Shown: one piece after another, positions 1 through 64,000 of the stretch
How the letters are laid out: each line of letters begins with the position of its first letter
How positions within the stretch are numbered: the stretch's first letter is position 1
NCBI GenBank assembly: GCA_021513715.1
Contig: CP084167.1
Location: forward strand, 386,124-450,123
Source of the DNA: Candidatus Heimdallarchaeum endolithica
GTDB lineage: Archaea > Asgardarchaeota > Heimdallarchaeia > Heimdallarchaeales > Heimdallarchaeaceae
Reading direction: 5' to 3'
DNA: 64,000 bases
Position numbers and translations under genes: made by a program
Notes under the pieces: generated by a model
Seen by the model: only the letters and a program-made list of their open reading frames with translations
Told to the model about the DNA's origin: nothing
Databases searched by the model: none

Positions 1-1
1 T

Positions 2-1246
2 ATTCCTGTTATTGGAGTAACAGCTCTTAATTTAAGTGTAAAAGGTTTACTAGCTCCTTTTGCAGAACCAGTTATCTTCCTGTTTCTAGGTGGTTTTGTA
101 ATTTCTAAGGCAATGAACAGAACAGGTTTAGATAAATGGATAAGCCTTAATATTGTAAGAATTAGTCCTAATAAACCTAAAATCCTCATGTTATTAATGA
201 TGACTTTTAGTGCTATTCTGTCAATGTTTATGTCTAATACTGCAACTGCTGCAACTATGATTCCAATAGCAACAGCAGTTTCTGATAAATTAAAGACAGG
301 AAAAAAGGAAGAAGATGTTCATATTGAAAGATACGGAAAAGCTCTTATTTTAGGAATAGCTTATAGTGCTTCTCTTGGAGGAATAGGGTCTGCAATTGGT
401 ACTCCTGCTAACCCAATTGCAATAGCTCTCTTAAGAGACTATGCAGGAGTAGAAATAAGTTTTATCAAGTGGTTTGTTTTTGGTCTTCCTATTGTTTTTG
501 TTATGCTACCTATAATGTGGTTATATATTTGGGCAGTCTATAAACCTCAAGTTCCATCTGAAAGAATAGAAAGTGCAAAAATGGCCGTAAAGAAAGAAAT
601 AGATAATATGGGACCATTAAATAAAAAACAAATTTATGTTTTGTTTGTTTTTCTAACTGCTTTAACTCTCTGGTTCTTAGAAAGGCCATTGAAGAAAATT
701 ATGCCTACTTTTTCAAGTAGTGTAGTCGCTGTTATTGCAGCAATAATGATATTTGTTCCAAATGTTTTACAAGATAAGGATATTAATGATTTGAATTGGA
801 ATGCTCTTCTCATATTTGGAGGAGGTCTAGTTTTAGGAGTAGTAATGACAGAATCAGGAACAGGTGACATGATAGCTTTTTCAATTGCTAATTTCCAAAT
901 TACAAGTAAATTACTATTCTTGTTTATAATTACATTACTAAGCGTTGTGTTGACATTTGTAGCTTCAAACACTGGTGCAGCAGCAATAATTGTTCCATTG
1001 GTTATACCTTTAGGTCTTATTTTTGATATTGATCCAGTGTTACTTGCAGTAATTGCAGCGATAGGATCAAGTATTGACTTTATGCTTCCTCAAGGAACTC
1101 CTCCAACAATGATAGCTTATAGTACAGGAAAGTATACTGTAAAAGAAATGGTGAAAATAGGTTTTCTTATTGTTTTATTGGGAACAGTTCTTCTAGCTTT
1201 TGTTTTTCCATTCTTCTGGAAGCTGATAGGAGTAGTATATTTCTAA
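2..1246 (+). CDS. DASS/SLC13-type divalent anion:Na+ symporter family permease (ArsB/NhaD permease superfamily), 5' end outside window
   Basis: Frame is open from position 2 into the ORF at 113 (IPVIGVTALNLSVKG...). Polytopic membrane protein with SNTATAATMIPI-type motifs typical of DASS/citrate-transporter permeases. Confidence 0.65.
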   Translation: MPVIGVTALNLSVKGLLAPFAEPVIFLFLGGFVISKAMNRTGLDKWISLNIVRISPNKPKILMLLMMTFSAILSMFMSNTATAATMIPIATAVSDKLKTGKKEEDVHIERYGKALILGIAYSASLGGIGSAIGTPANPIAIALLRDYAGVEISFIKWFVFGLPIVFVMLPIMWLYIWAVYKPQVPSERIESAKMAVKKEIDNMGPLNKKQIYVLFVFLTALTLWFLERPLKKIMPTFSSSVVAVIAAIMIFVPNVLQDKDINDLNWNALLIFGGGLVLGVVMTESGTGDMIAFSIANFQITSKLLFLFIITLLSVVLTFVASNTGAAAIIVPLVIPLGLIFDIDPVLLAVIAAIGSSIDFMLPQGTPPTMIAYSTGKYTVKEMVKIGFLIVLLGTVLLAFVFPFFWKLIGVVYF

Positions 1247-1274
1247 ACTATCTTTTTTCTTATTTTTTGTTTGT

Positions 1275-2138
1275 CTATTCTTCAAAAATTCTTTTTCTAA
1301 TTTCCCTTGCTGTTGGTGTGTTAGCAATACCTCCTAAACCTGTTTCTTTTAATTCATAAGCAAGTTTTTTTCCAACATTATTCATTGCTGCAACTACTTC
1401 ATCAACTGGAATTATGGAAGATACGCCACTTAAAGCTAACTCTGAAGCAAGAAAAGCGTTCATTACTCCAATAGTATTTCTCTTAATACAAGGAGATATT
1501 ACCAATCCAGCAACTGGATCACAAACTAAACCCATTAAATTAATTAAACATAGAGATATTGCTTCAAAAATCTGGTTCAAAGAGCCTCCAGCTAAATAAG
1601 TTATTGCAGCAGCACTCATTGCAGAAGCTACACCTACTTCTGCTTGACATCCCCCTTCACTCCCAGAAAGAGTAGCTTTATTACCGATAATAGCTCCAAC
1701 AATTCCTCCTACAATTAGAGCTTTAAGAGAATCTTCTTTACTTTTTTTTAATTTTTCTTCAGCTTTAAATAATACAGCAGGAAAAACACCAGAAGAACCT
1801 GCAGTTGGACAAGCAACAATCACTCCCATACCACTATTGTATTCAGCAATGCTCATAGTCCAATAAACAGCTTCTTTCATATTTTTATCCAAAAAGAAAG
1901 GTTCAGAAGTTAATTTATCACTTTGTCCTATTGCTTCCTCTATAGGTAATATAGTTTTCTCAGATAGAGCATTTTCTAGAGACTTCTTCATTGTATTGTA
2001 GATTGTATCAACTCTATCTAGAATCTCTTTCTTTGTTTTTTCTGTTGTATGTATCTCCTCAAGTATAATGAATTCAGCAACATCATCAATTTTACTTTTT
2101 GTAAATTCATCATAAAAATGAATAAAAGATTCAAACAT
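1275..2138 (-). CDS. sdaAA: L-serine dehydratase, iron-sulfur dependent, alpha subunit
   Basis: 287 aa. GGCQAEVGVASAMSAAA-type glycine-rich core typical of the SDH alpha chain. Overlaps the upstream beta-subunit gene by 8 nt, consistent with an operon. Confidence 0.75.
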   Translation of the reverse strand: MFESFIHFYDEFTKSKIDDVAEFIILEEIHTTEKTKKEILDRVDTIYNTMKKSLENALSEKTILPIEEAIGQSDKLTSEPFFLDKNMKEAVYWTMSIAEYNSGMGVIVACPTAGSSGVFPAVLFKAEEKLKKSKEDSLKALIVGGIVGAIIGNKATLSGSEGGCQAEVGVASAMSAAAITYLAGGSLNQIFEAISLCLINLMGLVCDPVAGLVISPCIKRNTIGVMNAFLASELALSGVSSIIPVDEVVAAMNNVGKKLAYELKETGLGGIANTPTAREIRKRIFEE

Positions 2139-2796
2139 TTAAAACCCTCACTAATTTTACATTTTCTAATTTTTCTATCTCTGAAGAAAGTTCTTCAGAA
2201 ATTGTAGAATTTATTTCAATCCAAGTTAGAGCTTCTCTTTTTCTAATATTTTTTGTAAGTTTCATAGAATCAATATTTATTTTATGTTTTGCAATGACAG
2301 AGGTTATTTTTGATATTATTCCTGGTAAATCTTTATGTACAACTACTAAAGTAGGCAAGTCTGTGTTAAACCCTGCTTCATAACCGTCAATTTCTATAAT
2401 TATTATATTTCCTCCTCCAATTGAACTTCCTATTACTTCAATTTTTTTACTACCTTTTTTTACATGAAGTAATACAGAGTTAGGATGAAAATCTCCTCCT
2501 AAGTCTCCTTTTTTTATTTTGAATTTCATCCCTTTTTCTTCAGCAAAAAAGAAGGCTTTTCTAATTCTTTCATCATCAGGTTTAAAACCTAAAAGTCCTG
2601 CAACTATGGCTTTATCTGTTCCATGTCCTTTATATGTTTCAGAAAAAGAACCAAGTAAAATAATTTCTGCTTGTGTTGGAATATCACCTAGTAATTGGTA
2701 AGTGACATAAGCTATTCTACAAGCTCCTGCTGTATGACTGGAACTTGGACCTACCATTATATGCCCTATTACATCAAATATAGAGTCGTATTTCAC
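2131..2796 (-). CDS. sdaAB: L-serine dehydratase beta subunit with C-terminal ACT-like domain
   Basis: 221 aa. N-terminal GPSSSHTAGACRIA motif of the SDH beta chain. Translationally coupled to the alpha subunit. Confidence 0.75.
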   Translation of the reverse strand: MKYDSIFDVIGHIMVGPSSSHTAGACRIAYVTYQLLGDIPTQAEIILLGSFSETYKGHGTDKAIVAGLLGFKPDDERIRKAFFFAEEKGMKFKIKKGDLGGDFHPNSVLLHVKKGSKKIEVIGSSIGGGNIIIIEIDGYEAGFNTDLPTLVVVHKDLPGIISKITSVIAKHKINIDSMKLTKNIRKREALTWIEINSTISEELSSEIEKLENVKLVRVLNV

Positions 2797-2821
2797 ATGT
2801 TTTTAAAAAAAAGATTTAGTC

Positions 2822-4198
2822 TTAAACTTTCTCTTTTTTTAGTGGAAAAACAACCCGAAAGACTACTTCTCCATCATTGTTTGAAGATACATTTATTGTA
2901 GCGTCATATCTCTCCAATATTCTCTTAACTAAAAATAATCCTAAACCAGATCCACTCTGTTCACCAGAAGAGAACCCTTTTTTAAATATATTATCTTTAA
3001 TAGAATGATCAATTTTAGAACCATTGTTTTGGATTTCTAAAATAATACTTTTTGTATTTTTCTTTATATAGAAATCTATTTTATTAGCTTTTCCATGTTT
3101 AATAGCATTAGTAACAATATTTTCTAATGCAAAAAGAAGTAAATTGTCACAATTTACTTCTGCGTCACCATGAATAGAAAACTCTATAGGTTCTGCCAAA
3201 TATGTGCTAACTATTTTTTCTATAATTTTCTTAAGACTAACTGTTTCGAAGTAAAAAGTTGAGGATAATGTCTCGTGGAGAATATTTATCCTTTGTATTA
3301 ATAGAAAACCTCTGTTAACAGCGTTTAAAGCTCTGTGAAGTAATCTTTTGTTTCCTGTTTCTAAATAAATATCTATCATTCCTTCTATTACTACTAAATC
3401 ATTTTGTAAATCATGCCTTAAAACACTTAACAATGTTTCAAGTACCTCGTTATATTTATCAGCTTCAGCTATCGCTTTTTCTTGAGCTGAAACATTTATT
3501 CCTGTTGCAATTATGTATTCTACATTCTTGTTATCACAGATTAGAGAATAATACCAAGAAATTTCTACAACTTTACCTGATTTTGTTTGAATTTCACTTA
3601 CAAAATTGAAAGGTTTACTCTGGCACTCGATTTGTTTAAAAAAGATATCTTTTATTCTTTTCTTGTCATTTTCAACAAAGAAATCCCAGCAGTATTTTCC
3701 TTCAATTTCTTTACTTGTAAATCCTAATACTTTTTCAAGTTCACTGTTAGATTTTATTATTTTTCCATTATTGTTTATAATTACTAGTAAGTTTCTTGAA
3801 ATATTAACTATTGAGTTAAAAATGTCAAATTCTTTTTTTTTAAAAGGTATATCTCTTATTGATTTTGATTTAATTGCATGTATTAGTAAATAGTTCTCAT
3901 TCTCTGTTTGGTTAAAAAACAACTTAAATGGAATTGAATCTCCATGTTTATTGATTAATCTTCCTTCTTCAAGAAAAAAAATCTCTTTCTCAATTCTTTC
4001 AAATATTAAATTACAAACAGTTTCAGGCATAATTTTATTCAAGTTTTGGTTAATTATTTCATCTCGATGAAAGTCTAGTTCTTTTGCAAGTAAATTGTGA
4101 ATAAATACAATATGTTTGCTTTCAATATTTACAACTAATGAATATACTTGTGAATCTTCTAGAAATTCTACTAGTTTCAAGTCATCTAATTTCATCAA
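2822..4198 (-). CDS. PAS-domain sensor histidine kinase, with no response regulator adjacent
   Basis: H-box LRHDLQNDL. C-terminal HATPase_c motifs (NAIKHG...; GSGLGLFLVKRILE). PAS-like segments in the N-terminal two thirds. Confidence 0.7.
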   Translation of the reverse strand: MMKLDDLKLVEFLEDSQVYSLVVNIESKHIVFIHNLLAKELDFHRDEIINQNLNKIMPETVCNLIFERIEKEIFFLEEGRLINKHGDSIPFKLFFNQTENENYLLIHAIKSKSIRDIPFKKKEFDIFNSIVNISRNLLVIINNNGKIIKSNSELEKVLGFTSKEIEGKYCWDFFVENDKKRIKDIFFKQIECQSKPFNFVSEIQTKSGKVVEISWYYSLICDNKNVEYIIATGINVSAQEKAIAEADKYNEVLETLLSVLRHDLQNDLVVIEGMIDIYLETGNKRLLHRALNAVNRGFLLIQRINILHETLSSTFYFETVSLKKIIEKIVSTYLAEPIEFSIHGDAEVNCDNLLLFALENIVTNAIKHGKANKIDFYIKKNTKSIILEIQNNGSKIDHSIKDNIFKKGFSSGEQSGSGLGLFLVKRILERYDATINVSSNNDGEVVFRVVFPLKKEKV

Positions 4199-4251
4199 TT
4201 AAAAAAGGGAAAAGAACTATATATTCTTTTTTTTTCCTTCTTTCTTTTTTC

Positions 4252-6660
4252 TTAGAACTCATCCCCAAAAAATAGATCGTCTTTTTCTTCTTTAGGAAGT
4301 TTAGTTGGCCACCAATTCCACTTTTGTGCAAGAGACATTATTGCAGGAACAAGAATAGTACGAATAACAAAAGTGTCAACTATTACAGCAAAGCAAAGCA
4401 TGAAACCAAATTGATTTAGAACCATTTCCTTACTAAGCATCAATCCTGAAAAAGCAATAGCCATAATGACTCCAGCAGCAGATATTATAGGACCTGTTCT
4501 GTATACACCTTTATGAATAGAAGCTGTTTCTGTATAACCTTTCTTTCTATATTCGCTTATTCTACTTAACAAGAATATATCGTAATCCAAGCCTAAACCT
4601 ACTAAAATTGAAAAAGCCATTATAGGTGTGATCCAGTACATTGCATCTACAGTTCTAAGGGGTTCAAAAAGCCAATCTACAATGTTTAACTCAAAAATTA
4701 AGACTGCAAATCCATAAATCCAACTCAAAGTTAAAGCTATAGTAAATAAAAGTCGCAAAGGAACAAAAACTGAACCAAACATTAGTGCAATAAGAACATA
4801 GACAATAATAATTGTTACCACTATCATTATCGGGAATAATTCATAGACTTTATCAATAGAATCCACAATTGTAGAAATTCCTCCTGCAAGGTAGAATTTG
4901 TAGTCTGAAGAAGTCAAATTTGAACTAAAATCATTTAAAAATGTTCTCACTTGCTTTACAAATTCTTCAGAAGCGAAGGGATCAAAGGGTGTGTTTATTT
5001 GGATAATAGCTGAAGAATTAGATGGATTAACATATCTTTGAAAAGCAATTCTGTATAACTCTGCTTCATTTGAATAATAAAGAGAAGAATTAGAATCAAG
5101 AAATTGTAAAGCATAAATATAGGGTATAGGTATTCCATTGGGTTGAGTAAAGATAGATAGAATATTTTCATAAGGTAGATGCAAAGAAGCATTTATGCTT
5201 TCTATTAGTTGTTGTGCTACATTAAAGAACGTTTGATTAAAAACTGAATTTTCTTCTGGACCTTGAATAATTATGTAGTAGGGAAAAATTACTCCAGGAT
5301 CAAATTCCTCTAGAAGCATGTTATATGTTTGTACTGAAGGCATATCTCGTGGAAAAACTTGATTTGTATCTACTGTGTGTTTAAGTTTAACTACTTGTAT
5401 GCTTATTGGAATGGCTGCAATTAAAACAACTAAAATGATAAATACGGAGTATTTGGTAGAAAATTTAGAAATCTTGTACCATATAGATTTTAATTGTTTT
5501 TCTAATTCGATGCTTTCTTTATCTTTAACAGTAATATCTTTTTTTTTGTTTCTTTTTTCAGCTATTTTTTTAGCAAGGAAAAAGTCACTAAAGAATTTTT
5601 GGAATATTAGAAGTAAGGAAGGAGTAATAGATAAATTTGCAATAATAGTTATAATAACAGCAATTGAAGCTCCTATTCCTATTGACTGGAGTAAATCCAT
5701 TGGGAAGAATATTAATCCCATGAAACAAATAGCAAGAGTTAATCCCGAAACTATAATTGTGTGTCCAGCATGTTCACTCATTAAAGCTACAGCAGTGGAA
5801 ACATCTTTTCCTTTCAATATTTCTTCCCTATATCTTGTCAATAGAAAAAGGCTATAATCAATTGACATTGCAATAACACAAGACATCATGACACTAGGAG
5901 CAAAAGAAATAACATTTATTGAAAGAGAAATAGGCAACATTATTAAAAAGGAAGTAAAAGTGCTTAATATCATCGAAAATATAGGTATTATCATTAACCT
6001 GAAACTTCTTAGAACTAAAGCTAAAACAATAAGGGCTATAGGAAGAACAACTGTATCCATTCTTGCAAGATCATGTTTTGTACCTTTTTCGATGTCTAAA
6101 ATTAAAATATCAGAACCTGTTAAACCAATGTAATATTTTTCTTTGTTGATTTCCGATTTCTCAATTTCATTTTCTAGAAATTTTTGTAAAGCTTGAATCT
6201 GTGTTTTAGAAGCATTTAGATACTCGATAACAGTAATAAGAGAATATCCATCATTTGAAACAAGTTCATTAGCTAAATCTAAAAATCCTAGCTTTATAAG
6301 AGTAAAGTAATCTTGAGTTGATTCAATTATCTCATTATATTCAAAATCATCTAATGAAGAGATTATCTCTTTAACTGTCTCATTGACTTCTTGATTAATT
6401 ACAGATTGTTGTTCATTGTTTTTTATTAAAATTATTATATTTGATTCGCTTTCTCTATCTGGAAATTCGGAGACAAATATTTCTTCTGCAATAGCTGAAG
6501 GAGAACCTTTTGGAGAGTCAAAAACTAGTTTTGTATTAGACAATGTCCGAGGGCCTAACCATATTCCAAAGGATAAAATAATTAACCAGAGAATTAAGAC
6601 CACATATTTGTATTTTTGCAAGAATTTGTGATACAGCTGAACAAACTTCATGTAATACAA
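4252..6660 (-). CDS. MMPL/RND-superfamily membrane transporter
   Basis: 802 aa. Two bundles of about six TM helices, each preceded by a large soluble loop, which is the MMPL/RND exporter topology. Start codon uncertain (ATG also at 6651). Confidence 0.65.
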   Translation of the reverse strand: MYYMKFVQLYHKFLQKYKYVVLILWLIILSFGIWLGPRTLSNTKLVFDSPKGSPSAIAEEIFVSEFPDRESESNIIILIKNNEQQSVINQEVNETVKEIISSLDDFEYNEIIESTQDYFTLIKLGFLDLANELVSNDGYSLITVIEYLNASKTQIQALQKFLENEIEKSEINKEKYYIGLTGSDILILDIEKGTKHDLARMDTVVLPIALIVLALVLRSFRLMIIPIFSMILSTFTSFLIMLPISLSINVISFAPSVMMSCVIAMSIDYSLFLLTRYREEILKGKDVSTAVALMSEHAGHTIIVSGLTLAICFMGLIFFPMDLLQSIGIGASIAVIITIIANLSITPSLLLIFQKFFSDFFLAKKIAEKRNKKKDITVKDKESIELEKQLKSIWYKISKFSTKYSVFIILVVLIAAIPISIQVVKLKHTVDTNQVFPRDMPSVQTYNMLLEEFDPGVIFPYYIIIQGPEENSVFNQTFFNVAQQLIESINASLHLPYENILSIFTQPNGIPIPYIYALQFLDSNSSLYYSNEAELYRIAFQRYVNPSNSSAIIQINTPFDPFASEEFVKQVRTFLNDFSSNLTSSDYKFYLAGGISTIVDSIDKVYELFPIMIVVTIIIVYVLIALMFGSVFVPLRLLFTIALTLSWIYGFAVLIFELNIVDWLFEPLRTVDAMYWITPIMAFSILVGLGLDYDIFLLSRISEYRKKGYTETASIHKGVYRTGPIISAAGVIMAIAFSGLMLSKEMVLNQFGFMLCFAVIVDTFVIRTILVPAIMSLAQKWNWWPTKLPKEEKDDLFFGDEF

Positions 6661-6823
6661 TATTTAGCGTAAATTATTTATTATTTTCGTAATATTTTAT
6701 TTTTTATTTCTTGTATTTTTAAATACAGTATTTTGCTTAAATTTTCAACGAATAGGGTTTTTATGGTTCAAATATTTTTTGAAACAAAAAAAGATTAAAA
6801 AAGGTAGGAAAATAAAATAAATC

Positions 6824-8827
6824 ATGGATAGTAGATTAATACAGATTAAAGATTTTTACAAAATAAAAAAGATTAACAAAGTTCTTTTTACTTCTAGTAA
6901 TAGAATTATTTTTGAAGAACAAAAGGTTTTAAAAGAAAAAAATGATTATTCTAGTGCCTTTTTTCTTATAAATGACAAAAATAAAGTTCAGCAATTCTCT
7001 CTAGGCTTGGATAAAGATTACTCTATGAAATTTAACTCCTCTAAGAGTGAAATGGCCTTTCTATCTATTAGAGGAGAAAAAAAGGTAAAACCTCAAATTT
7101 TTCTTATTCGTATGGATGGAGGAGAAGCTGTAAAACTTACATCAGCTCCAAATGGTGTACAACATTTTAACTGGTCACTAGATAATAAAAAAATCGTTTA
7201 TCTTCACAGGATTAACAAAGAAGAGGAAGAAGAGGAAAATAAGAAAGAAGCGAAAAAAGAAGAAAGTGATGAAATCGAGGAGAAAGTAATCAAGTTAATA
7301 AAAGAGGAAAAAGAAAAAAATAAAGTTGATCCACGCATTATTAAAAAGATCGTTTATAGAAAAGGAACAAATTATTTAGATGATAGATACTCACACATTT
7401 ATATTTTAGATTTAGATACAAAAAAAATAAAACGTATAACTTCTGGAGATTTTGACTACTTTTCTCCAGTATTAGTAAATAATGTTATTTATGCAGTAAA
7501 ATATAAAACACAAAATAATCTTAATGATTCTACAACTTTTTCTATTGTTAAAATAGACTTAGAAAGCAAAAAAGAAGTAGAAATTAAAGAAATTTATGGG
7601 TGGTCTGTAAATCTAGCTCTAAGTGAAGATTTGAAATGGTTAGTTTATAATTGCTCTCTTGAAAGAGAAGGTATTTCTAGACAAAATATAGATTTAAAAG
7701 CAATAAATTTACAAACTAATGAAGAAATTTGGATAACAGAGAAAATAGATAATCATGCTTTTAATTTCAAGCTTATAGGAAGTTATGTTTACTTTATTTC
7801 TGATTCTTGGGAAATTAATGAACTTTGGAAATACGATTTAGAAACTAAGAAAATAGAGAAAGTTCTAACAGACAAATTCATGATTTATGATTATGATGTA
7901 GATCAAGAAAACGAGAGAATAGTAGTAAATGTATCAAAAAAAGAAGAGATCTCTTCATTAATAGTTTATGATATATGTAAAAAAGAGCAGGAAACGATTT
8001 ATAACTCCAATGAAGATTGGTTAAAAGATAAAAAAATTGCTAAACATGAGGAGCTTAGATATAAAGGATATAACGATAAAGAGGTTCAAGGATGGATAAT
8101 TAAACCTCCCAATTTTGATGAAAGCAAGAAATATCCTATAATTTTAGAAATACACGGGGGACCTTCAGCTACATGGTCACCATTCGAAAGAACTATGTGG
8201 CACGAATTTCAGTCCTTTGCAGCAATGGGTTATGTGATTTTTTATTGTAATCCTAGGGGGAGTAGTGGAAGAGGTTTAGAATATAGAAACGTAAAAGGTA
8301 ATTGGGGCGAAGAACCTTCAACAGATATTCTTAACGGGTTCAATTTAGTTTTAGAAAAAAGCTATGTAGATAAAGATAATGCATTTATTACAGGAGGAAG
8401 CTATGGTGGATATATGACTATTTGGATAATAGGACATGATGAAAGATTTAAAGCAGCTGTTCCTCAGAGAGGAGTTTATAACCTAGTAAGCTTCTGGAGC
8501 ACAACAGATATTACACAATTCACAAAAGAACAAATGGGTTATTATCCATGGGAAAATCTAGATCTGCTTTGGAAACAATCTCCTATTGCATATGTAGATA
8601 GAATAAAGACTCCAACAAGAATAATCCATTCTGAGAAAGATTTTAGAGTACCTATTTCTCAAGGAGAGGAACTTTTTGCTTCCTTAGTTAAATTAGGAGT
8701 AGAAACAGATTTAATTCGCTATCCAAAAGAAGGGCATGAACTTTCTCGTTCAGGGTTACCAAAACATGTTGAGGATAGGTTGAACAGAATAATTGTATGG
8801 TTTGAAAAACATAAAAACAAAAAATAG
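6824..8827 (+). CDS. S9-family serine peptidase (prolyl oligopeptidase / acylaminoacyl-peptidase-like) with N-terminal beta-propeller
   Basis: 667 aa. C-terminal alpha/beta-hydrolase region with GGSYGG nucleophile elbow and HGGP motif. N-terminal TolB-like propeller. Glu/Lys-rich low-complexity insert. TAG stop followed by TAA. Confidence 0.75.
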   Translation: MDSRLIQIKDFYKIKKINKVLFTSSNRIIFEEQKVLKEKNDYSSAFFLINDKNKVQQFSLGLDKDYSMKFNSSKSEMAFLSIRGEKKVKPQIFLIRMDGGEAVKLTSAPNGVQHFNWSLDNKKIVYLHRINKEEEEEENKKEAKKEESDEIEEKVIKLIKEEKEKNKVDPRIIKKIVYRKGTNYLDDRYSHIYILDLDTKKIKRITSGDFDYFSPVLVNNVIYAVKYKTQNNLNDSTTFSIVKIDLESKKEVEIKEIYGWSVNLALSEDLKWLVYNCSLEREGISRQNIDLKAINLQTNEEIWITEKIDNHAFNFKLIGSYVYFISDSWEINELWKYDLETKKIEKVLTDKFMIYDYDVDQENERIVVNVSKKEEISSLIVYDICKKEQETIYNSNEDWLKDKKIAKHEELRYKGYNDKEVQGWIIKPPNFDESKKYPIILEIHGGPSATWSPFERTMWHEFQSFAAMGYVIFYCNPRGSSGRGLEYRNVKGNWGEEPSTDILNGFNLVLEKSYVDKDNAFITGGSYGGYMTIWIIGHDERFKAAVPQRGVYNLVSFWSTTDITQFTKEQMGYYPWENLDLLWKQSPIAYVDRIKTPTRIIHSEKDFRVPISQGEELFASLVKLGVETDLIRYPKEGHELSRSGLPKHVEDRLNRIIVWFEKHKNKK

Positions 8828-8862
8828 TAATTTCTTTTTTTAAAAAAATAGATAAAGAAAAA

Positions 8863-10182
8863 TTAGTTTCTTTTTCTTTTCCTTAACAATACAATTGGAA
8901 TAAGCAATGTAAGAGCTGAAATGTACAACAAGTCCATAGAACCTATTCTTCTAGTTTTATCTTGACCGCCTGTATAAATATCAGCACCAGCACTTGATCC
9001 TGTAGCAGTAGAAGATCCATAGTCTTGCCAATTACTTGATTCTGCTTCTTGAGAAGAACCATCTAAGGCTTGGAAAACTTGTATTGAATCTATTCCTCCT
9101 TCTCCTTCTCCTTCTAGTTCGTTTTCAAATCTGCTATCATAAATGATTTCAGCTGCAGGAATGTAACAACCATCAGAGGTTAGGAATTGCCAATGCATTG
9201 TTATTGTTACAGAATCACCAGGATAAAGTGTTATTCCTTCAACTCTAATATAACCCATACCCAAGTAAGTTCCATTAGAAATACTTCCTTTTGTTGTGGC
9301 TTTAGATTGTAATGAAAGCTCTGTTTGGTTATAAAATTGTGTGATAGTTATATGTGTTTCAGCATCTCCTACATTCGTGATTGAAAGAGTTATTTCTATT
9401 TCCCAAGGTCCATCTTCTGGAATAATGATATCTACATTTGTTTCAATATCTAAAACTGGTTGTGGGAAGGCAGGTCTTCTCTCATTGGTCCTTGGAACTA
9501 ATAGAGCCCAATCCATGTTAGATAAAACCCATTCATGTGTTTGTGCAGCTCCTTCAAATTCTTCTGTTATATTAGGCTCCCAGAAATTATAAACTGGAAG
9601 AGCTTCTTGTCCATAATCACTGTCAAATTCTACAACAGCATAAACAGGATGTATGCCTAAGAAAGTGTTTGCATCTACTTGTACTTCAAAATTGTACTGT
9701 GTTCCATTTTCAATTGTTCCTATTTCTTCATAATAGAACAAATCTTGGTCCTCTATTTGCCAATCATTACCCATTCTACCATGAAATAGATAAAGTTTAA
9801 CATTTTCAGCATTAATATTTCCAGTATTCTTAATATAACCAGTTATAGTCACTGGGTCTCCAACTTTGTAACTTGTTTGATTCAATTCTACGTGAGTATT
9901 AAGAACAGCTTCATCATCTGCAAGCTGGAAGTTTATTCCGTTACTAAAACCGTAATACTCAAATCCTTCAGGATCCTTGTATCTGAACCTAGCTCCTACT
10001 GATAACCAAGCATCAGCTTCTTCATCATAGTAACTGATAGGGCGACCATAGGCAAGTTGTCCTGCATCATCAGCAAAACCAAGTATCATTTGCATCATCT
10101 CTAAATAATTATGCTTTCTTGTAATTAGTTTTACTGCATCAGAACCTTCTATTTCTTCTCCTCTCATAACTCCAAATTCCAT
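8863..10182 (-). CDS. C-terminal fragment of a disrupted cell-surface protein (beta-sandwich/Ig-like domains, C-terminal TM anchor with LLRKRKRN tail)
   Basis: No signal peptide. The reading frame stays open upstream of the annotated Met to about 10286 (VDEHTEYFLEAVIPSLAPDETAHLSWALENVTSQS...). It ends in a TAA supplied by the terminal repeat of the inserted element. The C-terminal hydrophobic segment plus basic tail resembles an archaeal surface anchor. Confidence 0.55.
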   Translation of the reverse strand: MEFGVMRGEEIEGSDAVKLITRKHNYLEMMQMILGFADDAGQLAYGRPISYYDEEADAWLSVGARFRYKDPEGFEYYGFSNGINFQLADDEAVLNTHVELNQTSYKVGDPVTITGYIKNTGNINAENVKLYLFHGRMGNDWQIEDQDLFYYEEIGTIENGTQYNFEVQVDANTFLGIHPVYAVVEFDSDYGQEALPVYNFWEPNITEEFEGAAQTHEWVLSNMDWALLVPRTNERRPAFPQPVLDIETNVDIIIPEDGPWEIEITLSITNVGDAETHITITQFYNQTELSLQSKATTKGSISNGTYLGMGYIRVEGITLYPGDSVTITMHWQFLTSDGCYIPAAEIIYDSRFENELEGEGEGGIDSIQVFQALDGSSQEAESSNWQDYGSSTATGSSAGADIYTGGQDKTRRIGSMDLLYISALTLLIPIVLLRKRKRN

Positions 10183-10283
10183 ACTTTGAGAGGTGACATT
10201 TTCAAGAGCCCAACTTAAGTGAGCAGTTTCATCAGGAGCTAAACTTGGAATAACTGCTTCAAGGAAATACTCAGTATGTTCAT

Positions 10284-10631
10284 CAACTTAATTTTTGTAC
10301 AATATTTTTGTACGCCAATCTTGCTCTCGGAAAGATCTGTCTAGGAGGGAGATCTAAACACTCATTGAGCCAGAGGAGAAGGTTGAGCACTCCTCCACCG
10401 TGGAAACTGGATGAATAAATCCTCTCACACGGGAAAGTTAAGTCGTATTCAACTTTTCTTTGATTTCTTTCTTTATGCGCATGTTTTTTTTTATCTTGAC
10501 ACGCCGTGCCAGCTTAGAGAGTAAGTATTTTTCTTAACATCTATCTTTTTTTTTCACTCTTTACATTAATAATGTCTTTTCACTATTTAAACACCAATTT
10601 TTTAATTTGACAAAAATGTACAAAAAAGCTC
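10284..10631. mobile_element. MITE-like non-autonomous insertion (about 348 bp) with imperfect terminal inverted repeats (TTTTTGTACA..TTTTTGT) and a higher-GC structured core, flanked by a 5-bp direct repeat TTCAT
   Basis: Left end 10284 caacttaatttttgtacaatatttttgtac. The right end at 10631, reverse-complemented, reads gagcttttttgtacatttttgtcaaattaa. TTCAT occurs at 10279-10283 and 10632-10636. The core at 10300-10500 is much more GC-rich than the surroundings and contains short hairpins (gaggag..ctcctc; agatct x2). It contains no ORF. Each terminal repeat supplies a stop codon (TAA) that ends one of the flanking ORF fragments. Confidence 0.55.
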
Positions 10632-12266
10632 TTCATGACCTAAAGATCCTACTGTTCTTTCGATATATTCGAAATCTTGTAAATTAGGATCGAAAAGTGT
10701 TTGTTCCTCATAAAGTGTAGCTTGTATTGCTGCTACAGAATAAGCAATACCATTCCATAGCGCTTCTCCATAATCTGTTATTAGTCCATCCATATCTCCA
10801 TTCATAATGTATGTTGTTAAATCGATCTGACTCAAGTAATATCCTACAAGAAAGGTTAATATCGTATTTAGACCAGTTTCAGATTTTAGAGTAGCATTTA
10901 CAGTTATTGAACCATTTCCAGGAATTTCTAAACCAGTTGTATCAAATTCTTTATAATCATAATTAACTATTTGTTCTGTTGCACTTTCGTTCCAGAAAGA
11001 TAATTGACTATCAGTAATATTTCTGTACCATCCATCAAAAACCAAAACAGTTACATTAACATAAAAGTCTTCTACAAAACCTTCTAAAGAACCACCAAAG
11101 TTAATTAATAATGTTGCATTGGTTTCACTGTAAAATTCTTCGTCAATTGTTACATCATCTCTTAATTTGTAGATTACAGGACTGTTCTCAATCATATCAA
11201 TAAAGTCAGGTCCTAATGGATAACTTATTGTTATATTTTCTGCTGTTTCAGTTCCTGAATTAGTTACTTCATAATCCATCTGGAGAATTCCATTTTCATT
11301 TAATAATTGTTGATCATAATCCATATTTACGCTTACTCTTGGTGAAGAAGCAAGTTCAGCTTGGTTCATAGTGTAAACTACTTCAAAATTACCAGTTAAA
11401 TCACGAACTTTCCAAGGTACTTGCATTATCCAGTCCATTTTTCCTGAAATCTGTGGAGCAACGTTATTAGGTGTTGGCTCAATAGATAAAGCGTTAATCA
11501 AATATGGAAATCTGAATTTAAGAATACTATATTTTACAACACCTAACTTGTTATAGACTTCTAAATCTGAACCGAATAAGTTATTAGTTGAAAGTGTATA
11601 TTCACCATCTACTTCAACAATAGCGTCAGGGTCAACATAGTAAATACCCCTGAAGTAAGTTGAAGAACGAAAATCTTCTCCTATAAAAACTGCTTTAACT
11701 GGAGATTCAGAAACAGCAGTTGTCTCAATAGCTGCAGCAAAACCACTTGTAATGTCCCCCTTAATCTCATCTGTAAGTAATTCAATTTGTTCATTAGTTG
11801 AACCGCTTGAAAAAACATACAGATAGTTACTCTTTTCTGTTGAAGCTGCACCTGCCCAATGTAATTCTAAATTATAGTGATCATCAAAAAGTTGTGCAAT
11901 TCTCAAAGATTGATTAAGACTTCCATCTGTTCCTAAAGAACCATCGATTTCAAGTAAAAGTGTAGCATTATCAGGAGCTTTGAAAGGTCTTCGTAATAGG
12001 TAATCAGCATAAGCTGCTTGGTCGCTTACAATAAAAGCCCAGCTGAGAACATCATCAAATTCGCTAGCTAGAACTTTTAATGGACTTGAACCTCCAAAAA
12101 GATTCAACTTAACAAGAGCAGAACTTTCGATACCAGCTATTATTTTCATTTCTTCAACAAATAGCTCACCTTCTTCTCCTGTACTTCCAATTGCTGAAGA
12201 GGAATATACAAGAGCTTGAGTTGTTGAACTGCTCAAAACTAAAAACATTATTGGTAAAACTACCAA
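10602..12266 (-). CDS. N-terminal fragment of the same disrupted cell-surface protein (signal peptide present)
   Basis: 554 aa. N-terminal hydrophobic signal peptide (MVVLPIMFLVLSSSTTQA). The last eight residues (LFCTFLSN*) are encoded by the terminal repeat of the inserted element. Same strand and orientation as the 8863..10182 fragment. Confidence 0.55.
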   Translation of the reverse strand: MVVLPIMFLVLSSSTTQALVYSSSAIGSTGEEGELFVEEMKIIAGIESSALVKLNLFGGSSPLKVLASEFDDVLSWAFIVSDQAAYADYLLRRPFKAPDNATLLLEIDGSLGTDGSLNQSLRIAQLFDDHYNLELHWAGAASTEKSNYLYVFSSGSTNEQIELLTDEIKGDITSGFAAAIETTAVSESPVKAVFIGEDFRSSTYFRGIYYVDPDAIVEVDGEYTLSTNNLFGSDLEVYNKLGVVKYSILKFRFPYLINALSIEPTPNNVAPQISGKMDWIMQVPWKVRDLTGNFEVVYTMNQAELASSPRVSVNMDYDQQLLNENGILQMDYEVTNSGTETAENITISYPLGPDFIDMIENSPVIYKLRDDVTIDEEFYSETNATLLINFGGSLEGFVEDFYVNVTVLVFDGWYRNITDSQLSFWNESATEQIVNYDYKEFDTTGLEIPGNGSITVNATLKSETGLNTILTFLVGYYLSQIDLTTYIMNGDMDGLITDYGEALWNGIAYSVAAIQATLYEEQTLFDPNLQDFEYIERTVGSLGHEELFCTFLSN

Positions 12267-12522
12267 AAAAATGTTGTTGATTTTTTCATTTTTTATAGAT
12301 CCTCCAAAATTATCTAAGAACTTTAACTTCCTTATGTTTTAAGGATTATTTTAGTCCTAGCTAGAAAATTTATTATTCAAAAAAATTAGAACTAGTAGAG
12401 ACACTGCTTACAGGCTTGATTGCTTGAGATTTCAAATTGCCTTACTTTAACAAATGTTAAGAATTGAATTTATAGTCCCTTTTTCTTAAAGTTTTGTATA
12501 TTTTCATTTTTTTGAAGATAAA

Positions 12523-12533
12523 TTTTATAAAAG
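12523..12533 (+). promoter_or_regulatory. Candidate archaeal TATA box (ttttataaaag) upstream of the 12563/12572 gene
   Basis: A/T-rich TTTATAAA-like element 40-50 nt upstream of the first ATG (12572), with purine-rich sequence just 5' of it (BRE-like). Position alone is the evidence. Confidence 0.2.
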
Positions 12534-12562
12534 AGTAATAAAAGCATTTATTTCACTTTGCG

Positions 12563-13792
12563 GTGAATAATATGAATAAAAAAACACTTGTTTTTAATAT
12601 AATGTTGCTAATTATACTGTCATCAACTTTAGCATCAATAGATTCTGTTGCACAGATAGAAGATGTGAAAGAGGATGTAGTACTGGATTCAATCCAAGAA
12701 ACAAATAATAACCAGATAGAAATAACTTTCTCTGAAGATGGAACAAATAACCTTAACTATAACGGATTAGTTCCTGGAGATATCATTTTGCTTGGAACTG
12801 AAGGTACATTCTTTGATTATTTGATTCCAGGAGAGTTCAGTCACACAGAAATATTTTGTGGGTTTGTTCAACCTGGAGAGTATATTTGGGACAGAGATAA
12901 TCATAAATGGATGGCTCCAGGAACTCCTTATGTTATTCATTCAACTAAAAGTGATAACGCAGGAAATGGTTTAGGATACTCTACTTGGTCTGAAGGAGTA
13001 AACGAGCATGCTGAGAATGCAGTAGCTATTAGAGTAAACGGATTAACTGATAATCAAAGACAACAAGCTGTTAATTGGATGAAAAGTTTTGCAGGAGATG
13101 GAACTAATCCTGAAGCTTATCCTTATGATTGGGGTTGGACTTCTAAGCAGATATATGGAACAAACAGTTTATCAGGAATAAATGGATGGTACTGTTCTGA
13201 ACTTGCTTGGGCAGCTTATAAAGACCTTTTTGGAATAGATCTTGATCCTGATGGTGATTCTTGGAGTTGGACTACAGCCTACGGAGTTAGCCCAAGTGAC
13301 TTATATGAAGATAGTGACACTCAAGTAGTTGAAACTGATGATTGGTCTCCTGATGATTGTTATTACGTTAAAATAAACTTAGTTGGAATTTATTACGAAG
13401 ACGATTATGATCCATGGCCAAAAGGTGCAGGAGAAGAATATGTTAAATGGTTTGTAGGAGATGGATGGGGAGGAAGTGGTTATGTTGTTAATAACTTCTA
13501 TGGGACTGTAAAAAGAGATGGAAGTGGGTATATTTATTGGAAGATAAACCTTGCAAATGTACTTATACCAAAAAGTCATCCACTAAAGATACGTGTAGAA
13601 GCTTGGGAAGATGATGGTTGGCCTGACTCTGATGACCAATACCCTGTTTTCAACTGGTGGTCTGACTACATGCTAGACTTTGCTAACACTGGTTGGTGGT
13701 GGTGGAATTACGTTGATTTAGGTGATGCTCGTTATTGTATAGAATTTTGTATAAGCGCATCTCCAATTGGTACGAGTCCTAATGGTGTTTAG
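12563..13792 (+). CDS. Secreted protein with putative permuted papain-fold (NlpC/P60-YiiX-like) amidase/peptidase domain and Trp-rich C-terminal domain
   Basis: Signal peptide (LVFNIMLLIILSSTLASI). His (VIHSTKSD) precedes Cys (GWYCSELAWAAY), which is the permuted papain-like order. C-terminal domain rich in W/D/G (GWWWWNYVD). Track start 12563 is GTG and the first ATG is 12572. Family assignment is from motif memory only. Confidence 0.35.
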   Translation: MNNMNKKTLVFNIMLLIILSSTLASIDSVAQIEDVKEDVVLDSIQETNNNQIEITFSEDGTNNLNYNGLVPGDIILLGTEGTFFDYLIPGEFSHTEIFCGFVQPGEYIWDRDNHKWMAPGTPYVIHSTKSDNAGNGLGYSTWSEGVNEHAENAVAIRVNGLTDNQRQQAVNWMKSFAGDGTNPEAYPYDWGWTSKQIYGTNSLSGINGWYCSELAWAAYKDLFGIDLDPDGDSWSWTTAYGVSPSDLYEDSDTQVVETDDWSPDDCYYVKINLVGIYYEDDYDPWPKGAGEEYVKWFVGDGWGGSGYVVNNFYGTVKRDGSGYIYWKINLANVLIPKSHPLKIRVEAWEDDGWPDSDDQYPVFNWWSDYMLDFANTGWWWWNYVDLGDARYCIEFCISASPIGTSPNGV

Positions 13793-13816
13793 AAAACAAA
13801 TTTCCTTAAATTTGAT

Positions 13817-13837
13817 TTTCTTTTTTTCTTTTTTTTT
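13817..13837. terminator. Oligo-T tract, candidate archaeal intrinsic terminator after the 12563..13792 gene
   Basis: tttctttttttctttttttttga lies immediately 3' of the TAG stop. Archaeal RNA polymerase terminates at oligo-T runs. Confidence 0.25.
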
Positions 13838-13874
13838 GATAAAGTTTAATAAATAGCATAATATTGCAAAATTG

Positions 13875-15356
13875 ATGCTTTCTGAAGAAAAAATAGAAAA
13901 TGAACAAGAAAATAACTTTGATAAAACAGATTTAGAAAAATTAGAATTTGACACTTCTCAAAAAAATGAAGATGATTCAGATGCTGTAAAACTTAAAGTA
14001 AAACGAATAATCTCAATAGATGCTTTACGAGGAGGAGCAGTTGTAGGAATGATTCTTGTTCATTCTCTAATGTGTATCTATGATTATACTTGGATTTCAA
14101 AGAATCCAGTAGTAATAAGTTCTTTACCTTTATGGTTGATTGTAATAATTGCAATTGTGGGCTATTTAGGAATGTGGATCTCATTCTTTATCTTTTTATC
14201 CAGTATAGTTAATTCCTACAATATGACAATAAAAACCACTAAAACTAAAAAACCTTGGAAACAGTTAAAAAATCAGCTTTTTGCTGGTTTTACTATACTA
14301 TTTGTTTCTTATTTAAGAGAAGCATGTATAGGTTATTATGGTATTTTTGGCCATATTATTAGAAACGGAAAAGTAGCTAGTTTTTCCATTCTGGTTAATG
14401 CTCTCTACGTTATGAAACCTTTGAGTGCTATTGGGTGGTCAATTATTATTGGAAGTTTAATTCATGCCATTTTATTAATGAATGACGGATATAAAAAGAG
14501 ATATCGAAATTTAATTTTTTATTTATTGTTGTTTATTATTGCTATCTCTATTACTCCATCTATTTATAACTGGGGTGTTAAAGTAGCATCTACTGAAAAG
14601 ATTAATTTTGGTTATATTTTGGCCAGTTTTATCAGTGGAACTGTTGGAGGAGATACAGATCCCTTGTTACCCTATTTAGGAACAGTTTTTGTAGGTAACT
14701 CAATTGGAATGTTTCTTGCACAAAAAGAACCTCCCAAGAGACTTCCTTTAATCGGAAGTTTATTTGCATTTTTCTTAGCTATTGTCTCTATAATCATGAT
14801 ATTATTTGGTATAGCAGTTAATTTTCCAAATACTATATTTAGAAAACCTCCTGAAGTCCCCATATATTTGTTTCTTCTTTCAGGTCAAATAGGATTAACT
14901 ATGCTGTTGTTGCGTTTAGTAGAATATAAGGGTAAAATGGTAAAATTTGGGAATAACTGGATTATAAAAAAATTTAGACTATGGTCAATGGTTTCATTAA
15001 CACTTTTTGTGCTAGACCTCTATGAATTTGTTCCTAGAGCATTTTTAACATTGATATTAATACCTTTTAAAATAGATCTGTTGAATGATAATATATTTAC
15101 AGGAATAACTGGTTTTTATTACGCTATTTCTGTTGCAGTATTTAATGTATTATGGTTCCATTTTACATTAAAATTATGGTCTAGGTACAACTTTTTAGGA
15201 AGCTTTGAATGGATGATAATAAAGTTACAAAAATTCTTCCTTAAAAAGAGAACAACAAAATTAAATGTTTCATTCATCTTTTCAAACAAAGAGTGGTATG
15301 GAGAAAATAAAACTGAAAAAAAACATCCAGCAAACTTTGTCGTACAATTAGATTAG
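13875..15356 (+). CDS. Polytopic membrane acyltransferase-like protein (DUF1624 / heparan-alpha-glucosaminide N-acetyltransferase-like)
   Basis: RIISIDALRGGAVVGMILVH matches the Rx(I)S(I)DxxRG signature of the DUF1624/HGSNAT-like family. More than 10 predicted TM helices. Confidence 0.5.
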   Translation: MLSEEKIENEQENNFDKTDLEKLEFDTSQKNEDDSDAVKLKVKRIISIDALRGGAVVGMILVHSLMCIYDYTWISKNPVVISSLPLWLIVIIAIVGYLGMWISFFIFLSSIVNSYNMTIKTTKTKKPWKQLKNQLFAGFTILFVSYLREACIGYYGIFGHIIRNGKVASFSILVNALYVMKPLSAIGWSIIIGSLIHAILLMNDGYKKRYRNLIFYLLLFIIAISITPSIYNWGVKVASTEKINFGYILASFISGTVGGDTDPLLPYLGTVFVGNSIGMFLAQKEPPKRLPLIGSLFAFFLAIVSIIMILFGIAVNFPNTIFRKPPEVPIYLFLLSGQIGLTMLLLRLVEYKGKMVKFGNNWIIKKFRLWSMVSLTLFVLDLYEFVPRAFLTLILIPFKIDLLNDNIFTGITGFYYAISVAVFNVLWFHFTLKLWSRYNFLGSFEWMIIKLQKFFLKKRTTKLNVSFIFSNKEWYGENKTEKKHPANFVVQLD

Positions 15357-15907
15357 AATTATTTAAAAATTTAAAAATAAGACAACAAGTGAAAACAGTA
15401 TAATATTAATGTACTTTTTTTATAAAAGTGCGAGAAAAATTTTTTTAAAAAAATTTTCCTGTTATTATACAATTCCCCTTTTGGAAGTGAAAATTTGAAA
15501 AATAGAATATTAAGTTTAATTTTTTATCTATTATTATAACTAATTTTTTAATAGTAATAGACATTATCCCAAAGCAAATAGAAAGGAATAGTTTTAAGAT
15601 AAATAACAAAAACCAAAAAATCCTTTATTCCTATTTACTAACCATAATCCTATAATCATTCACTCTGATAGTGACTTTAGTTCCTTTTCAAGCTCTGGAA
15701 CAAAAAGTGATCATATATCATAGAAAATTATAACATTACCACAACAGAGAACTATAGAATTAGTCTATCTTATTCTGACTTCGGTATTATTAAAAGAAAC
15801 ATATGTAATTGTATTACATTCGGTATTTATGTAAAGCATTTTCCTAGTAGCATTTTCCTAGTACTAGTATAGAAGATAATACATGTATAGATAACAGTTC
15901 TGTTGGG

Positions 15908-16330
15908 ATGTTAATTTATAGTAACTTTATTACTCTTAACAACAATACTTGTAAATTATCAAGCTCTGGTTTAACCAATTTAGAAGAGTATACTAACGAG
16001 ACTGACTCTAATGATGATGATACTGATTCTGATGGTATGCCTAATGGTTGAGAAGTAGATAATAGTCTTAACCTCCTAACAAATGATGCTGTTGAAGATG
16101 CAAATGGAGAAAGATTCACTAATTTAGAAGAGTATCAAGTCGGTACTGACCCCAATATTGCTGATACTGGTGTAGACGGCTATTCTGATTATGTTGAAGT
16201 AACTAGCGGTCCAGATCCACTTGATTCAGAATCTTATCCTGGTACTCGAATGTCAACAGGGGCAATAATTGGTTTGTCAATAGGTCTTGGAGTCTTAGTT
16301 TTAACAAGTTTTAACCTTCTTTATTTTTAA
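15908..16330 (+). pseudogene. Relic 3' fragment of a paralogous TSP3-repeat surface protein, with Trp codon mutated to TGA and C-terminal TM anchor retained
   Basis: Translation gives ...SGLTNLEEYTNETDSNDDDTDSDGMPNG*EVDNSLNLL...FTNLEEYQVGTDP...GAIIGLSIGLGVLVL. This matches the DDDGMPDGWEVTYNLDP...DGLTNLQEYQ repeats of the 32626..37644 protein. TGA at 16049-16051 replaces the Trp of the MPDGWEV motif. No N-terminal part of the gene is present upstream. Confidence 0.5.
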
Positions 16331-16429
16331 AAGATTTATTTCAAAAGGTTAGACTTTTCTTTTCTTTTTTTTATTATTTTTCTCAATTTTTGATTAAATA
16401 AAATACACAGAGTATAGAAAAATTACTTT

Positions 16430-16852
16430 TTATAAAATTAAGTTTAGAATATCTAAAAAGAGTTCCTTTGAGAATTTTTTGTTAACTGTTGAAAAAGCAA
16501 AAACCCATTTTCCTGATTTTTCCAATCTAATTATCCTTGATTCTGAAAGGATTTTAAGATGATGTGATACAGTTGATTGTGAAAGTTCTAAAATATATTC
16601 TATTTCACAAGAACATCTGATACCTGATAAAATAAGTTGAAGTATTGCTAGCCTAGTTTTGCTTCCTAAAGCCTTGAATACTTTCTCATATTCTAAGACA
16701 ATTCTTTCATTGACAAATGTACATATCATATCTTTTAATTGTTTCAATTTTTTTATTCTATCATCTTCTGTTTCTGATATGATGCCAATCTCCAATAATT
16801 CACTTAATTTGCTCTTAAGTTCAGAATCTACTGTTTTAAAATTGTTTTCCAT
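16430..16852 (-). CDS. arsR: ArsR/SmtB-family metalloregulator (winged HTH)
   Basis: LAILQLILSGIRCSCEIEYILELSQSTVSHHLKILSESRIIR is a classic ArsR HTH with a Cys pair (CSC) in the metal-binding position. Divergent from the ACR3 gene. Confidence 0.7.
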   Translation of the reverse strand: MENNFKTVDSELKSKLSELLEIGIISETEDDRIKKLKQLKDMICTFVNERIVLEYEKVFKALGSKTRLAILQLILSGIRCSCEIEYILELSQSTVSHHLKILSESRIIRLEKSGKWVFAFSTVNKKFSKELFLDILNLIL

Positions 16853-17014
16853 TATTTTCCCTTTTATTTCTACTATAAATATCTCTGTATTCTTAAATAT
16901 ATATTTTTTTAATTGCTTACTCTAATTTTATAGTTATGCTCTACTTCTGCTGTTGTCTATTTTATTTATAGATTACGTTAAAATATATTTAAATATATCA
17001 ATATATGTTTTCTT

Positions 17015-18052
17015 ATGAATGAAAAAAAACTAACGATATTAGATAAATATTTACCTATTTGGATAGGTTTAACTATGATTTTTGGAGTATTATTAGGTAA
17101 ATTTTTCACTAAAGTTGCAGAAATAATAGACAGTGTTAAAATAGATACAATATCTGTACCAATTGCTATAGGACTATTGTGGATGATGTATCCTGTGTTA
17201 GCTAAAGTAAATTATGAAAAAATCCCTCAAATGACAAGAGATTGGAAAGTATTTACTTATTCAATAATTCTTAATTGGGCAATAGGACCTTTTCTAATGT
17301 ATGGACTAGCAAAATTATTATTGTCTAATTATCCGGAATATCAAATTGGTCTAGTTATTATTGGAATTGCTCGTTGTATTGCAATGGTTCTTATATGGAA
17401 CTTACTTGCAGAAGGAGATAACGAAAAAGCAGCAATACTAGTTGCAATAAATTCTGTTATGCAGATTTTCTTATATTCAGTATATGCTTATTTTCTTATT
17501 GGAACGCATATAAATATAACAATGTAGAATATAGCTAAAAATGTTTTAATTTATTTAGGAATTCCACTATTAGCAGGTTTCTTAACTAGATTTATTCTCA
17601 TTCGAGTAAAAGATCAAGAGTGGTATGAGAATAAGTTTATCTCTAAATTGTCTCCAACAGCTATGATTGGACTATTGTTTACAATTGTTGTTATGTTTGC
17701 TATGCAAGGAGAAACTATAGTTGATAATCCTTTAGACATTCTAATTATAGCTATTGCTTTAACTCTATACTTTCTAATTATGTTTTTAGCGAGTATATTT
17801 TCCTCTAAACTCTTAGGTTTCAAATATAAAGATAGTGTAACGATTTCTTTTACTGCTGCAAGTAATAATTTTGAATTAGCTATTGCTGTTGCAGTAGGTT
17901 TGTTTACTATCTCTTCTAAACAAGCTTTGGCAACCACTGTTGGACCTTTAATTGAAGTTCCTGTTTTATTGTCTCTAGTTTATTTTGCTAAGTGGTCTAA
18001 AAATTGGTTGTTCAACGAAAAAGATTCATCAATAAATGAAAAAACAGGATAA
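17015..18052 (+). pseudogene. arsB: ACR3-family arsenite efflux permease interrupted by a single in-frame TAG at 17525-17527
   Basis: The ORFs 17015..17527 and 17648..18052 are in the same frame. The 120 nt between them translate without stops (NIAKNVLIYLGIPLLAGFLTRFILIRVKDQEWYENKFISK). Joined length is about 345 aa with ACR3-like hydrophobic profile. TAG is used as an ordinary stop elsewhere in this window. Confidence 0.65.
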
Positions 18053-18118
18053 CTAATTTTTTCCTTTTTCTTTCTTTAAAAGAAAACCTATTTATAGAAC
18101 ATAAAATTTACTTATTTT

Positions 18119-18559
18119 ATGTCTGATAAGCTTATTGTTGAATTGGAAGAGACACTTATTCCTTATGCTCTAGAAAGGTTTAATTTTCAAAATAATCCTG
18201 CAGTAAGAAATATTACTTCTAACCCTATTTTCAGATCTATGCTTGGAAAAACATTAGATCATGCACAGCAATATGTTACTGATTTTGTGACTTGGCTTTG
18301 TAGAGCATTTGTAAGAGTACTCGTAAATTCAAATATTTCTTTAAAATTATCTGATATAGCAACTTTGATTTTAGCTGAATCGTTTTTAATGATGGATCTT
18401 CCACCTTATGGTTATGGTGGTTCATCAAATGATGGCGATAAATCAGATACCAAAGTTATGATTGAAGTAGAAGTTCATCGATGGTTTGTCTTTTTAGAAA
18501 AAGAAGGCAAATTACCTGGAATATATAATCGTTTTACAGGTGTTTACTCGACTAATTGA
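18119..18559 (+). CDS. Hypothetical protein (146 aa), no recognisable domain
   Basis: Long ORF with ATG start and coding-like composition, between the ACR3 gene and the methyltransferase gene. No motif recognised. Confidence 0.35.
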   Translation: MSDKLIVELEETLIPYALERFNFQNNPAVRNITSNPIFRSMLGKTLDHAQQYVTDFVTWLCRAFVRVLVNSNISLKLSDIATLILAESFLMMDLPPYGYGGSSNDGDKSDTKVMIEVEVHRWFVFLEKEGKLPGIYNRFTGVYSTN

Positions 18560-18567
18560 ATATTTTC

Positions 18568-19149
18568 TTATTTTGTAGCTTCAAAAATGTAAGTTGCCTT
18601 ACTAGGACGTTTAATTGATATATTTGAAAAGCCATATTTTTTTACAATATTTTCAAGTTCTGAAGGAGTGAGAAATTTACTCTTAAACATTAATATTTTT
18701 TCAAAAAGAATAAGTAAAAAGTTCCAAAAATAAGACCTATCATAATCACGAATAATGAGTTTTCCTTTTTCATCAAGCACATGGTTACATTGTTCTATCG
18801 TTTTTTCTTGCTTTTTTATGTGGTGTAAAGTATCATTTACAAAGATTTTGTCTATACAACCATTTCTTAAAGGAATGTTGTTTGATAAACCCTGAATTAG
18901 AAAAATAGACTTTGAGGATTTTTTTGCTTGATTTAACATTTCAAATGAACGTTCAAGTATAATACACTGATTTACTTCCTTTTCTAGAACTTTTGAAGCT
19001 CTTCCAGTTCCTCCACCTATATCAAGTAGGATGTCTTCTTTATAAAGATCTAAATAACCATTTAATGAATCATAATCAAAATCACCAATTAATTTATCAT
19101 AGTAACTAGCAATTCTTGAAAATAAATCTTTTTTCTTTTTTTTTGTCAT
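18568..19149 (-). CDS. Class I SAM-dependent methyltransferase (small UbiE/Methyltransf_11-like)
   Basis: Motif I LDIGGGTGRAS. Acidic residue after beta2 (ILERS). Motif post I/II. 193 aa. Lies in the ars locus, so an ArsM-like role is possible but unproven. Confidence 0.6.
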   Translation of the reverse strand: MTKKKKKDLFSRIASYYDKLIGDFDYDSLNGYLDLYKEDILLDIGGGTGRASKVLEKEVNQCIILERSFEMLNQAKKSSKSIFLIQGLSNNIPLRNGCIDKIFVNDTLHHIKKQEKTIEQCNHVLDEKGKLIIRDYDRSYFWNFLLILFEKILMFKSKFLTPSELENIVKKYGFSNISIKRPSKATYIFEATK

Positions 19150-19224
19150 AATCTCTGTTTACAATACTAATTATTTATTTTAATTTATCCTATTTTACAA
19201 AATTGAAAAAAATATCTTTGGAAA

Positions 19225-19974
19225 TTAACTGAAAAATTCATCATCATCTCTTTCTTGAATGTCTCCTGGTTTGATTACTGGCTCAACTTTGTAAACAACT
19301 TTTCCTTTCCAAAAATATTCTCCAGTCCGATAGATGGGATTTTTTCTCATATAGGCTAATGTACTTCTAGGGATACCAAACTTGTTTGAAATTGTACTCA
19401 TAGTAGCATTATCCTCGAACATTTGAAAGATCTCAATCAATTTTGGTCGCATTTCCTCATCAACAACAAGTTTTCCATTTTCATTTTTATAACCTAAAGG
19501 AGGTCTTGACATTATCTTCTGTTCTCCAATTCTTCTTTTAATTCCATATTTCCTCTTTTCTCTATATTTTTTGAGTTCCTCTTCACCTAAAATATCATAG
19601 ATCCTAGTAACAAGCTGTTCTTGAGACTCTTCTGTTGCTCTAATTTCAACACCAAAACTTCTTAAAATAACAGTAGCATAACCTAGCATATCAACTTGTC
19701 TTGAAATTCTATCTCTTGTTTGAACCCATACTTCTCTTATTGGGTCACCAGCATTGTTTTTGTTATATGTTCTAATAAATTCTAACATCTTTTTAAAACC
19801 TGGTCTCTCCTCAACATGACTATCTCCACTCACTTCTTCATCAATAAAGGTTTCAATGATATGCCTATACCCAACTGATTTTATTTTTTGCCTAATTACT
19901 TCTTCTTGGGTACCTAATCCTGATTCTTGATCTGCTGTACTTACTCTTAAGTAACAAATGACATTAATATGCAT
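19225..19974 (-). CDS. Small serine recombinase (resolvase/invertase family)
   Basis: N-terminal catalytic motif VICYLRVSTADQ (nucleophilic Ser). C-terminal HTH (TMSTISNKFGIPRSTLAYMRKN). 249 aa. Confidence 0.75.
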   Translation of the reverse strand: MHINVICYLRVSTADQESGLGTQEEVIRQKIKSVGYRHIIETFIDEEVSGDSHVEERPGFKKMLEFIRTYNKNNAGDPIREVWVQTRDRISRQVDMLGYATVILRSFGVEIRATEESQEQLVTRIYDILGEEELKKYREKRKYGIKRRIGEQKIMSRPPLGYKNENGKLVVDEEMRPKLIEIFQMFEDNATMSTISNKFGIPRSTLAYMRKNPIYRTGEYFWKGKVVYKVEPVIKPGDIQERDDDEFFS

Positions 19975-20105
19975 AGTTATAAGAAGGTAGGTAAATGTTA
20001 AAAAACTTATGTAATACTCTCGTTTTATGGATTATGTCGGCATTTTATGTTTCTGTAAAAATAAAGAGCTTTAAAAATATGTAAAGAAAGAAATACTAAA
20101 GGCAA

Positions 20106-20921
20106 ATGATAAGTATGAGAAAAGAAGAAAAAATCTGGGAAAAATTAATTGCTTTCTTTGAAGGAAAATCTGTTGTTGTGGCTTTTTCAGGAGGGTTAGA
20201 CAGTACAGTTTTACTTGAAGCTGCTTTAGTAAAAGCTAAAAAGGTTTTAGCAGTATTTATCAAAACAAATTTAGTGCAAAACGAAGATGAGATGATAGTA
20301 AAAGAATATGCAAAGAAAAGAAATGTAGAATTAAAGATTTTTAGGTTAAATTTACTAGATAATAAGAATGTTGTAAAAAATGATTCACTAAGATGTTATT
20401 ACTGTAAAAAAAAGTTATTTTTGAAAGTAAAAGAAGAAATTGATAAAGAAAATTTTGATATTATTGTAGAAGGAACAAATTTCACTGATCTCTCTGATTA
20501 TCGTCCAGGGTTGAAAGCGATAAAAGAATTAGGAATAATTAGCCCTTTTATTGAATTTGGTGTGAATAAAGACCAAATAAAAAAAATAGTTCAACTTTAC
20601 TCATTTCCAATTTTACGAAAAGAAGCTACTACATGTTTAGCTACAAGAATTGCTTATAATATTAAATTAACTAAAGAAAGGTTAGAAAGAATAGAGGAAA
20701 CTGAAATTTTTATTAGAAAACTTGTGGAAATCAATTCTCTTCGTGTAAGGGATCATGGTGATTTAGCAAGAATAGAAGTTAATCCCTCTGTTCTTTCAAA
20801 ACTAGTCGAACCTGAAATAAGAAAAAAAATCATAGAAACTTTTAACAAAAAGGGTTTTAAATACATTACACTTGACTTAGAAGGATATATTCAAGGAAGT
20901 ATGAATAGAGAAATTAAGTAA
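20106..20921 (+). CDS. larE: ATP-dependent sacrificial sulfur transferase LarE (PP-loop ATP pyrophosphatase)
   Basis: PP-loop SGGLDS near the N-terminus. Conserved Cys-containing region. About 270 aa. Immediately followed by larC and larB on the same strand. Confidence 0.7.
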   Translation: MISMRKEEKIWEKLIAFFEGKSVVVAFSGGLDSTVLLEAALVKAKKVLAVFIKTNLVQNEDEMIVKEYAKKRNVELKIFRLNLLDNKNVVKNDSLRCYYCKKKLFLKVKEEIDKENFDIIVEGTNFTDLSDYRPGLKAIKELGIISPFIEFGVNKDQIKKIVQLYSFPILRKEATTCLATRIAYNIKLTKERLERIEETEIFIRKLVEINSLRVRDHGDLARIEVNPSVLSKLVEPEIRKKIIETFNKKGFKYITLDLEGYIQGSMNREIK

Positions 20922-20931
20922 GAGTGATAAA

Positions 20932-22146
20932 ATGGAAGTAATTATTATTGATCCAAGGTTAGCAGGGGCTTCAGGAGATATGCTCCTTGCTTCAATTGTT
21001 GATCTTGTAGGAGAAAAACATCTTTTAGAGTTTATTGAGCAATTAAATGAATATTTTAAGACTGGGATAAGTATAAACATAAATAGAATAAAAAAGAAAG
21101 GTTTGAATTCTATATATCTTGAACTGGCCATTAATAGAGACATACCTTATAATCATGTTGTAGACCTAAAAAGAGAATTGAATGGTTTTTTGGAATATTT
21201 ACCTATATCTTCTGTTGCAAAATCAAAAATAAAAGAAACTTTTCAACTGATATTTAAAGCTGAATCTATCGTACATAATGAACCATTAGAGACCTTACAT
21301 CTTCATGAAACAGCAAGTATTGATACTTTTTTAGATATAGTAGGATTCTATTATTTGCTTGAAAAAAATAATTTACTTCACGTACCATTTCTATGTCTTC
21401 CAATAAATACAGGCTCTGGTTTTGTTGAATTTTCGCATGGAAAAGTTTCTGTGCCAGCTCCTGCAGTAAGTGAAATAGCAAGGGCGAAAAGGCTATTGGT
21501 TTTCTCAGATCAAACTGAAGGAGAGTTGCTAACACCAACAGGAATAGCAATTATTGCCTCAGTAATCACAAAACAAATAGAAGTACTTCCTCCAATAATC
21601 ATTAAAAAGATAGCAAGAGGAGCAGGAACAAAGAATCTAAAAAATAAAGCAAATGTGCTTACATTGTTTTATTCTGATATTCCTGAAGATGAAAGTAAAC
21701 ATTGTTTATCTGTTCTGGAAACTCATGTAGATGATGTATCTGGTGAGATACTAGGTTCAATCGTTTCTTTATTACTTGAAAAAGGAGCACTTGATGTTTC
21801 TTATTATCCTTTAGTCATGAAAAAGAATCGACCAGCTTGGAATTTGAGAATTATTTGTGAGAAAGAAAAAGCTTCAGAACTTGCACACTTTGTAATGCTT
21901 GAGTTAGGAACATTAGGAGTAAGAGAAACAATCGTGACAAGATATGAATTAGAAAGACAAATTACAGTAAAAAAGGTTGAAATAAAGGGTAAAACCTTTG
22001 AATGTAGATTCAAAGAAAGAATGATTAAAGGAGAAATTGTTGGTGCTAAACCTGAATATGAAGATATAAAGAGAATTTCACAAGAAACTGAAATACCCTT
22101 AATTGATTTGGAGAAACAACTAATAAAACAGTATTATAGTGAATAA
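20932..22146 (+). CDS. larC: Nickel-pincer cofactor nickel insertase LarC (DUF111 family)
   Basis: N-terminus MEVIIIDPRLAGASGDMLLASIVDL is the LarC/DUF111 signature. 404 aa. Overlaps larB by 8 nt. Confidence 0.75.
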   Translation: MEVIIIDPRLAGASGDMLLASIVDLVGEKHLLEFIEQLNEYFKTGISININRIKKKGLNSIYLELAINRDIPYNHVVDLKRELNGFLEYLPISSVAKSKIKETFQLIFKAESIVHNEPLETLHLHETASIDTFLDIVGFYYLLEKNNLLHVPFLCLPINTGSGFVEFSHGKVSVPAPAVSEIARAKRLLVFSDQTEGELLTPTGIAIIASVITKQIEVLPPIIIKKIARGAGTKNLKNKANVLTLFYSDIPEDESKHCLSVLETHVDDVSGEILGSIVSLLLEKGALDVSYYPLVMKKNRPAWNLRIICEKEKASELAHFVMLELGTLGVRETIVTRYELERQITVKKVEIKGKTFECRFKERMIKGEIVGAKPEYEDIKRISQETEIPLIDLEKQLIKQYYSE

Positions 22147-22933
22147 AATGAAAAGAAGAGAGATACTTGAGAAGATATACAAAAATGAGATTACAGTGGA
22201 AGAAGCTGAAATTTTGCTTTCAAAAAACAATATTGAAGTTGTAGACGAATTTCTAAGATTTGACATTTTTAGAGAGCAAAGAACTGGTATTCCTGAAATA
22301 GTTTATGCAGAAACAAAAAGTCCTAAAAATGTAGCTGAAATAGTAAAAAAAGTTGTTTTAAAAAAGGAAATCTTGTTGATCTCTCGAACTACAGAGAAAC
22401 ATGTTAAAAAATTAAAAGAAATAGAGGAGTCACTAAAAGAGTTCTCTTTTGAATATGGCCCAGAAGAAAGATTTTGTTTAGTTAAAAAGAGAGGATACAA
22501 TCTAAAAAAAGAAAATGGAAAAGTAGGAATCATCACTGCAGGGACATCAGATATACCAGTAGCAACAGAAGCTAAAATAGTCGCTGAAATGATGGGTTGT
22601 GAAACAATACTGATTAATGATGTAGGAGTAGCTGGCATACATAGATTGTTTGAACCTTTGAATTCTCTTTTGAAAGAAGAAGTAGATGTTTTAATAGTTG
22701 CAGCAGGAATGGAAGGAGCTTTACCTACTGTTGTTGCTGGATTAGTAGATATTCCAGTGATTGGATTGCCTATCTCCACTGGTTATGGGTTTGGAGGAAA
22801 AGGACAAACAGCTCTAATGAGTATGTTACAAACTTGCGCATTAGGGTTAGCTGTTGTAAATATCGACGCTGGGGTAAGTGCTGGAGCTTTTGCTGCAAAA
22901 ATAGCAAAAAGAGTGCGAAAAAGAAAAAACTGA
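22139..22933 (+). CDS. larB: Nickel-pincer cofactor biosynthesis carboxylase/hydrolase LarB (PurE-like)
   Basis: PurE-like core (GIITAGTSDIPVATEAKIVAEMMGCE; AAGMEGALPTVVAG) with N-terminal extension, as in LarB. 264 aa. Confidence 0.75.
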   Translation: MNKMKRREILEKIYKNEITVEEAEILLSKNNIEVVDEFLRFDIFREQRTGIPEIVYAETKSPKNVAEIVKKVVLKKEILLISRTTEKHVKKLKEIEESLKEFSFEYGPEERFCLVKKRGYNLKKENGKVGIITAGTSDIPVATEAKIVAEMMGCETILINDVGVAGIHRLFEPLNSLLKEEVDVLIVAAGMEGALPTVVAGLVDIPVIGLPISTGYGFGGKGQTALMSMLQTCALGLAVVNIDAGVSAGAFAAKIAKRVRKRKN

Positions 22934-23017
22934 TTTTATAATAAGTATCTCTTGTTTATAAAATTCTATAATAATTTATTCAGATAAACTTAAATCCAAT
23001 TTAGTTTCTTTTTTATC

Positions 23018-24574
23018 ATGCTTTCTTTGAGAAATGTAGAAGCTACGATTAATAAGAAAATACTCGATAAATCTCGTTACCTAGATATTATTATAACTGT
23101 AATTGTATCAGTTCTAATTTTGGTTTTATCTTGTTATGTGAAAAACTTAATCAGTGAAAAAGTTAAGTTTCTTAGTAAGACATTTTTCTATTCTTTTACA
23201 AATCAAAAAGGTGAAAATATTACTTGGTATCTTGAAAGCTATACAGATGCAAGTTATTATTATGAACCTTTTTTACAAGCTTTTAGCTTTGAAGGTTGGA
23301 ACCCCTATAAAAGGTATTTAGGTTCAGAATTGGACTATTATATGTATGGACCAATTTTCATTTACAGCAAATATATTACTTTATTGATAATAGGATTTCT
23401 ACACCCCAATTTATCCCAAATTGAACTTGTTAAAGCTTCTATAAAATGGTCAGCAATTACAATTGATTCTCTCTCTGTGATGATGCTCTATATTGTAATA
23501 ATAAATCTGAAATTTCTCAAAGAAAAACTTGTTCTTAAACATATTATTGGCTTTTTAGGTTCAATATTATTAATGCTAGCTCCTATTAATTTATATTATT
23601 CAGACACATTATACCTAAATGGCCCTCTAATGACCTTTTTTGCTTTAATAGGATTAAACTACTTCTTGAAAGAAAAATATACATTGTCTGGTATATTTCT
23701 CTCTTTATCATTTCTAAGTAAACAACTTTCTTTATTCCTTGTAATTCAATTTTTTATTCTAATATGGAAAAGTAAAGATCTAAAAACAGCTTTTACTAAA
23801 TTTCTGAACCCATTTATAATAACAAGTTTTCTTCTTAGTATTCCTTGGATATTTATTACGCCCATACTTTACATAGGGAGAATATTTGCAGCAGGGCATC
23901 CTCAGTTTTATCTTAATGAAGAATTAAGTATTGCTCAATCTTTAGCTAATTCAATATCAAGTTTAGGATGCGAATTGTGTGCTCAAATATATTGGTACCT
24001 AAATTTTGTAATGATACCTTTTCTTGTGTTTTATGGAGGTTGTCTATTGTTTGCACATTTCAATGCTAAAGAAATAATGGAAAGTGAGGAAAATATTATT
24101 TTATATACAACATTGTCAGTTCTCATTCTTCATACATTTATTTCAAGAGGAATTTACAAATATTATAATAGTTACATCAATGTATTTTTTATTCTTTCAA
24201 TCATTGTTGTTTCTTATAGAATAATAAAATACATGTTTAAGAAAGAAAAAGGGTTCAGTGCTAAAGAAAAAATTACTCTTTCATTTATTATATTCTTGTG
24301 TTCTATTCTATTCACAATCCTTCTTTGGGGAGAAAATTTACTAATTATGAAAATTCAAAGGGAAAGACATCCACTAATATTACTATTGATGACAATAATA
24401 TTCTCTTTTAGTTTTAAATTAGATAATTATAAAAAACTCTTTATAAAGAAAAATTACAGAATTTTAGTTATTGATGTAAAAAGCTTCTTCATTTACATTT
24501 ATTCATCAACAAAGAAAAAATTCTTAAAAATGGTAAAAATAATTTGTAAGAAACTTAAAAAAGAAAATGATTAA
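23018..24574 (+). CDS. Polytopic membrane protein, possibly a GT-C-type glycosyltransferase (ArnT/PMT-like); function unknown
   Basis: 518 aa with 12 or more hydrophobic helices. First extracytoplasmic loop has an acidic/aromatic motif (TDASYYYEPF). No other recognisable signature. Confidence 0.3.
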   Translation: MLSLRNVEATINKKILDKSRYLDIIITVIVSVLILVLSCYVKNLISEKVKFLSKTFFYSFTNQKGENITWYLESYTDASYYYEPFLQAFSFEGWNPYKRYLGSELDYYMYGPIFIYSKYITLLIIGFLHPNLSQIELVKASIKWSAITIDSLSVMMLYIVIINLKFLKEKLVLKHIIGFLGSILLMLAPINLYYSDTLYLNGPLMTFFALIGLNYFLKEKYTLSGIFLSLSFLSKQLSLFLVIQFFILIWKSKDLKTAFTKFLNPFIITSFLLSIPWIFITPILYIGRIFAAGHPQFYLNEELSIAQSLANSISSLGCELCAQIYWYLNFVMIPFLVFYGGCLLFAHFNAKEIMESEENIILYTTLSVLILHTFISRGIYKYYNSYINVFFILSIIVVSYRIIKYMFKKEKGFSAKEKITLSFIIFLCSILFTILLWGENLLIMKIQRERHPLILLLMTIIFSFSFKLDNYKKLFIKKNYRILVIDVKSFFIYIYSSTKKKFLKMVKIICKKLKKEND

Positions 24575-25074
24575 TTTGTCTTGAACTAATATTCTTCTTC
24601 AATTTTATAAGGGTCAAAAAGCTTTAATACTTGTTTTGCTTTCTTTTTCCTTCTTATTTTTGTATAATACTACTATTAGTAGAATTAAGTTTAAAACAAC
24701 AGCAACAGGAAAAGTAATAATGAATAAGAGTTGCAGCCCCACAACTCTCATTAGATAGACCAAATTCTGCTTTCAATATACTGTAAATCGCAGTTATGGA
24801 AAAGAAAGCATCAATACTCAGATAAAACCATTTTGTTATTGTATAAAAAATTGAATTTTCTCTTCTTTGTTTTGTATTCCCCATAAAAATAAAAAAAATT
24901 GGAGTTAATTATATTTTTTTTTCAGTCAACTTACTTTTAGAATGTCATTTAATTGTTTTTTGCATCTTTATCTTTATTTATAAACAGTGTTTTTTTTGCT
25001 GGTTTTGATTACCTAATCAGAAATACATATATATCTTAAATTTCAAATCATTATTGATTCAATTTCAAAAATAG

Positions 25075-25079
25075 GGGGT
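25075..25079 (+). promoter_or_regulatory. Shine-Dalgarno-like GGGGG just upstream of the 25081 (GTG) / 25084 (ATG) start
   Basis: atagggggttgtgATG. The purine/G-rich tract is complementary to the CCUCC end of 16S rRNA. An AT-rich TATA-like element (tacatatatatct, 25025-25037) lies further upstream. Confidence 0.25.
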
Positions 25080-25083
25080 TGTG

Positions 25084-28000
25084 ATGAATCAAAATGTCAA
25101 AGGATCTATCTCAAACATTTTAAGAAAAAAAAACATAATTCAAAGGATAAAGATGACTCTTGTTTTCAATATTTTATTAATAATTCTTTTATCTCAATAT
25201 TTATTCGTTTATTCTAGTTCAATCAATACATATTCTATCAATGATCTAAAACAAGAAAACCGAATTGAAAGAAGGATTGTTAATAAATTTAATTTACAAC
25301 ATCAAAAACAAATTGACTATATAATAAACAATGAAGAAAAACAAATAGAGGAATTATCTCAATCTCTAAATATTAACACAGAAAGAATAATAGCAAAGGC
25401 TAATCAGATACTTGATAGTCAAAAATTGAATACCCCTCTTTTATCAATATTCAAACCTGAACCTTCTACTTCTCTCTCTTATACTTCCCATTCCCCAATT
25501 TCAATAAATAGTAATGATGACTTTATCGCTCAAGCAAACTCTGAAGGGTGGATAGGTAGCGGAACAGAAGCTGATCCTTATATTATTTCTGGATTGAATA
25601 TCACATCTAACACAGAACAAGGAATTTCAATTTATAACACAACTCTATTCTTTAATATTGAGGATTGTATAATTACAGGAGGAACAGAAGGAATACATTT
25701 TCATCTTGTTTCGAATGCAAAAGTAATTAACACCTTTATTACAAATTCTTCAGAAAATAGTGTTGGTTTTTATACTTCTTCAAAAATACTGATTGACAAT
25801 TGTTCAATCTCTGGATCTAATGTAGGAATGAATATACAGTCCTCAGAAGAGATAGAAATAAATTCATGTAAAATATTTGATACTAATGACAATGGTGTTC
25901 AAATAGCTGAAAATTCAAGATACATAACTGGAATAAATAATGTTTTTCGAAATGTTCTTTTTGGATTTCAAGTAATGCACAGGTGTTATAATATTACAAT
26001 AACTGGAAACCAATTTTACGAAATGATAAATGCTGATGCTGTTCTTTCTGATTGGGAAAGTTCATGGAATTTCACTATCTCTGGGAATTTACTTTTTAAC
26101 AAATCTAGAATAGCAATTAACGAATATTCATATAACAATATTGTCTCAAATAACACTTTTTATGGAGGTACATTGTTTATTAGAGGAGATAACAATAAAG
26201 TATTTAACAACTTATTTATCTCCGACGGTGAAGTTTTTGGTCAAATAACTCTTAACGATGGAAATTTCAATGAGATAAAAGAAAACATAATGGAAGCAAG
26301 TATAAGTATATCTAACTTAACCAACACTTTTATTGAAAATAATATTATCAGCTCTTTAGCAGTTTATCAAGATGGAATAAGTATTTTTGGTTCAAGTTAT
26401 ATAACCGTAAAAAACAATACGATACATCACATTACCAAAGGAAATGGAATAAGTGTTTCAGAAAGCTTTGAAATAGACATGATTGACAACTCAATTGGTT
26501 TTATAGGAACAGAAAGTGATCCAAGAGAAGGTATTAACCTATATTTATCTTCTAATCTTTCAATTATCAATAATGAAATCTCTAATGCTACAAGAATGGG
26601 TATGGCCAGTTACAAAACTAATTCTACTACTATAGAAAACAACTTTTTCTACAATATAAGTTTGTACGGTTTACATTTTCCTGCACCAAATTATAATATT
26701 ATCATTCAAAACAATACTTTTGAAAATATGCTTGATCGAGCTATTGACATTGGGGGAACAAATAATATTATTCAGTATAATACGATAAAGCATTGCAAAG
26801 ATTGTGGAATAACATTACCCTCTTTCTCATTTAGTAAGATAATTAACAATACTATTAAAGACATTGGAGGAAGTGCAATATCTAGCTATTGGGGCTGCCT
26901 GAATCTTGAAATCGCTAATAATTTTATTTCAAACTCGTCATATGGTCTTGGTTTATCAGATTCTTTAGATCTAATAATTCAAAAAAATACAATAACAAAT
27001 ATTTTAGATGTATCTATTTACATATCTTTCACTGGTGATTATCAAATTAACTATTTCAATTCTGAAACAAATCAAATAATAATAAACAATAATGAACTTT
27101 CTTATTCTAGAGTGGGAATTTGTATGTGTGGCCAAAATATTTATTCTAACATTCTTAATTTATTCATCTTTGGGAATACAATTAGTAATCATGCTGATAA
27201 TGGAATACAATTGCACGAATTTAGTGGATTATTTAACATATATGACAATTTTATTGACAATTGTGGTTGGGCAGGAATTGAACTTTGGGGAGATGAAAAT
27301 GGTATAGTAGAAAACAATTCCATTTACTATTGTGACAATTCTGCAAGAGATACAAGAGCTATACAATTAGATTTTTCTTACAATGTACAAATAACTGAAA
27401 ATCACATTGAAAGTAATAATATAGGTATCTATATCTATGGAAGTAGTAATTCTTCGATTACACTGAATTCATTCATTTCCAATGCTAATGAAGGAATAAT
27501 AATAGATGAAAATAAAGATAATCTAACTGAAATAAAGGTTATGCACAATAATTTCATTAATAATAATCCAGGAGGGAAACAAGCTTCAGATTTTGGTTCA
27601 AATAATGTTTTCATCTTAAATTATTGGTCTGATCACACTAACACAGATGCTAATGGAGATGGAATAGCTGATGAACCTTATTATTTAGGAGGAAATACAG
27701 GAAATGCTGATAACTTTCCTTTAGTAGATCTTGTATCTGAACAATCACCAACACATGTTATGACGATTCCTTCAATTATTTATCCAGTTTCAGGAATAAC
27801 ATTGTCAGGTGTAGAAAAAATAAAATGGAAAAAAGCTTATGATTCAATGGACTATGAAGTTTTTTATGATCTTTATTATTCAAAAGATAATGGAAATAGC
27901 TGGATAATGATTGCAAATACTATTAAAGAAAACTCATATAACTGGGATACAACTAGTGTTTCTGATGGTGATAACTATAAACTTAAGGTTATAGCAGATG

Positions 28001-28182
28001 ATAATCATGGATTAACTTCTGTAGCTATATCTAAAACTTTTAGAATCTCAAACGCTCAAAATTCAGATTCAACAGATACCAAACAAACAGTTGAAGTTTC
28101 AAGTTGGTCTATATTTATTTCTTTGTCAAGTTTTGTATTTGTCATCTATGCTTTACGAAAGAGATTTTTCTTCAGAAGATAG
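25084..28182 (+). CDS. Large cell-surface protein with right-handed parallel beta-helix repeats (NosD/pectate-lyase-like), C-terminal Ig/Fn-like domain and C-terminal TM anchor
   Basis: N-terminal signal anchor. Many 22-25-residue PbH1-type repeats (NxIxxNxxxGIxL pattern, e.g. NNFISNSSYGLGLSDSLDLIIQKNTITN). Ends in a hydrophobic helix plus RKRFFFRR. Confidence 0.6.
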   Translation: MNQNVKGSISNILRKKNIIQRIKMTLVFNILLIILLSQYLFVYSSSINTYSINDLKQENRIERRIVNKFNLQHQKQIDYIINNEEKQIEELSQSLNINTERIIAKANQILDSQKLNTPLLSIFKPEPSTSLSYTSHSPISINSNDDFIAQANSEGWIGSGTEADPYIISGLNITSNTEQGISIYNTTLFFNIEDCIITGGTEGIHFHLVSNAKVINTFITNSSENSVGFYTSSKILIDNCSISGSNVGMNIQSSEEIEINSCKIFDTNDNGVQIAENSRYITGINNVFRNVLFGFQVMHRCYNITITGNQFYEMINADAVLSDWESSWNFTISGNLLFNKSRIAINEYSYNNIVSNNTFYGGTLFIRGDNNKVFNNLFISDGEVFGQITLNDGNFNEIKENIMEASISISNLTNTFIENNIISSLAVYQDGISIFGSSYITVKNNTIHHITKGNGISVSESFEIDMIDNSIGFIGTESDPREGINLYLSSNLSIINNEISNATRMGMASYKTNSTTIENNFFYNISLYGLHFPAPNYNIIIQNNTFENMLDRAIDIGGTNNIIQYNTIKHCKDCGITLPSFSFSKIINNTIKDIGGSAISSYWGCLNLEIANNFISNSSYGLGLSDSLDLIIQKNTITNILDVSIYISFTGDYQINYFNSETNQIIINNNELSYSRVGICMCGQNIYSNILNLFIFGNTISNHADNGIQLHEFSGLFNIYDNFIDNCGWAGIELWGDENGIVENNSIYYCDNSARDTRAIQLDFSYNVQITENHIESNNIGIYIYGSSNSSITLNSFISNANEGIIIDENKDNLTEIKVMHNNFINNNPGGKQASDFGSNNVFILNYWSDHTNTDANGDGIADEPYYLGGNTGNADNFPLVDLVSEQSPTHVMTIPSIIYPVSGITLSGVEKIKWKKAYDSMDYEVFYDLYYSKDNGNSWIMIANTIKENSYNWDTTSVSDGDNYKLKVIADDNHGLTSVAISKTFRISNAQNSDSTDTKQTVEVSSWSIFISLSSFVFVIYALRKRFFFRR

Positions 28183-28311
28183 GTTTTAATCTTTATCCTT
28201 TTCTTTTTTTTCTTAGGATAGTTTATGAACAAAAATTTTACAATTCTGAAAATTATTTTTTATTCATTAATCTGAATATTTTTTAAGCATATAATTTTCT
28301 TTGAAGTGTTT

Positions 28312-29058
28312 ATGTCGAATCCTATTCTAGAAACTGTTAATTTAACTCTTAAAATTGAAGATAAATTAATCTTCAGAAATATAAATTTGAAGGTTGAAAA
28401 AGGAACTATACATGCTTTGATAGGAGTAAATGGTTGTGGTAAGTCTTCCATAGCTAGTGTACTTATGGGGTTGAAAAAACCTACTAAAGGGAAAATTATT
28501 CTTGATGGAGAGAATATAGTTGATCTTTCAATAACTGAACGAGCTCAAAAAGGATTGACACTAGCTTGGCAAGAACCTGTCAGATTCGAAGGACTTTCTG
28601 TTAAAGATTATTTATCTATTTCAGGAAAAAGTGTTAACATTGATACAATAAAAAAAGCTCTCGAATCTGTTGGTCTTATTCCTGAAAAATATCTTGATCG
28701 TTTTGTTGATGATACTCTTTCTGGTGGAGAAAGAAAAAGAGTGGAACTTGCTTCCATTTTACTTATGAAGCCAAAAGTAGCTATACTAGATGAAATCGAT
28801 AGTGGAGTAGATTTCATCGGAATAGACAAAGTATTAGATACAATTAGAAAAATAGCTCAATCTGGAAGTGTTCTTCTAATCACGCATCAAGATGAATTTT
28901 TGAAAATAACTGATAAAGCTACTTTAATCTGTAATGGTATTATCCTTAGAACAGGAGAACCTCAGGGGATTAGTAAATTCTACAGATATGAATGTACATA
29001 TTGTGTAGATGAGAACCCTGATTTTGATTTGGAGGAACTTCTAAATGTCAATCGATAG
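28312..29058 (+). CDS. sufC: Fe-S cluster assembly ATPase SufC
   Basis: Walker A GVNGCGKSS, ABC signature LSGGERKR, Walker B ILDEIDSG. About 250 aa, typical of SufC. Overlaps the sufB-like gene. Confidence 0.75.
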   Translation: MSNPILETVNLTLKIEDKLIFRNINLKVEKGTIHALIGVNGCGKSSIASVLMGLKKPTKGKIILDGENIVDLSITERAQKGLTLAWQEPVRFEGLSVKDYLSISGKSVNIDTIKKALESVGLIPEKYLDRFVDDTLSGGERKRVELASILLMKPKVAILDEIDSGVDFIGIDKVLDTIRKIAQSGSVLLITHQDEFLKITDKATLICNGIILRTGEPQGISKFYRYECTYCVDENPDFDLEELLNVNR

Positions 29059-29995
29059 AAAAAACGAATATGAAGCACTCCTTGGTCTATTAGAGAAAGG
29101 AGGAGGAAATGCTGAAGAAATAAAAAATAACATTGGAGCAAATATGATTCTTAACAAGAATGAAATTATTTCTGTAAATGAAACAGAGGGAATTAAATTA
29201 AAAGCTATTAAAATACCTGATGGAGTTAAAGCTTCTATAATAATAAAAGAAGGATATAAAGAAACAAAACCAGTACATCTTTGTTTTGGTATTTTACCTA
29301 AGGAAGGAAAACAAGTTATAATATCTGAAATTATAGCAAAAAAGAATTCTAAAGTGAAAATTTTAAGCCATTGTATTTTTCCAAATGCAGTTCATATTCA
29401 ACATATTATGGAAGGAAAAATAATTTTAGAAGAAGGAGCTGAACTAGTTTATGAGGAAGAGCATTATCATTCAGAGGAAGGATTAATAGAAGTTAAACCA
29501 GTTCAAGAAGTTGTAGTGGAAAAAAATGCTAAATATTTTAACCATTTTAAAATGAAGAACGGAAGAGCAGGAAAAATAAATATCGATTATTTAGTTATTT
29601 TGAAAGAAAAAGCTGTTGCAGAACTTACAACGAAGATAGGAGCAAAATTAGATGATGAAATAAAAATGAAAGAAAAGATAATTTTGGAAGGAAAAGAATC
29701 TAGAGGACTTATACTTTCTCGAATTGTGCTAAGAGACTATTCAACTAGTGAATTTGTGGGAATAACAGTAGGAAAAGGAGCATATTCAAAGGCTCATGTT
29801 GATTGTAGTGAAATAGTAATGGATAATGCAAAAGCTTCGGCTATACCTGAAATTCAAGCTTTTGATTCAACAGCAAAGTTAACTCATGAAGCTGCAATTG
29901 GAAGAATTGATCAAAAACAATTGCATACTTTAATGGCTAAAGGGCTCAGTGAAAAACAATCAATAGAATATTTAGTTAACGGTTTACTAAATTAA
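29045..29995 (+). CDS. sufB: Fe-S cluster assembly scaffold SufB/SufD-family protein (short archaeal form)
   Basis: C-terminal SufB signature (THEAAIGRIDQKQLHTLMAKGLSEKQSIEYLVNGLL). Translationally coupled to sufC. Confidence 0.65.
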   Translation: MSIDRKNEYEALLGLLEKGGGNAEEIKNNIGANMILNKNEIISVNETEGIKLKAIKIPDGVKASIIIKEGYKETKPVHLCFGILPKEGKQVIISEIIAKKNSKVKILSHCIFPNAVHIQHIMEGKIILEEGAELVYEEEHYHSEEGLIEVKPVQEVVVEKNAKYFNHFKMKNGRAGKINIDYLVILKEKAVAELTTKIGAKLDDEIKMKEKIILEGKESRGLILSRIVLRDYSTSEFVGITVGKGAYSKAHVDCSEIVMDNAKASAIPEIQAFDSTAKLTHEAAIGRIDQKQLHTLMAKGLSEKQSIEYLVNGLLN

Positions 29996-30318
29996 TTTCT
30001 TATTTTTAAAAAAACTGTTTATTATGCTTCTAATTGTACGATACAGGAGTATAAGAGTAATTAGAAAATGTCATGGAGTTTTACTTTAAGTAAAAGTTAT
30101 ATTGGGAAATATGCTTAAGCGATGAAATATAACTAGGTAACCCAAAGCATTTAAAATAAATGTTCCTTTTTTCTTTTTCTATCTACAAAAACATTAATTT
30201 AGTTTTTTTATCAGCTTACTTTTTTACGCCAACTTTACTCCCAGGAGAAACCAATGAGTTTTTTGTAAAAATGTTAAGATAAATTTTTAACTTCTAGTGA
30301 TTCTTTCAATTATAAAAA

Positions 30319-32082
30319 ATGAACTGGAAATTTATTAGTGATAACCTATTAACTAGGTGGAGTAAGATTGTAAATCCGAAAAAACCTCTACCAGAGAATC
30401 CTCGTCCCAATTTTCAAAGAAAAAAATGGATTAACCTTAATGGGTTATGGGATTTTGCAATAACAAAAAGAAATGATTACAGTAATTTTATAGAAAAAGG
30501 TGAAATCCTTGTTCCTTTTCCTATAGAATCTGCTTTGTCTGGAGTAAGACGTTTATTAAAACCTGATGAAAATTTAATCTATGTTAGAGATTTTGAGATA
30601 TCTTCATCTTGGACAAATGGAAAAGTAATATTACACTTTGGCGCGGTTGATTGGCAAGCAAGGGTATTTGTTAATTCAAACTATATTGGAAGCCATAAAG
30701 GAGGATATACTCCTTTTAGTTTTGATATATCAAAATATGTTCTTTTCGATGAATCGAACACTCTAGAAGTGCATGTTTTTGATCCTACAAATAAGGGGAG
30801 ACAAGAAAGAGGAAAACAAGTATTAAAACCATGGGCAGTATTCTATACTGCTGTTTCAGGTATTTGGCAAACTGTTTGGTTAGAATGTGTTCCTGAAGTA
30901 CATGTAGAAAGTATTACCATAACTCCTAAAGTAGATACAAGTTCAGTAATTATTTCTAATTTCTGTTCTAGTGCTAATGTAAAAGATTTTGAAATCTGTT
31001 ATTCTATATTCTACAAAGGAAAGAAAATTGAAGAAAGAAAAAGTAAGATCAATTCTTCAGAGATAATTAAATTATCAAATGCTTACCTATGGTCTCCTAA
31101 AGAGCCAAATATTTATGATTTAGAAATAGAATTAATTAAGGAAAATGAAACTATTGATAAGGTTACTAGTTACTTTGGACTAAGAAAAATAGAGTACAAA
31201 AAAGATGAAAATGGATACTTTAGATTTTATCTCAATAATGAGAAAATATTCTTGTTTGGTGTTTTAGATCAAGGTTATTGGCCTGACGGTTTATACACTG
31301 CTCCAACAGATGAAGCACTTTTATTTGATATTAAAAAAGCAAAGGAATTAGGTTTTAATACTATAAGAAAACACATCAAAGTTGAACCTCTCAGATGGTA
31401 TTATCACTGTGATAGAGAGGGAATGTTAGTTTGGCAAGATTTTCCCAATGGAGGAAGTACATGGGCTGGGATTTTGAGTATGTTCATAGGTAAAAAAATA
31501 AACTTCAAATTTGGTAGGAAAAAAGAATCGATTAAATCTCAGTTTTATAAAGAAATAACTAGTATTGTAAGGACACTCTATAATTTTCCATCAATAATTG
31601 TTTGGGTTCCCTTTAACGAAGGTTGGGGCCAATTTGAAACACGAAAAGTGACGGATTATGTACGAACTTTAGATTTTACAAGATTAATTGATAGTGCTAG
31701 TGGATGGGTAGACAAAGGGTGTGGAGATATTGCTGATGTTCATAAATATTTAGGTCCAAGTATTCCTAAAAATGACAAAGAGAGAGTTTTAACTCTTGGT
31801 GAATTTGGTGGTTTAGGGCTCGTTGTTGAAGATCATATTTGGAAAAACGTTAAGCCATGGGCATACAAAATTATGAAAGACAAGGATGATTTCTTGAAAA
31901 AATATGAAGAAATCATTGACAATACATTCGAGTTGGCAAAAAAAGGTTTAAGTACCGCAATATATACTCAAATCACTGATGTAGAGAAAGAAGTAAATGG
32001 TTTACTTACTTACGATAGATTATCAAAACTTGAGATAGAAAAATTGAGAAAAATTAATGAAAAACTTTCCAATCTTTATTGA
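30319..32082 (+). CDS. Glycoside hydrolase family 2-like enzyme (beta-galactosidase/beta-mannosidase/beta-glucuronidase superfamily)
   Basis: N-terminal GH2 sugar-binding beta-sandwich (VFVNSNYIGSHKGGYTPFSFDISKYV). Central TIM-barrel region with NEGWGQFE acid/base-like NE motif. Family call is from motif memory. Confidence 0.55.
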   Translation: MNWKFISDNLLTRWSKIVNPKKPLPENPRPNFQRKKWINLNGLWDFAITKRNDYSNFIEKGEILVPFPIESALSGVRRLLKPDENLIYVRDFEISSSWTNGKVILHFGAVDWQARVFVNSNYIGSHKGGYTPFSFDISKYVLFDESNTLEVHVFDPTNKGRQERGKQVLKPWAVFYTAVSGIWQTVWLECVPEVHVESITITPKVDTSSVIISNFCSSANVKDFEICYSIFYKGKKIEERKSKINSSEIIKLSNAYLWSPKEPNIYDLEIELIKENETIDKVTSYFGLRKIEYKKDENGYFRFYLNNEKIFLFGVLDQGYWPDGLYTAPTDEALLFDIKKAKELGFNTIRKHIKVEPLRWYYHCDREGMLVWQDFPNGGSTWAGILSMFIGKKINFKFGRKKESIKSQFYKEITSIVRTLYNFPSIIVWVPFNEGWGQFETRKVTDYVRTLDFTRLIDSASGWVDKGCGDIADVHKYLGPSIPKNDKERVLTLGEFGGLGLVVEDHIWKNVKPWAYKIMKDKDDFLKKYEEIIDNTFELAKKGLSTAIYTQITDVEKEVNGLLTYDRLSKLEIEKLRKINEKLSNLY

Positions 32083-32092
32083 TTCATCTGTT

Positions 32093-32620
32093 TTCTTTTA
32101 TATTTTTTCATTTGCAAATAGTAAAGGAATAACAGCTATTAAAGTCAAGTATGCTAGCGAAAAGAAATCATTAATGAAGAGCATATAAACTGTTAACCAA
32201 ATTTACAAATAGAGATTTCTTTCCTTGTAACTTAAGAAATGTATTACATTACCATAGCAAACATTATTCCTCTCAAAAAAATCCTAAAAACATTGAATTT
32301 TATGATAGTACAAAGAAAATTAATAAAAAAGACTCAATAAAAACTGAAATTAAGGTTATTTTTTTTCTCTCTACTTTTCTGCAAAAAACTACACAAATAG
32401 TAATAATATTAACGAAACGATAGTGATTTTAAATAAAAAACATCTTATGATTACATTGAAAAGTAAAGAAAAAAATAATAAAACACAAAAATTCAAAATC
32501 TGCAAAAAAGAACAAGGTTTTTTATGTGCTCACATTTTTCGAGCAAAAATTTTATATCCAACTAGAAATTATGTATGTAAAAGAAATTAATATTATTAAA
32601 TATAAGTTTATAAAAAGGGT
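32093..32620 (-). pseudogene. Decayed MFS-transporter pseudogene (paralog of the 39073..40344 gene)
   Basis: 32103-32143 is about 90% identical at DNA level to 39102-39141. Reverse-strand translation gives ...LTLIAVIPLLFANEKI*, against LTAIIPLLFANEKNRRRQMKQ* in the intact MFS. Further upstream, LRGIMFAMVM* matches SGVGMMFAMAMW. The rest of the region has lost its reading frame. Confidence 0.45.
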
Positions 32621-32625
32621 GTTAA

Positions 32626-35600
32626 ATGAAAAAGAATAATTTTATTCATTCATTACTTCTATTAATTATAATTGCTGGTATTTTATTTTCATCTATTTTG
32701 TTAGGTTTAAAGTTTAGCTATTATTGTGATAATCAAACTAAACAAAATTTACAGACAAATAATTCTCTCAACTATTTAAATTTAAATACTGAAAACGAGT
32801 ATGTACTAGAAGAAACTGAAAATAATACTTTAGCTACTTTGTTTAGATTTGCGGTACAAAAGCCTTCAACCTTTTGGAATTTTAGTACTGGTGGAGCAGT
32901 GAGGTCTTCTCCTGCTATAGGTGACATTGATGGTGATGGAAAACTTGAAGTTGTTTTTGGTAGTGATGATTACAAACTATATGCACTAAATGCAGAATAT
33001 GGTCAGCTTTTGTGGTCATTTTCAACTGGTTTCAAGATCCATTCTTCTCCTGCTTTGGGAGATCTAAATGGAGATGGAAAATTAGATGTTGTTGTAGCTA
33101 GTGAAGATTTTGTGGTTTATGCTATTAATGGTGAAAATGGTTCATTAATCTGGAGTTATACTACAGGAGGAACCATTTACTCTTCTCCCGCTTTAGGTGA
33201 TATTGATGGAGATTCCAATTTGGAAGTAGTGATAGGAAGTCTTGATGGAAAAATTTATGCTTTTAACGGTGAGGATGGCTCTTTTCTCTGGAGTTATACA
33301 ACTGGAGGTCAAGCAGGACATTCTTCTCCTGCTTTGGGAGATCTAAATGGAGATGGAAAATTAGAAGTAATAGCATGTTCTGATGATGACAAAGTATATG
33401 CTCTATTTGGAGAAAACGGTTCTTTGTACTGGAGCTATTCAACAGGGGGAAATGTTAGATCTTCTCCCGCTTTAGGGGATCTAAATGGAGATGGAAAATT
33501 AGAGATTATTGCAGCAAGTTATGATGACTACATTTACGTAATAAGAAATAATGGTTCATTGTTATATTCATTTTACTGCTATTCTGTTTATTCTTCTCCC
33601 GCTTTAGGAGACATAGATGTAGATGGAAGAATTGAGATAGTAGTAGGAAGTCGTGATGATAAAATTTATGCTTTTAACGGTGAGGATGGCTCTTTACTCT
33701 GGAGTTATACAACTGGTAATGACGTACTTTCATCTCCTAGCTTAGCAGACATAAATGAAGATAATAAACTAGATGTAATTGTTGGAAGTTATGACGGTTT
33801 CCTATATGGATTATACGGTTCTAATGGAACGAAAATGTGGACAGATTATGTGTTTAATGAGATCCATAGTTCACCTTTAGTTGAAGACATAAATAACGAT
33901 GGTGAAATAGAAGTAGTTTTTGGAGGCTATAGTAACATCATGTATGCCATAAAACTAGAAGTAACGAGTCACAGAATTTATTGGTCAGGTCTAAGTGCGG
34001 ATAACTCTTTTACACGTACAAAAAACATGATTGATACCGATGCGGATTTAGATTATTTATCAGAGGATTATGAAGAATTTTTGTCAACTAATCCCAACTC
34101 TAACGATACTGATGGAGATGGATTAACAGACTTAGATGAAATTTTTATTGTTGGTACAAATGCAACTAACAGTGATACTGATAATGATGGAATAAATGAT
34201 AATGATGATGATAATGACGAAGATGGATTAACAAATGGTGAAGAAATTAATATTTTCTTTAGTGACCCAAATAACAATGATACAGATGGAGATGGATTAA
34301 CTGATGGAGATGAAGCTTCAACTTATAACACTAATCTTTTTAAAGAAGATACAGATGGGGATGGATTAACAGACTGGGAAGAAGTTACCATATCAAACAC
34401 AGACCCTAATGACAGTGATACTGATAATGATGGAATAAATGATTATGATGATGATAATGATGCTGATAATTTAACAAATGGTGAAGAAATTGATATTTAC
34501 TTTAGTGACCCAAATAACAATGATACAGATAGCGATACTTTATTAGACGGAGATGAAGTATTTACCTACAACACTAATCCTAGCAGTAATGATACAGATA
34601 GCGATACTTTATTAGACGGAGATGAAGTATTTACCTATAACACTAATCCTAGCAGTAATGATACAGATAGTGATAAACTTCTAGATCAATATGAAATATT
34701 TACTTATAGTACAGACCCTAATGATCCTGACTCAGATGATGATGGGTTAAGTGACGGTGAAGAAGTTTTTCTGTCAAAGACAGACCCTAATGACAGTGAT
34801 ACTGATAAAGACAGTTTAAATGATTATGATGATGATAACGACGAAGATGGATTAACAAATGGTGAAGAAATAAAAAACTATGGTACTGATCCTAACTCCT
34901 CTGATACAGATAATGATGGTCTTACTGACCCACAAGAAATATTTTTATATTCCACTGATCCAACTAATAATGATACAGACAGTGATTGGTTGCTTGACTA
35001 TGATGAGATTTATACATACAATACTGATCCTTTAGACCCTGATACTGACGATGATGGTATGCCTGATGGTTGGGAAGTAACCTATAATCTTGATCCTTTG
35101 ACTGCAAATAGCGATAAAGATATTGATAGTGATGGTTTAACCAATCTTCAAGAGTATCAACATAATACTAACCCCAGAGACTCTGATACTGACGATGATG
35201 GAATACCTGATGGTTGGGAAGTAACCTATAATCTTGATCCAATAATTGATGATGCCAATAATGACACTGATTCCGATGGTTTGTCAAACTTACAAGAATA
35301 CCAGAATAACACTAACCCTAACGATTCTGATACTGATGATGATGGTATAACAGATGGTGAAGAAATTTTAACTTATGGAACAGACCCTAATAAGACCGAT
35401 ACTGATAGCGATGGGTTAACTGATATTAAAGAAGTTTTAACATATTACACAGATCCTAATAATAACGATACTGATGGGGATAATTTGCGAGATGGAGATG
35501 AGGTATATTCCTATAGTACTGATCCTCACAATAATGACACTGATGACGATGAACTTTTAGATGGAGATGAGGTACATACCTACGATACAAACCCTAAAGA

Positions 35601-37644
35601 TTTTGATACTGATGACGATATTATTTCTGACGGTCAAGAAGTAAAGCTTTATGGCACAAATCCCAATAGCGCTGATACTGATGGGGATGGTTTAGGTGAT
35701 TATTCTGAAATTTTTACCTATGGAACAGATCCTAATAATAACGATACTGATGGGGATGGTATGTCAGATGGAGAAGAGATAGCAGAAGGTTTTGATCCGA
35801 TTAATCCTAAATCAAACCTGAAGAGAAAGAAGAGAATAAGAAATAGTCTTATCGGGGGTTCTGTTGTAATAGTTTTCTTTTCTTTGGTTTTCTGGGATGA
35901 TATAGAGAAAGCTCTAAAAAGACTTTCATTTTCTAAAAAGAAACAAAAGAAAAAAAGAAAAAGTGAAAATACAATTTGGAAAACTCAAGGTTTTTCTTCT
36001 AAAAAAGAATGGAAATCTGCAACGAAACTTGGCTTTGAAAATGGTAACGAATGGCGTGAATTTTCAAAATCAGGTTTTAGCAACAAACAAGAATGGATCG
36101 CTGCAAGGAATGTTGGTTTTACAACTAAATCAGAATATCAAAAAGCGAAAAAGTTTGGCTTTGAAAATGGTAACAAATGGCGTGAATTTTCAAAATCAGG
36201 TTTTAGCAACAAACAAGAATGGATCGCTGCAAGGAATGTTGGTTTTACAACTGAATCAGAATATTCAAAAGCATTAAAGAAAGGTTTCGATACTAAAGAG
36301 AAATGGGACTTTTTCCTAAAAAGTGGTTTCTCTTCTAAAAAAGAATTTGACGAAGCTTTTGCTCGTGGTTTTCCTACTAAAAAAGAATATGACAAGGCAA
36401 AATCCAAAGGTTTTACTGAAGGGGAACGCTGGAAGAAATTCTTACAGAGCGGATTTAATGATAAATATGAATGGGAAAAGGCTAATTCTCTAGGTTTCAC
36501 TACCAAAAAAGAATATGATGAAGCTGTAGCTAAAGGCTTTTCAACAAAGAAAGAGTATGATGAAGCTGTAGCTAAAGGCTTTTCAACAAAGAAAGAATAT
36601 GAAGAAGCTAAAGAATTAGATTTTGAAACAAAAGACGAACTTAGAAGATTCTTGAATAGTGGTTTTAATAAAAAGGATGAATGGTTGTTAGCTGAAATAG
36701 CAGGATTCCATGATAAAAAAGATTATGATGAAGCTAAGGCAAAAGGTTTTGATACAAAAAATGAATGGATTAATTTCTTAAAAAGTGGATTTAATACTAA
36801 AAAAGAATGGGAAGAAGCTATTTCTAGAGGTTTTTCAACAAAAGAAGAGTTTAAACTAGCTGAAAAGAGAGGATTTGCCACTAAACAAGAATTATTGGAT
36901 GCCGAATCCCGTGGATTTGGTACAAAAACAGAACTAGAAAAAGCTAAAGCTAAAGGATTTAATACAAAAGATGAGTGGGACGCATTTAAAGCGAGTGGAT
37001 TTAATACAAAGAAAGAATGGGAAGAAGCACAAAAATATAATATAAAAACAAAACAAGAATTGCAAAATATTGTTCCTTTGTTGGTTAAAACTATTAATGT
37101 TTTAAAAGAAAAAATAGATACATTGTTTAGTGATATGAAAAAAAATACGCTGAATATTCAAGAAACCGAAGAAAAAATAGAAAAAATGAGTGAATTGGAA
37201 AATAAAGTCGTTGAATTAAAAGAAAAAATCAAATATTACGAACAATTAAAAAATGTATTTCCGCAAATTGATAAAAAAGGACATGGAATTGAAAATCCAT
37301 TTTCGCCTTCGACAATAACAAAATTAGATATTATGCTAAGTAGATTAGATGATGAAAAAAAACAGTTATCTCTTTCACTAAGACGATTAAAGAAACTAGA
37401 AGCTATTATACAGACTTATGAACTAATTTCATTGTCTAAACTTACAAAATTGCTGGAATTTGAAGAAGAACTAGCACTAGAACAATGGATTCTATCTCTT
37501 GGATCACCAATAATTAAAATTAGAGGAGATAAAATTTATATTAACCTTGAATCTCGCGAATCTGGAGAAAAAATCGATGATGCAATAGATTTACTTTTAC
37601 GAAGTTTCCAAGAATATGAGCGTTCTGGCTTTGGAAAGAAGTAG
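32626..37644 (+). CDS. Giant single-pass transmembrane protein (1672 aa) with three repeat regions and a coiled coil
   Basis: Signal/TM segment at residues 9-30. Extracellular N-terminal eight-blade FG-GAP/PQQ-like calcium-binding beta-propeller. Extracellular thrombospondin-type-3-like calcium-binding repeat region. TM helix (IGGSVVIVFFSLVFW, about 35851-35900). Cytoplasmic array of 26 x 14-aa repeats. C-terminal coiled coil. TAG stop at 37642-37644. Confidence 0.8.
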   Translation: MKKNNFIHSLLLLIIIAGILFSSILLGLKFSYYCDNQTKQNLQTNNSLNYLNLNTENEYVLEETENNTLATLFRFAVQKPSTFWNFSTGGAVRSSPAIGDIDGDGKLEVVFGSDDYKLYALNAEYGQLLWSFSTGFKIHSSPALGDLNGDGKLDVVVASEDFVVYAINGENGSLIWSYTTGGTIYSSPALGDIDGDSNLEVVIGSLDGKIYAFNGEDGSFLWSYTTGGQAGHSSPALGDLNGDGKLEVIACSDDDKVYALFGENGSLYWSYSTGGNVRSSPALGDLNGDGKLEIIAASYDDYIYVIRNNGSLLYSFYCYSVYSSPALGDIDVDGRIEIVVGSRDDKIYAFNGEDGSLLWSYTTGNDVLSSPSLADINEDNKLDVIVGSYDGFLYGLYGSNGTKMWTDYVFNEIHSSPLVEDINNDGEIEVVFGGYSNIMYAIKLEVTSHRIYWSGLSADNSFTRTKNMIDTDADLDYLSEDYEEFLSTNPNSNDTDGDGLTDLDEIFIVGTNATNSDTDNDGINDNDDDNDEDGLTNGEEINIFFSDPNNNDTDGDGLTDGDEASTYNTNLFKEDTDGDGLTDWEEVTISNTDPNDSDTDNDGINDYDDDNDADNLTNGEEIDIYFSDPNNNDTDSDTLLDGDEVFTYNTNPSSNDTDSDTLLDGDEVFTYNTNPSSNDTDSDKLLDQYEIFTYSTDPNDPDSDDDGLSDGEEVFLSKTDPNDSDTDKDSLNDYDDDNDEDGLTNGEEIKNYGTDPNSSDTDNDGLTDPQEIFLYSTDPTNNDTDSDWLLDYDEIYTYNTDPLDPDTDDDGMPDGWEVTYNLDPLTANSDKDIDSDGLTNLQEYQHNTNPRDSDTDDDGIPDGWEVTYNLDPIIDDANNDTDSDGLSNLQEYQNNTNPNDSDTDDDGITDGEEILTYGTDPNKTDTDSDGLTDIKEVLTYYTDPNNNDTDGDNLRDGDEVYSYSTDPHNNDTDDDELLDGDEVHTYDTNPKDFDTDDDIISDGQEVKLYGTNPNSADTDGDGLGDYSEIFTYGTDPNNNDTDGDGMSDGEEIAEGFDPINPKSNLKRKKRIRNSLIGGSVVIVFFSLVFWDDIEKALKRLSFSKKKQKKKRKSENTIWKTQGFSSKKEWKSATKLGFENGNEWREFSKSGFSNKQEWIAARNVGFTTKSEYQKAKKFGFENGNKWREFSKSGFSNKQEWIAARNVGFTTESEYSKALKKGFDTKEKWDFFLKSGFSSKKEFDEAFARGFPTKKEYDKAKSKGFTEGERWKKFLQSGFNDKYEWEKANSLGFTTKKEYDEAVAKGFSTKKEYDEAVAKGFSTKKEYEEAKELDFETKDELRRFLNSGFNKKDEWLLAEIAGFHDKKDYDEAKAKGFDTKNEWINFLKSGFNTKKEWEEAISRGFSTKEEFKLAEKRGFATKQELLDAESRGFGTKTELEKAKAKGFNTKDEWDAFKASGFNTKKEWEEAQKYNIKTKQELQNIVPLLVKTINVLKEKIDTLFSDMKKNTLNIQETEEKIEKMSELENKVVELKEKIKYYEQLKNVFPQIDKKGHGIENPFSPSTITKLDIMLSRLDDEKKQLSLSLRRLKKLEAIIQTYELISLSKLTKLLEFEEELALEQWILSLGSPIIKIRGDKIYINLESRESGEKIDDAIDLLLRSFQEYERSGFGKK
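32860..33960 (+). repeat. Eight tandem units of about 47 aa (141 nt) encoding beta-propeller blades with DxNxDGxxE calcium-binding loops, FG-GAP/PQQ-like
   Basis: Repeated unit SSPALGDLNGDGKLEVV.GS.D.K.YA.NGE.GSLLWSY.TG, read directly from the translation. Confidence 0.7.
34098..35790 (+). repeat. More than 30 thrombospondin-type-3-like calcium-binding repeats (DTDGDGLTD..E / NPNDSDTDDDG); includes an exact 60-nt tandem duplication
   Basis: Motif DxDxDGxxDxxE recurs every 12-23 residues. The 34519-34578 block (encoding SDTLLDGDEVFTYNTNPSSNDTD) is repeated exactly at 34579-34638. Confidence 0.7.
35989..37080 (+). repeat. 26 perfect tandem copies of a 42-nt / 14-aa unit, consensus GF-x-TK-x-E-[WYF]-x-x-A-x-x-x, in the cytoplasmic tail of the giant protein
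   Basis: GFSSKKEWKSATKL / GFENGNEWREFSKS / GFSNKQEWIAARNV ... GFNTKKEWEEAQKY, with no indels. The 126-nt block 36028-36126 is repeated almost exactly at 36154-36252 (one nucleotide change). 36493-36534 and 36535-36576 are also near-identical. Shadow ORFs on both strands (35963..36277, 36138..36506) are artefacts of the repeat. Confidence 0.8.
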
Positions 37645-37676
37645 AATTAGAAAAAAATTTCCTTTTTTATTTTTTA

Positions 37677-38682
37677 AGCATGTCCAAAAATTAATTTTTT
37701 TTAATGTGGGGGTTTATGTCGGAATTATAACACATTTCCAGATCATAGACCCCCACAAAGTAAGAGAATTCATAATCATTAATGAACCTTTCCTTAAGAA
37801 ACTGGTGGATGAGAAAACGAGAGAAAGCAAGAAAGGAAGAAAAAGAATAGCAGAAGGATGGGTAATATTAGCAATAGGAATCATTGCTAGAATAGAAGGG
37901 ATAGCTTGGAGGAAGTTAGAGGAAAAGTTGTCTTTATGCGATTTTTTGATAGAAGAGGGGTGGATGAGGAAGATTCCTTCTAAATCTACTTTTCATGCAG
38001 TGTGGAGAGCGACAGAAAGTAAAATCTTAGAGCAGTGGATAATAGATTTAGGGGGAGAAATAGTGAGAAAAAAAGGGTTGAAAGCTATGGCAGTGGATAG
38101 TTCAGGGTTTAAAATTCGTCAGGCTTCTGTTTGGCGTTTTCTCAAATGGTCAAGAGGGACACTAAAGAAAACCTCCAAACTAAACTTTTCTGGAAGATAC
38201 ACCTTATAGTTGGTTTACCCTCTCGAGCTATAGTCTCTCTCGCTCATTCTGCTAGTATCACTCACGATAGTAAAGTCTTCGGTTTCTCTGGCAGAAACTT
38301 CCTTCTGCACTCTTGAGACCTTTCTTGCGATTCTATGGTGACTGTGCTTACTGGACAGAAAATATCGTCGGTCTTCTTAGCCAACATTCCTTTTTCCCTG
38401 TTATTCCCCCAAAAAGTAATGTTCGTTATCCCTCTCCTCCTCCCCTCGGACCAATAGTTCAAGCTCATCGTCTCTACCCTGGTCTCTATCGTCGTAATCA
38501 TCACCCCGAGTATCGTAGTAGTATTGAACACGTCTTTGGTCTTCTCAAACTCTCTCTTCCCCCCATCCTTGATCGCTTACCCTCCACCATCCTCTCTACC
38601 TTGTACAGTTCTCTCCTCTGTTACAACTACCTTTTACTCCTTCGGACCGTTTAGTATGTGAAAAAGAATTTTTGGACATGCT
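37677..38682. mobile_element. Insertion sequence (about 1006 bp) with perfect 16-bp terminal inverted repeats AGCATGTCCAAAAATT and a frameshifted IS4/IS5-type DDE transposase; candidate 7-bp target duplication TTTTTTA
   Basis: Inverted repeats at 37677-37692 and 38667-38682 (reverse complement identical). Flanks 37670-37676 and 38683-38689 are both ttttta-type (tttttta). Internal ORFs 37705..38209, 38131..38316 and 38313..38654 lie in three different frames. They carry AVDSSGF (first D), GDCAY (second D) and RSSIEHVFGLLK (the E of the DDE triad, the RxxxE...FGxLK motif). GC content is markedly higher than the host DNA. Confidence 0.65.
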
Positions 38683-39072
38683 TTTTTTATTATCAGAAGG
38701 TCATTGATTCAATTTTTTCTAGCGCAGATCAAAAAGAGAGATTTTTATTTTGTAATAATTCCTTTTATTGTTACAAATAACTGGAAAATCATTTATAACA
38801 ACATCAATCCAATTCAACAAGGAAATTGATCAAAAAGCACTATTATCTGAGTATTCTCATTCCAATTCACAAAGAGAAAAAATAGAAAAACTCAATAAAT
38901 TGTGGTTTATACTACTTCAAAAAACGACAATTGTATTTTTGAAGAAAAAAGTGAAATTCTTGTCCCATTTCATATGAATATGATTTATAAGCAATAAAAT
39001 ATACAATAAATCCTTATGAGACACGAAAAGTTAACCAGAAAAATTGAGAAAAAAATGAAAATTGTCTGTTCT

Positions 39073-40344
39073 TTATTGTTTCATTTGTCTTCTTCTATTT
39101 TTTTCATTTGCAAATAGTAAAGGAATAATAGCTGTTAAGACAAGAACTCCAGCAAAAATAAACATTAGAGGGGGAGGAATATATCCTATTTGACCAAATT
39201 CATCAATAAAGGTTTTTCCTGAAGTTTTTGCTATAGCGCTTCCTATAAATGGACCTATTCCCATTGCTGCAAGTACAGTGAAAACAATATAGTAACCAGA
39301 AAATTGTCCTCTCTTATCTTCAGGATAGAGATCTCTTATCCAAGTTACTGAAGAAATGTCCCACATTGCCATAGCAAACATCATTCCTACACCAGAAAGT
39401 CCAAGAAAAATTAGCTTTTCTGATAGCCCAAAGAAAATTAATGAAAAAGATTCAATAAAAACTGATATTATAGCTATCTTCTTTCTCCCTATTTTATCTA
39501 CAATAAAACCAACAGGAATAGATATAAGTATTGCAATTAGAATGGCTACAAAAATTAAGAGTGAGGATTCTTCTAAGCTTAATTCAAGGTGCTTTTGCAT
39601 GTAGATGATTAAGAAGGGGAAAAAAACATTAAAAGCTATACCCCACAACATTGCAGCACTTAAAGTAAGAAAAACATCTCTATTATTTCTTAATTCTGAA
39701 ATACTAAATGTGGTTTTGATTGTTTCCCAATATTTTTTATCTGTTTTTTTTATCTTTACTTCTGGAGCAATAATAGCTCCTATTATCCCCAAAACACCTA
39801 CAGAAGCTCCAATAATATAAAAGAAGTAGTAATAACCTAAAGATTCAATAATAAAGCCAGAAGCTCCATAGACAACTAATGTGGCAAGCAAAACAGTGAA
39901 TTCCATTACTGCACTGATTCTTCCTCGATTTTTTAGAGTGGTTACATCAGTAGCATAAGCTTTTAGTGCAGCATCGTTTGACATACTGCCAAAAAAAGTC
40001 ATTACACAATCAAAAACAATTGCTAAACTAGCCGCTAAAATTACTGGACGAACAAGTCCAGCAAGAGGAAAAATAGCTGTTGTTAAAGCCCAAAAGGGTA
40101 AACCAATAAGAAAGAAGACTTTTCTTTTACCAATTTTATCAGAAAGAGCTCCAAAAAAAATAGATGTAAGAGTCGCAGTAAGAGCACTAGCAGCAACCAT
40201 TATTGAGATATATATTGGATCTGGAATGATAACATTATACAAAAATACATTGAAATATTGATTTTCAACGCCCCAAGCAAGCTCACCAGCAAAACTTAGT
40301 AAAGTTATAGCTATAGTTGTTTTAGCAGAAATTTTCATATCCAA
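39073..40344 (-). CDS. MFS transporter (glycoside/cation symporter-like, 12 TM)
   Basis: 423 aa, 12 predicted helices. MFS-type loop motifs (GALSDKIGKRKVF). Adjacent to and co-oriented with the GH127-like hydrolase. Confidence 0.65.
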   Translation of the reverse strand: MDMKISAKTTIAITLLSFAGELAWGVENQYFNVFLYNVIIPDPIYISIMVAASALTATLTSIFFGALSDKIGKRKVFFLIGLPFWALTTAIFPLAGLVRPVILAASLAIVFDCVMTFFGSMSNDAALKAYATDVTTLKNRGRISAVMEFTVLLATLVVYGASGFIIESLGYYYFFYIIGASVGVLGIIGAIIAPEVKIKKTDKKYWETIKTTFSISELRNNRDVFLTLSAAMLWGIAFNVFFPFLIIYMQKHLELSLEESSLLIFVAILIAILISIPVGFIVDKIGRKKIAIISVFIESFSLIFFGLSEKLIFLGLSGVGMMFAMAMWDISSVTWIRDLYPEDKRGQFSGYYIVFTVLAAMGIGPFIGSAIAKTSGKTFIDEFGQIGYIPPPLMFIFAGVLVLTAIIPLLFANEKNRRRQMKQ

Positions 40345-40386
40345 TAAAAAAAAACTCTAGCAATTAAATTTTGTCACAAAAAAGAA

Positions 40387-42402
40387 TTATTTTTTCTCCT
40401 TTATCCAAACTTGCATGTTGGTTTTTCCTCTGTTTCCCCATAAGAAGTAAGGTATGGCAACTAGTTTTTCTCCTGATTGACTTATTGTTTCTATTACTTT
40501 TATTTCTCCATAATTTGGAAAATGAAAATTCTTAACTTCTAAATAAGAAGGATCTAACACTTCAAAAGGAATTTTAGAATTAGGATTATCTATTTTTTCG
40601 AAACAATACACTAACGGACCATGGCCTAAAGAAATTTTTCCTCTGTTTTCTTTTATTTTTTTATGTGAATGAAACTTGTTTATATCCATTTGAAATTCTA
40701 AATTTATTTCTGCATTGTTAGAAAAAATATCACTAATTGTGATATATTCTGAAAGAAAAGGATTGTATCCTGAAGCAGTAATTTCTGTTTTAATATTGTT
40801 TTTGTGAGTATATTCCTTTTGATGACCATTAACACTAATCTTCATTCTATTTGTCCAAGATGGAAAACGAAAATGAATTCTAGAAAATTTATTGTTTGAA
40901 TTACCTAAATTTAAGATTAATTTAGTTTTCCCTTCCCAAGGAAATTGAGAAATAAGAGAAAATTCTATTTTCTCACCAATTTTTGAGTAATTACTTATAT
41001 ATTGATGAATCCACAATTCTTGATCTTTTATTGAATAAATATACTCCCCTATTTTTGCAATTACTCTTGAATAGTTAGAAGGACAACAAGCTGTTTTATA
41101 CCAACTTTTTCTCTCATAGTTACCATTTGAAACCATTGGATTATAATAAAAATACTTTTTTCCGTCAATTGAAGCAGAAACTAAAATTGCATTATACAAC
41201 TGCCATTCTACTAAATCTGAGTAAAAAGCTTTTCCTGTTAATCTTAGCATTTCACTTGACCAAAAAACACTTCCTATAGCAGCACAAGTCTCACAATAGG
41301 CGTATTTATTTGGTAGTTCATAAGCTTTGGCAAAGCCTTCAATCATTGGTAGAGAGCCTAAACCTCCTGTGACATACATATATTTAGTAACCATTTCTTT
41401 CCATATTCTTTCAAGTTGTTGAAGGTAGAGTCTTTCTTTTAGTTCTTGTTGTAATAAAGCTGCTGCAGTCATAAAATAAGTAAATCGCACGCTGTGACCT
41501 TCAGGATGTTTCATTTTTAAAAGAGGTTTATTGTGTTGCATATATTTTCCATTGAGTGCACTGTAATAAAATCTGAATTTAAGAAAAGGAATTTTATCTA
41601 TTTTCAAGTCACTCATAACCTTTTCTTCTTCTTTTCTGTGCGTGAATTTCTCTATTTGCTTGTTAGCTTCTTTTGTTCTTTTTTCTACAGAAAAATGCTC
41701 TCTTATCATTTGGATAAAGAAAAGTTTTTTTCTTCCTCTGTCTTCAATGAACTTTTTAGCTAAATCTAAATATCTAATTTCTTTCTTAACTCTAAATAGC
41801 TTAATTAAAGCAATTTCTATTTCTTGATGCCCAGGAACTTCAATAGACTTAGAATTAGAAAATTTAACACAGATAGCATCAGCTACTTTTTCAGCTATTT
41901 TAAGATAGTTTCTTTCTTTTGTAGTTTGATAATGCTCAATCGCAGCTTCAATTAAATGTCCTGCAGTATAGAGTTCATGTTCAATTAAAAGATTCTTCCA
42001 TTTTGTTCCAGGAAAGAAAAATTGGTTGTAAGTATAAATGTATCCATCTTCATCTTGAGCTTCTTTTAAAATAGAAATGTATTGCTCTATTAATTCTTTT
42101 AATTTTTTATTTTTTTTATTAGCAAAGATCCTAATCGCAGCTTCTGACCACTTATGTACATCAGAATCACAGTAAAATAAACCTTTTCTGTATCCTTCTT
42201 TCTTTTTTGCCACTATTCGAAAATTGTCAATGCAACCACTTTGTTCAAGCATTCTCCATTGATGAAAGATAGCCTTCTCTTCGTTCAAGTTTTGTATTTT
42301 TTTCCAGAAACCGTGATTAATGTTGACTTTAGTATATGAAATAGAAGTAAAAAAAAGGCTAGAATATGTGTTTTTTTCGTTCATTTTTTCCCCGGATATC
42401 AC
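40387..42402 (-). CDS. Glycoside hydrolase family 127-like (DUF1680, beta-L-arabinofuranosidase-type Cys/Zn enzyme)
   Basis: About 670 aa. Cys-rich motif AYCETCAAIGSVFW resembles the Zn-binding/catalytic Cys cluster of GH127. Track start 42402 is GTG and the first ATG is 42384. Family call is from motif memory. Confidence 0.5.
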   Translation of the reverse strand: MISGEKMNEKNTYSSLFFTSISYTKVNINHGFWKKIQNLNEEKAIFHQWRMLEQSGCIDNFRIVAKKKEGYRKGLFYCDSDVHKWSEAAIRIFANKKNKKLKELIEQYISILKEAQDEDGYIYTYNQFFFPGTKWKNLLIEHELYTAGHLIEAAIEHYQTTKERNYLKIAEKVADAICVKFSNSKSIEVPGHQEIEIALIKLFRVKKEIRYLDLAKKFIEDRGRKKLFFIQMIREHFSVEKRTKEANKQIEKFTHRKEEEKVMSDLKIDKIPFLKFRFYYSALNGKYMQHNKPLLKMKHPEGHSVRFTYFMTAAALLQQELKERLYLQQLERIWKEMVTKYMYVTGGLGSLPMIEGFAKAYELPNKYAYCETCAAIGSVFWSSEMLRLTGKAFYSDLVEWQLYNAILVSASIDGKKYFYYNPMVSNGNYERKSWYKTACCPSNYSRVIAKIGEYIYSIKDQELWIHQYISNYSKIGEKIEFSLISQFPWEGKTKLILNLGNSNNKFSRIHFRFPSWTNRMKISVNGHQKEYTHKNNIKTEITASGYNPFLSEYITISDIFSNNAEINLEFQMDINKFHSHKKIKENRGKISLGHGPLVYCFEKIDNPNSKIPFEVLDPSYLEVKNFHFPNYGEIKVIETISQSGEKLVAIPYFLWGNRGKTNMQVWIKEKK

Positions 42403-43235
42403 TTTGCTTCATCAAAGAAATTTTCTTTATAGAGTCTTTTTCCGTCAGCTTTGTTATGTGGTTGCCTTACAAGCCTGTTAGTACTTTTTTCTAGTTCTCT
42501 TATCTCATCAGCAAGTAATCCTGCTTGTCTTACAATTTCATGGGCTGCTGAAAGGTATATTAGTGATTTAGATTTGTCTTTTTCCACGTATAATCCTTTA
42601 ACATCGAGTTTTGCTACTTTTGTCAACATTTCTAGAGCAGCGACAGCTTTAGCTTTAGAATAATCATTTTTGAATGGATAAGATTGGACAACTGTCATAC
42701 TAGATAAATTCCTTTTAGGTAACTTCAGTTCTTTTCCTTCCTTTATTTGTTCAATTATATTGTCGATTTCCTTAGTTATTAGTTCAAAAACACCTGCAGC
42801 ACTGAGAACATTAATTACATAACCATTGAAAATTCCCATCTCTGTAGGATCTAGAAAATCTTTTTTTGCACCTATCATGGGATCAAAAGGAGCAATTAAA
42901 TATCCAATGCCTTCTTTTCTCCATGATTCTCTCAACTCTTTATCAGCTTCATCAGAAACAACGATTAGAGGATATTTTCCTTTTAATTCATTAACAAGCT
43001 TTTTGGGACCATCCAAGTTAGCGTTTGGCGAAACAACTACAACTAAATCTGATTCTACATGTTCTAAAAGAGAAAGGATTCTAACTGCGTCAGAAGGAGA
43101 AAGTTTTGTAGAAGAGGATAAAACAGTTCCTTGGATATCATCCCTACTTGCTCGTTCATCAAGCATGATATCAACTAAAGTTGTTAAAGTAATATTTCCT
43201 ATTTTTAAGAATGTGACCTTTACCATTTTTATCAC
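42399..43235 (-). CDS. mtd: F420-dependent methylene-tetrahydromethanopterin dehydrogenase
   Basis: 278 aa. N-terminal KVTFLKIGNITLTTLVDIMLDERASRDDI and central DPMIGAKKDFLDPTEMGIFN match the conserved Mtd pattern (KIG.IK.GNIG...DL.LDERA.R.DI; DPMIGARR.FLDP.EM). Size is typical of Mtd. Confidence 0.6.
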   Translation of the reverse strand: MIKMVKVTFLKIGNITLTTLVDIMLDERASRDDIQGTVLSSSTKLSPSDAVRILSLLEHVESDLVVVVSPNANLDGPKKLVNELKGKYPLIVVSDEADKELRESWRKEGIGYLIAPFDPMIGAKKDFLDPTEMGIFNGYVINVLSAAGVFELITKEIDNIIEQIKEGKELKLPKRNLSSMTVVQSYPFKNDYSKAKAVAALEMLTKVAKLDVKGLYVEKDKSKSLIYLSAAHEIVRQAGLLADEIRELEKSTNRLVRQPHNKADGKRLYKENFFDEAK

Positions 43236-43332
43236 AAAGTGTTCTAGACATTCATATTAAAAAATCATTTTGTCAAATTTAAGTAAATGAATAATTTTAT
43301 AATGGATTAATCTTTTTATTCAATGTAGAAAG

Positions 43333-44082
43333 ATGAGAGATAAAGTACTAGTAGCAACTACTTCAGTCTTAATTATTGCATTTTCAATTTCATTGCTAAA
43401 TATCTATGTTTTACCTGAAATTCGTTTTCAACTTGATGTAAGCAGAGGTTATGCTAATGATTCACAATATAAAATGCTATTAGATATGGAAAATATAGCT
43501 ATTTCTTCTTCTTATTTTGAGGACATAAACTTTAGCCGCATAATTTATAATATTCCTGAACATTCTATTGTAAATATTACTTATATGCTTGAACAAGTAG
43601 AAAAGCATGAGTCTGCAGCTTATGACACTTTGAAAGGTATATATTTTAACACAAATGAAGATATTCCTCAACCAAAACAAATCAAAATGACATATAATGG
43701 TTCAATATCATTTGTTGTAAATAATTCTACAAACTATACAAAAAAGATACTCTCCTTTTATAAAGAAGGAGGAAATAATGCAACTTATTTTGTTGTTCTA
43801 AACTCTAGTTCTTATCTAACAAAATGTAATATTTCTGAAGTTGGAATAAGTCAATTTGAAATTTATGAACCAATTTTAAGACTAGAAGAATTATTTAATG
43901 ATGTAAATACAAAACCATTTTATGTTATTTATCAACATGTCTATTATGAGGAAACAAGAGGATTACTCCTTTCTTATTCTACATCATTTACAAGGATGAT
44001 CTTTCTGAACATTTTTGGTGATCTCCTATTTTTTATTACTAATGAAGGATATTGGATAAAGCCTTTAGATTTACTTATTTGA
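43333..44082 (+). CDS. Hypothetical membrane-anchored protein with many N-glycosylation sequons
   Basis: N-terminal TM helix (VLVATTSVLIIAFSISLLNIYVL). Extracytoplasmic domain with eight or more N-x-S/T sequons. No recognisable family. Confidence 0.35.
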   Translation: MRDKVLVATTSVLIIAFSISLLNIYVLPEIRFQLDVSRGYANDSQYKMLLDMENIAISSSYFEDINFSRIIYNIPEHSIVNITYMLEQVEKHESAAYDTLKGIYFNTNEDIPQPKQIKMTYNGSISFVVNNSTNYTKKILSFYKEGGNNATYFVVLNSSSYLTKCNISEVGISQFEIYEPILRLEELFNDVNTKPFYVIYQHVYYEETRGLLLSYSTSFTRMIFLNIFGDLLFFITNEGYWIKPLDLLI

Positions 44083-44140
44083 AAGCAAAATTAAGTAATT
44101 TGTGCAAAAAAAATATATACATTGATTCCTATTATATATT

Positions 44141-44644
44141 ATGTCTCAAGAAATTAAACCAATGGGATTCAAAGTACAACAAAAGATACTTGCTTTAGTG
44201 GCGACATATAATATCTATGACCTGGCTACAGATCAACAAATATTCAAAGCAAAAAGAAAGATGTTTTCATGGACACCAACCATTATAATCAAGGATATGG
44301 CAGAAAATGAAGTGGCAAAAATTGTTTCTAATTTCTTTTTTGGAAATAATTGGAAAATTTATGCTCCAAATGGAACACTAATTGGTGAAGTAAAGTTTCC
44401 TCTAATACGTTTTTGTGGAATTAAATTTGATGTAATGATGGCTGATAACACATACACTGCATCTGATATTTTCGGTTATTCATTCTCTGCTGTTGATGTT
44501 AATGGTAACTTAGGTTTTAAATTAGATCGAAAAATATTTGCAATAAGAGATACATATAAAGTAGAAACCTATCCTCCTTTAGAACCTGTTTTTGCTTTAG
44601 CTGCTGCTTTAGCTATAGATTCGAAATACTTCCAAGGAAAATAA
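44141..44644 (+). CDS. Hypothetical protein (167 aa), possibly tubby C-terminal-like / LURP-one-related (DUF567) fold
   Basis: Size and alternating hydrophobic beta-strand pattern are reminiscent of DUF567. Weak, memory-based. Confidence 0.3.
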   Translation: MSQEIKPMGFKVQQKILALVATYNIYDLATDQQIFKAKRKMFSWTPTIIIKDMAENEVAKIVSNFFFGNNWKIYAPNGTLIGEVKFPLIRFCGIKFDVMMADNTYTASDIFGYSFSAVDVNGNLGFKLDRKIFAIRDTYKVETYPPLEPVFALAAALAIDSKYFQGK

Positions 44645-44718
44645 AAATTTTTTCCTTTTCTTTCTCTTTTTTTGGTATATTCAACAAAAGTTAAAATATT
44701 AAATTTTAATCTCTTTTT

Positions 44719-45864
44719 GTGAGAGAAAAAATAGATGAGATTATAGAGTTCTTAAAAAGTGAACTTGCAGAGGATTGTTCTTATTATTCTGGAAAAGTCT
44801 TTGGTAGCATGAGTAGTTATCCTGACGATGATGTAGTGAGAGTTTTCGCTGAATTTATAGAAAAAAATGCTGGTGATGCAAATATCTTTGCTGGTACAGC
44901 TAAAATTGAAAACAAAGTAATTAACCTTTTAGGAACATTTTTTAATAATCCTACAGCAGGAGGGAATTGTGTTAGTGGAGGAAGTGAAGCCAATGTAGTA
45001 GGGTTGTGGGCAGCAAGAAATTTTTTCAAAGAAAAGAAAAACTTACCATTTCTCAATGAAGAATATGAAATAATTGTTCCTGAAACTAGACATACTTCAA
45101 TTGCAAAAGCAGCTGATCTATTAAATTTGAAATTAGTAGAAGTTCCTGTAAACAATGATTTTGAAGTAGAAGCAAAAATTGTGGAAGAGAAAATATCTGA
45201 AAAAACTATTGCAATTGTGGGTATTGCAGGAAACACTGTTTATGGATCAATAGATAATATCGAAGATCTGTCAATTATAGCGTTAAATAATAATTGTTGG
45301 TTACATGTAGATGCAGCTTTTGGAGGTTTTGCAATACCTTTCTTAAAAAATCCACCAAAATTCGATTTTATTTTAGAAGGAGTAAAATCATTGGTGGCTG
45401 ACCCTCATAAAAATTTAGGTAGCCCAATTCCAAATGGTTGTATATTATTCAGAGACTTAGACTATTCAAAACATATTATTCATCATTTACCTTATTTTTC
45501 TGGAAAAAAAACTGAAAATCGAACAATTATAGGAACAAAATCAGGAGCTGCGATTATTGCAACTTATTATATATTGAATTTTAAAGGGATTGATTGGTTA
45601 AAAAAACGAATGAAAAGTGCTTTTGAAAACAAAGATTACTTAAAACAAAGACTAGAAGAGTTGGGTTTTGAAGTTCTTGGAAAAGCTCAACTAAACGTTC
45701 TTGCAGCTAAGCCCCCTGATAATATAAGAAAGAGAAGAAATGAACTATTCAAGAAAGGTTGGAGAATTGGCAAATATGGAGATCTTTGGAGATTTGTTGT
45801 AATGCCTACTATAAGAAGAGAAAATATAAACGAATTAATATCTGTTTTAGAAGAAAATTTTTAG
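44719..45864 (+). CDS. mfnA: PLP-dependent L-tyrosine/L-aspartate decarboxylase MfnA (methanofuran / beta-alanine biosynthesis)
   Basis: SGGSEANVVGLWAARN, IVGIAGNTVYGSIDNIEDLS, HVDAAFGGFAIPFL, PLP-Lys in DPHKNLGSP, and C-terminal VVMPTIRRENINELI match archaeal MfnA closely. GTG start at 44719. Confidence 0.75.
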   Translation: MREKIDEIIEFLKSELAEDCSYYSGKVFGSMSSYPDDDVVRVFAEFIEKNAGDANIFAGTAKIENKVINLLGTFFNNPTAGGNCVSGGSEANVVGLWAARNFFKEKKNLPFLNEEYEIIVPETRHTSIAKAADLLNLKLVEVPVNNDFEVEAKIVEEKISEKTIAIVGIAGNTVYGSIDNIEDLSIIALNNNCWLHVDAAFGGFAIPFLKNPPKFDFILEGVKSLVADPHKNLGSPIPNGCILFRDLDYSKHIIHHLPYFSGKKTENRTIIGTKSGAAIIATYYILNFKGIDWLKKRMKSAFENKDYLKQRLEELGFEVLGKAQLNVLAAKPPDNIRKRRNELFKKGWRIGKYGDLWRFVVMPTIRRENINELISVLEENF

Positions 45865-45944
45865 GCTAGGCACTGAAATTAGATGCTACAAGTATTATTC
45901 ACTGTGATAATTATTTCCTCTTCCGCATTATTTATAAATGAGAA

Positions 45945-47942
45945 ATGAGAAAATATATTGGGGTGTTTCTGGTGAATCACAAAAAATTATATGTATTATA
46001 TATTATAACCTTTTTAGTTGTTTCCATGGCTTTTGGAAACAATTACGGAGTAAATGTTCAATCTGAAATCAGTTTGAGCTCTTATCAAGCACTTCAAGCA
46101 GGAGATACTTTGTTATATAAAGTTTATAACTGGTTTGAGGATGAATACACTCATTTACTATACTTGGATCAAGAAATTCAAGATCTTTGTTCGGACAAAT
46201 CATATGACGATTTCTACTTTGAACAGATTGAGCTTCATTCATTTGTAGTTACTGGAGCTGCTGATCCTACATACCTTACAGCAAATGAAACAATGTCATT
46301 CTATCCCAAGACTAATTATAATTATCATGAATATTGGCATTACGATTATAGTCAAAATGAATGGGTAAAAGATTGGGTAGATGAATATAGTTTTGAAGAT
46401 CCTCCAAAGAGTGATGTGTTTTTTGATGCCAGTTTTGATAAATATCCTGATATCTTAAACCTAGATTTACGTTCTTGGTTTTATGAAGCAGTTTATGTCG
46501 AAAATTACAATCAAACTTACATAATCAATGGTGTTCCATTTGAAATAAATATTACTCACTACAGTGTTTATCAAGAATATAATTCTTCTTGGGAAGAAGG
46601 ATTTTATGATCTTCCTATGTACGTAGAGCAAAATAAAACCAATCAAATTGATTATTACATTGACACTGATACAGGATTTTTGATCGAATATAAAGAGTTT
46701 AACACTTTTGAAGATAAAAGATGGGTAGATGAATATAGCAGTGAACTACAAACTCATGTATTATTAAATGATACATCGTACAATGAAAACTACTTTGATT
46801 GGAAATTAGTAGGAGCAAATTGTCAATATGCACCATTAGCAGAAGTAGATTTGCCTTATATAGTGAACTATTATGATGTTTCGTTATTAACCATAGAAAA
46901 TGGTACAGACTATGTTATATTGCCATTAGAACTTTATACATCCTCAAATAATTTGACAGCAGAAATATCTTTTATTAATTTGGAAATGGACGGACCTAAT
47001 GTTACTTTGTATGACAAAGTAGAGAATCTAACAAATGGATATTGGGAATATTGGATTCCAATTTCAGAATTTGAATATGTGAGACCATACTATTACTATG
47101 ATGTTTTAGTAACACTATATGACGGATACAATGTGTCACATAATTCAACATGGCATATAGGAATAGAAGACAATAGATATATTATACCTGATTGGCCATC
47201 TTGGTATGAAGGACCAGACTACATTGAAGTAGGAGAATGGCAGTCTTGGGATCAACAATACAATGTTTATTCTGATACTTATTGGTTTGTTGATATTTAC
47301 AGTTATACAAATGATCCTATGTATCCAATGGACTTGTTTGATCACTGGGAAGGATATCAGAATGGATCATTTTGGTTACATCATCTAGAAGAACCAGAAG
47401 GAGAATATCAATACGAAATAGTATTCTGGGACTTTAGTGGTAATTATATTAATATGACTGTAACAGTAAAAGTAGTTAGTGACACAACTCCTCCACCACC
47501 TGATGAAGATACTGAGGCTCCACTTATTACTGGTGAAGGACCAGACATTTACATTCAAGAAGGAGAAGACAAAACTCTAACTTATAAGATTACAGATAAA
47601 AATCCTGACCATGTTATGGTTAAGAAGAACAGTACAATTATTATAGACGAGGACATGACAAGTTCTCCCTACTACATAGATATAGACCTCTCAACTTTAA
47701 GTGTAGGAACTTACATCTTTAGTATAGATGCATGGGATACTTACGACAATCATAATGTTTGGGATATTACTGTCCATGTTTCTTCAAGTTCTAGTTCTGA
47801 CAAAAATGACACTGAATCTACAGGTAGTACAGATGATACTGGGACTAATACATTTGATCTTGATGCTCCTAATGGATTATTTGTTGGAATAAGCCTATTT
47901 TCTGTTAGTGCTTTAGTAGTTTTCTTAAAGAAAAAACGCTAA
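45945..47942 (+). CDS. Cell-surface protein (665 aa) with Ser/Thr-rich stalk and C-terminal TM anchor plus KKKR tail
   Basis: N-terminal signal anchor. W/Y/D/E-rich extracellular domains. TTPPPPDEDTE and SSSSSSDKNDTESTGSTDDTGT linkers. Terminal hydrophobic helix followed by LKKKR. Confidence 0.55.
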   Translation: MRKYIGVFLVNHKKLYVLYIITFLVVSMAFGNNYGVNVQSEISLSSYQALQAGDTLLYKVYNWFEDEYTHLLYLDQEIQDLCSDKSYDDFYFEQIELHSFVVTGAADPTYLTANETMSFYPKTNYNYHEYWHYDYSQNEWVKDWVDEYSFEDPPKSDVFFDASFDKYPDILNLDLRSWFYEAVYVENYNQTYIINGVPFEINITHYSVYQEYNSSWEEGFYDLPMYVEQNKTNQIDYYIDTDTGFLIEYKEFNTFEDKRWVDEYSSELQTHVLLNDTSYNENYFDWKLVGANCQYAPLAEVDLPYIVNYYDVSLLTIENGTDYVILPLELYTSSNNLTAEISFINLEMDGPNVTLYDKVENLTNGYWEYWIPISEFEYVRPYYYYDVLVTLYDGYNVSHNSTWHIGIEDNRYIIPDWPSWYEGPDYIEVGEWQSWDQQYNVYSDTYWFVDIYSYTNDPMYPMDLFDHWEGYQNGSFWLHHLEEPEGEYQYEIVFWDFSGNYINMTVTVKVVSDTTPPPPDEDTEAPLITGEGPDIYIQEGEDKTLTYKITDKNPDHVMVKKNSTIIIDEDMTSSPYYIDIDLSTLSVGTYIFSIDAWDTYDNHNVWDITVHVSSSSSSDKNDTESTGSTDDTGTNTFDLDAPNGLFVGISLFSVSALVVFLKKKR

Positions 47943-47943
47943 T

Positions 47944-49020
47944 TTATTCTTTTTTTATTTTTTTTATTACTTTTTTTAGTTGCTCAAGAGTTAAAACTCC
48001 TTTGCTAGTAATGTATCCTTTTATTAATTTAGCAGGAGTTACATCAAAAGCATAATTAAGAGCTGAAGATTTTTCATTTGAGATCAGAATTCTTTGTTCT
48101 TTTGAAGTCACAAACTTTACTTCTTCTTCATCTCTCTTTTCAATAGCTATTTTACTAGCTTTTGTTCCAGATTGATCAATTGTTGACCAAGGTAGAGCAA
48201 CATAAAAATCTATTCCAAAATATTTTGCTGAAATCGCTAAAGAAAGTGTTCCTATTTTGTTAGCGATAGTTCCATCTTGTAAGCATCTATCTGCTCCTAC
48301 AATTATCTTATCAATTTCCCCTTTTGACATTAGAAAAGAAGCAGAATTATCAGTAATAATTAAATGTTCAATTCCTGATTCATACAGTTCCCAAGCGGTT
48401 ATTCTTGCTCCTTGAAGTCTAGGGCGAGTTTCATCAACTATTACTCTTATTTTTTTCTGTTTAGAGTGAGCAACATAGATAGGAGCTAAAGCTGTCCCAT
48501 AATCTACAGTTGCTGGAGCTCCAGCATTACAATGAGTTAAAATAGTTTCTCCATTCTTTATTATTTTTTCTCCTTCTATTCCTATTTTTTTGCATTCTTC
48601 TATAACTTGTGTTCTTAATGAATGGGCTCTATTCAAAACTTTTTCAACTGATAAATTGGTGTTTATTGCTTCTTCTAGAACTATTTTAGCAAAATTTTCT
48701 AAATCAACAGCAGTAGGACGAGAAGAAATTAGTGTTTGGTAACTCATTTTTAGAAATTCTATTCTTTTTTCTTGTTGTTTAAATTTAGTTAAAGCTTGAA
48801 TTGTCGACAATACCATAGCATATGCAGCAGTTACACCTATCGCAGGAGCTCCTCTAACAACCATGTTTTTTATGGCTTCACTTACATCTTTCACACTATG
48901 ATATTCATTAAACTTGATATCCCAAGGTAGTACTCTCTGATCCAACAAGACTAAAGAACTATTTTGACTATTCCAAAAAACACTGGTTACATTTTTCAAC
49001 TTTCTACTCTTTATCTGCAT
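47944..49020 (-). CDS. mtnA: MtnA / eIF-2B alpha-beta-delta family isomerase (S-methyl-5-thioribose-1-phosphate or ribose-1,5-bisphosphate isomerase)
   Basis: VLLDQRVLPWDIKFNEYHSVKDVSEAIKNMVVRGAPAIG matches the MtnA N-terminal signature. 358 aa. Confidence 0.6.
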   Translation of the reverse strand: MQIKSRKLKNVTSVFWNSQNSSLVLLDQRVLPWDIKFNEYHSVKDVSEAIKNMVVRGAPAIGVTAAYAMVLSTIQALTKFKQQEKRIEFLKMSYQTLISSRPTAVDLENFAKIVLEEAINTNLSVEKVLNRAHSLRTQVIEECKKIGIEGEKIIKNGETILTHCNAGAPATVDYGTALAPIYVAHSKQKKIRVIVDETRPRLQGARITAWELYESGIEHLIITDNSASFLMSKGEIDKIIVGADRCLQDGTIANKIGTLSLAISAKYFGIDFYVALPWSTIDQSGTKASKIAIEKRDEEEVKFVTSKEQRILISNEKSSALNYAFDVTPAKLIKGYITSKGVLTLEQLKKVIKKIKKE

Positions 49021-49072
49021 AATTAGAAAAAGAAAAAATCTAATAAAAATTTATGCAAAAAAAAACAGTGAG

Positions 49073-49936
49073 TTATTTTTGCCTTTCTAGAATATATTCT
49101 CTTAAAGCTTGAACTACAGGCAAAGAATGAGTGCTCTTATTGTCTCCTAAATTTTTGTAAGTTGAATTTTTCATTAGTTTTGCTATTTTTTTTGTAATCT
49201 TTGCATCATGCATTTTATCTGCTTCTGCAGCTATTAGTAAAACTTCACTTTTAACGTTAGCATAGGTATCCCACCATTTAGGAAGAGCTAAAGGTTTACC
49301 AAATTTTTTCCATTTTCTCCCTTGAGCTTCATCTAAAACTCTAATATACTTTGCTGCTTGTTCAGGTGATTCTGATTTTGATTTTTTAATCCAAATTTTA
49401 AGTAGTGGTTTTAAAATATTGAAACTCCAGAAAGGAACAATTGGAACTATATATCTTGTTAAAGGAGGTAAATCAAATCTTGCAGGAGGAGCGACTAAAA
49501 CAGAGAATAATGGATTATATTTGTTATTTGCTAATCCATGGGCAATAACTGTTGCCCCAAAACATGAACCAAAAAGAATAGTCTTGCGTTGATCAAGCTT
49601 TTTAAGATTAATAATTTCTTTTAAGTCGTCACTCATTCTATTCATTCCTGTTTCGGACTTCTTTGAAATAATGCTAGACCCTTTTTCTCTGCTTTCTATA
49701 TAGAGAACATTAAAATCTTTACTGAGTTCCATTAACACTTCATCCCAGCCTAAAACTACAGAACCCCAACCTGCAAAAAGAACTATAGTATAAGTTTTAT
49801 CAGTTTCTTTGTCAACTTTAGAGGAAAGAACTCTTAATTGGGCTCCATCAGACATCATTAGGTATTCTTCTGTAGCAAATTTTTCATATTCTGCTTGTTG
49901 TAAATCAAAAAAGTTTTTTTCTATTTCAGCTACCAT
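49073..49936 (-). CDS. Alpha/beta-hydrolase fold protein with Cys nucleophile (GxCxG elbow)
   Basis: LFGSCFGATVIAHG nucleophile elbow with Cys in place of Ser (dienelactone-hydrolase-like). 287 aa. Confidence 0.45.
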   Translation of the reverse strand: MVAEIEKNFFDLQQAEYEKFATEEYLMMSDGAQLRVLSSKVDKETDKTYTIVLFAGWGSVVLGWDEVLMELSKDFNVLYIESREKGSSIISKKSETGMNRMSDDLKEIINLKKLDQRKTILFGSCFGATVIAHGLANNKYNPLFSVLVAPPARFDLPPLTRYIVPIVPFWSFNILKPLLKIWIKKSKSESPEQAAKYIRVLDEAQGRKWKKFGKPLALPKWWDTYANVKSEVLLIAAEADKMHDAKITKKIAKLMKNSTYKNLGDNKSTHSLPVVQALREYILERQK

Positions 49937-50090
49937 TATTTTTTAAAAAAATTAGCTTATTTAAAAAACTAATTAAAATCCCAAAATTCTAAAGAAAAAA
50001 TAAGTACGGGAAAAAAATTTTGTTATTTTTCTACTAATTGTAATCTTATGTAATATTTTTGTAATACTCTTTATTCATTCTTCAAGTTGA

Positions 50091-50810
50091 TTAATTTAGA
50101 AAAAAAAGTTTTGTAATCCATATATAACTTAATCCAATAGAAATTGCAAACCATGTAATTATTCTAATCCAATTTTCTTTTCTAAATTCAACCTTTTTGT
50201 AGTGTGACCTTTTAGATATATCAAAACCTTTGAAATACAAAGCTTGAGCTAAAAATTCAGAGCGATAGAGGACTGATGCTATAAAAATTGCAAGAATTTT
50301 TGGTAACCATTTTAGTATAGTAGTTCTTGTTTCTCTTAATCTTAAAGTTTCAAAAGTTTCTTCTGCATCTTTTATTATTCTTGGTGATAGCGTTAATACT
50401 AAAGAAGGAAGTAAAGCAATTTTAGAAGGAATATGTAAATTTTCTAATGCTCTGGTTAATTCGGAAGGATTAGTTTTAGAAAAGAAGAAAACAAAACTTA
50501 ATCCTCCATTAAGAATTCTAGTTATAGTAAGCAAAGAAGAATAAAAACCTGAAAAAATGTAAGTCATCCCTCCTAATAAAACCAGTAAAGGGAATATAGC
50601 AATTACAATGTTGAAAGCTCCAATACTATTGCCAAAAATTATGTTTTCTAATACTATTACAGATAACATTATAACTTGGATAACAATGTTAGAAGAAAAA
50701 ACAAATGAAAACTGAATTACTACGATAATTATACTTACTATTGGGTTAAATATTACTCCTTCAGATTGAAAAATTAATCCGCTGTAGATCTTGTTTAGTA
50801 AATAAGACAT
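50091..50810 (-). CDS. ecfT: ECF transporter transmembrane T component (EcfT/CbiQ family)
   Basis: 239 aa, five or six TM helices. Immediately downstream of and abutting the fused EcfA ATPase. Confidence 0.55.
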   Translation of the reverse strand: MSYLLNKIYSGLIFQSEGVIFNPIVSIIIVVIQFSFVFSSNIVIQVIMLSVIVLENIIFGNSIGAFNIVIAIFPLLVLLGGMTYIFSGFYSSLLTITRILNGGLSFVFFFSKTNPSELTRALENLHIPSKIALLPSLVLTLSPRIIKDAEETFETLRLRETRTTILKWLPKILAIFIASVLYRSEFLAQALYFKGFDISKRSHYKKVEFRKENWIRIITWFAISIGLSYIWITKLFFLN

Positions 50811-52466
50811 CTAATTTCCCTCCTGATAAAATTCTCTGTTATTAGTAAATATTGATATTTCTTCAACAGTAGCGATATGTGGAAGTTCAACTTTGAAAGT
50901 TTCTTCTAGTTCTAAAATAAATCTTACTAACTGATTGGGTACTAGTTTTGTTTTTTTCTCTAAATTATACAAGATTTCATGAGGAGTTCCTTGTAGTACG
51001 ATATTGCTTTCTTCAATTACAATTAAGTTGTCAAAAAAAGGTAGAATTCTTTGATCATTTGTAGCAATAATTACAACTTTTTCTTCTTTTTTTGCTCTTT
51101 GCATACAAGTGCTTAATAGATTCCTTCCTTCTTCATCTAAACCAATTGTAGGCTCGTCTAAAAGAATGAATTTTTTATTAGATAGAAAAGCAGTATATAT
51201 AGCTAGTATCCTTCTTTCTCCTTCACTCATGTGGTAAAGTTTTTTCGAGACTAATTCCCAGAAACCAAATTTAGATAGTTCTTCTTTAACAAAATCTAAA
51301 TCTGCTTTTGTTTTCTTTATATCGTCTAAAGGTGTTGGTCCCATCAAAAAAAGTTTTGCATTTTCAGGAACATAAGCCATAAATTTACTTGTCTGCCTTA
51401 AATTCTTGATCTTGTTTCCAAACAGGCTTATTTTACCCTCATTTGGTTTAAGAATACCAGAAATCAAGCGAAGAAGAGTAGACTTACCACTCCCATTTAT
51501 TCCTAGTAAACCTATAATGTTTCCAGGATAGATATTGAAATCAATATTTTTTAAAACAACTCTTTTATTATACCTAAACGAGACATTTTCAGCATTCAGA
51601 GCAATTTTATGATTGGCTTTTTTTGATTCTTCTGTCTTAATAATATGATTTCTTTTTATTAAATTTAGAATACTCTCAATTAGCTCCTTTTTACCATCTT
51701 CACCTTGTAAACTTTTTTTTACACCAAGTTTTTTAGCAAGAAGATAAATTTCTGGTAAGTCAACTCCCGTTAATTCAGATATTAACTCATTTGACTTTCC
51801 AGATTTAATTATTGTTCCATTCTCTATGAAATAGATGTTATCTGCCAGAGAAAACAAATAATCTAATCTGTGCTCAAAAACTATAACAAGATGACCCTTT
51901 TCTGATAGTTTCTTTAATGTTTCAGCGATCTTAATCTCTGAAGCTGGATCTATTCTTGCCATAGGTTCATCTAAAACCAATATTGATGGATAAGAAACTA
52001 AAGATGAACAAAGTTCGACTCTTTGAATCTCTCCTGAACTAAGTTCAGTCATTATTCTATCTTTTAAGTGTTCAACTTCTGTAACTTTTACTGTTTCAGA
52101 AATTCTCTCTTGAATAACGGTGCGAGGAAAAGAAAGGTTTTCTAAAGGAAAGGCAATTTCTTCTTCTACAAGCATATTGGTTATAAAATCTGAAGGATAT
52201 TGAGGAATATAACCAATTGTTCGAATAAGATCTAATCTTGATAATTGCTCTATTGATACACCGTTAATCAGTATTTTACCTCTAACTTCTGCAGGAACAA
52301 ATTTTGGAATTAACCCTAAAATAGCTTGTGCTAGAGTACTCTTACCACTACCACTTTTCCCAGCAAAAAGTACAAGTTGTCCTTTTTCTAAATGAAAATT
52401 TATATCCTTCAGATTCCATTTATTACTAGTTTTATATTTTACTGAAAGGTTTTCTAGCTCTAGCAC
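50811..52466 (-). CDS. ecfA: Fused duplicated ABC ATPase of an ECF transporter (EcfA1-EcfA2)
   Basis: Two complete ABC cassettes (Walker A GKSGSGKST and GINGSGKST; signatures LSSGEIQR and MSEGERRI; Walker B LVLDEP and ILLDEP). 551 aa. Confidence 0.7.
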   Translation of the reverse strand: MLELENLSVKYKTSNKWNLKDINFHLEKGQLVLFAGKSGSGKSTLAQAILGLIPKFVPAEVRGKILINGVSIEQLSRLDLIRTIGYIPQYPSDFITNMLVEEEIAFPLENLSFPRTVIQERISETVKVTEVEHLKDRIMTELSSGEIQRVELCSSLVSYPSILVLDEPMARIDPASEIKIAETLKKLSEKGHLVIVFEHRLDYLFSLADNIYFIENGTIIKSGKSNELISELTGVDLPEIYLLAKKLGVKKSLQGEDGKKELIESILNLIKRNHIIKTEESKKANHKIALNAENVSFRYNKRVVLKNIDFNIYPGNIIGLLGINGSGKSTLLRLISGILKPNEGKISLFGNKIKNLRQTSKFMAYVPENAKLFLMGPTPLDDIKKTKADLDFVKEELSKFGFWELVSKKLYHMSEGERRILAIYTAFLSNKKFILLDEPTIGLDEEGRNLLSTCMQRAKKEEKVVIIATNDQRILPFFDNLIVIEESNIVLQGTPHEILYNLEKKTKLVPNQLVRFILELEETFKVELPHIATVEEISIFTNNREFYQEGN

Positions 52467-52515
52467 TTACACCAACCCAATAAATAAAGAAAGAAAAAAA
52501 AAGGTTTGTATAAGG

Positions 52516-53286
52516 CTATTTTTCTTCTTCATCTTCATATGAGAGGAAGCCAATTTTGTACAGATAAGAAACAATAGGAATAGCTATTGCTGTGCCAAAA
52601 ACTACTTGTCCAAAGTTAAAAGGTATTTCTACCAAAGCAGCTCCAATACCAAAAAGCAACCACTCATAAAGGAAGTAACCAACAACAATGATCAAACCTC
52701 CTGAAATACAAGAGATAATCATTTTTCCTTTTTCTCCCCAAACCAAAGTTGATATCCAGATGAGAGCAATTAATAATAAAGAAATAATCAATATTATATA
52801 ACCAGGAAAAGTGAAAGTAAATTCTAGACCTCCAAGTCCAAAAAGAGATAATCCTCCTTCTATTTTATTGTTAAATAGCAAAGCAGAAGCTGTAATCATA
52901 AGTATTGAAATTATTGAAACAAATGTTAACTGAATCTTTTTTGAGAATTTACGTAGAAGCATAAATAGCATTCCAACAAAAAAACCTTCAGCCGACTTCA
53001 AAACAAAGGTAGCTGGGGCAAAAATAGCATAACCTAAGACTATATCTGCAAGAGCAGCTCCTACTCCTCCTGAAATCATTCCTACGATAGGCCCACCAAC
53101 TAAGGCTGCTACATAGATAAATGCCTCTCCTAGATTAAAAAATCCTTCAGAAGTCAAAGCTAAATAAAAAATTGAAGTCGCAAGAAAAACTAATGTAGTA
53201 AAAGATGCAGTCATTGCTAATCCTCTTAAATTAGCTATATCTGCGAAATCTTTTTTTATTGAATATCTTTCTATCATTATCATCAC
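52516..53286 (-). CDS. Polytopic membrane protein, candidate ECF substrate-binding S component
   Basis: 256 aa, six TM helices. Co-oriented and directly upstream of ecfA-ecfT. The panB gene is next upstream, suggesting a pantoate/pantothenate-related substrate (inference). Confidence 0.35.
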   Translation of the reverse strand: MMIMIERYSIKKDFADIANLRGLAMTASFTTLVFLATSIFYLALTSEGFFNLGEAFIYVAALVGGPIVGMISGGVGAALADIVLGYAIFAPATFVLKSAEGFFVGMLFMLLRKFSKKIQLTFVSIISILMITASALLFNNKIEGGLSLFGLGGLEFTFTFPGYIILIISLLLIALIWISTLVWGEKGKMIISCISGGLIIVVGYFLYEWLLFGIGAALVEIPFNFGQVVFGTAIAIPIVSYLYKIGFLSYEDEEEK

Positions 53287-53369
53287 TATTCAAGTATGAA
53301 CTTTAATATTCAAGATTGAACTTGTATACTCGATATAAAAAATTTGTGGTATGCCTTTAATACGTTAAA

Positions 53370-54173
53370 TTAGTCATATCGCTGCTCTTCAGAAGGAAAG
53401 GATCCGTTTTTCACTTCTTTATAATAGTTTTTGACAGCTTCAGAAATTATATCCTTAATATTAGCATATTGCTTAATAAACCTAGGTTTAACTTGAAAAT
53501 TTAACCCTAAAATATCGTCAATAACTAAAACTTGCCCATCACAATATTCTCCTGCTCCTATTCCTATAGTAGGAATAGTTACGTTTTCAGTTATTTTTTT
53601 TGCTAGTTTCCAAGGAATGGATTCTAAGACTATAGCAAAAACGCCTGCTTCCTCTAGCATTTTTGCATCTTCCAGAAGAATTTGTGCTTGTTTTTCTTCT
53701 CTTCCTTGAACCTTAAAACCGCCAAAAATGTTAACATATGTTGGAGTTAACCCAATATGACCAAGTACTGGAATACCAATATTAAGTATTTTTTCTATTT
53801 CTTTAATTCTCTCCCTTCCACCCTCAAGTTTTACTGCTTCTGCATTTCCTTCTTTAACCAACCTATATGCGTTTTTAACTGTTTCAAATGAGTTGATACC
53901 ATATGTTCCAAAAGGGAGATCTCCAATGAGTAGAGCTCTATTTACTGCTCTTGATACAGCTTGAGTGAGCATAATACTATTTTCTAAAGTTACTTTCAAG
54001 GTGTTATTATGACCTAAAATTGTCATTCCTAGCGAATCTCCAACAAGAATAGAATCAATTCCTGCATCATCAACAATTTTAGCTATTGGATATGTATAGG
54101 ATGTAAGCATAGTTATCTTTTCTTTATCTTCTTTCATTCTCTGAAAATCTTTTACTGTAACTTTATCTTGCAT
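53370..54173 (-). CDS. panB: 3-methyl-2-oxobutanoate hydroxymethyltransferase (ketopantoate hydroxymethyltransferase)
   Basis: KITMLTSYTYPIAKIVDDAGIDSILVGDSLGMTILGH and downstream conserved blocks match PanB. 267 aa. Confidence 0.75.
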   Translation of the reverse strand: MQDKVTVKDFQRMKEDKEKITMLTSYTYPIAKIVDDAGIDSILVGDSLGMTILGHNNTLKVTLENSIMLTQAVSRAVNRALLIGDLPFGTYGINSFETVKNAYRLVKEGNAEAVKLEGGRERIKEIEKILNIGIPVLGHIGLTPTYVNIFGGFKVQGREEKQAQILLEDAKMLEEAGVFAIVLESIPWKLAKKITENVTIPTIGIGAGEYCDGQVLVIDDILGLNFQVKPRFIKQYANIKDIISEAVKNYYKEVKNGSFPSEEQRYD

Positions 54174-54342
54174 TATTATCAGTCTACGATTTGCAATGTA
54201 CTATAAATTTTTTCGCTGTTTGTTACAATGTTGTTATTTTTTAAATTTGATAATTATAAAAATAATATATCAATAAAATATTAGTGAAAAATGTACTAGA
54301 GAATAGAGTATTTATATTGTTTTCACTAATTATTCTTAAGAA

Positions 54343-55263
54343 ATGAATTCCAATTTAAATTCAAAAAGGAAAAATAGGTATATTCCTAATAAAGCAGCTG
54401 CTGAATTTAAACCAACCTATGATTGGTCAGTACAAGAAGCAAAGAGACTTTATGAAGAGCGTAAGTATAGCTTTAATATTGATATTATTCATTATATAGA
54501 TTGTATTAAAGGAATGCGCTCATTTCCAGATAATAGTATTGATATGGTTATAGCAGACCCACCATTTGGATTAGATTTTAATGGAAAAGAAAGTATATAC
54601 AATAGAAATAAAGATAATGTAGTTGCGGGATATAAGGAAATAAAAATCGAAAATTACTTTGAATTTACAGATAAATGGATCGGAGAAATACCAAGGGTAT
54701 TAAAAAATGATGGCGGAGTATGGATATTTAGTGGGTGGACAAATCTAAAAGATATATTAATTGCATTAGAAAAGCATAAATTGACAATAATAAATCATAT
54801 AATTTGGAAATATCAATTTGGAGTATTTACAAGAAAAAAATTTGTTACTAGTCATTATCACATTCTTTTTGCTGTAAAAAACAAAGGAAACTATTTTTTT
54901 AATAAAATTGAACACTATCCAGAAGATGTTTGGTATATAAAACGAAAATACCATACTGGAATCAAAAAAAATGCAACAAAACTTCCCATTAATGTTGTTT
55001 TAAGATGTATTGATTTTGGAAGCAAACCAGGAGACTTGGTATTAGATCCTTTTATGGGAAATGGAACAACAGCAACAGCATGTAAAGGGGCATATAGACA
55101 TTACATAGGCTTTGAAGCAAACAAACAATTGAAAGAAATAATTGAATGGAACTTAAGTAAGATTACTTTAGGAGAATACTATATTCCTTATTCAGAAAGA
55201 CCTGATGAAATTGTTTCTGAAGCTAGAAAAAAATTTGGCATGGAAACAGAAATTAAAAAGTAA
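54343..55263 (+). CDS. Beta-class DNA methyltransferase, probably N6-adenine (motif IV DPPF precedes motif I)
   Basis: Motif IV VIADPPFGLDF, then motif I VLDPFMGNGTTATA, which is the beta permutation order. 306 aa. No intact partner gene. Confidence 0.75.
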   Translation: MNSNLNSKRKNRYIPNKAAAEFKPTYDWSVQEAKRLYEERKYSFNIDIIHYIDCIKGMRSFPDNSIDMVIADPPFGLDFNGKESIYNRNKDNVVAGYKEIKIENYFEFTDKWIGEIPRVLKNDGGVWIFSGWTNLKDILIALEKHKLTIINHIIWKYQFGVFTRKKFVTSHYHILFAVKNKGNYFFNKIEHYPEDVWYIKRKYHTGIKKNATKLPINVVLRCIDFGSKPGDLVLDPFMGNGTTATACKGAYRHYIGFEANKQLKEIIEWNLSKITLGEYYIPYSERPDEIVSEARKKFGMETEIKK

Positions 55264-55431
55264 AAAGAAAAGTTATTAAAACCAAAATTAATTGATTATT
55301 TCACTGAATGAATTTAAGAGTTAATCAAAGATTCTTATAAATGAGACCTTAGAACAATCAATCATATATTTAGGTCTTCTTGGACTACCATCTGCATTTC
55401 TCATTCCTTTTTGGAAATATCTTATCCAACC

Positions 55432-55544
55432 GTTTGACTGACCTTGAGACAATAGGTTTTCGTTTAACGCTAAAATAAAAAAGAACTTACGCATGGGTTG
55501 TAATCCTGTTTGACTGACCTTGAGACAATAGGTTTTCGTTTAAC
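55432..55544. repeat. Two copies of a 37-bp direct repeat GTTTGACTGACCTTGAGACAATAGGTTTTCGTTTAAC (55432-55468 and 55508-55544)
   Basis: The two copies are identical and lie 76 bp apart. The second copy encodes the C-terminus (LLSQGQSNRI) of the decayed gene on the minus strand. The first is a duplicate lying just past its stop. Confidence 0.7.
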
Positions 55545-56058
55545 CAAAGAAAATTAAATTCTTTAATATAAAACTTTGTTTTTCTTCTTCTAGATGGAGC
55601 ACCTCTTTTTTTTCTTTCAATTTCATATTTGCTTATTTTACCTTTTAGATTATCATGCCAAGCTTTAAACTCTCCAGTATTACCAAAAATAGCTTCTCCT
55701 TCAACAATAACATATCCAATTTCTCCGTAATCTCTGATACAATTATCAACAGCTTCACAATCATTAAGTATAAGTCACGATTTGTTTCTTGAATTAGATA
55801 TATGTGCCTTTATATCCCAAGAATGTTCATTTAAATAATCAAATTGTGTATTACTATACTAGGTCCATCACTTCCACCTAAATATTCAAACAAAAGTTCT
55901 TTGATTTTATATTCTATAAACCATCCAATCCATTCCATTTGTCTCCATTGATAATTTGCTTTTTTTAATGTTTGAATACATTTCTTATCATCAAGTGTTT
56001 TTTCCATATGTTTGTCAAGAAACAAAAATATCTTTTTTGCCTCAATTTTGTAACTCAT
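55487..56058 (-). pseudogene. Decayed gene (about 190 aa with one -1 frameshift and one in-frame TGA) next to the orphan methyltransferase; candidate inactivated restriction endonuclease
   Basis: The intact N-terminal ORF is 55831..56058 (MSYKIE...FIEYKIKELLFEYLGGSDGP). The frame shifts near 55830, then ...SNSRNKS*LILNDCEAVDNCIRDYGEIGYVIVEGEAIFGNTGEFKAWHDNLK...NRITTHA*. Coding-like composition is continuous across the lesions. The function call is inference from context only. Confidence 0.3.
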
Positions 56059-56502
56059 ACATGAAATTTTAAAAAAAGTGATAAAAGTCTTTTGAAATAC
56101 TTTTGAATGATAACTTAAAAAGATAATTCAATAAAATTATAAAAATAAAATGAGAATTTTGATTTTCACATTATAAACTACTAAAATTAAAAAAATAAGG
56201 TGTTGAGATTATATTTGTATAAAACAACACATTTTGATTTTAATTTATCCATTCAGATTTATTTTATTCTAACAGTTCAAATTAATTTATACTCATAAAA
56301 CAAGAAACTAAAGAATAGAATCAAAATTTTAATATTTCTAGCTTTAGCTAAAAGATCCTATAATCAATATATTCCATTCCTTGTCCATTTTTCTCATTTT
56401 TTTGACATATTTGTTATATTTTATTTTAATTGAATACATATCAAGAACTTAAAAAAAATATTTAGAGAAATGTTTGATCGGCTTATTTAAGTTATTTTTG
56501 CT

Positions 56503-56586
56503 ATTTTTTATTTTATTATTTTATTATTTTATTTTATTTTATTTTATTTTATTTTATTTTATTTTATTTTATTTTATTTTATTTTT
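56503..56586. repeat. (ATTTT)n pentanucleotide microsatellite, about 15 units, in a 700-bp AT-rich intergenic region
   Basis: ttttattttattttatttt... read directly. Confidence 0.8.
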
Positions 56587-56772
56587 AAATATCATTAGAA
56601 TATCGTTTTAAATTAATATTTCTTATCTATTAGAACTCTGCTTTGGAATGCAGATTCATTTATTTCTATTTAATATTTTAAAACTAAAATGTATATCTTT
56701 CTTTCAATTTCTTATAAATATTTTTCAAAATTAGCTCTATTTATCTATATAAATTAATTTTTATGACTATTG

Positions 56773-57486
56773 CTATTCTTTTTTACTAAGAAGAAGATAG
56801 TTTATTATCATTAGAAACAAAGCAAAAGCTTGATATCCAAGGATATAAGGTAAAATAATAATGTCGCCTGCAATGATTATTCCTGTAGTAAAAAGAGCCA
56901 TTGCCAAAATCAAAAATAGTAAAAAAAATAGAATAACATTTCTATTTTCTTTCTTCAATCCCATTGCTATCCAAAGCATGAGAAAAGAGAGAAGAAATGG
57001 TTGGAAAAAACCATTTATTGGCGAAATGGCTAAACTAGGAGCAAAGATAGCAACTAAATAAAAAAGAGAACTAAAGAAGAATAAAAGAATAAGAGTAAAC
57101 TTTCTTATAATTCTAGGATAGGTATTTAATTTATTTTTCCAATTGACTTTTCTTGAAAGTTTATGAATAATCTTGTTACTATCCTTAAAGAAACTGTATT
57201 TTTCTATGTTATTCATTTTTAAATTATTAATTATAAACAAAATTAGAGGGAGAATAAAAAGAGTGTAAGGCACATAAATAAGATAAGGGAACCAATAGAT
57301 CGCTGGGTCTTTTATTTCTTGGTCAACAGTATCCAAGTGTGATAACACATAAACTGATTGAACAATTGTACCAATGGTTATTAATATTAAACTCACAAAC
57401 ATAAAGTAAAGCAAGCCTATCCATATTTTATAACGTTGTTCAGTGAAGAGAACTTTTATTCCAGACCTTTTTCTTTCCAGATTCAT
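56773..57486 (-). CDS. Hypothetical polytopic membrane protein (237 aa)
   Basis: Six predicted TM helices. No recognisable motif. Confidence 0.35.
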   Translation of the reverse strand: MNLERKRSGIKVLFTEQRYKIWIGLLYFMFVSLILITIGTIVQSVYVLSHLDTVDQEIKDPAIYWFPYLIYVPYTLFILPLILFIINNLKMNNIEKYSFFKDSNKIIHKLSRKVNWKNKLNTYPRIIRKFTLILLFFFSSLFYLVAIFAPSLAISPINGFFQPFLLSFLMLWIAMGLKKENRNVILFFLLFLILAMALFTTGIIIAGDIIILPYILGYQAFALFLMIINYLLLSKKE

Positions 57487-57530
57487 TATTTAAATTTACT
57501 TTTTTAAATATATATAGTTTCTTAATTTTT

Positions 57531-58316
57531 TTACTTTGAATCTTTGAATCTTTTTAATTTTTCAGCATCAAAATTCTTTAATCTTTTACTCATAAAAGTA
57601 AGTGATGTATGTAACGAATTAAAATTTTCAAAATTATTAATTATCTCTTGAAGTTTTCTTGAATCTTCTTTTTTCATCTCTTGAGCTATTTTTATCATTT
57701 CAGGAATTGCTCTTATCACATTGTTTACAATAGTTATATTAGACCATAACGAAGTGCGAGAGAGAGGATTGAGATCAATGCTTATTACAGTTTTGTTTAA
57801 CTTTCTTAGAGCCATGGTTCGATCTCCATCTTCTAGTGGTACCATTACAACATCAGCGGAAAAGATACCTCTTTTATCAATAATTCTTCTTAAATGTGAA
57901 AGTTCTTTTATTTCCGTTTGATAATTAGGATCTAAACCGTATATTTTTTCTGCACCGTTATCTCTTAATACTTTTTCTAACGCTTTCATCCTTTTTTCAC
58001 TGCGATAGAATAAATTAACCTCTAATTTTGAATTTGTTTCTTCTGCTAGTTCAATTATTTCTCTGGGGCATAAAGCTGCAACATTTCCATTAACGCTAAT
58101 AACTGGATTATCTGCTAAAAGAAGGCTAGCTACTGCGGCTTCTTCTTGTTCTAAAGCAAAAGAAGGAGTTTTTTCTCCTATTAAGTAATCAAATGCTTCT
58201 CCTCTTCCATGCGCTATTAATCCTGCTTCTGCAACAATATTTGAATGCATTCCTTCAATAATTAACTCTCTAACTCTAAGTGAATCTGCTCTTGGATGAT
58301 CTTTAGGAATCTTCAT
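57531..58316 (-). CDS. Archaeal-type 4-phosphopantoate--beta-alanine ligase-like protein (phosphopantothenate synthetase, COG1701/DUF137)
   Basis: 261 aa. N-terminal KDHPRADSLRVRELIIEGMHSNIVAEAGLIAHGRGEAFDYLIGE resembles the conserved PPS N-terminal block. The panB gene is nearby. Memory-based assignment. Confidence 0.45.
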   Translation of the reverse strand: MKIPKDHPRADSLRVRELIIEGMHSNIVAEAGLIAHGRGEAFDYLIGEKTPSFALEQEEAAVASLLLADNPVISVNGNVAALCPREIIELAEETNSKLEVNLFYRSEKRMKALEKVLRDNGAEKIYGLDPNYQTEIKELSHLRRIIDKRGIFSADVVMVPLEDGDRTMALRKLNKTVISIDLNPLSRTSLWSNITIVNNVIRAIPEMIKIAQEMKKEDSRKLQEIINNFENFNSLHTSLTFMSKRLKNFDAEKLKRFKDSK

Positions 58317-58394
58317 TAAAATACGTAATTTTTTTGCATTTATATTGATTTAGATAAAATAATAAAATGAAAAAAGAAAATGGAAAAGAAGAAT

Positions 58395-60569
58395 TTAATT
58401 TTTTCTTTTTCTGAATAAGAAAGTTGTCATAAATACAGTACTTATAACAATAAAAGCTCCAAATCCTGGAGTATTAGTAGGTTGGGTGTCTGTTGGTACT
58501 GTTGTCTCTGTTGGCTCTGTCTGCTCTGTAGGTTGAGGATTAGGTTCAAAGTAGGTTTTGAATTCAGGATCGTGTGTAATTTCTTTTCCATCCCAAACAG
58601 GATAATTAATTATAATCAAATCTTTCCTATATAACCAGTTTAAAGTTGTTTCTTGTTTTTCTGAATCTGTCATTACTTGTCCTATATCATCACTTTCACT
58701 TTCAAATTCTCCTATTTCTGTTGAATTAGAAAATGTTTTCTGCCCTGTTAAATAAACCAAGTTTAACACTGTAGTATTTGTATTATATGTTGAACCATCT
58801 ATCGAATATTCTAATTTCGAACCACCTAAACTAATGTCAATTAACGCTGTGTCATCACTGTATTCAATTGATACCTCTGTTGTGGTTGCTGGAACTGAAG
58901 AACCTATTCCTTCTTCATCAGTTTTAGCCGTCACATCTTCTACTGTAAGCATTTCACTTACTTGATAAGTCGCTAGTGAAAGATCATTCATGCTATTTTT
59001 TAATGTTGTATCTGTTATTCCTCCAAAGATACTCGTAGTAGCTAAACTTGCTTCTCCAGTATCTAAATTAACTGTATAAGTATAATCATAACTTATATCC
59101 ATTGGATCTGTTGTTACTGTAGTATCTGAAGTGTTATACCATAAAACTGGATAATCATTGTAATCAATTCCCCAACTAAAAGTAACACTACCATCATCAT
59201 TTTCTACAGGATCAGTCCATCTGGGTGTATAGTTTATTTCAGCATCTACATCGCCTATTTCTTCCACAACATACTTTTCTCCAACTTCGGTGTTGTTAAT
59301 GTTGATATTGTTGTATATTCCTGCTCCAGGAGCATAAACAATACTGGTATAATTGTTGGTTATATTGTATGTTACAAAATATTCATTCTTGTGAGCTTCA
59401 GGAAAACCAATATATTTAACCCAATCAATAGGATCATGTTTTACATCTCCACTATCGTCTAAATATACATCAAGTTGATTATTGTAGTTTCCATCATAGT
59501 AAGCTATCATTCTAGAAGGATTGAGTGTTCCCCATACAGCAAAATGATCTATAGTTGCATTAGTTGATCTGCTAACAAAAGCTTGTACAACTGCTTGAGC
59601 TGTAGATCTACTTTGTATTCGACCATAAGCTGTAAATTCAAAGCTTTGGTGTCCTTGATCTGCTATCAGTTTAGGCAACATATTTCTTGGATAGTAGTTA
59701 TAGGGAACATTCCCGCCATAGTCGCTGAATTCAGGGTCATCTGATGTAATAGTAACATTATTTAGATAAAATCTAAAGAATCCTACTTCCATTTTCAATA
59801 CTTCAGCATATTCAATGTTAGATTTTATACATCCAAAGTAATTTAATCCAATATTAGTTCCATCAGTAATAATTACATTATAACCAGTCATTGTTGCATT
59901 ATACTCAAATCCATAAGCTACATACCCACCTATTAAGTTTCTAGCATAAAAAGTGGAGTTTACTGTAACTTGAAAAGTCTCTGTGGTAATTTGAATAAAC
60001 ATCGCTACAGGTATAATTGCTATTAAGTGGTAAAACTTGAATAATCCATATTCATCTACACTGTCAATAAACTCTATAAGTGTGCTGTTCATAAATGATT
60101 GACCGAGATATTCTTTTTCAGTTGATAAGAAAAGTACTTCATTAGGTAGATCTGAAGTTACGTTTAAGCTGACATTATAGTTTGCACTTCTAGCCCAAAT
60201 TCGTGGCATAAGTTTGTTGTTGACATAATCTACCATTGTTTCATTATTCACTAAAATCTTAAATTCTGATTCACTTCCATTTCCCCAACTATAGTAGCGA
60301 TAGTCAACTATTAAGTAAATAGCATTCACTAATTCATAGCCAGTTACTAAATCTAAAGGGCCAGTATACATAGTGGTTTCTTTATATTCTTCATCTACTA
60401 TCATATAGTCAAAGTAACTATAAGAACCTGATTCACTAAAAGTTTTAACTTCGTGAGAATAATAAATACCATTTATTTCATTAGTTTCTCCTACTGAAGG
60501 GGGAGTGAGCGAAACAACAGAGAAAATAACCAAAGATAGAATTAAAAAAGTTAATTTCTGTTTGTTCAT
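58395..60569 (-). CDS. Cell-surface protein with canonical PGF-CTERM archaeosortase sorting signal
   Basis: Signal peptide. 700-aa extracellular region. Thr/Pro/Gln-rich linker (EPNPQPTEQTEPTETTVPTDTQPTNT). Then PGFGAFIVISTVFMTTFLF plus RKRKN, the PGF-CTERM tripartite signal. Confidence 0.65.
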   Translation of the reverse strand: MNKQKLTFLILSLVIFSVVSLTPPSVGETNEINGIYYSHEVKTFSESGSYSYFDYMIVDEEYKETTMYTGPLDLVTGYELVNAIYLIVDYRYYSWGNGSESEFKILVNNETMVDYVNNKLMPRIWARSANYNVSLNVTSDLPNEVLFLSTEKEYLGQSFMNSTLIEFIDSVDEYGLFKFYHLIAIIPVAMFIQITTETFQVTVNSTFYARNLIGGYVAYGFEYNATMTGYNVIITDGTNIGLNYFGCIKSNIEYAEVLKMEVGFFRFYLNNVTITSDDPEFSDYGGNVPYNYYPRNMLPKLIADQGHQSFEFTAYGRIQSRSTAQAVVQAFVSRSTNATIDHFAVWGTLNPSRMIAYYDGNYNNQLDVYLDDSGDVKHDPIDWVKYIGFPEAHKNEYFVTYNITNNYTSIVYAPGAGIYNNININNTEVGEKYVVEEIGDVDAEINYTPRWTDPVENDDGSVTFSWGIDYNDYPVLWYNTSDTTVTTDPMDISYDYTYTVNLDTGEASLATTSIFGGITDTTLKNSMNDLSLATYQVSEMLTVEDVTAKTDEEGIGSSVPATTTEVSIEYSDDTALIDISLGGSKLEYSIDGSTYNTNTTVLNLVYLTGQKTFSNSTEIGEFESESDDIGQVMTDSEKQETTLNWLYRKDLIIINYPVWDGKEITHDPEFKTYFEPNPQPTEQTEPTETTVPTDTQPTNTPGFGAFIVISTVFMTTFLFRKRKN

Positions 60570-60769
60570 ATTTATATTTATGTGTTACAAAATATATAAA
60601 TCTATTTTTCGAATTTTCTCGAATGATATAAATACAAGGCTTTTATTAAATGATTTTAAAAAATGATTTTCATTATTTCATAATTGGTATATTAATTAAA
60701 TAGAAAATTGAAATACTGTTCTCATTTATATTTCTTAAAATTTATATAACATAACGTTTGTTCTTTCCC

Positions 60770-62353
60770 ATGAGTAATGAAAAAGGCAGTAAGATAAATC
60801 ATTTTGTAGGAATGCTGCTATACCTAGGTATATTAGTTTATTTTATAACTTCCTTAGTTTCTCTATTTATTCACTTATCAGATTTAAAAGCTCATGGTTT
60901 TATACTAAATCTGCTTGCCTTACTTTTTGAAACACTTGGTCCTTTATATGCTGTTTATTTTATGATTCAATTAATTGATGGTATTTTAAACGTTGGAGAA
61001 ATAAATTATAGCATTGATAAGTTATCTGAATTTCCAAAAGTTACAGTTATTGTACCTATTCATAATGTTAATCCAGTTGTTTTGAAGGATACATTACTAG
61101 GCTTCAAAAACCAAAATTACCCAAATTTTGAACTATGGGTTGGTGATGACAGTACAGATGCTAAATTACGTGAAGAATGTAAAAAAATTACAGAAGAGAG
61201 TGGTTTTATTTATTTTTATAGAGAAAATGATCGATTCAAAGCACATATGGTCAACATGATATTAGAACAACCACAAGTTAAAGAATCAAAATATGTTGCT
61301 TTCTTTGACGTGGATCATATCCCCGAACCAAATATTTTGAAAAAATTTGTAGCAATATTAGAGCAACATCCTGAATTTGTATTTGTTCAAGGAAAATTTG
61401 GGTTTAGAAATGCAAAGAACTATCTTCATGTTTGGGAAGCTATGTCTCTAACACAGATGTTTGCAAGTCAAAATGCTAGACGAAAAACAGGTAATGTTCT
61501 TTTCTGTGGAAGTACTGCTTGTTTTAGAAGAGACATTCTAAAAGGCCTTCCAGAAGGAACTTTAACAGAAGATTATGATCTAACAATCAGACTTGCTTCT
61601 GAAGGTTACAGAGGATATTGGCTAGACGAGATTAGCTCAATGAGTTTAGTTCCTGAAAATATTGGTCATCAAATGTCTCAACTTGATAGATGGATGACAG
61701 GTCAAGCTGGAGCATTATCAGATCATATAGGTAAATTGTTTAGAAGTAAAATGACTTTCAAACAAGCAATAGATTTTGTAGTTTCTTCTACTGTTGTACT
61801 AGTAGCTACTTCATTCTACTTTTTAGGAATCTTTTATGCTTTGATTTATGGCTTTAAACTACCAATTTATCGTGCTTTGGGACTAGATGCCTTTTCTCTA
61901 ATTATTATGCCAATTTTGACTTTTGTAATCTATATATGTACTCTGACAGCAACTACTATTTATACTGCTAAATCTGGAACTTATCCTTTAAAATGGTGGC
62001 ATATTCCATTCTTTTTAGCTTTTGGTGGAATGACTGCACCTTTTTTAGTTTTTCCAGTTATCAAAGGACTATTTAGAAAAAATAAAATTATTCCAGGGAA
62101 AACTAAATGGAATAAACAAATTCCCTTAATTCCACTTTCAATCTTCTTCTCACTAATTGGAGTTGCTTTTGTAGGCTTAACAGTTTCCTCTGTCCTTGAT
62201 TTCTTGGCAATTACAAATTGGTACGGGTATAACTATTTCTTCATCCTTTTTGGAATTATAGGAATTACACTCATCTTTGCTTTTCCATTTATAGTAGTTT
62301 CTAAAATAATGTTTAAAGCTCAAAATTATGAGGAAGTAATGATCTATCATTAA
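60770..62353 (+). CDS. Processive family-2 glycosyltransferase (cellulose/chitin/hyaluronan-synthase-like) with integral membrane domain
   Basis: GT2 motifs: D in VIVPIHN...D, DDSTD, DVDH, and QxxRW-like QLDRWMTGQ. Multiple TM helices at both termini. Track start 60758 is TTG. Confidence 0.65.
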   Translation: MSNEKGSKINHFVGMLLYLGILVYFITSLVSLFIHLSDLKAHGFILNLLALLFETLGPLYAVYFMIQLIDGILNVGEINYSIDKLSEFPKVTVIVPIHNVNPVVLKDTLLGFKNQNYPNFELWVGDDSTDAKLREECKKITEESGFIYFYRENDRFKAHMVNMILEQPQVKESKYVAFFDVDHIPEPNILKKFVAILEQHPEFVFVQGKFGFRNAKNYLHVWEAMSLTQMFASQNARRKTGNVLFCGSTACFRRDILKGLPEGTLTEDYDLTIRLASEGYRGYWLDEISSMSLVPENIGHQMSQLDRWMTGQAGALSDHIGKLFRSKMTFKQAIDFVVSSTVVLVATSFYFLGIFYALIYGFKLPIYRALGLDAFSLIIMPILTFVIYICTLTATTIYTAKSGTYPLKWWHIPFFLAFGGMTAPFLVFPVIKGLFRKNKIIPGKTKWNKQIPLIPLSIFFSLIGVAFVGLTVSSVLDFLAITNWYGYNYFFILFGIIGITLIFAFPFIVVSKIMFKAQNYEEVMIYH

Positions 62354-62368
62354 AAAAAAAAGAAAAAA

Positions 62369-62938
62369 TTACCTTCTTCTCTTTCTCTTTCTCTTTTTAT
62401 TTTGTTTTATAGTTCTAAAAGCAATTATTAATGATAGAATAGTAAAGATCAAACCTACAATAGCATAAATAGGAAAATTAGTATCATAATTACTCCCGTA
62501 TCTATCTATAAAAGTTAAATAAGAAACAAAACCCATGATTGTCGTACCTAAAATCAATATATCAGCAATAAATGCACCTATGGCTCCAGGAATAAATAAT
62601 AAAAGTAAAGCAGCAATTAGTAAATAAGGAATAATTAATGTAAGTAATCCTTCAGTGGATAAATTATTATCAATATCTAAGAAACTTATTTCTATATCAC
62701 TTACATAAAGGATAGCAAACAACTTTGTTCTATCAGATAAAGCGTCACTTGCATAATCCCATCTTCCGTCTTCACTAAACCAGTTGAAGTTGTAAAAAGC
62801 TACTTCAAATTCATTATCACGAACAGATACAGCTCCTAAGGGAGTCATCATATATGAAGTATTAGAACTATCAACTTGATGAATACCAATAGGGATGATA
62901 AAGAGTATTAAAATAAAAACTACATTAAGAGCTTTCAT
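62369..62938 (-). CDS. Small secreted/membrane protein with C-terminal TM helices and poly-basic tail (KKRKRKRRR)
   Basis: Signal peptide. 100-aa ectodomain. Hydrophobic helices. Highly basic C-terminus. Confidence 0.35.
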   Translation of the reverse strand: MKALNVVFILILFIIPIGIHQVDSSNTSYMMTPLGAVSVRDNEFEVAFYNFNWFSEDGRWDYASDALSDRTKLFAILYVSDIEISFLDIDNNLSTEGLLTLIIPYLLIAALLLLFIPGAIGAFIADILILGTTIMGFVSYLTFIDRYGSNYDTNFPIYAIVGLIFTILSLIIAFRTIKQNKKRKRKRRR

Positions 62939-62989
62939 AGGGTTAGGAAAGTGACATCTTTTTTATCTTTTTTCTAGAACCATAGTAGA

Positions 62990-64000
62990 TTTTCTTTGGA
63001 TATATAGTTTCTTATAAAATGTGGACATTGTATATACGCTTGATAGCCTGTTCACTCAATAGACCTGGGTTACACTTTTGGGCACTAGAGAAACGTAAGG
63101 GTGATTCATAAATCTTTCTCCAGGAGTAAGGAGGTTAAGAGACTGGTGAGGACGACTAAAATTGTAGTACGAGCGATAGTAAGAGAGGTCGGAGTTGCAG
63201 TATTTTAGTCCTAATCTTTCCATCTCACGGATGATGGTTGGGTTCCATGTAGTCTTTCTACTTTTCCGCATGTTTCGGGGTGAAAAACTCTAGCTCTGAT
63301 GTGTTTTATTCCTTCTGTTTGACACCAACGGGAGAAGGTACTTGTTCCTCCTCTAACGGAAGAGAAGAGTGCTCCATTGTCTGTGAGGATAGACTCGGGG
63401 TGACCATATTTTTCTATTGCTTCTTCTAGCAAGCTTATTATTTGCTCTTTTTTTGGCGCAAAAGGGTGAAGTTTAGCTCCTAGACAGAATCGTGAGTGAT
63501 CATCTATTAGAGTTATGAGGTGGAGATGTTGTCCTTGTTCTTCTACCCAGAATGGTCCTTTCACATCTATCTGCCAGAGTTCGTTAGGTTTTTCTCGCTC
63601 AAATCTCTTGTATCGAGGTCTCTTCCTCTTTTTCCTATTACTCCACAGAGGAAGACCAAGCTCTCCTATTACTTTAATTACTGTATTTCGCGATAATCCT
63701 CTTCCTTCTTTCTTCAACAGATAAGCTATCTTCTCCACATTCATTCCTTGTTTTATTCTTAACTCCCTTATCCTCTCTCTTAACTCCTCATCTACTTTCC
63801 TGTGTATAGTTTTTGGTCTGGAAGATCTATCCTTCCACCATTCTCCTTCAGGGTTCTTTCTGAACCTCTTTAACCACTTATACACAAACTTCCTACTCAC
63901 CATATAGTCGTGAGCTACCTTTTTTATCTTCTCTTTTCTCCTTCCAAAGCTTTTTTAACCACAATCTTTCTTAGTCTCTCTAGGTTACGTTCGGGTTTGT
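62990..64000. mobile_element. Degraded IS481-family insertion sequence (rve/DDE integrase with two or more frameshifts), truncated by the window end; higher GC than host
   Basis: Minus-strand ORFs 63211..63903 and 63056..63271 carry WQIDVKGPF (D), LIDDHSRF (D), HPETCGKVERLH (E) and YNFSRPHQSLNLLTP. The N-terminal HTH (NLERLRKIVVKKALEGEK / KIKKVAHDY-MVSRKFVYKWLKRF) is split by a further frameshift and runs past 64000. Element boundaries are not determinable. Confidence 0.55.

What the first reader, a model, noticed from the sequence alone, without database searches (positions are those of the whole stretch)
10279..10636. MITE-like element with GC-rich structured core splits a large surface-protein gene into two ORFs
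A 348-bp segment is bounded by imperfect inverted repeats (TTAATTTTTGTACAATATTTTTGTAC and its partner GCTTTTTTGTACATTTTTGTCA) and a 5-bp direct repeat TTCAT. The stop codons ending both flanking ORFs are supplied by the terminal repeats. The upstream fragment (10602..12266) keeps the signal peptide. The downstream fragment (8863..10182) keeps the C-terminal anchor, and its frame stays open back to the element. Excising the element plus one TTCAT copy rejoins ...GSLGHE|HTEYFLEAV... in frame, about 1020 aa. The core is far more GC-rich than the host (about 45% against 30%). It has palindromic AGATCT pairs and GAGGAG/CTCCTC hairpins and no ORF. This suggests a non-autonomous transposon or a mobile structured RNA element not previously catalogued for AT-rich archaea.
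Basis: seen in the sequence. Interest (0 to 1): 0.7.

Follow-up and report, generated by a model that had tools for sequence, protein, structure and literature searches.

The report
Small mobile element splitting a Heimdallarchaeal gene
A 348-bp non-coding mobile DNA element has recently jumped into a surface-protein gene of a Heimdallarchaeum (Asgard archaeon) at a specific short target sequence and broken the gene; it is a new family of a familiar kind of element, not an intron and not a demonstrably structured RNA.

Summary
Removing window 10279..10631 (353 nt: a 348-bp insert plus one TTCAT copy) rejoins the two minus-strand ORFs in frame. All 36 orthologues (~1030 aa) read straight through the junction. 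A 98.4%-identical genome carries the exact empty site.

A second copy (96.6% identical) lies at an unrelated locus in Ca. Heimdallarchaeum aukensis, again inside a secreted-protein gene whose near-identical orthologue has an empty site. Both targets share GTTCATGA, and the element has the same orientation in both. Short-read contigs break about 25-28 nt inside both ends, which implies further copies. A diverged partial relative conserves only about 140 nt at the GC-rich end.

So this is a non-autonomous, target-specific, MITE-like element. No partner enzyme was identified.

"Structured RNA" is not supported. There is no Rfam hit, folding z-scores are -0.4 to -0.8, and no predicted pair shows a compensatory change. 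An intron reading is unlikely: no catalytic core, no bulge-helix-bulge motif, and both host genes carry extra inactivating lesions.

Unexplained: the inverted repeats are short and subterminal, and the 3-nt right tip differs between copies (CTC vs TAA).

Verdict: new member of a known kind, modest interest.

The parts
10279..10283 (+). Left copy of the 5-nt flanking direct repeat TTCAT (the target pentanucleotide).
   Evidence: The empty site in L001 has a single TTCAT. The same TTCAT flanks the left end of the L018 copy.
10284..10631 (+). The 348-bp inserted non-coding element.
   Evidence: Absent from the 98.4%-identical L001. A 96.6%-identical copy lies at L018:1461-1806/1811.
10284..10291 (+). 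8-nt left terminal extension CAACTTAA, outside the inverted repeat. It contains the TAA that bounds the downstream reading frame.
   Evidence: It is invariant in the window, L018 and L135.
10292..10313 (+). Left subterminal inverted-repeat arm TTTTTGTACA (10292-10301) plus a second direct copy ATTTTTGTAC (10304-10313).
10314..10453 (+). GC-rich core (47% GC). The part next to the left end (to about 10425) is the only region conserved in the diverged relative L135.
10454..10608 (+). AT-rich segment (26% GC) with two T9 runs (10484-10492, 10546-10554). It is not conserved in L135. It contains the TAA (10604-10602, minus strand) that ends the upstream ORF.
10609..10626 (+). Right subterminal repeats: GACAAAAA (10609-10616) and the inverted-repeat arm TGTACAAAAA (10617-10626).
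10627..10631 (+). 5-nt right terminal extension AGCTC. Its last 3 nt (CTC) read TAA in the L018 copy, so this tip is hypervariable.
10632..10638 (+). Right copy of TTCAT, followed by GA. Together with the G at 10278 this gives the shared target GTTCATGA.
   Evidence: Empty sites in L001 and L045. The Logan contigs L042 and L043 start at 10609, so the 30-mer 10609-10638 is shared with another copy.
10632..12289 (-). N-terminal part of the disrupted CARDB-type surface-protein gene. The true ATG is at 12289-12287. A T7 run (12271-12265) is T8 in the intact allele, giving a -1 frameshift.
8863..10278 (-). C-terminal part of the same gene. The frame is open from the element's edge, and it ends in a hydrophobic segment plus RKRKRN.

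Best explanation
This is a miniature, non-coding, non-autonomous transposable element (MITE-like) of a family present in Heimdallarchaeaceae.

Shown: it integrated at the DNA level into one continuous ~1025-aa CARDB-type surface-protein gene. It landed at the target GTTCATGA (window + strand), and the insert is now flanked by TTCAT on both sides. The gene is split into a 554-aa and a 439-aa ORF and is inactivated.

Inferred: the element is mobilised in trans by a transposase or recombinase encoded elsewhere in the genome. That enzyme recognises the doubled TTTTTGTAC motifs at each end and about 60 highly conserved nucleotides at the GC-rich end. It selects the short asymmetric target in one orientation. 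The 5-nt flanking repeat is either a true target duplication or the crossover core of a site-specific reaction.
For: (1) One gene, precisely interrupted. All 36 orthologues (45-98% identity, ~1010-1040 aa) are colinear across the junction with no gap.

(2) Exact empty site. L001 (GCA_054387415.1) is 98.4% identical in DNA over 6.3 kb. It reads GGTCATGAACATACTG (gene-sense strand) where the window has the extra 353 nt.

(3) Second copy. It lies at an unrelated locus in Ca. H. aukensis CP084166.1 (L018), 96.6% identical over 350 nt, also inside a secreted-protein gene. The orthologue P0037 and its DNA (L045) have the empty site ATATTCATGAACGCT.

(4) Target and orientation. The two empty sites share 8 nt (GTTCATGA) and the element has the same orientation in both.

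(5) More copies implied. Illumina-based Logan contigs that are 100% identical to the window stop at 10308 and restart at 10609. The restart position is the same in two runs. With k=31 (my own knowledge of how Logan contigs are built, not shown by any tool output), this means the 30-mers at both ends, including TTCAT and TTCATGA, occur in at least one further context. That context is not the L018 variant.

(6) Subterminal inverted repeats are better than chance, p about 0.005-0.008.

(7) No coding capacity and no homologue. The only real protein hit is a spurious ORF called on a diverged element copy, L135.

(8) Both host genes carry additional inactivating lesions. The window gene has a T8->T7 frameshift, seen in two Illumina assemblies. 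The L018 host has two premature stops. The insertions therefore behave as knock-outs.
Against: No autonomous partner sharing the ends was found. The degenerate IS4/5-like and rve-type transposase remnants in the window have unrelated ends.

The inverted repeats are only 10 nt, subterminal, and asymmetrically placed (8 nt vs 5 nt from the ends). The extreme tips are not inverted copies of each other (CAAC... vs GAGC.../TTAC...).

The right tip differs at 3 of 3 nt between copies that are otherwise 97% identical. The L018 flanking repeat is imperfect (TTCAT/TCCAT).

A fixed 7-8-nt target in a fixed orientation is more typical of site-specific recombinases, IS110/IS1111 or IS200/IS605 elements than of classical TIR/DDE MITEs.

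Only two full copies and one partial relative were recovered, so copy number is unknown.
Confidence: 0.8

Rival explanations
1. It is a miniature derivative of an IS110/IS1111-type (DEDD recombinase) element. The conserved GC-rich module next to one end would encode a bridge or seek RNA that selects the GTTCATGA target. The element would move as a circle, and the 'duplication' would be the crossover core that belongs to the element.
For: Insertion is site- and orientation-specific at a 7-8-nt target. The inverted repeats are subterminal with asymmetric terminal extensions; IS1111 members have sTIRs of 11-13 bp with 7/3-bp extensions, and apparent duplications are part of the IS (PMC11187229). 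A roughly 140-nt GC-rich, compositionally exceptional module adjacent to one end is the only part conserved in a diverged relative. On the + strand it is followed by T9 runs, which would terminate an archaeal transcript (that oligo-T runs terminate archaeal transcription is my own knowledge).
Against: No segment of the element matches or complements the shared target beyond 5 nt, which is chance level. The best donor-like match is 9/11 and is expected about 0.2 times by chance (and my estimate). No compensatory change tracks the different right tip in L018. There is no covariation for any fold and no Rfam hit. The extension lengths (8/5) and repeat length (10) do not fit the IS1111 rule. No DEDD gene was seen in the window or loci.
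Confidence: 0.1
2. It is a non-autonomous IS200/IS605-type element (palindrome-associated transposable element, PATE). It would insert as single-stranded DNA just 3' of the pentanucleotide TTCAT without duplication, and its own right end would terminate in T(T/C)CAT. The GC-rich part might be a remnant of a TnpB guide RNA.
For: TTCAT lies immediately 5' of the left end in both copies, and T(T/C)CAT lies at the right end. This model needs no post-insertion mutation in L018. IS200/IS605 is the most widespread IS family in Asgard genomes (PMC13343696).
Against: There are no convincing subterminal hairpins; only a weak A/T hairpin exists at one end (my reading). The ends are inverted rather than direct copies. 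The GC-rich module sits at the wrong end for an omega RNA in the + orientation, and 35 nt from the boundary in the other orientation. There is no Rfam hit. The shared target extends beyond the pentanucleotide on both sides (G...GA).
Confidence: 0.05
3. It is a mobile intron (group I, group II or bulge-helix-bulge type) that is removed from the mRNA, so the surface protein is still made.
For: Both copies lie in the sense orientation of their host genes. Removal restores the frame exactly. The end repeats would bring the two junctions together in RNA.
Against: No group I or II model matches even at E<=10. No junction rotation gives exon-final U with intron-final G, or GUGYG...AY (my reading). 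No rotation forms a bulge-helix-bulge motif in either copy: H reaches 3/4 at best and the outer helix 0-2/5. Folding is not better than shuffles. Both host genes have further inactivating lesions. The two insertion sites are in different codon phases and in unrelated genes. Same orientation in two cases has p = 0.5.
Confidence: 0.02
4. It is an assembly artefact or a chance arrangement of repeats in AT-rich DNA.
For: Short A/T-rich repeats are common in a 30% GC genome, and the 5-nt repeat alone is weak evidence.
Against: Independent short-read assemblies from two runs read from unique flank into both ends of the insert. A second near-identical copy with its own empty site exists in another genome.
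Confidence: 0.01

Closest known systems
Archaeal and bacterial MITEs (for example Sulfolobus SM1-SM4, Neisseria Correia elements).
   Same: A few hundred bp long. No ORF. Inverted repeats near the ends. Short flanking direct repeat. More than one copy. Inserts into and disrupts genes. Presumably mobilised in trans.
   Different: The inverted repeats are short (10 nt), subterminal and asymmetrically placed. The tips are not inverted copies. The target is a fixed 7-8-nt asymmetric sequence used in one orientation. One tip is hypervariable. No parent IS has been identified. The host lineage (Heimdallarchaeaceae) has no described MITE in the literature I could search.
IS1111/IS110 family, including IS492 (DEDD recombinase with seek or bridge RNA). 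Source: PMC11187229. The IS492 details are from my own memory.
   Same: Subterminal inverted repeats with asymmetric terminal extensions. Strict target and orientation specificity. A short apparent duplication of the target core. A non-coding region next to an end that is the conserved part of the element.
   Different: No recombinase gene. No detectable complementarity between the non-coding module and the target. Repeat and extension lengths differ (10 nt and 8/5, against 11-13 nt and 7/3). No covariation for an RNA fold. The miniature, ORF-less form would itself be unusual for this family.
IS200/IS605-derived palindrome-associated elements (PATEs)
   Same: Small and non-coding. Inserts next to a fixed pentanucleotide. 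The family is abundant in Asgard archaea (PMC13343696).
   Different: It lacks strong subterminal hairpins. Its ends are inverted repeats. The target specificity extends on both sides of the insertion point.

Membership tests
MITE (miniature inverted-repeat transposable element) | Small (under about 600 bp) and without coding capacity | tested here: met
   348 bp. The longest internal ORFs are 35-37 aa. The six-frame peptide search found nothing. The exhaustive search with the 76-codon open frame found only a spurious ORF on another element copy.
MITE (miniature inverted-repeat transposable element) | Terminal inverted repeats | tested here: inconclusive
   There is a 10-nt exact inverted repeat (15 nt at 87%), p about 0.005-0.008. 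It is subterminal (8 and 5 nt from the ends), and the extreme tips are not inverted copies.
MITE (miniature inverted-repeat transposable element) | Target-site duplication shown against an empty site | tested here: met
   Window: TTCAT occurs once in L001 and twice around the insert. L018: TTCAT/TCCAT against a single TTCAT in L045. Whether it is a duplication or a shared crossover core cannot be told from sequence.
MITE (miniature inverted-repeat transposable element) | Multiple dispersed copies | tested here: met
   Two full copies at unrelated loci. Contig breaks imply at least one more copy with identical ends. One diverged partial relative, L135. Total copy number was not obtainable.
MITE (miniature inverted-repeat transposable element) | A full-length autonomous element with the same ends | tested here: inconclusive
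   None in the window or in the 135 fetched loci. The only transposase-like genes in the window have other ends.
IS110/IS1111-type element with guide (seek or bridge) RNA | Site- and orientation-specific insertion with an apparent short duplication | tested here: met
   Shared GTTCATGA target and same orientation in two independent insertions.
IS110/IS1111-type element with guide (seek or bridge) RNA | sTIR of 11-13 bp with terminal extensions of 7 and 3 bp (IS1111 group; PMC11187229) | tested here: not met
   Repeat of 10 nt (11/12 if extended), with extensions of 8 and 5 nt. The architecture is similar, but the lengths do not match.
IS110/IS1111-type element with guide (seek or bridge) RNA | Non-coding RNA with segments complementary to both strands of the target | tested here: not met
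   The longest matches to GTTCATGA or TCATGAAC inside the element are 5 nt, at chance level (my inspection).
IS110/IS1111-type element with guide (seek or bridge) RNA | DEDD recombinase encoded by the element or elsewhere in the genome | not testable with these tools
   None in the element.
IS200/IS605 non-autonomous element (PATE) | Subterminal hairpins at both ends, no inverted repeats, insertion 3' of a 4-5-nt target without duplication | tested here: not met
   Only a weak A/T hairpin at the right end and none at the left (sequence). The ends are inverted repeats. The fixed TTCAT 5' of the left end is compatible with this family.
Group I or group II self-splicing intron | Catalytic RNA core and canonical boundaries | tested here: not met
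   No Rfam match at gathering score or at E<=10. The boundaries are incompatible. MFE z-score is -0.4.
Archaeal bulge-helix-bulge intron | hBHBh' motif placing both splice sites in 3-nt bulges 4 bp apart | tested here: not met
   All junction rotations and both geometries were scored in both copies, and none forms the motif.
Structured non-coding RNA (any) | Structure more stable than composition predicts, or supported by covariation | tested here: not met
   z-scores are -0.4 to -0.8 on both strands. 0 compensatory pairs of 40 (minus strand) and 31 (plus strand), with several pairs broken in L135, including the AGATCT hairpin. Only three sequences were available, so power is low.

The most novel reading that the evidence does not exclude
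The roughly 140-nt GC-rich module next to the left end is the only part conserved between diverged family members, and on the + strand it is followed by oligo-T runs. It may be a small RNA gene carried by the element. That RNA could be a guide (bridge/seek-like) RNA that programmes a trans-acting recombinase to the GTTCATGA target. In that case this would be an ORF-less, RNA-guided mini-element in the archaeal lineage closest to eukaryotes.
Probability: 0.1. Interest if true: 0.7.

Novelty: new member of a known kind. Interest (0 to 1): 0.35.

Why it matters
It documents, with exact empty sites, a recently active non-autonomous element in Heimdallarchaeum. Mobile DNA in this lineage is of interest for models of eukaryogenesis, and MITEs there have not been described in the literature I could search.

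It explains two split "genes" as a single pseudogene. That matters for annotating surface proteins in these genomes.

Its strict short target and fixed orientation point to a site-specific mobilising enzyme worth identifying.

It does not change any general picture: small non-autonomous elements that disrupt genes are common in archaea.

Tried and rejected
(a) Rfam over the whole window and a permissive scan of the insert found nothing. The only hit was a chance C/D-box-like match (E 0.86) that starts at the junction and runs into the downstream flank.

(b) No tRNA or tmRNA in the window.

(c) No second copy inside the window by blastn with word size 7, pattern search, or nhmmer.

(d) A concatenated six-frame peptide query against 5.8 billion proteins, meant to catch spurious ORFs on other copies, returned nothing.

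(e) Metagenome scans: the core 18-mer gave 0 hits; the right-end 19-mer gave 83 hits, all chance.

(f) Six viral-contig scans gave either nothing or chance 18-22-mers.

(g) Plasmid and phage blastn found no match.

(h) Helitron/IS91-like reading: insertion between A and T and a 5'-TC start are possible in one rotation. I rejected it because there is no CTRR end and the ends are inverted repeats.

(i) Integron attC-like reading: rejected because the core-site consensus is not met.

(j) Transposase-remnant reading of the 76-codon open frame: no homologue except the L135 element copy. P0040 and P0042 are repeat-driven chance hits.

(k) The resolvase, IS4/5-like and rve-type genes in the window were examined as possible partners. 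Their ends are unrelated.

(l) The supplements of the two relevant papers contained no usable transposase or MITE tables.
Full report
**What is in the sequence.**
The gene lies on the minus strand. The upstream ORF (12266..10602) ends ...GSLGHEELFCTFLSN*. The downstream reading frame is open from 10287 (VDEHTEYFLEAV...) to the stop at 8863. Between them lies a 348-bp segment (10284-10631) flanked by TTCAT on both sides (10279-10283 and 10632-10636). Deleting 353 nt joins the two frames into a 1017-aa product.

Each end of the segment carries two copies of a TTTTTGTAC-type motif. The exact inverted repeat is 10 nt: TTTTTGTACA at 10292-10301 and TGTACAAAAA at 10617-10626. It lies 8 nt from the left end and 5 nt from the right end. 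A repeat this good occurs in 0.5-0.8% of equally spaced 40-nt pairs drawn from the window.

The core 10314-10453 is 47% GC in a 30% GC window, in the top 0.2% of 140-nt windows. The remainder of the insert is 26% GC with two T9 runs.

**It is one gene, interrupted recently.**
A search with the joined protein returned 36 proteins, the named ones from Heimdallarchaeaceae or Heimdallarchaeota MAGs. They are about 1010-1040 aa long, and every one is colinear across the junction. The closest, P0003, lies on contig L001 (GCA_054387415.1). L001 is 98.4% identical to the window in DNA over 6.3 kb. At the junction it reads GGTCATGAACATACTG on the gene-sense strand: one ATGAA and no insert. A 90%-identical orthologue on L002 is also uninterrupted.

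The window is 100% identical to short-read (Logan) contigs from SRR15988961, SRR15988960 and SRR15988956. The SRR15988961 and SRR15988960 contigs read from unique flank into the element's ends, so the insertion is not an assembly artefact of one reference.

**It is a repeated, mobile element.**
An 18-mer from the core found one Heimdallarchaeal locus among 185,579 species genomes: L018 in the complete Ca. Heimdallarchaeum aukensis PM71 chromosome. L018 carries a copy 96.6% identical over 350 nt, with completely different flanks. That copy also lies inside a minus-strand gene for a secreted protein.

The orthologue of that gene (P0037, 95% identical) reads ...DAIFMNASDNRVED... without interruption. 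Its DNA (L045) has the empty site ATATTCATGAACGCT.

In the window's own samples, the short-read contigs stop at 10308 and restart at 10609. The restart is at the same position in two runs. For a k=31 assembly graph (my own knowledge of how Logan contigs are built), this means the 30-mers 10279-10308 and 10609-10638 occur in at least one other context. That context cannot be the L018 variant, which differs at 10307 and at the right tip. So at least one more copy exists with identical ends, flanked by TTCAT and TTCATGA.

An exhaustive protein search with the 76-codon open frame of the core found a spurious ORF (P0041) on a 563-nt ENA metagenome contig, L135. L135 carries a diverged relative. About 140 nt at the GC-rich end align at roughly 85% identity, and the last ~60 nt are nearly invariant. 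The rest is unalignable and there is no partner inverted repeat on the contig.

No copy was found in the JGI metagenome, viral, plasmid or phage collections. None was found elsewhere in the window or in the fetched loci.

**Target and junctions.**
On the window + strand, the two filled and empty sites are:

| Locus | State | Sequence |
|---|---|---|
| Window | filled | AGTATG-TTCAT-[CAACTT...AAAAAAGCTC]-TTCAT-GACC |
| L001 | empty | AGTATG-TTCAT-GACC |
| L018 | filled | GAAGCG-TTCAT-[CAACTT...AAAAAAGTAA]-TCCAT-GAAT |
| L045 | empty | GAAGCG-TTCAT-GAAT |

The two targets share GTTCATGA, and the element sits in the same orientation relative to this asymmetric sequence. The insertion points fall in different codon phases (GGT CAT GAA CAT against TTC ATG AAC), so the specificity acts on DNA and not on the protein-coding frame.

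Two features do not fit a textbook TIR/DDE MITE.
- The last three nucleotides of the right end are CTC in the window and TAA in L018. The other 345 nt differ at only 10 positions (9 of them transitions) plus a 2-nt T-run indel.
- The L018 flanking repeat is imperfect.

Sequence alone cannot tell whether TTCAT is a true duplication or a crossover core that belongs to the element.

**Is the core a structured RNA?**
Rfam gave nothing at gathering score over the whole window and nothing in the insert at E<=10. Minimum free energies of the whole insert, the core and the AT-rich half are within one standard deviation of dinucleotide shuffles on both strands (z = +0.7 to -0.8).

With the diverged L135 sequence, RNAalifold finds 0 compensatory pairs among 40 predicted pairs on the minus strand and 31 on the plus strand. 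L135 breaks two pairs of the AGATCT/AGATCT hairpin and two at the base of the GAGGAG/CTCCTC hairpin.

The GC-richness is real and unusual. The module next to the left end is the conserved part of the family. With three sequences, however, nothing shows that it functions as an RNA. It could equally be an extended protein-binding end.

**Is it an intron?**
No.
- No group I or II core is detectable.
- No allowed junction rotation gives canonical boundaries.
- None forms a bulge-helix-bulge motif in either copy.
- Both host genes carry additional lesions. In the window, the real start MKKSTTFF... (ATG 12289-12287, behind GGAGGA) is out of frame because a T8 run is T7. The T7 state is present in two Illumina assemblies, whereas L001 has T8 and an intact MKKSTTFFLVVLP... 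start.
- In L018, two glutamine codons of the host gene have become stop codons relative to L045.

These are decaying pseudogenes, as expected after a knock-out insertion and not expected for a spliced intron.

**Mechanism.**
What is shown:
- DNA-level insertion at a specific short target, with a 5-nt flanking repeat.
- At least two to three copies.
- No coding capacity.
- Disruption of the host gene.

What is inferred:
- Mobilisation in trans by an enzyme that binds the doubled end motifs and the conserved ~60-nt end.

Which enzyme is unknown. The window contains a serine recombinase gene (19225-19974, minus strand). It also holds a frameshifted IS4/5-like element with its own 23-bp inverted repeats (37676-38683) and a frameshifted rve-type transposase (63056-63903). 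None of them shares the element's ends.

The combination of subterminal repeats, asymmetric extensions, strict target and orientation, and a conserved non-coding module resembles IS1111/IS110 elements (PMC11187229). But the lengths do not match that family's rule. No complementarity to the target beyond 5 nt is present, and the differing right tip in L018 is not matched by any compensating change in the core. An IS200/IS605-type reading explains the constant TTCAT 5' of the left end, but it lacks the required hairpins.

**Comparison and novelty.**
The element works like a MITE and meets most MITE criteria. The unmet or untested ones are strictly terminal repeats and an identified parent IS.

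The paper describing the Heimdallarchaeum genomes reports abundant non-tandem repeats and 11 transposase/integrase families, but no MITE (PMC8813620). No paper in the searchable library combines MITE and Asgard.

I therefore rate it a new member of a known kind. The unresolved and somewhat unusual insertion chemistry leaves a small chance of something more interesting: an ORF-less, RNA-guided mini-element.

Noticed in passing
window 12265-12289 (minus strand): The disrupted gene also has a -1 frameshift near its start. ATG (12289-12287) MKKSTTFF runs into a T7 homopolymer (12271-12265) that is T8 in the 98%-identical L001, whose protein starts MKKSTTFFLVVLP. The T7 state is present in two independent Illumina assemblies, so it is a real second lesion (or a phase-variable tract).
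   Followed up: yes
L018:306-2180 (minus strand): The H. aukensis gene that carries the second copy also has two glutamine codons changed to stop codons relative to L045 (one CAA->TGA, which needs two substitutions). It is an older pseudogene.
   Followed up: yes
window 37616-38683 (+): A degenerate IS4/IS5-like insertion sequence of about 1 kb, bounded by 23-nt inverted repeats AAGCATGTCCAAAAAT... (37676-37698 / 38661-38683). Its transposase frame is broken into at least three pieces, with a weak DDE_Tnp_1 hit (E 0.009, below Pfam's cut-off). It is GC-rich (up to 49%) and sits at the 3' end of a 1672-aa ORF.
   Followed up: partly
window 63056-63903 (minus strand): A frameshifted rve/HTH_32 (IS481/IS3-like) transposase gene, split into 230-aa and 71-aa pieces. 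It is GC-rich and runs towards the window end.
   Followed up: partly
window 19225-19974 (minus strand): A 249-aa small serine recombinase (N-terminal Resolvase domain) next to a methyltransferase gene. It is not IS607-like in domain order. No link to the element was found.
   Followed up: partly
window 10200-10289 (minus strand): A weak C/D-box snoRNA-like Rfam match (TtnuCD22, 19 bits, E 0.86). Its C box UGAUGA is created at the element/exon junction (GUUGAUGAAC). Judged to be chance.
   Followed up: partly
L135:88-552: The ENA gene call P0041 on this 563-nt contig reads through TGA codons as tryptophan (the locus does not translate to the protein with table 11). The ORF is an artefact of the genetic code used by the caller. 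It happened to preserve a diverged copy of the element's end in the protein database.
   Followed up: partly
L129-L134 (IMG/VR contigs): Six viral contigs, in three related pairs, contain the exact 18-mer CACGGTGGAGGAGTGCTC from the core, and four extend to 21/22 nt. There is no further similarity and no Rfam family there. Consistent with chance for the size of the collection.
   Followed up: yes
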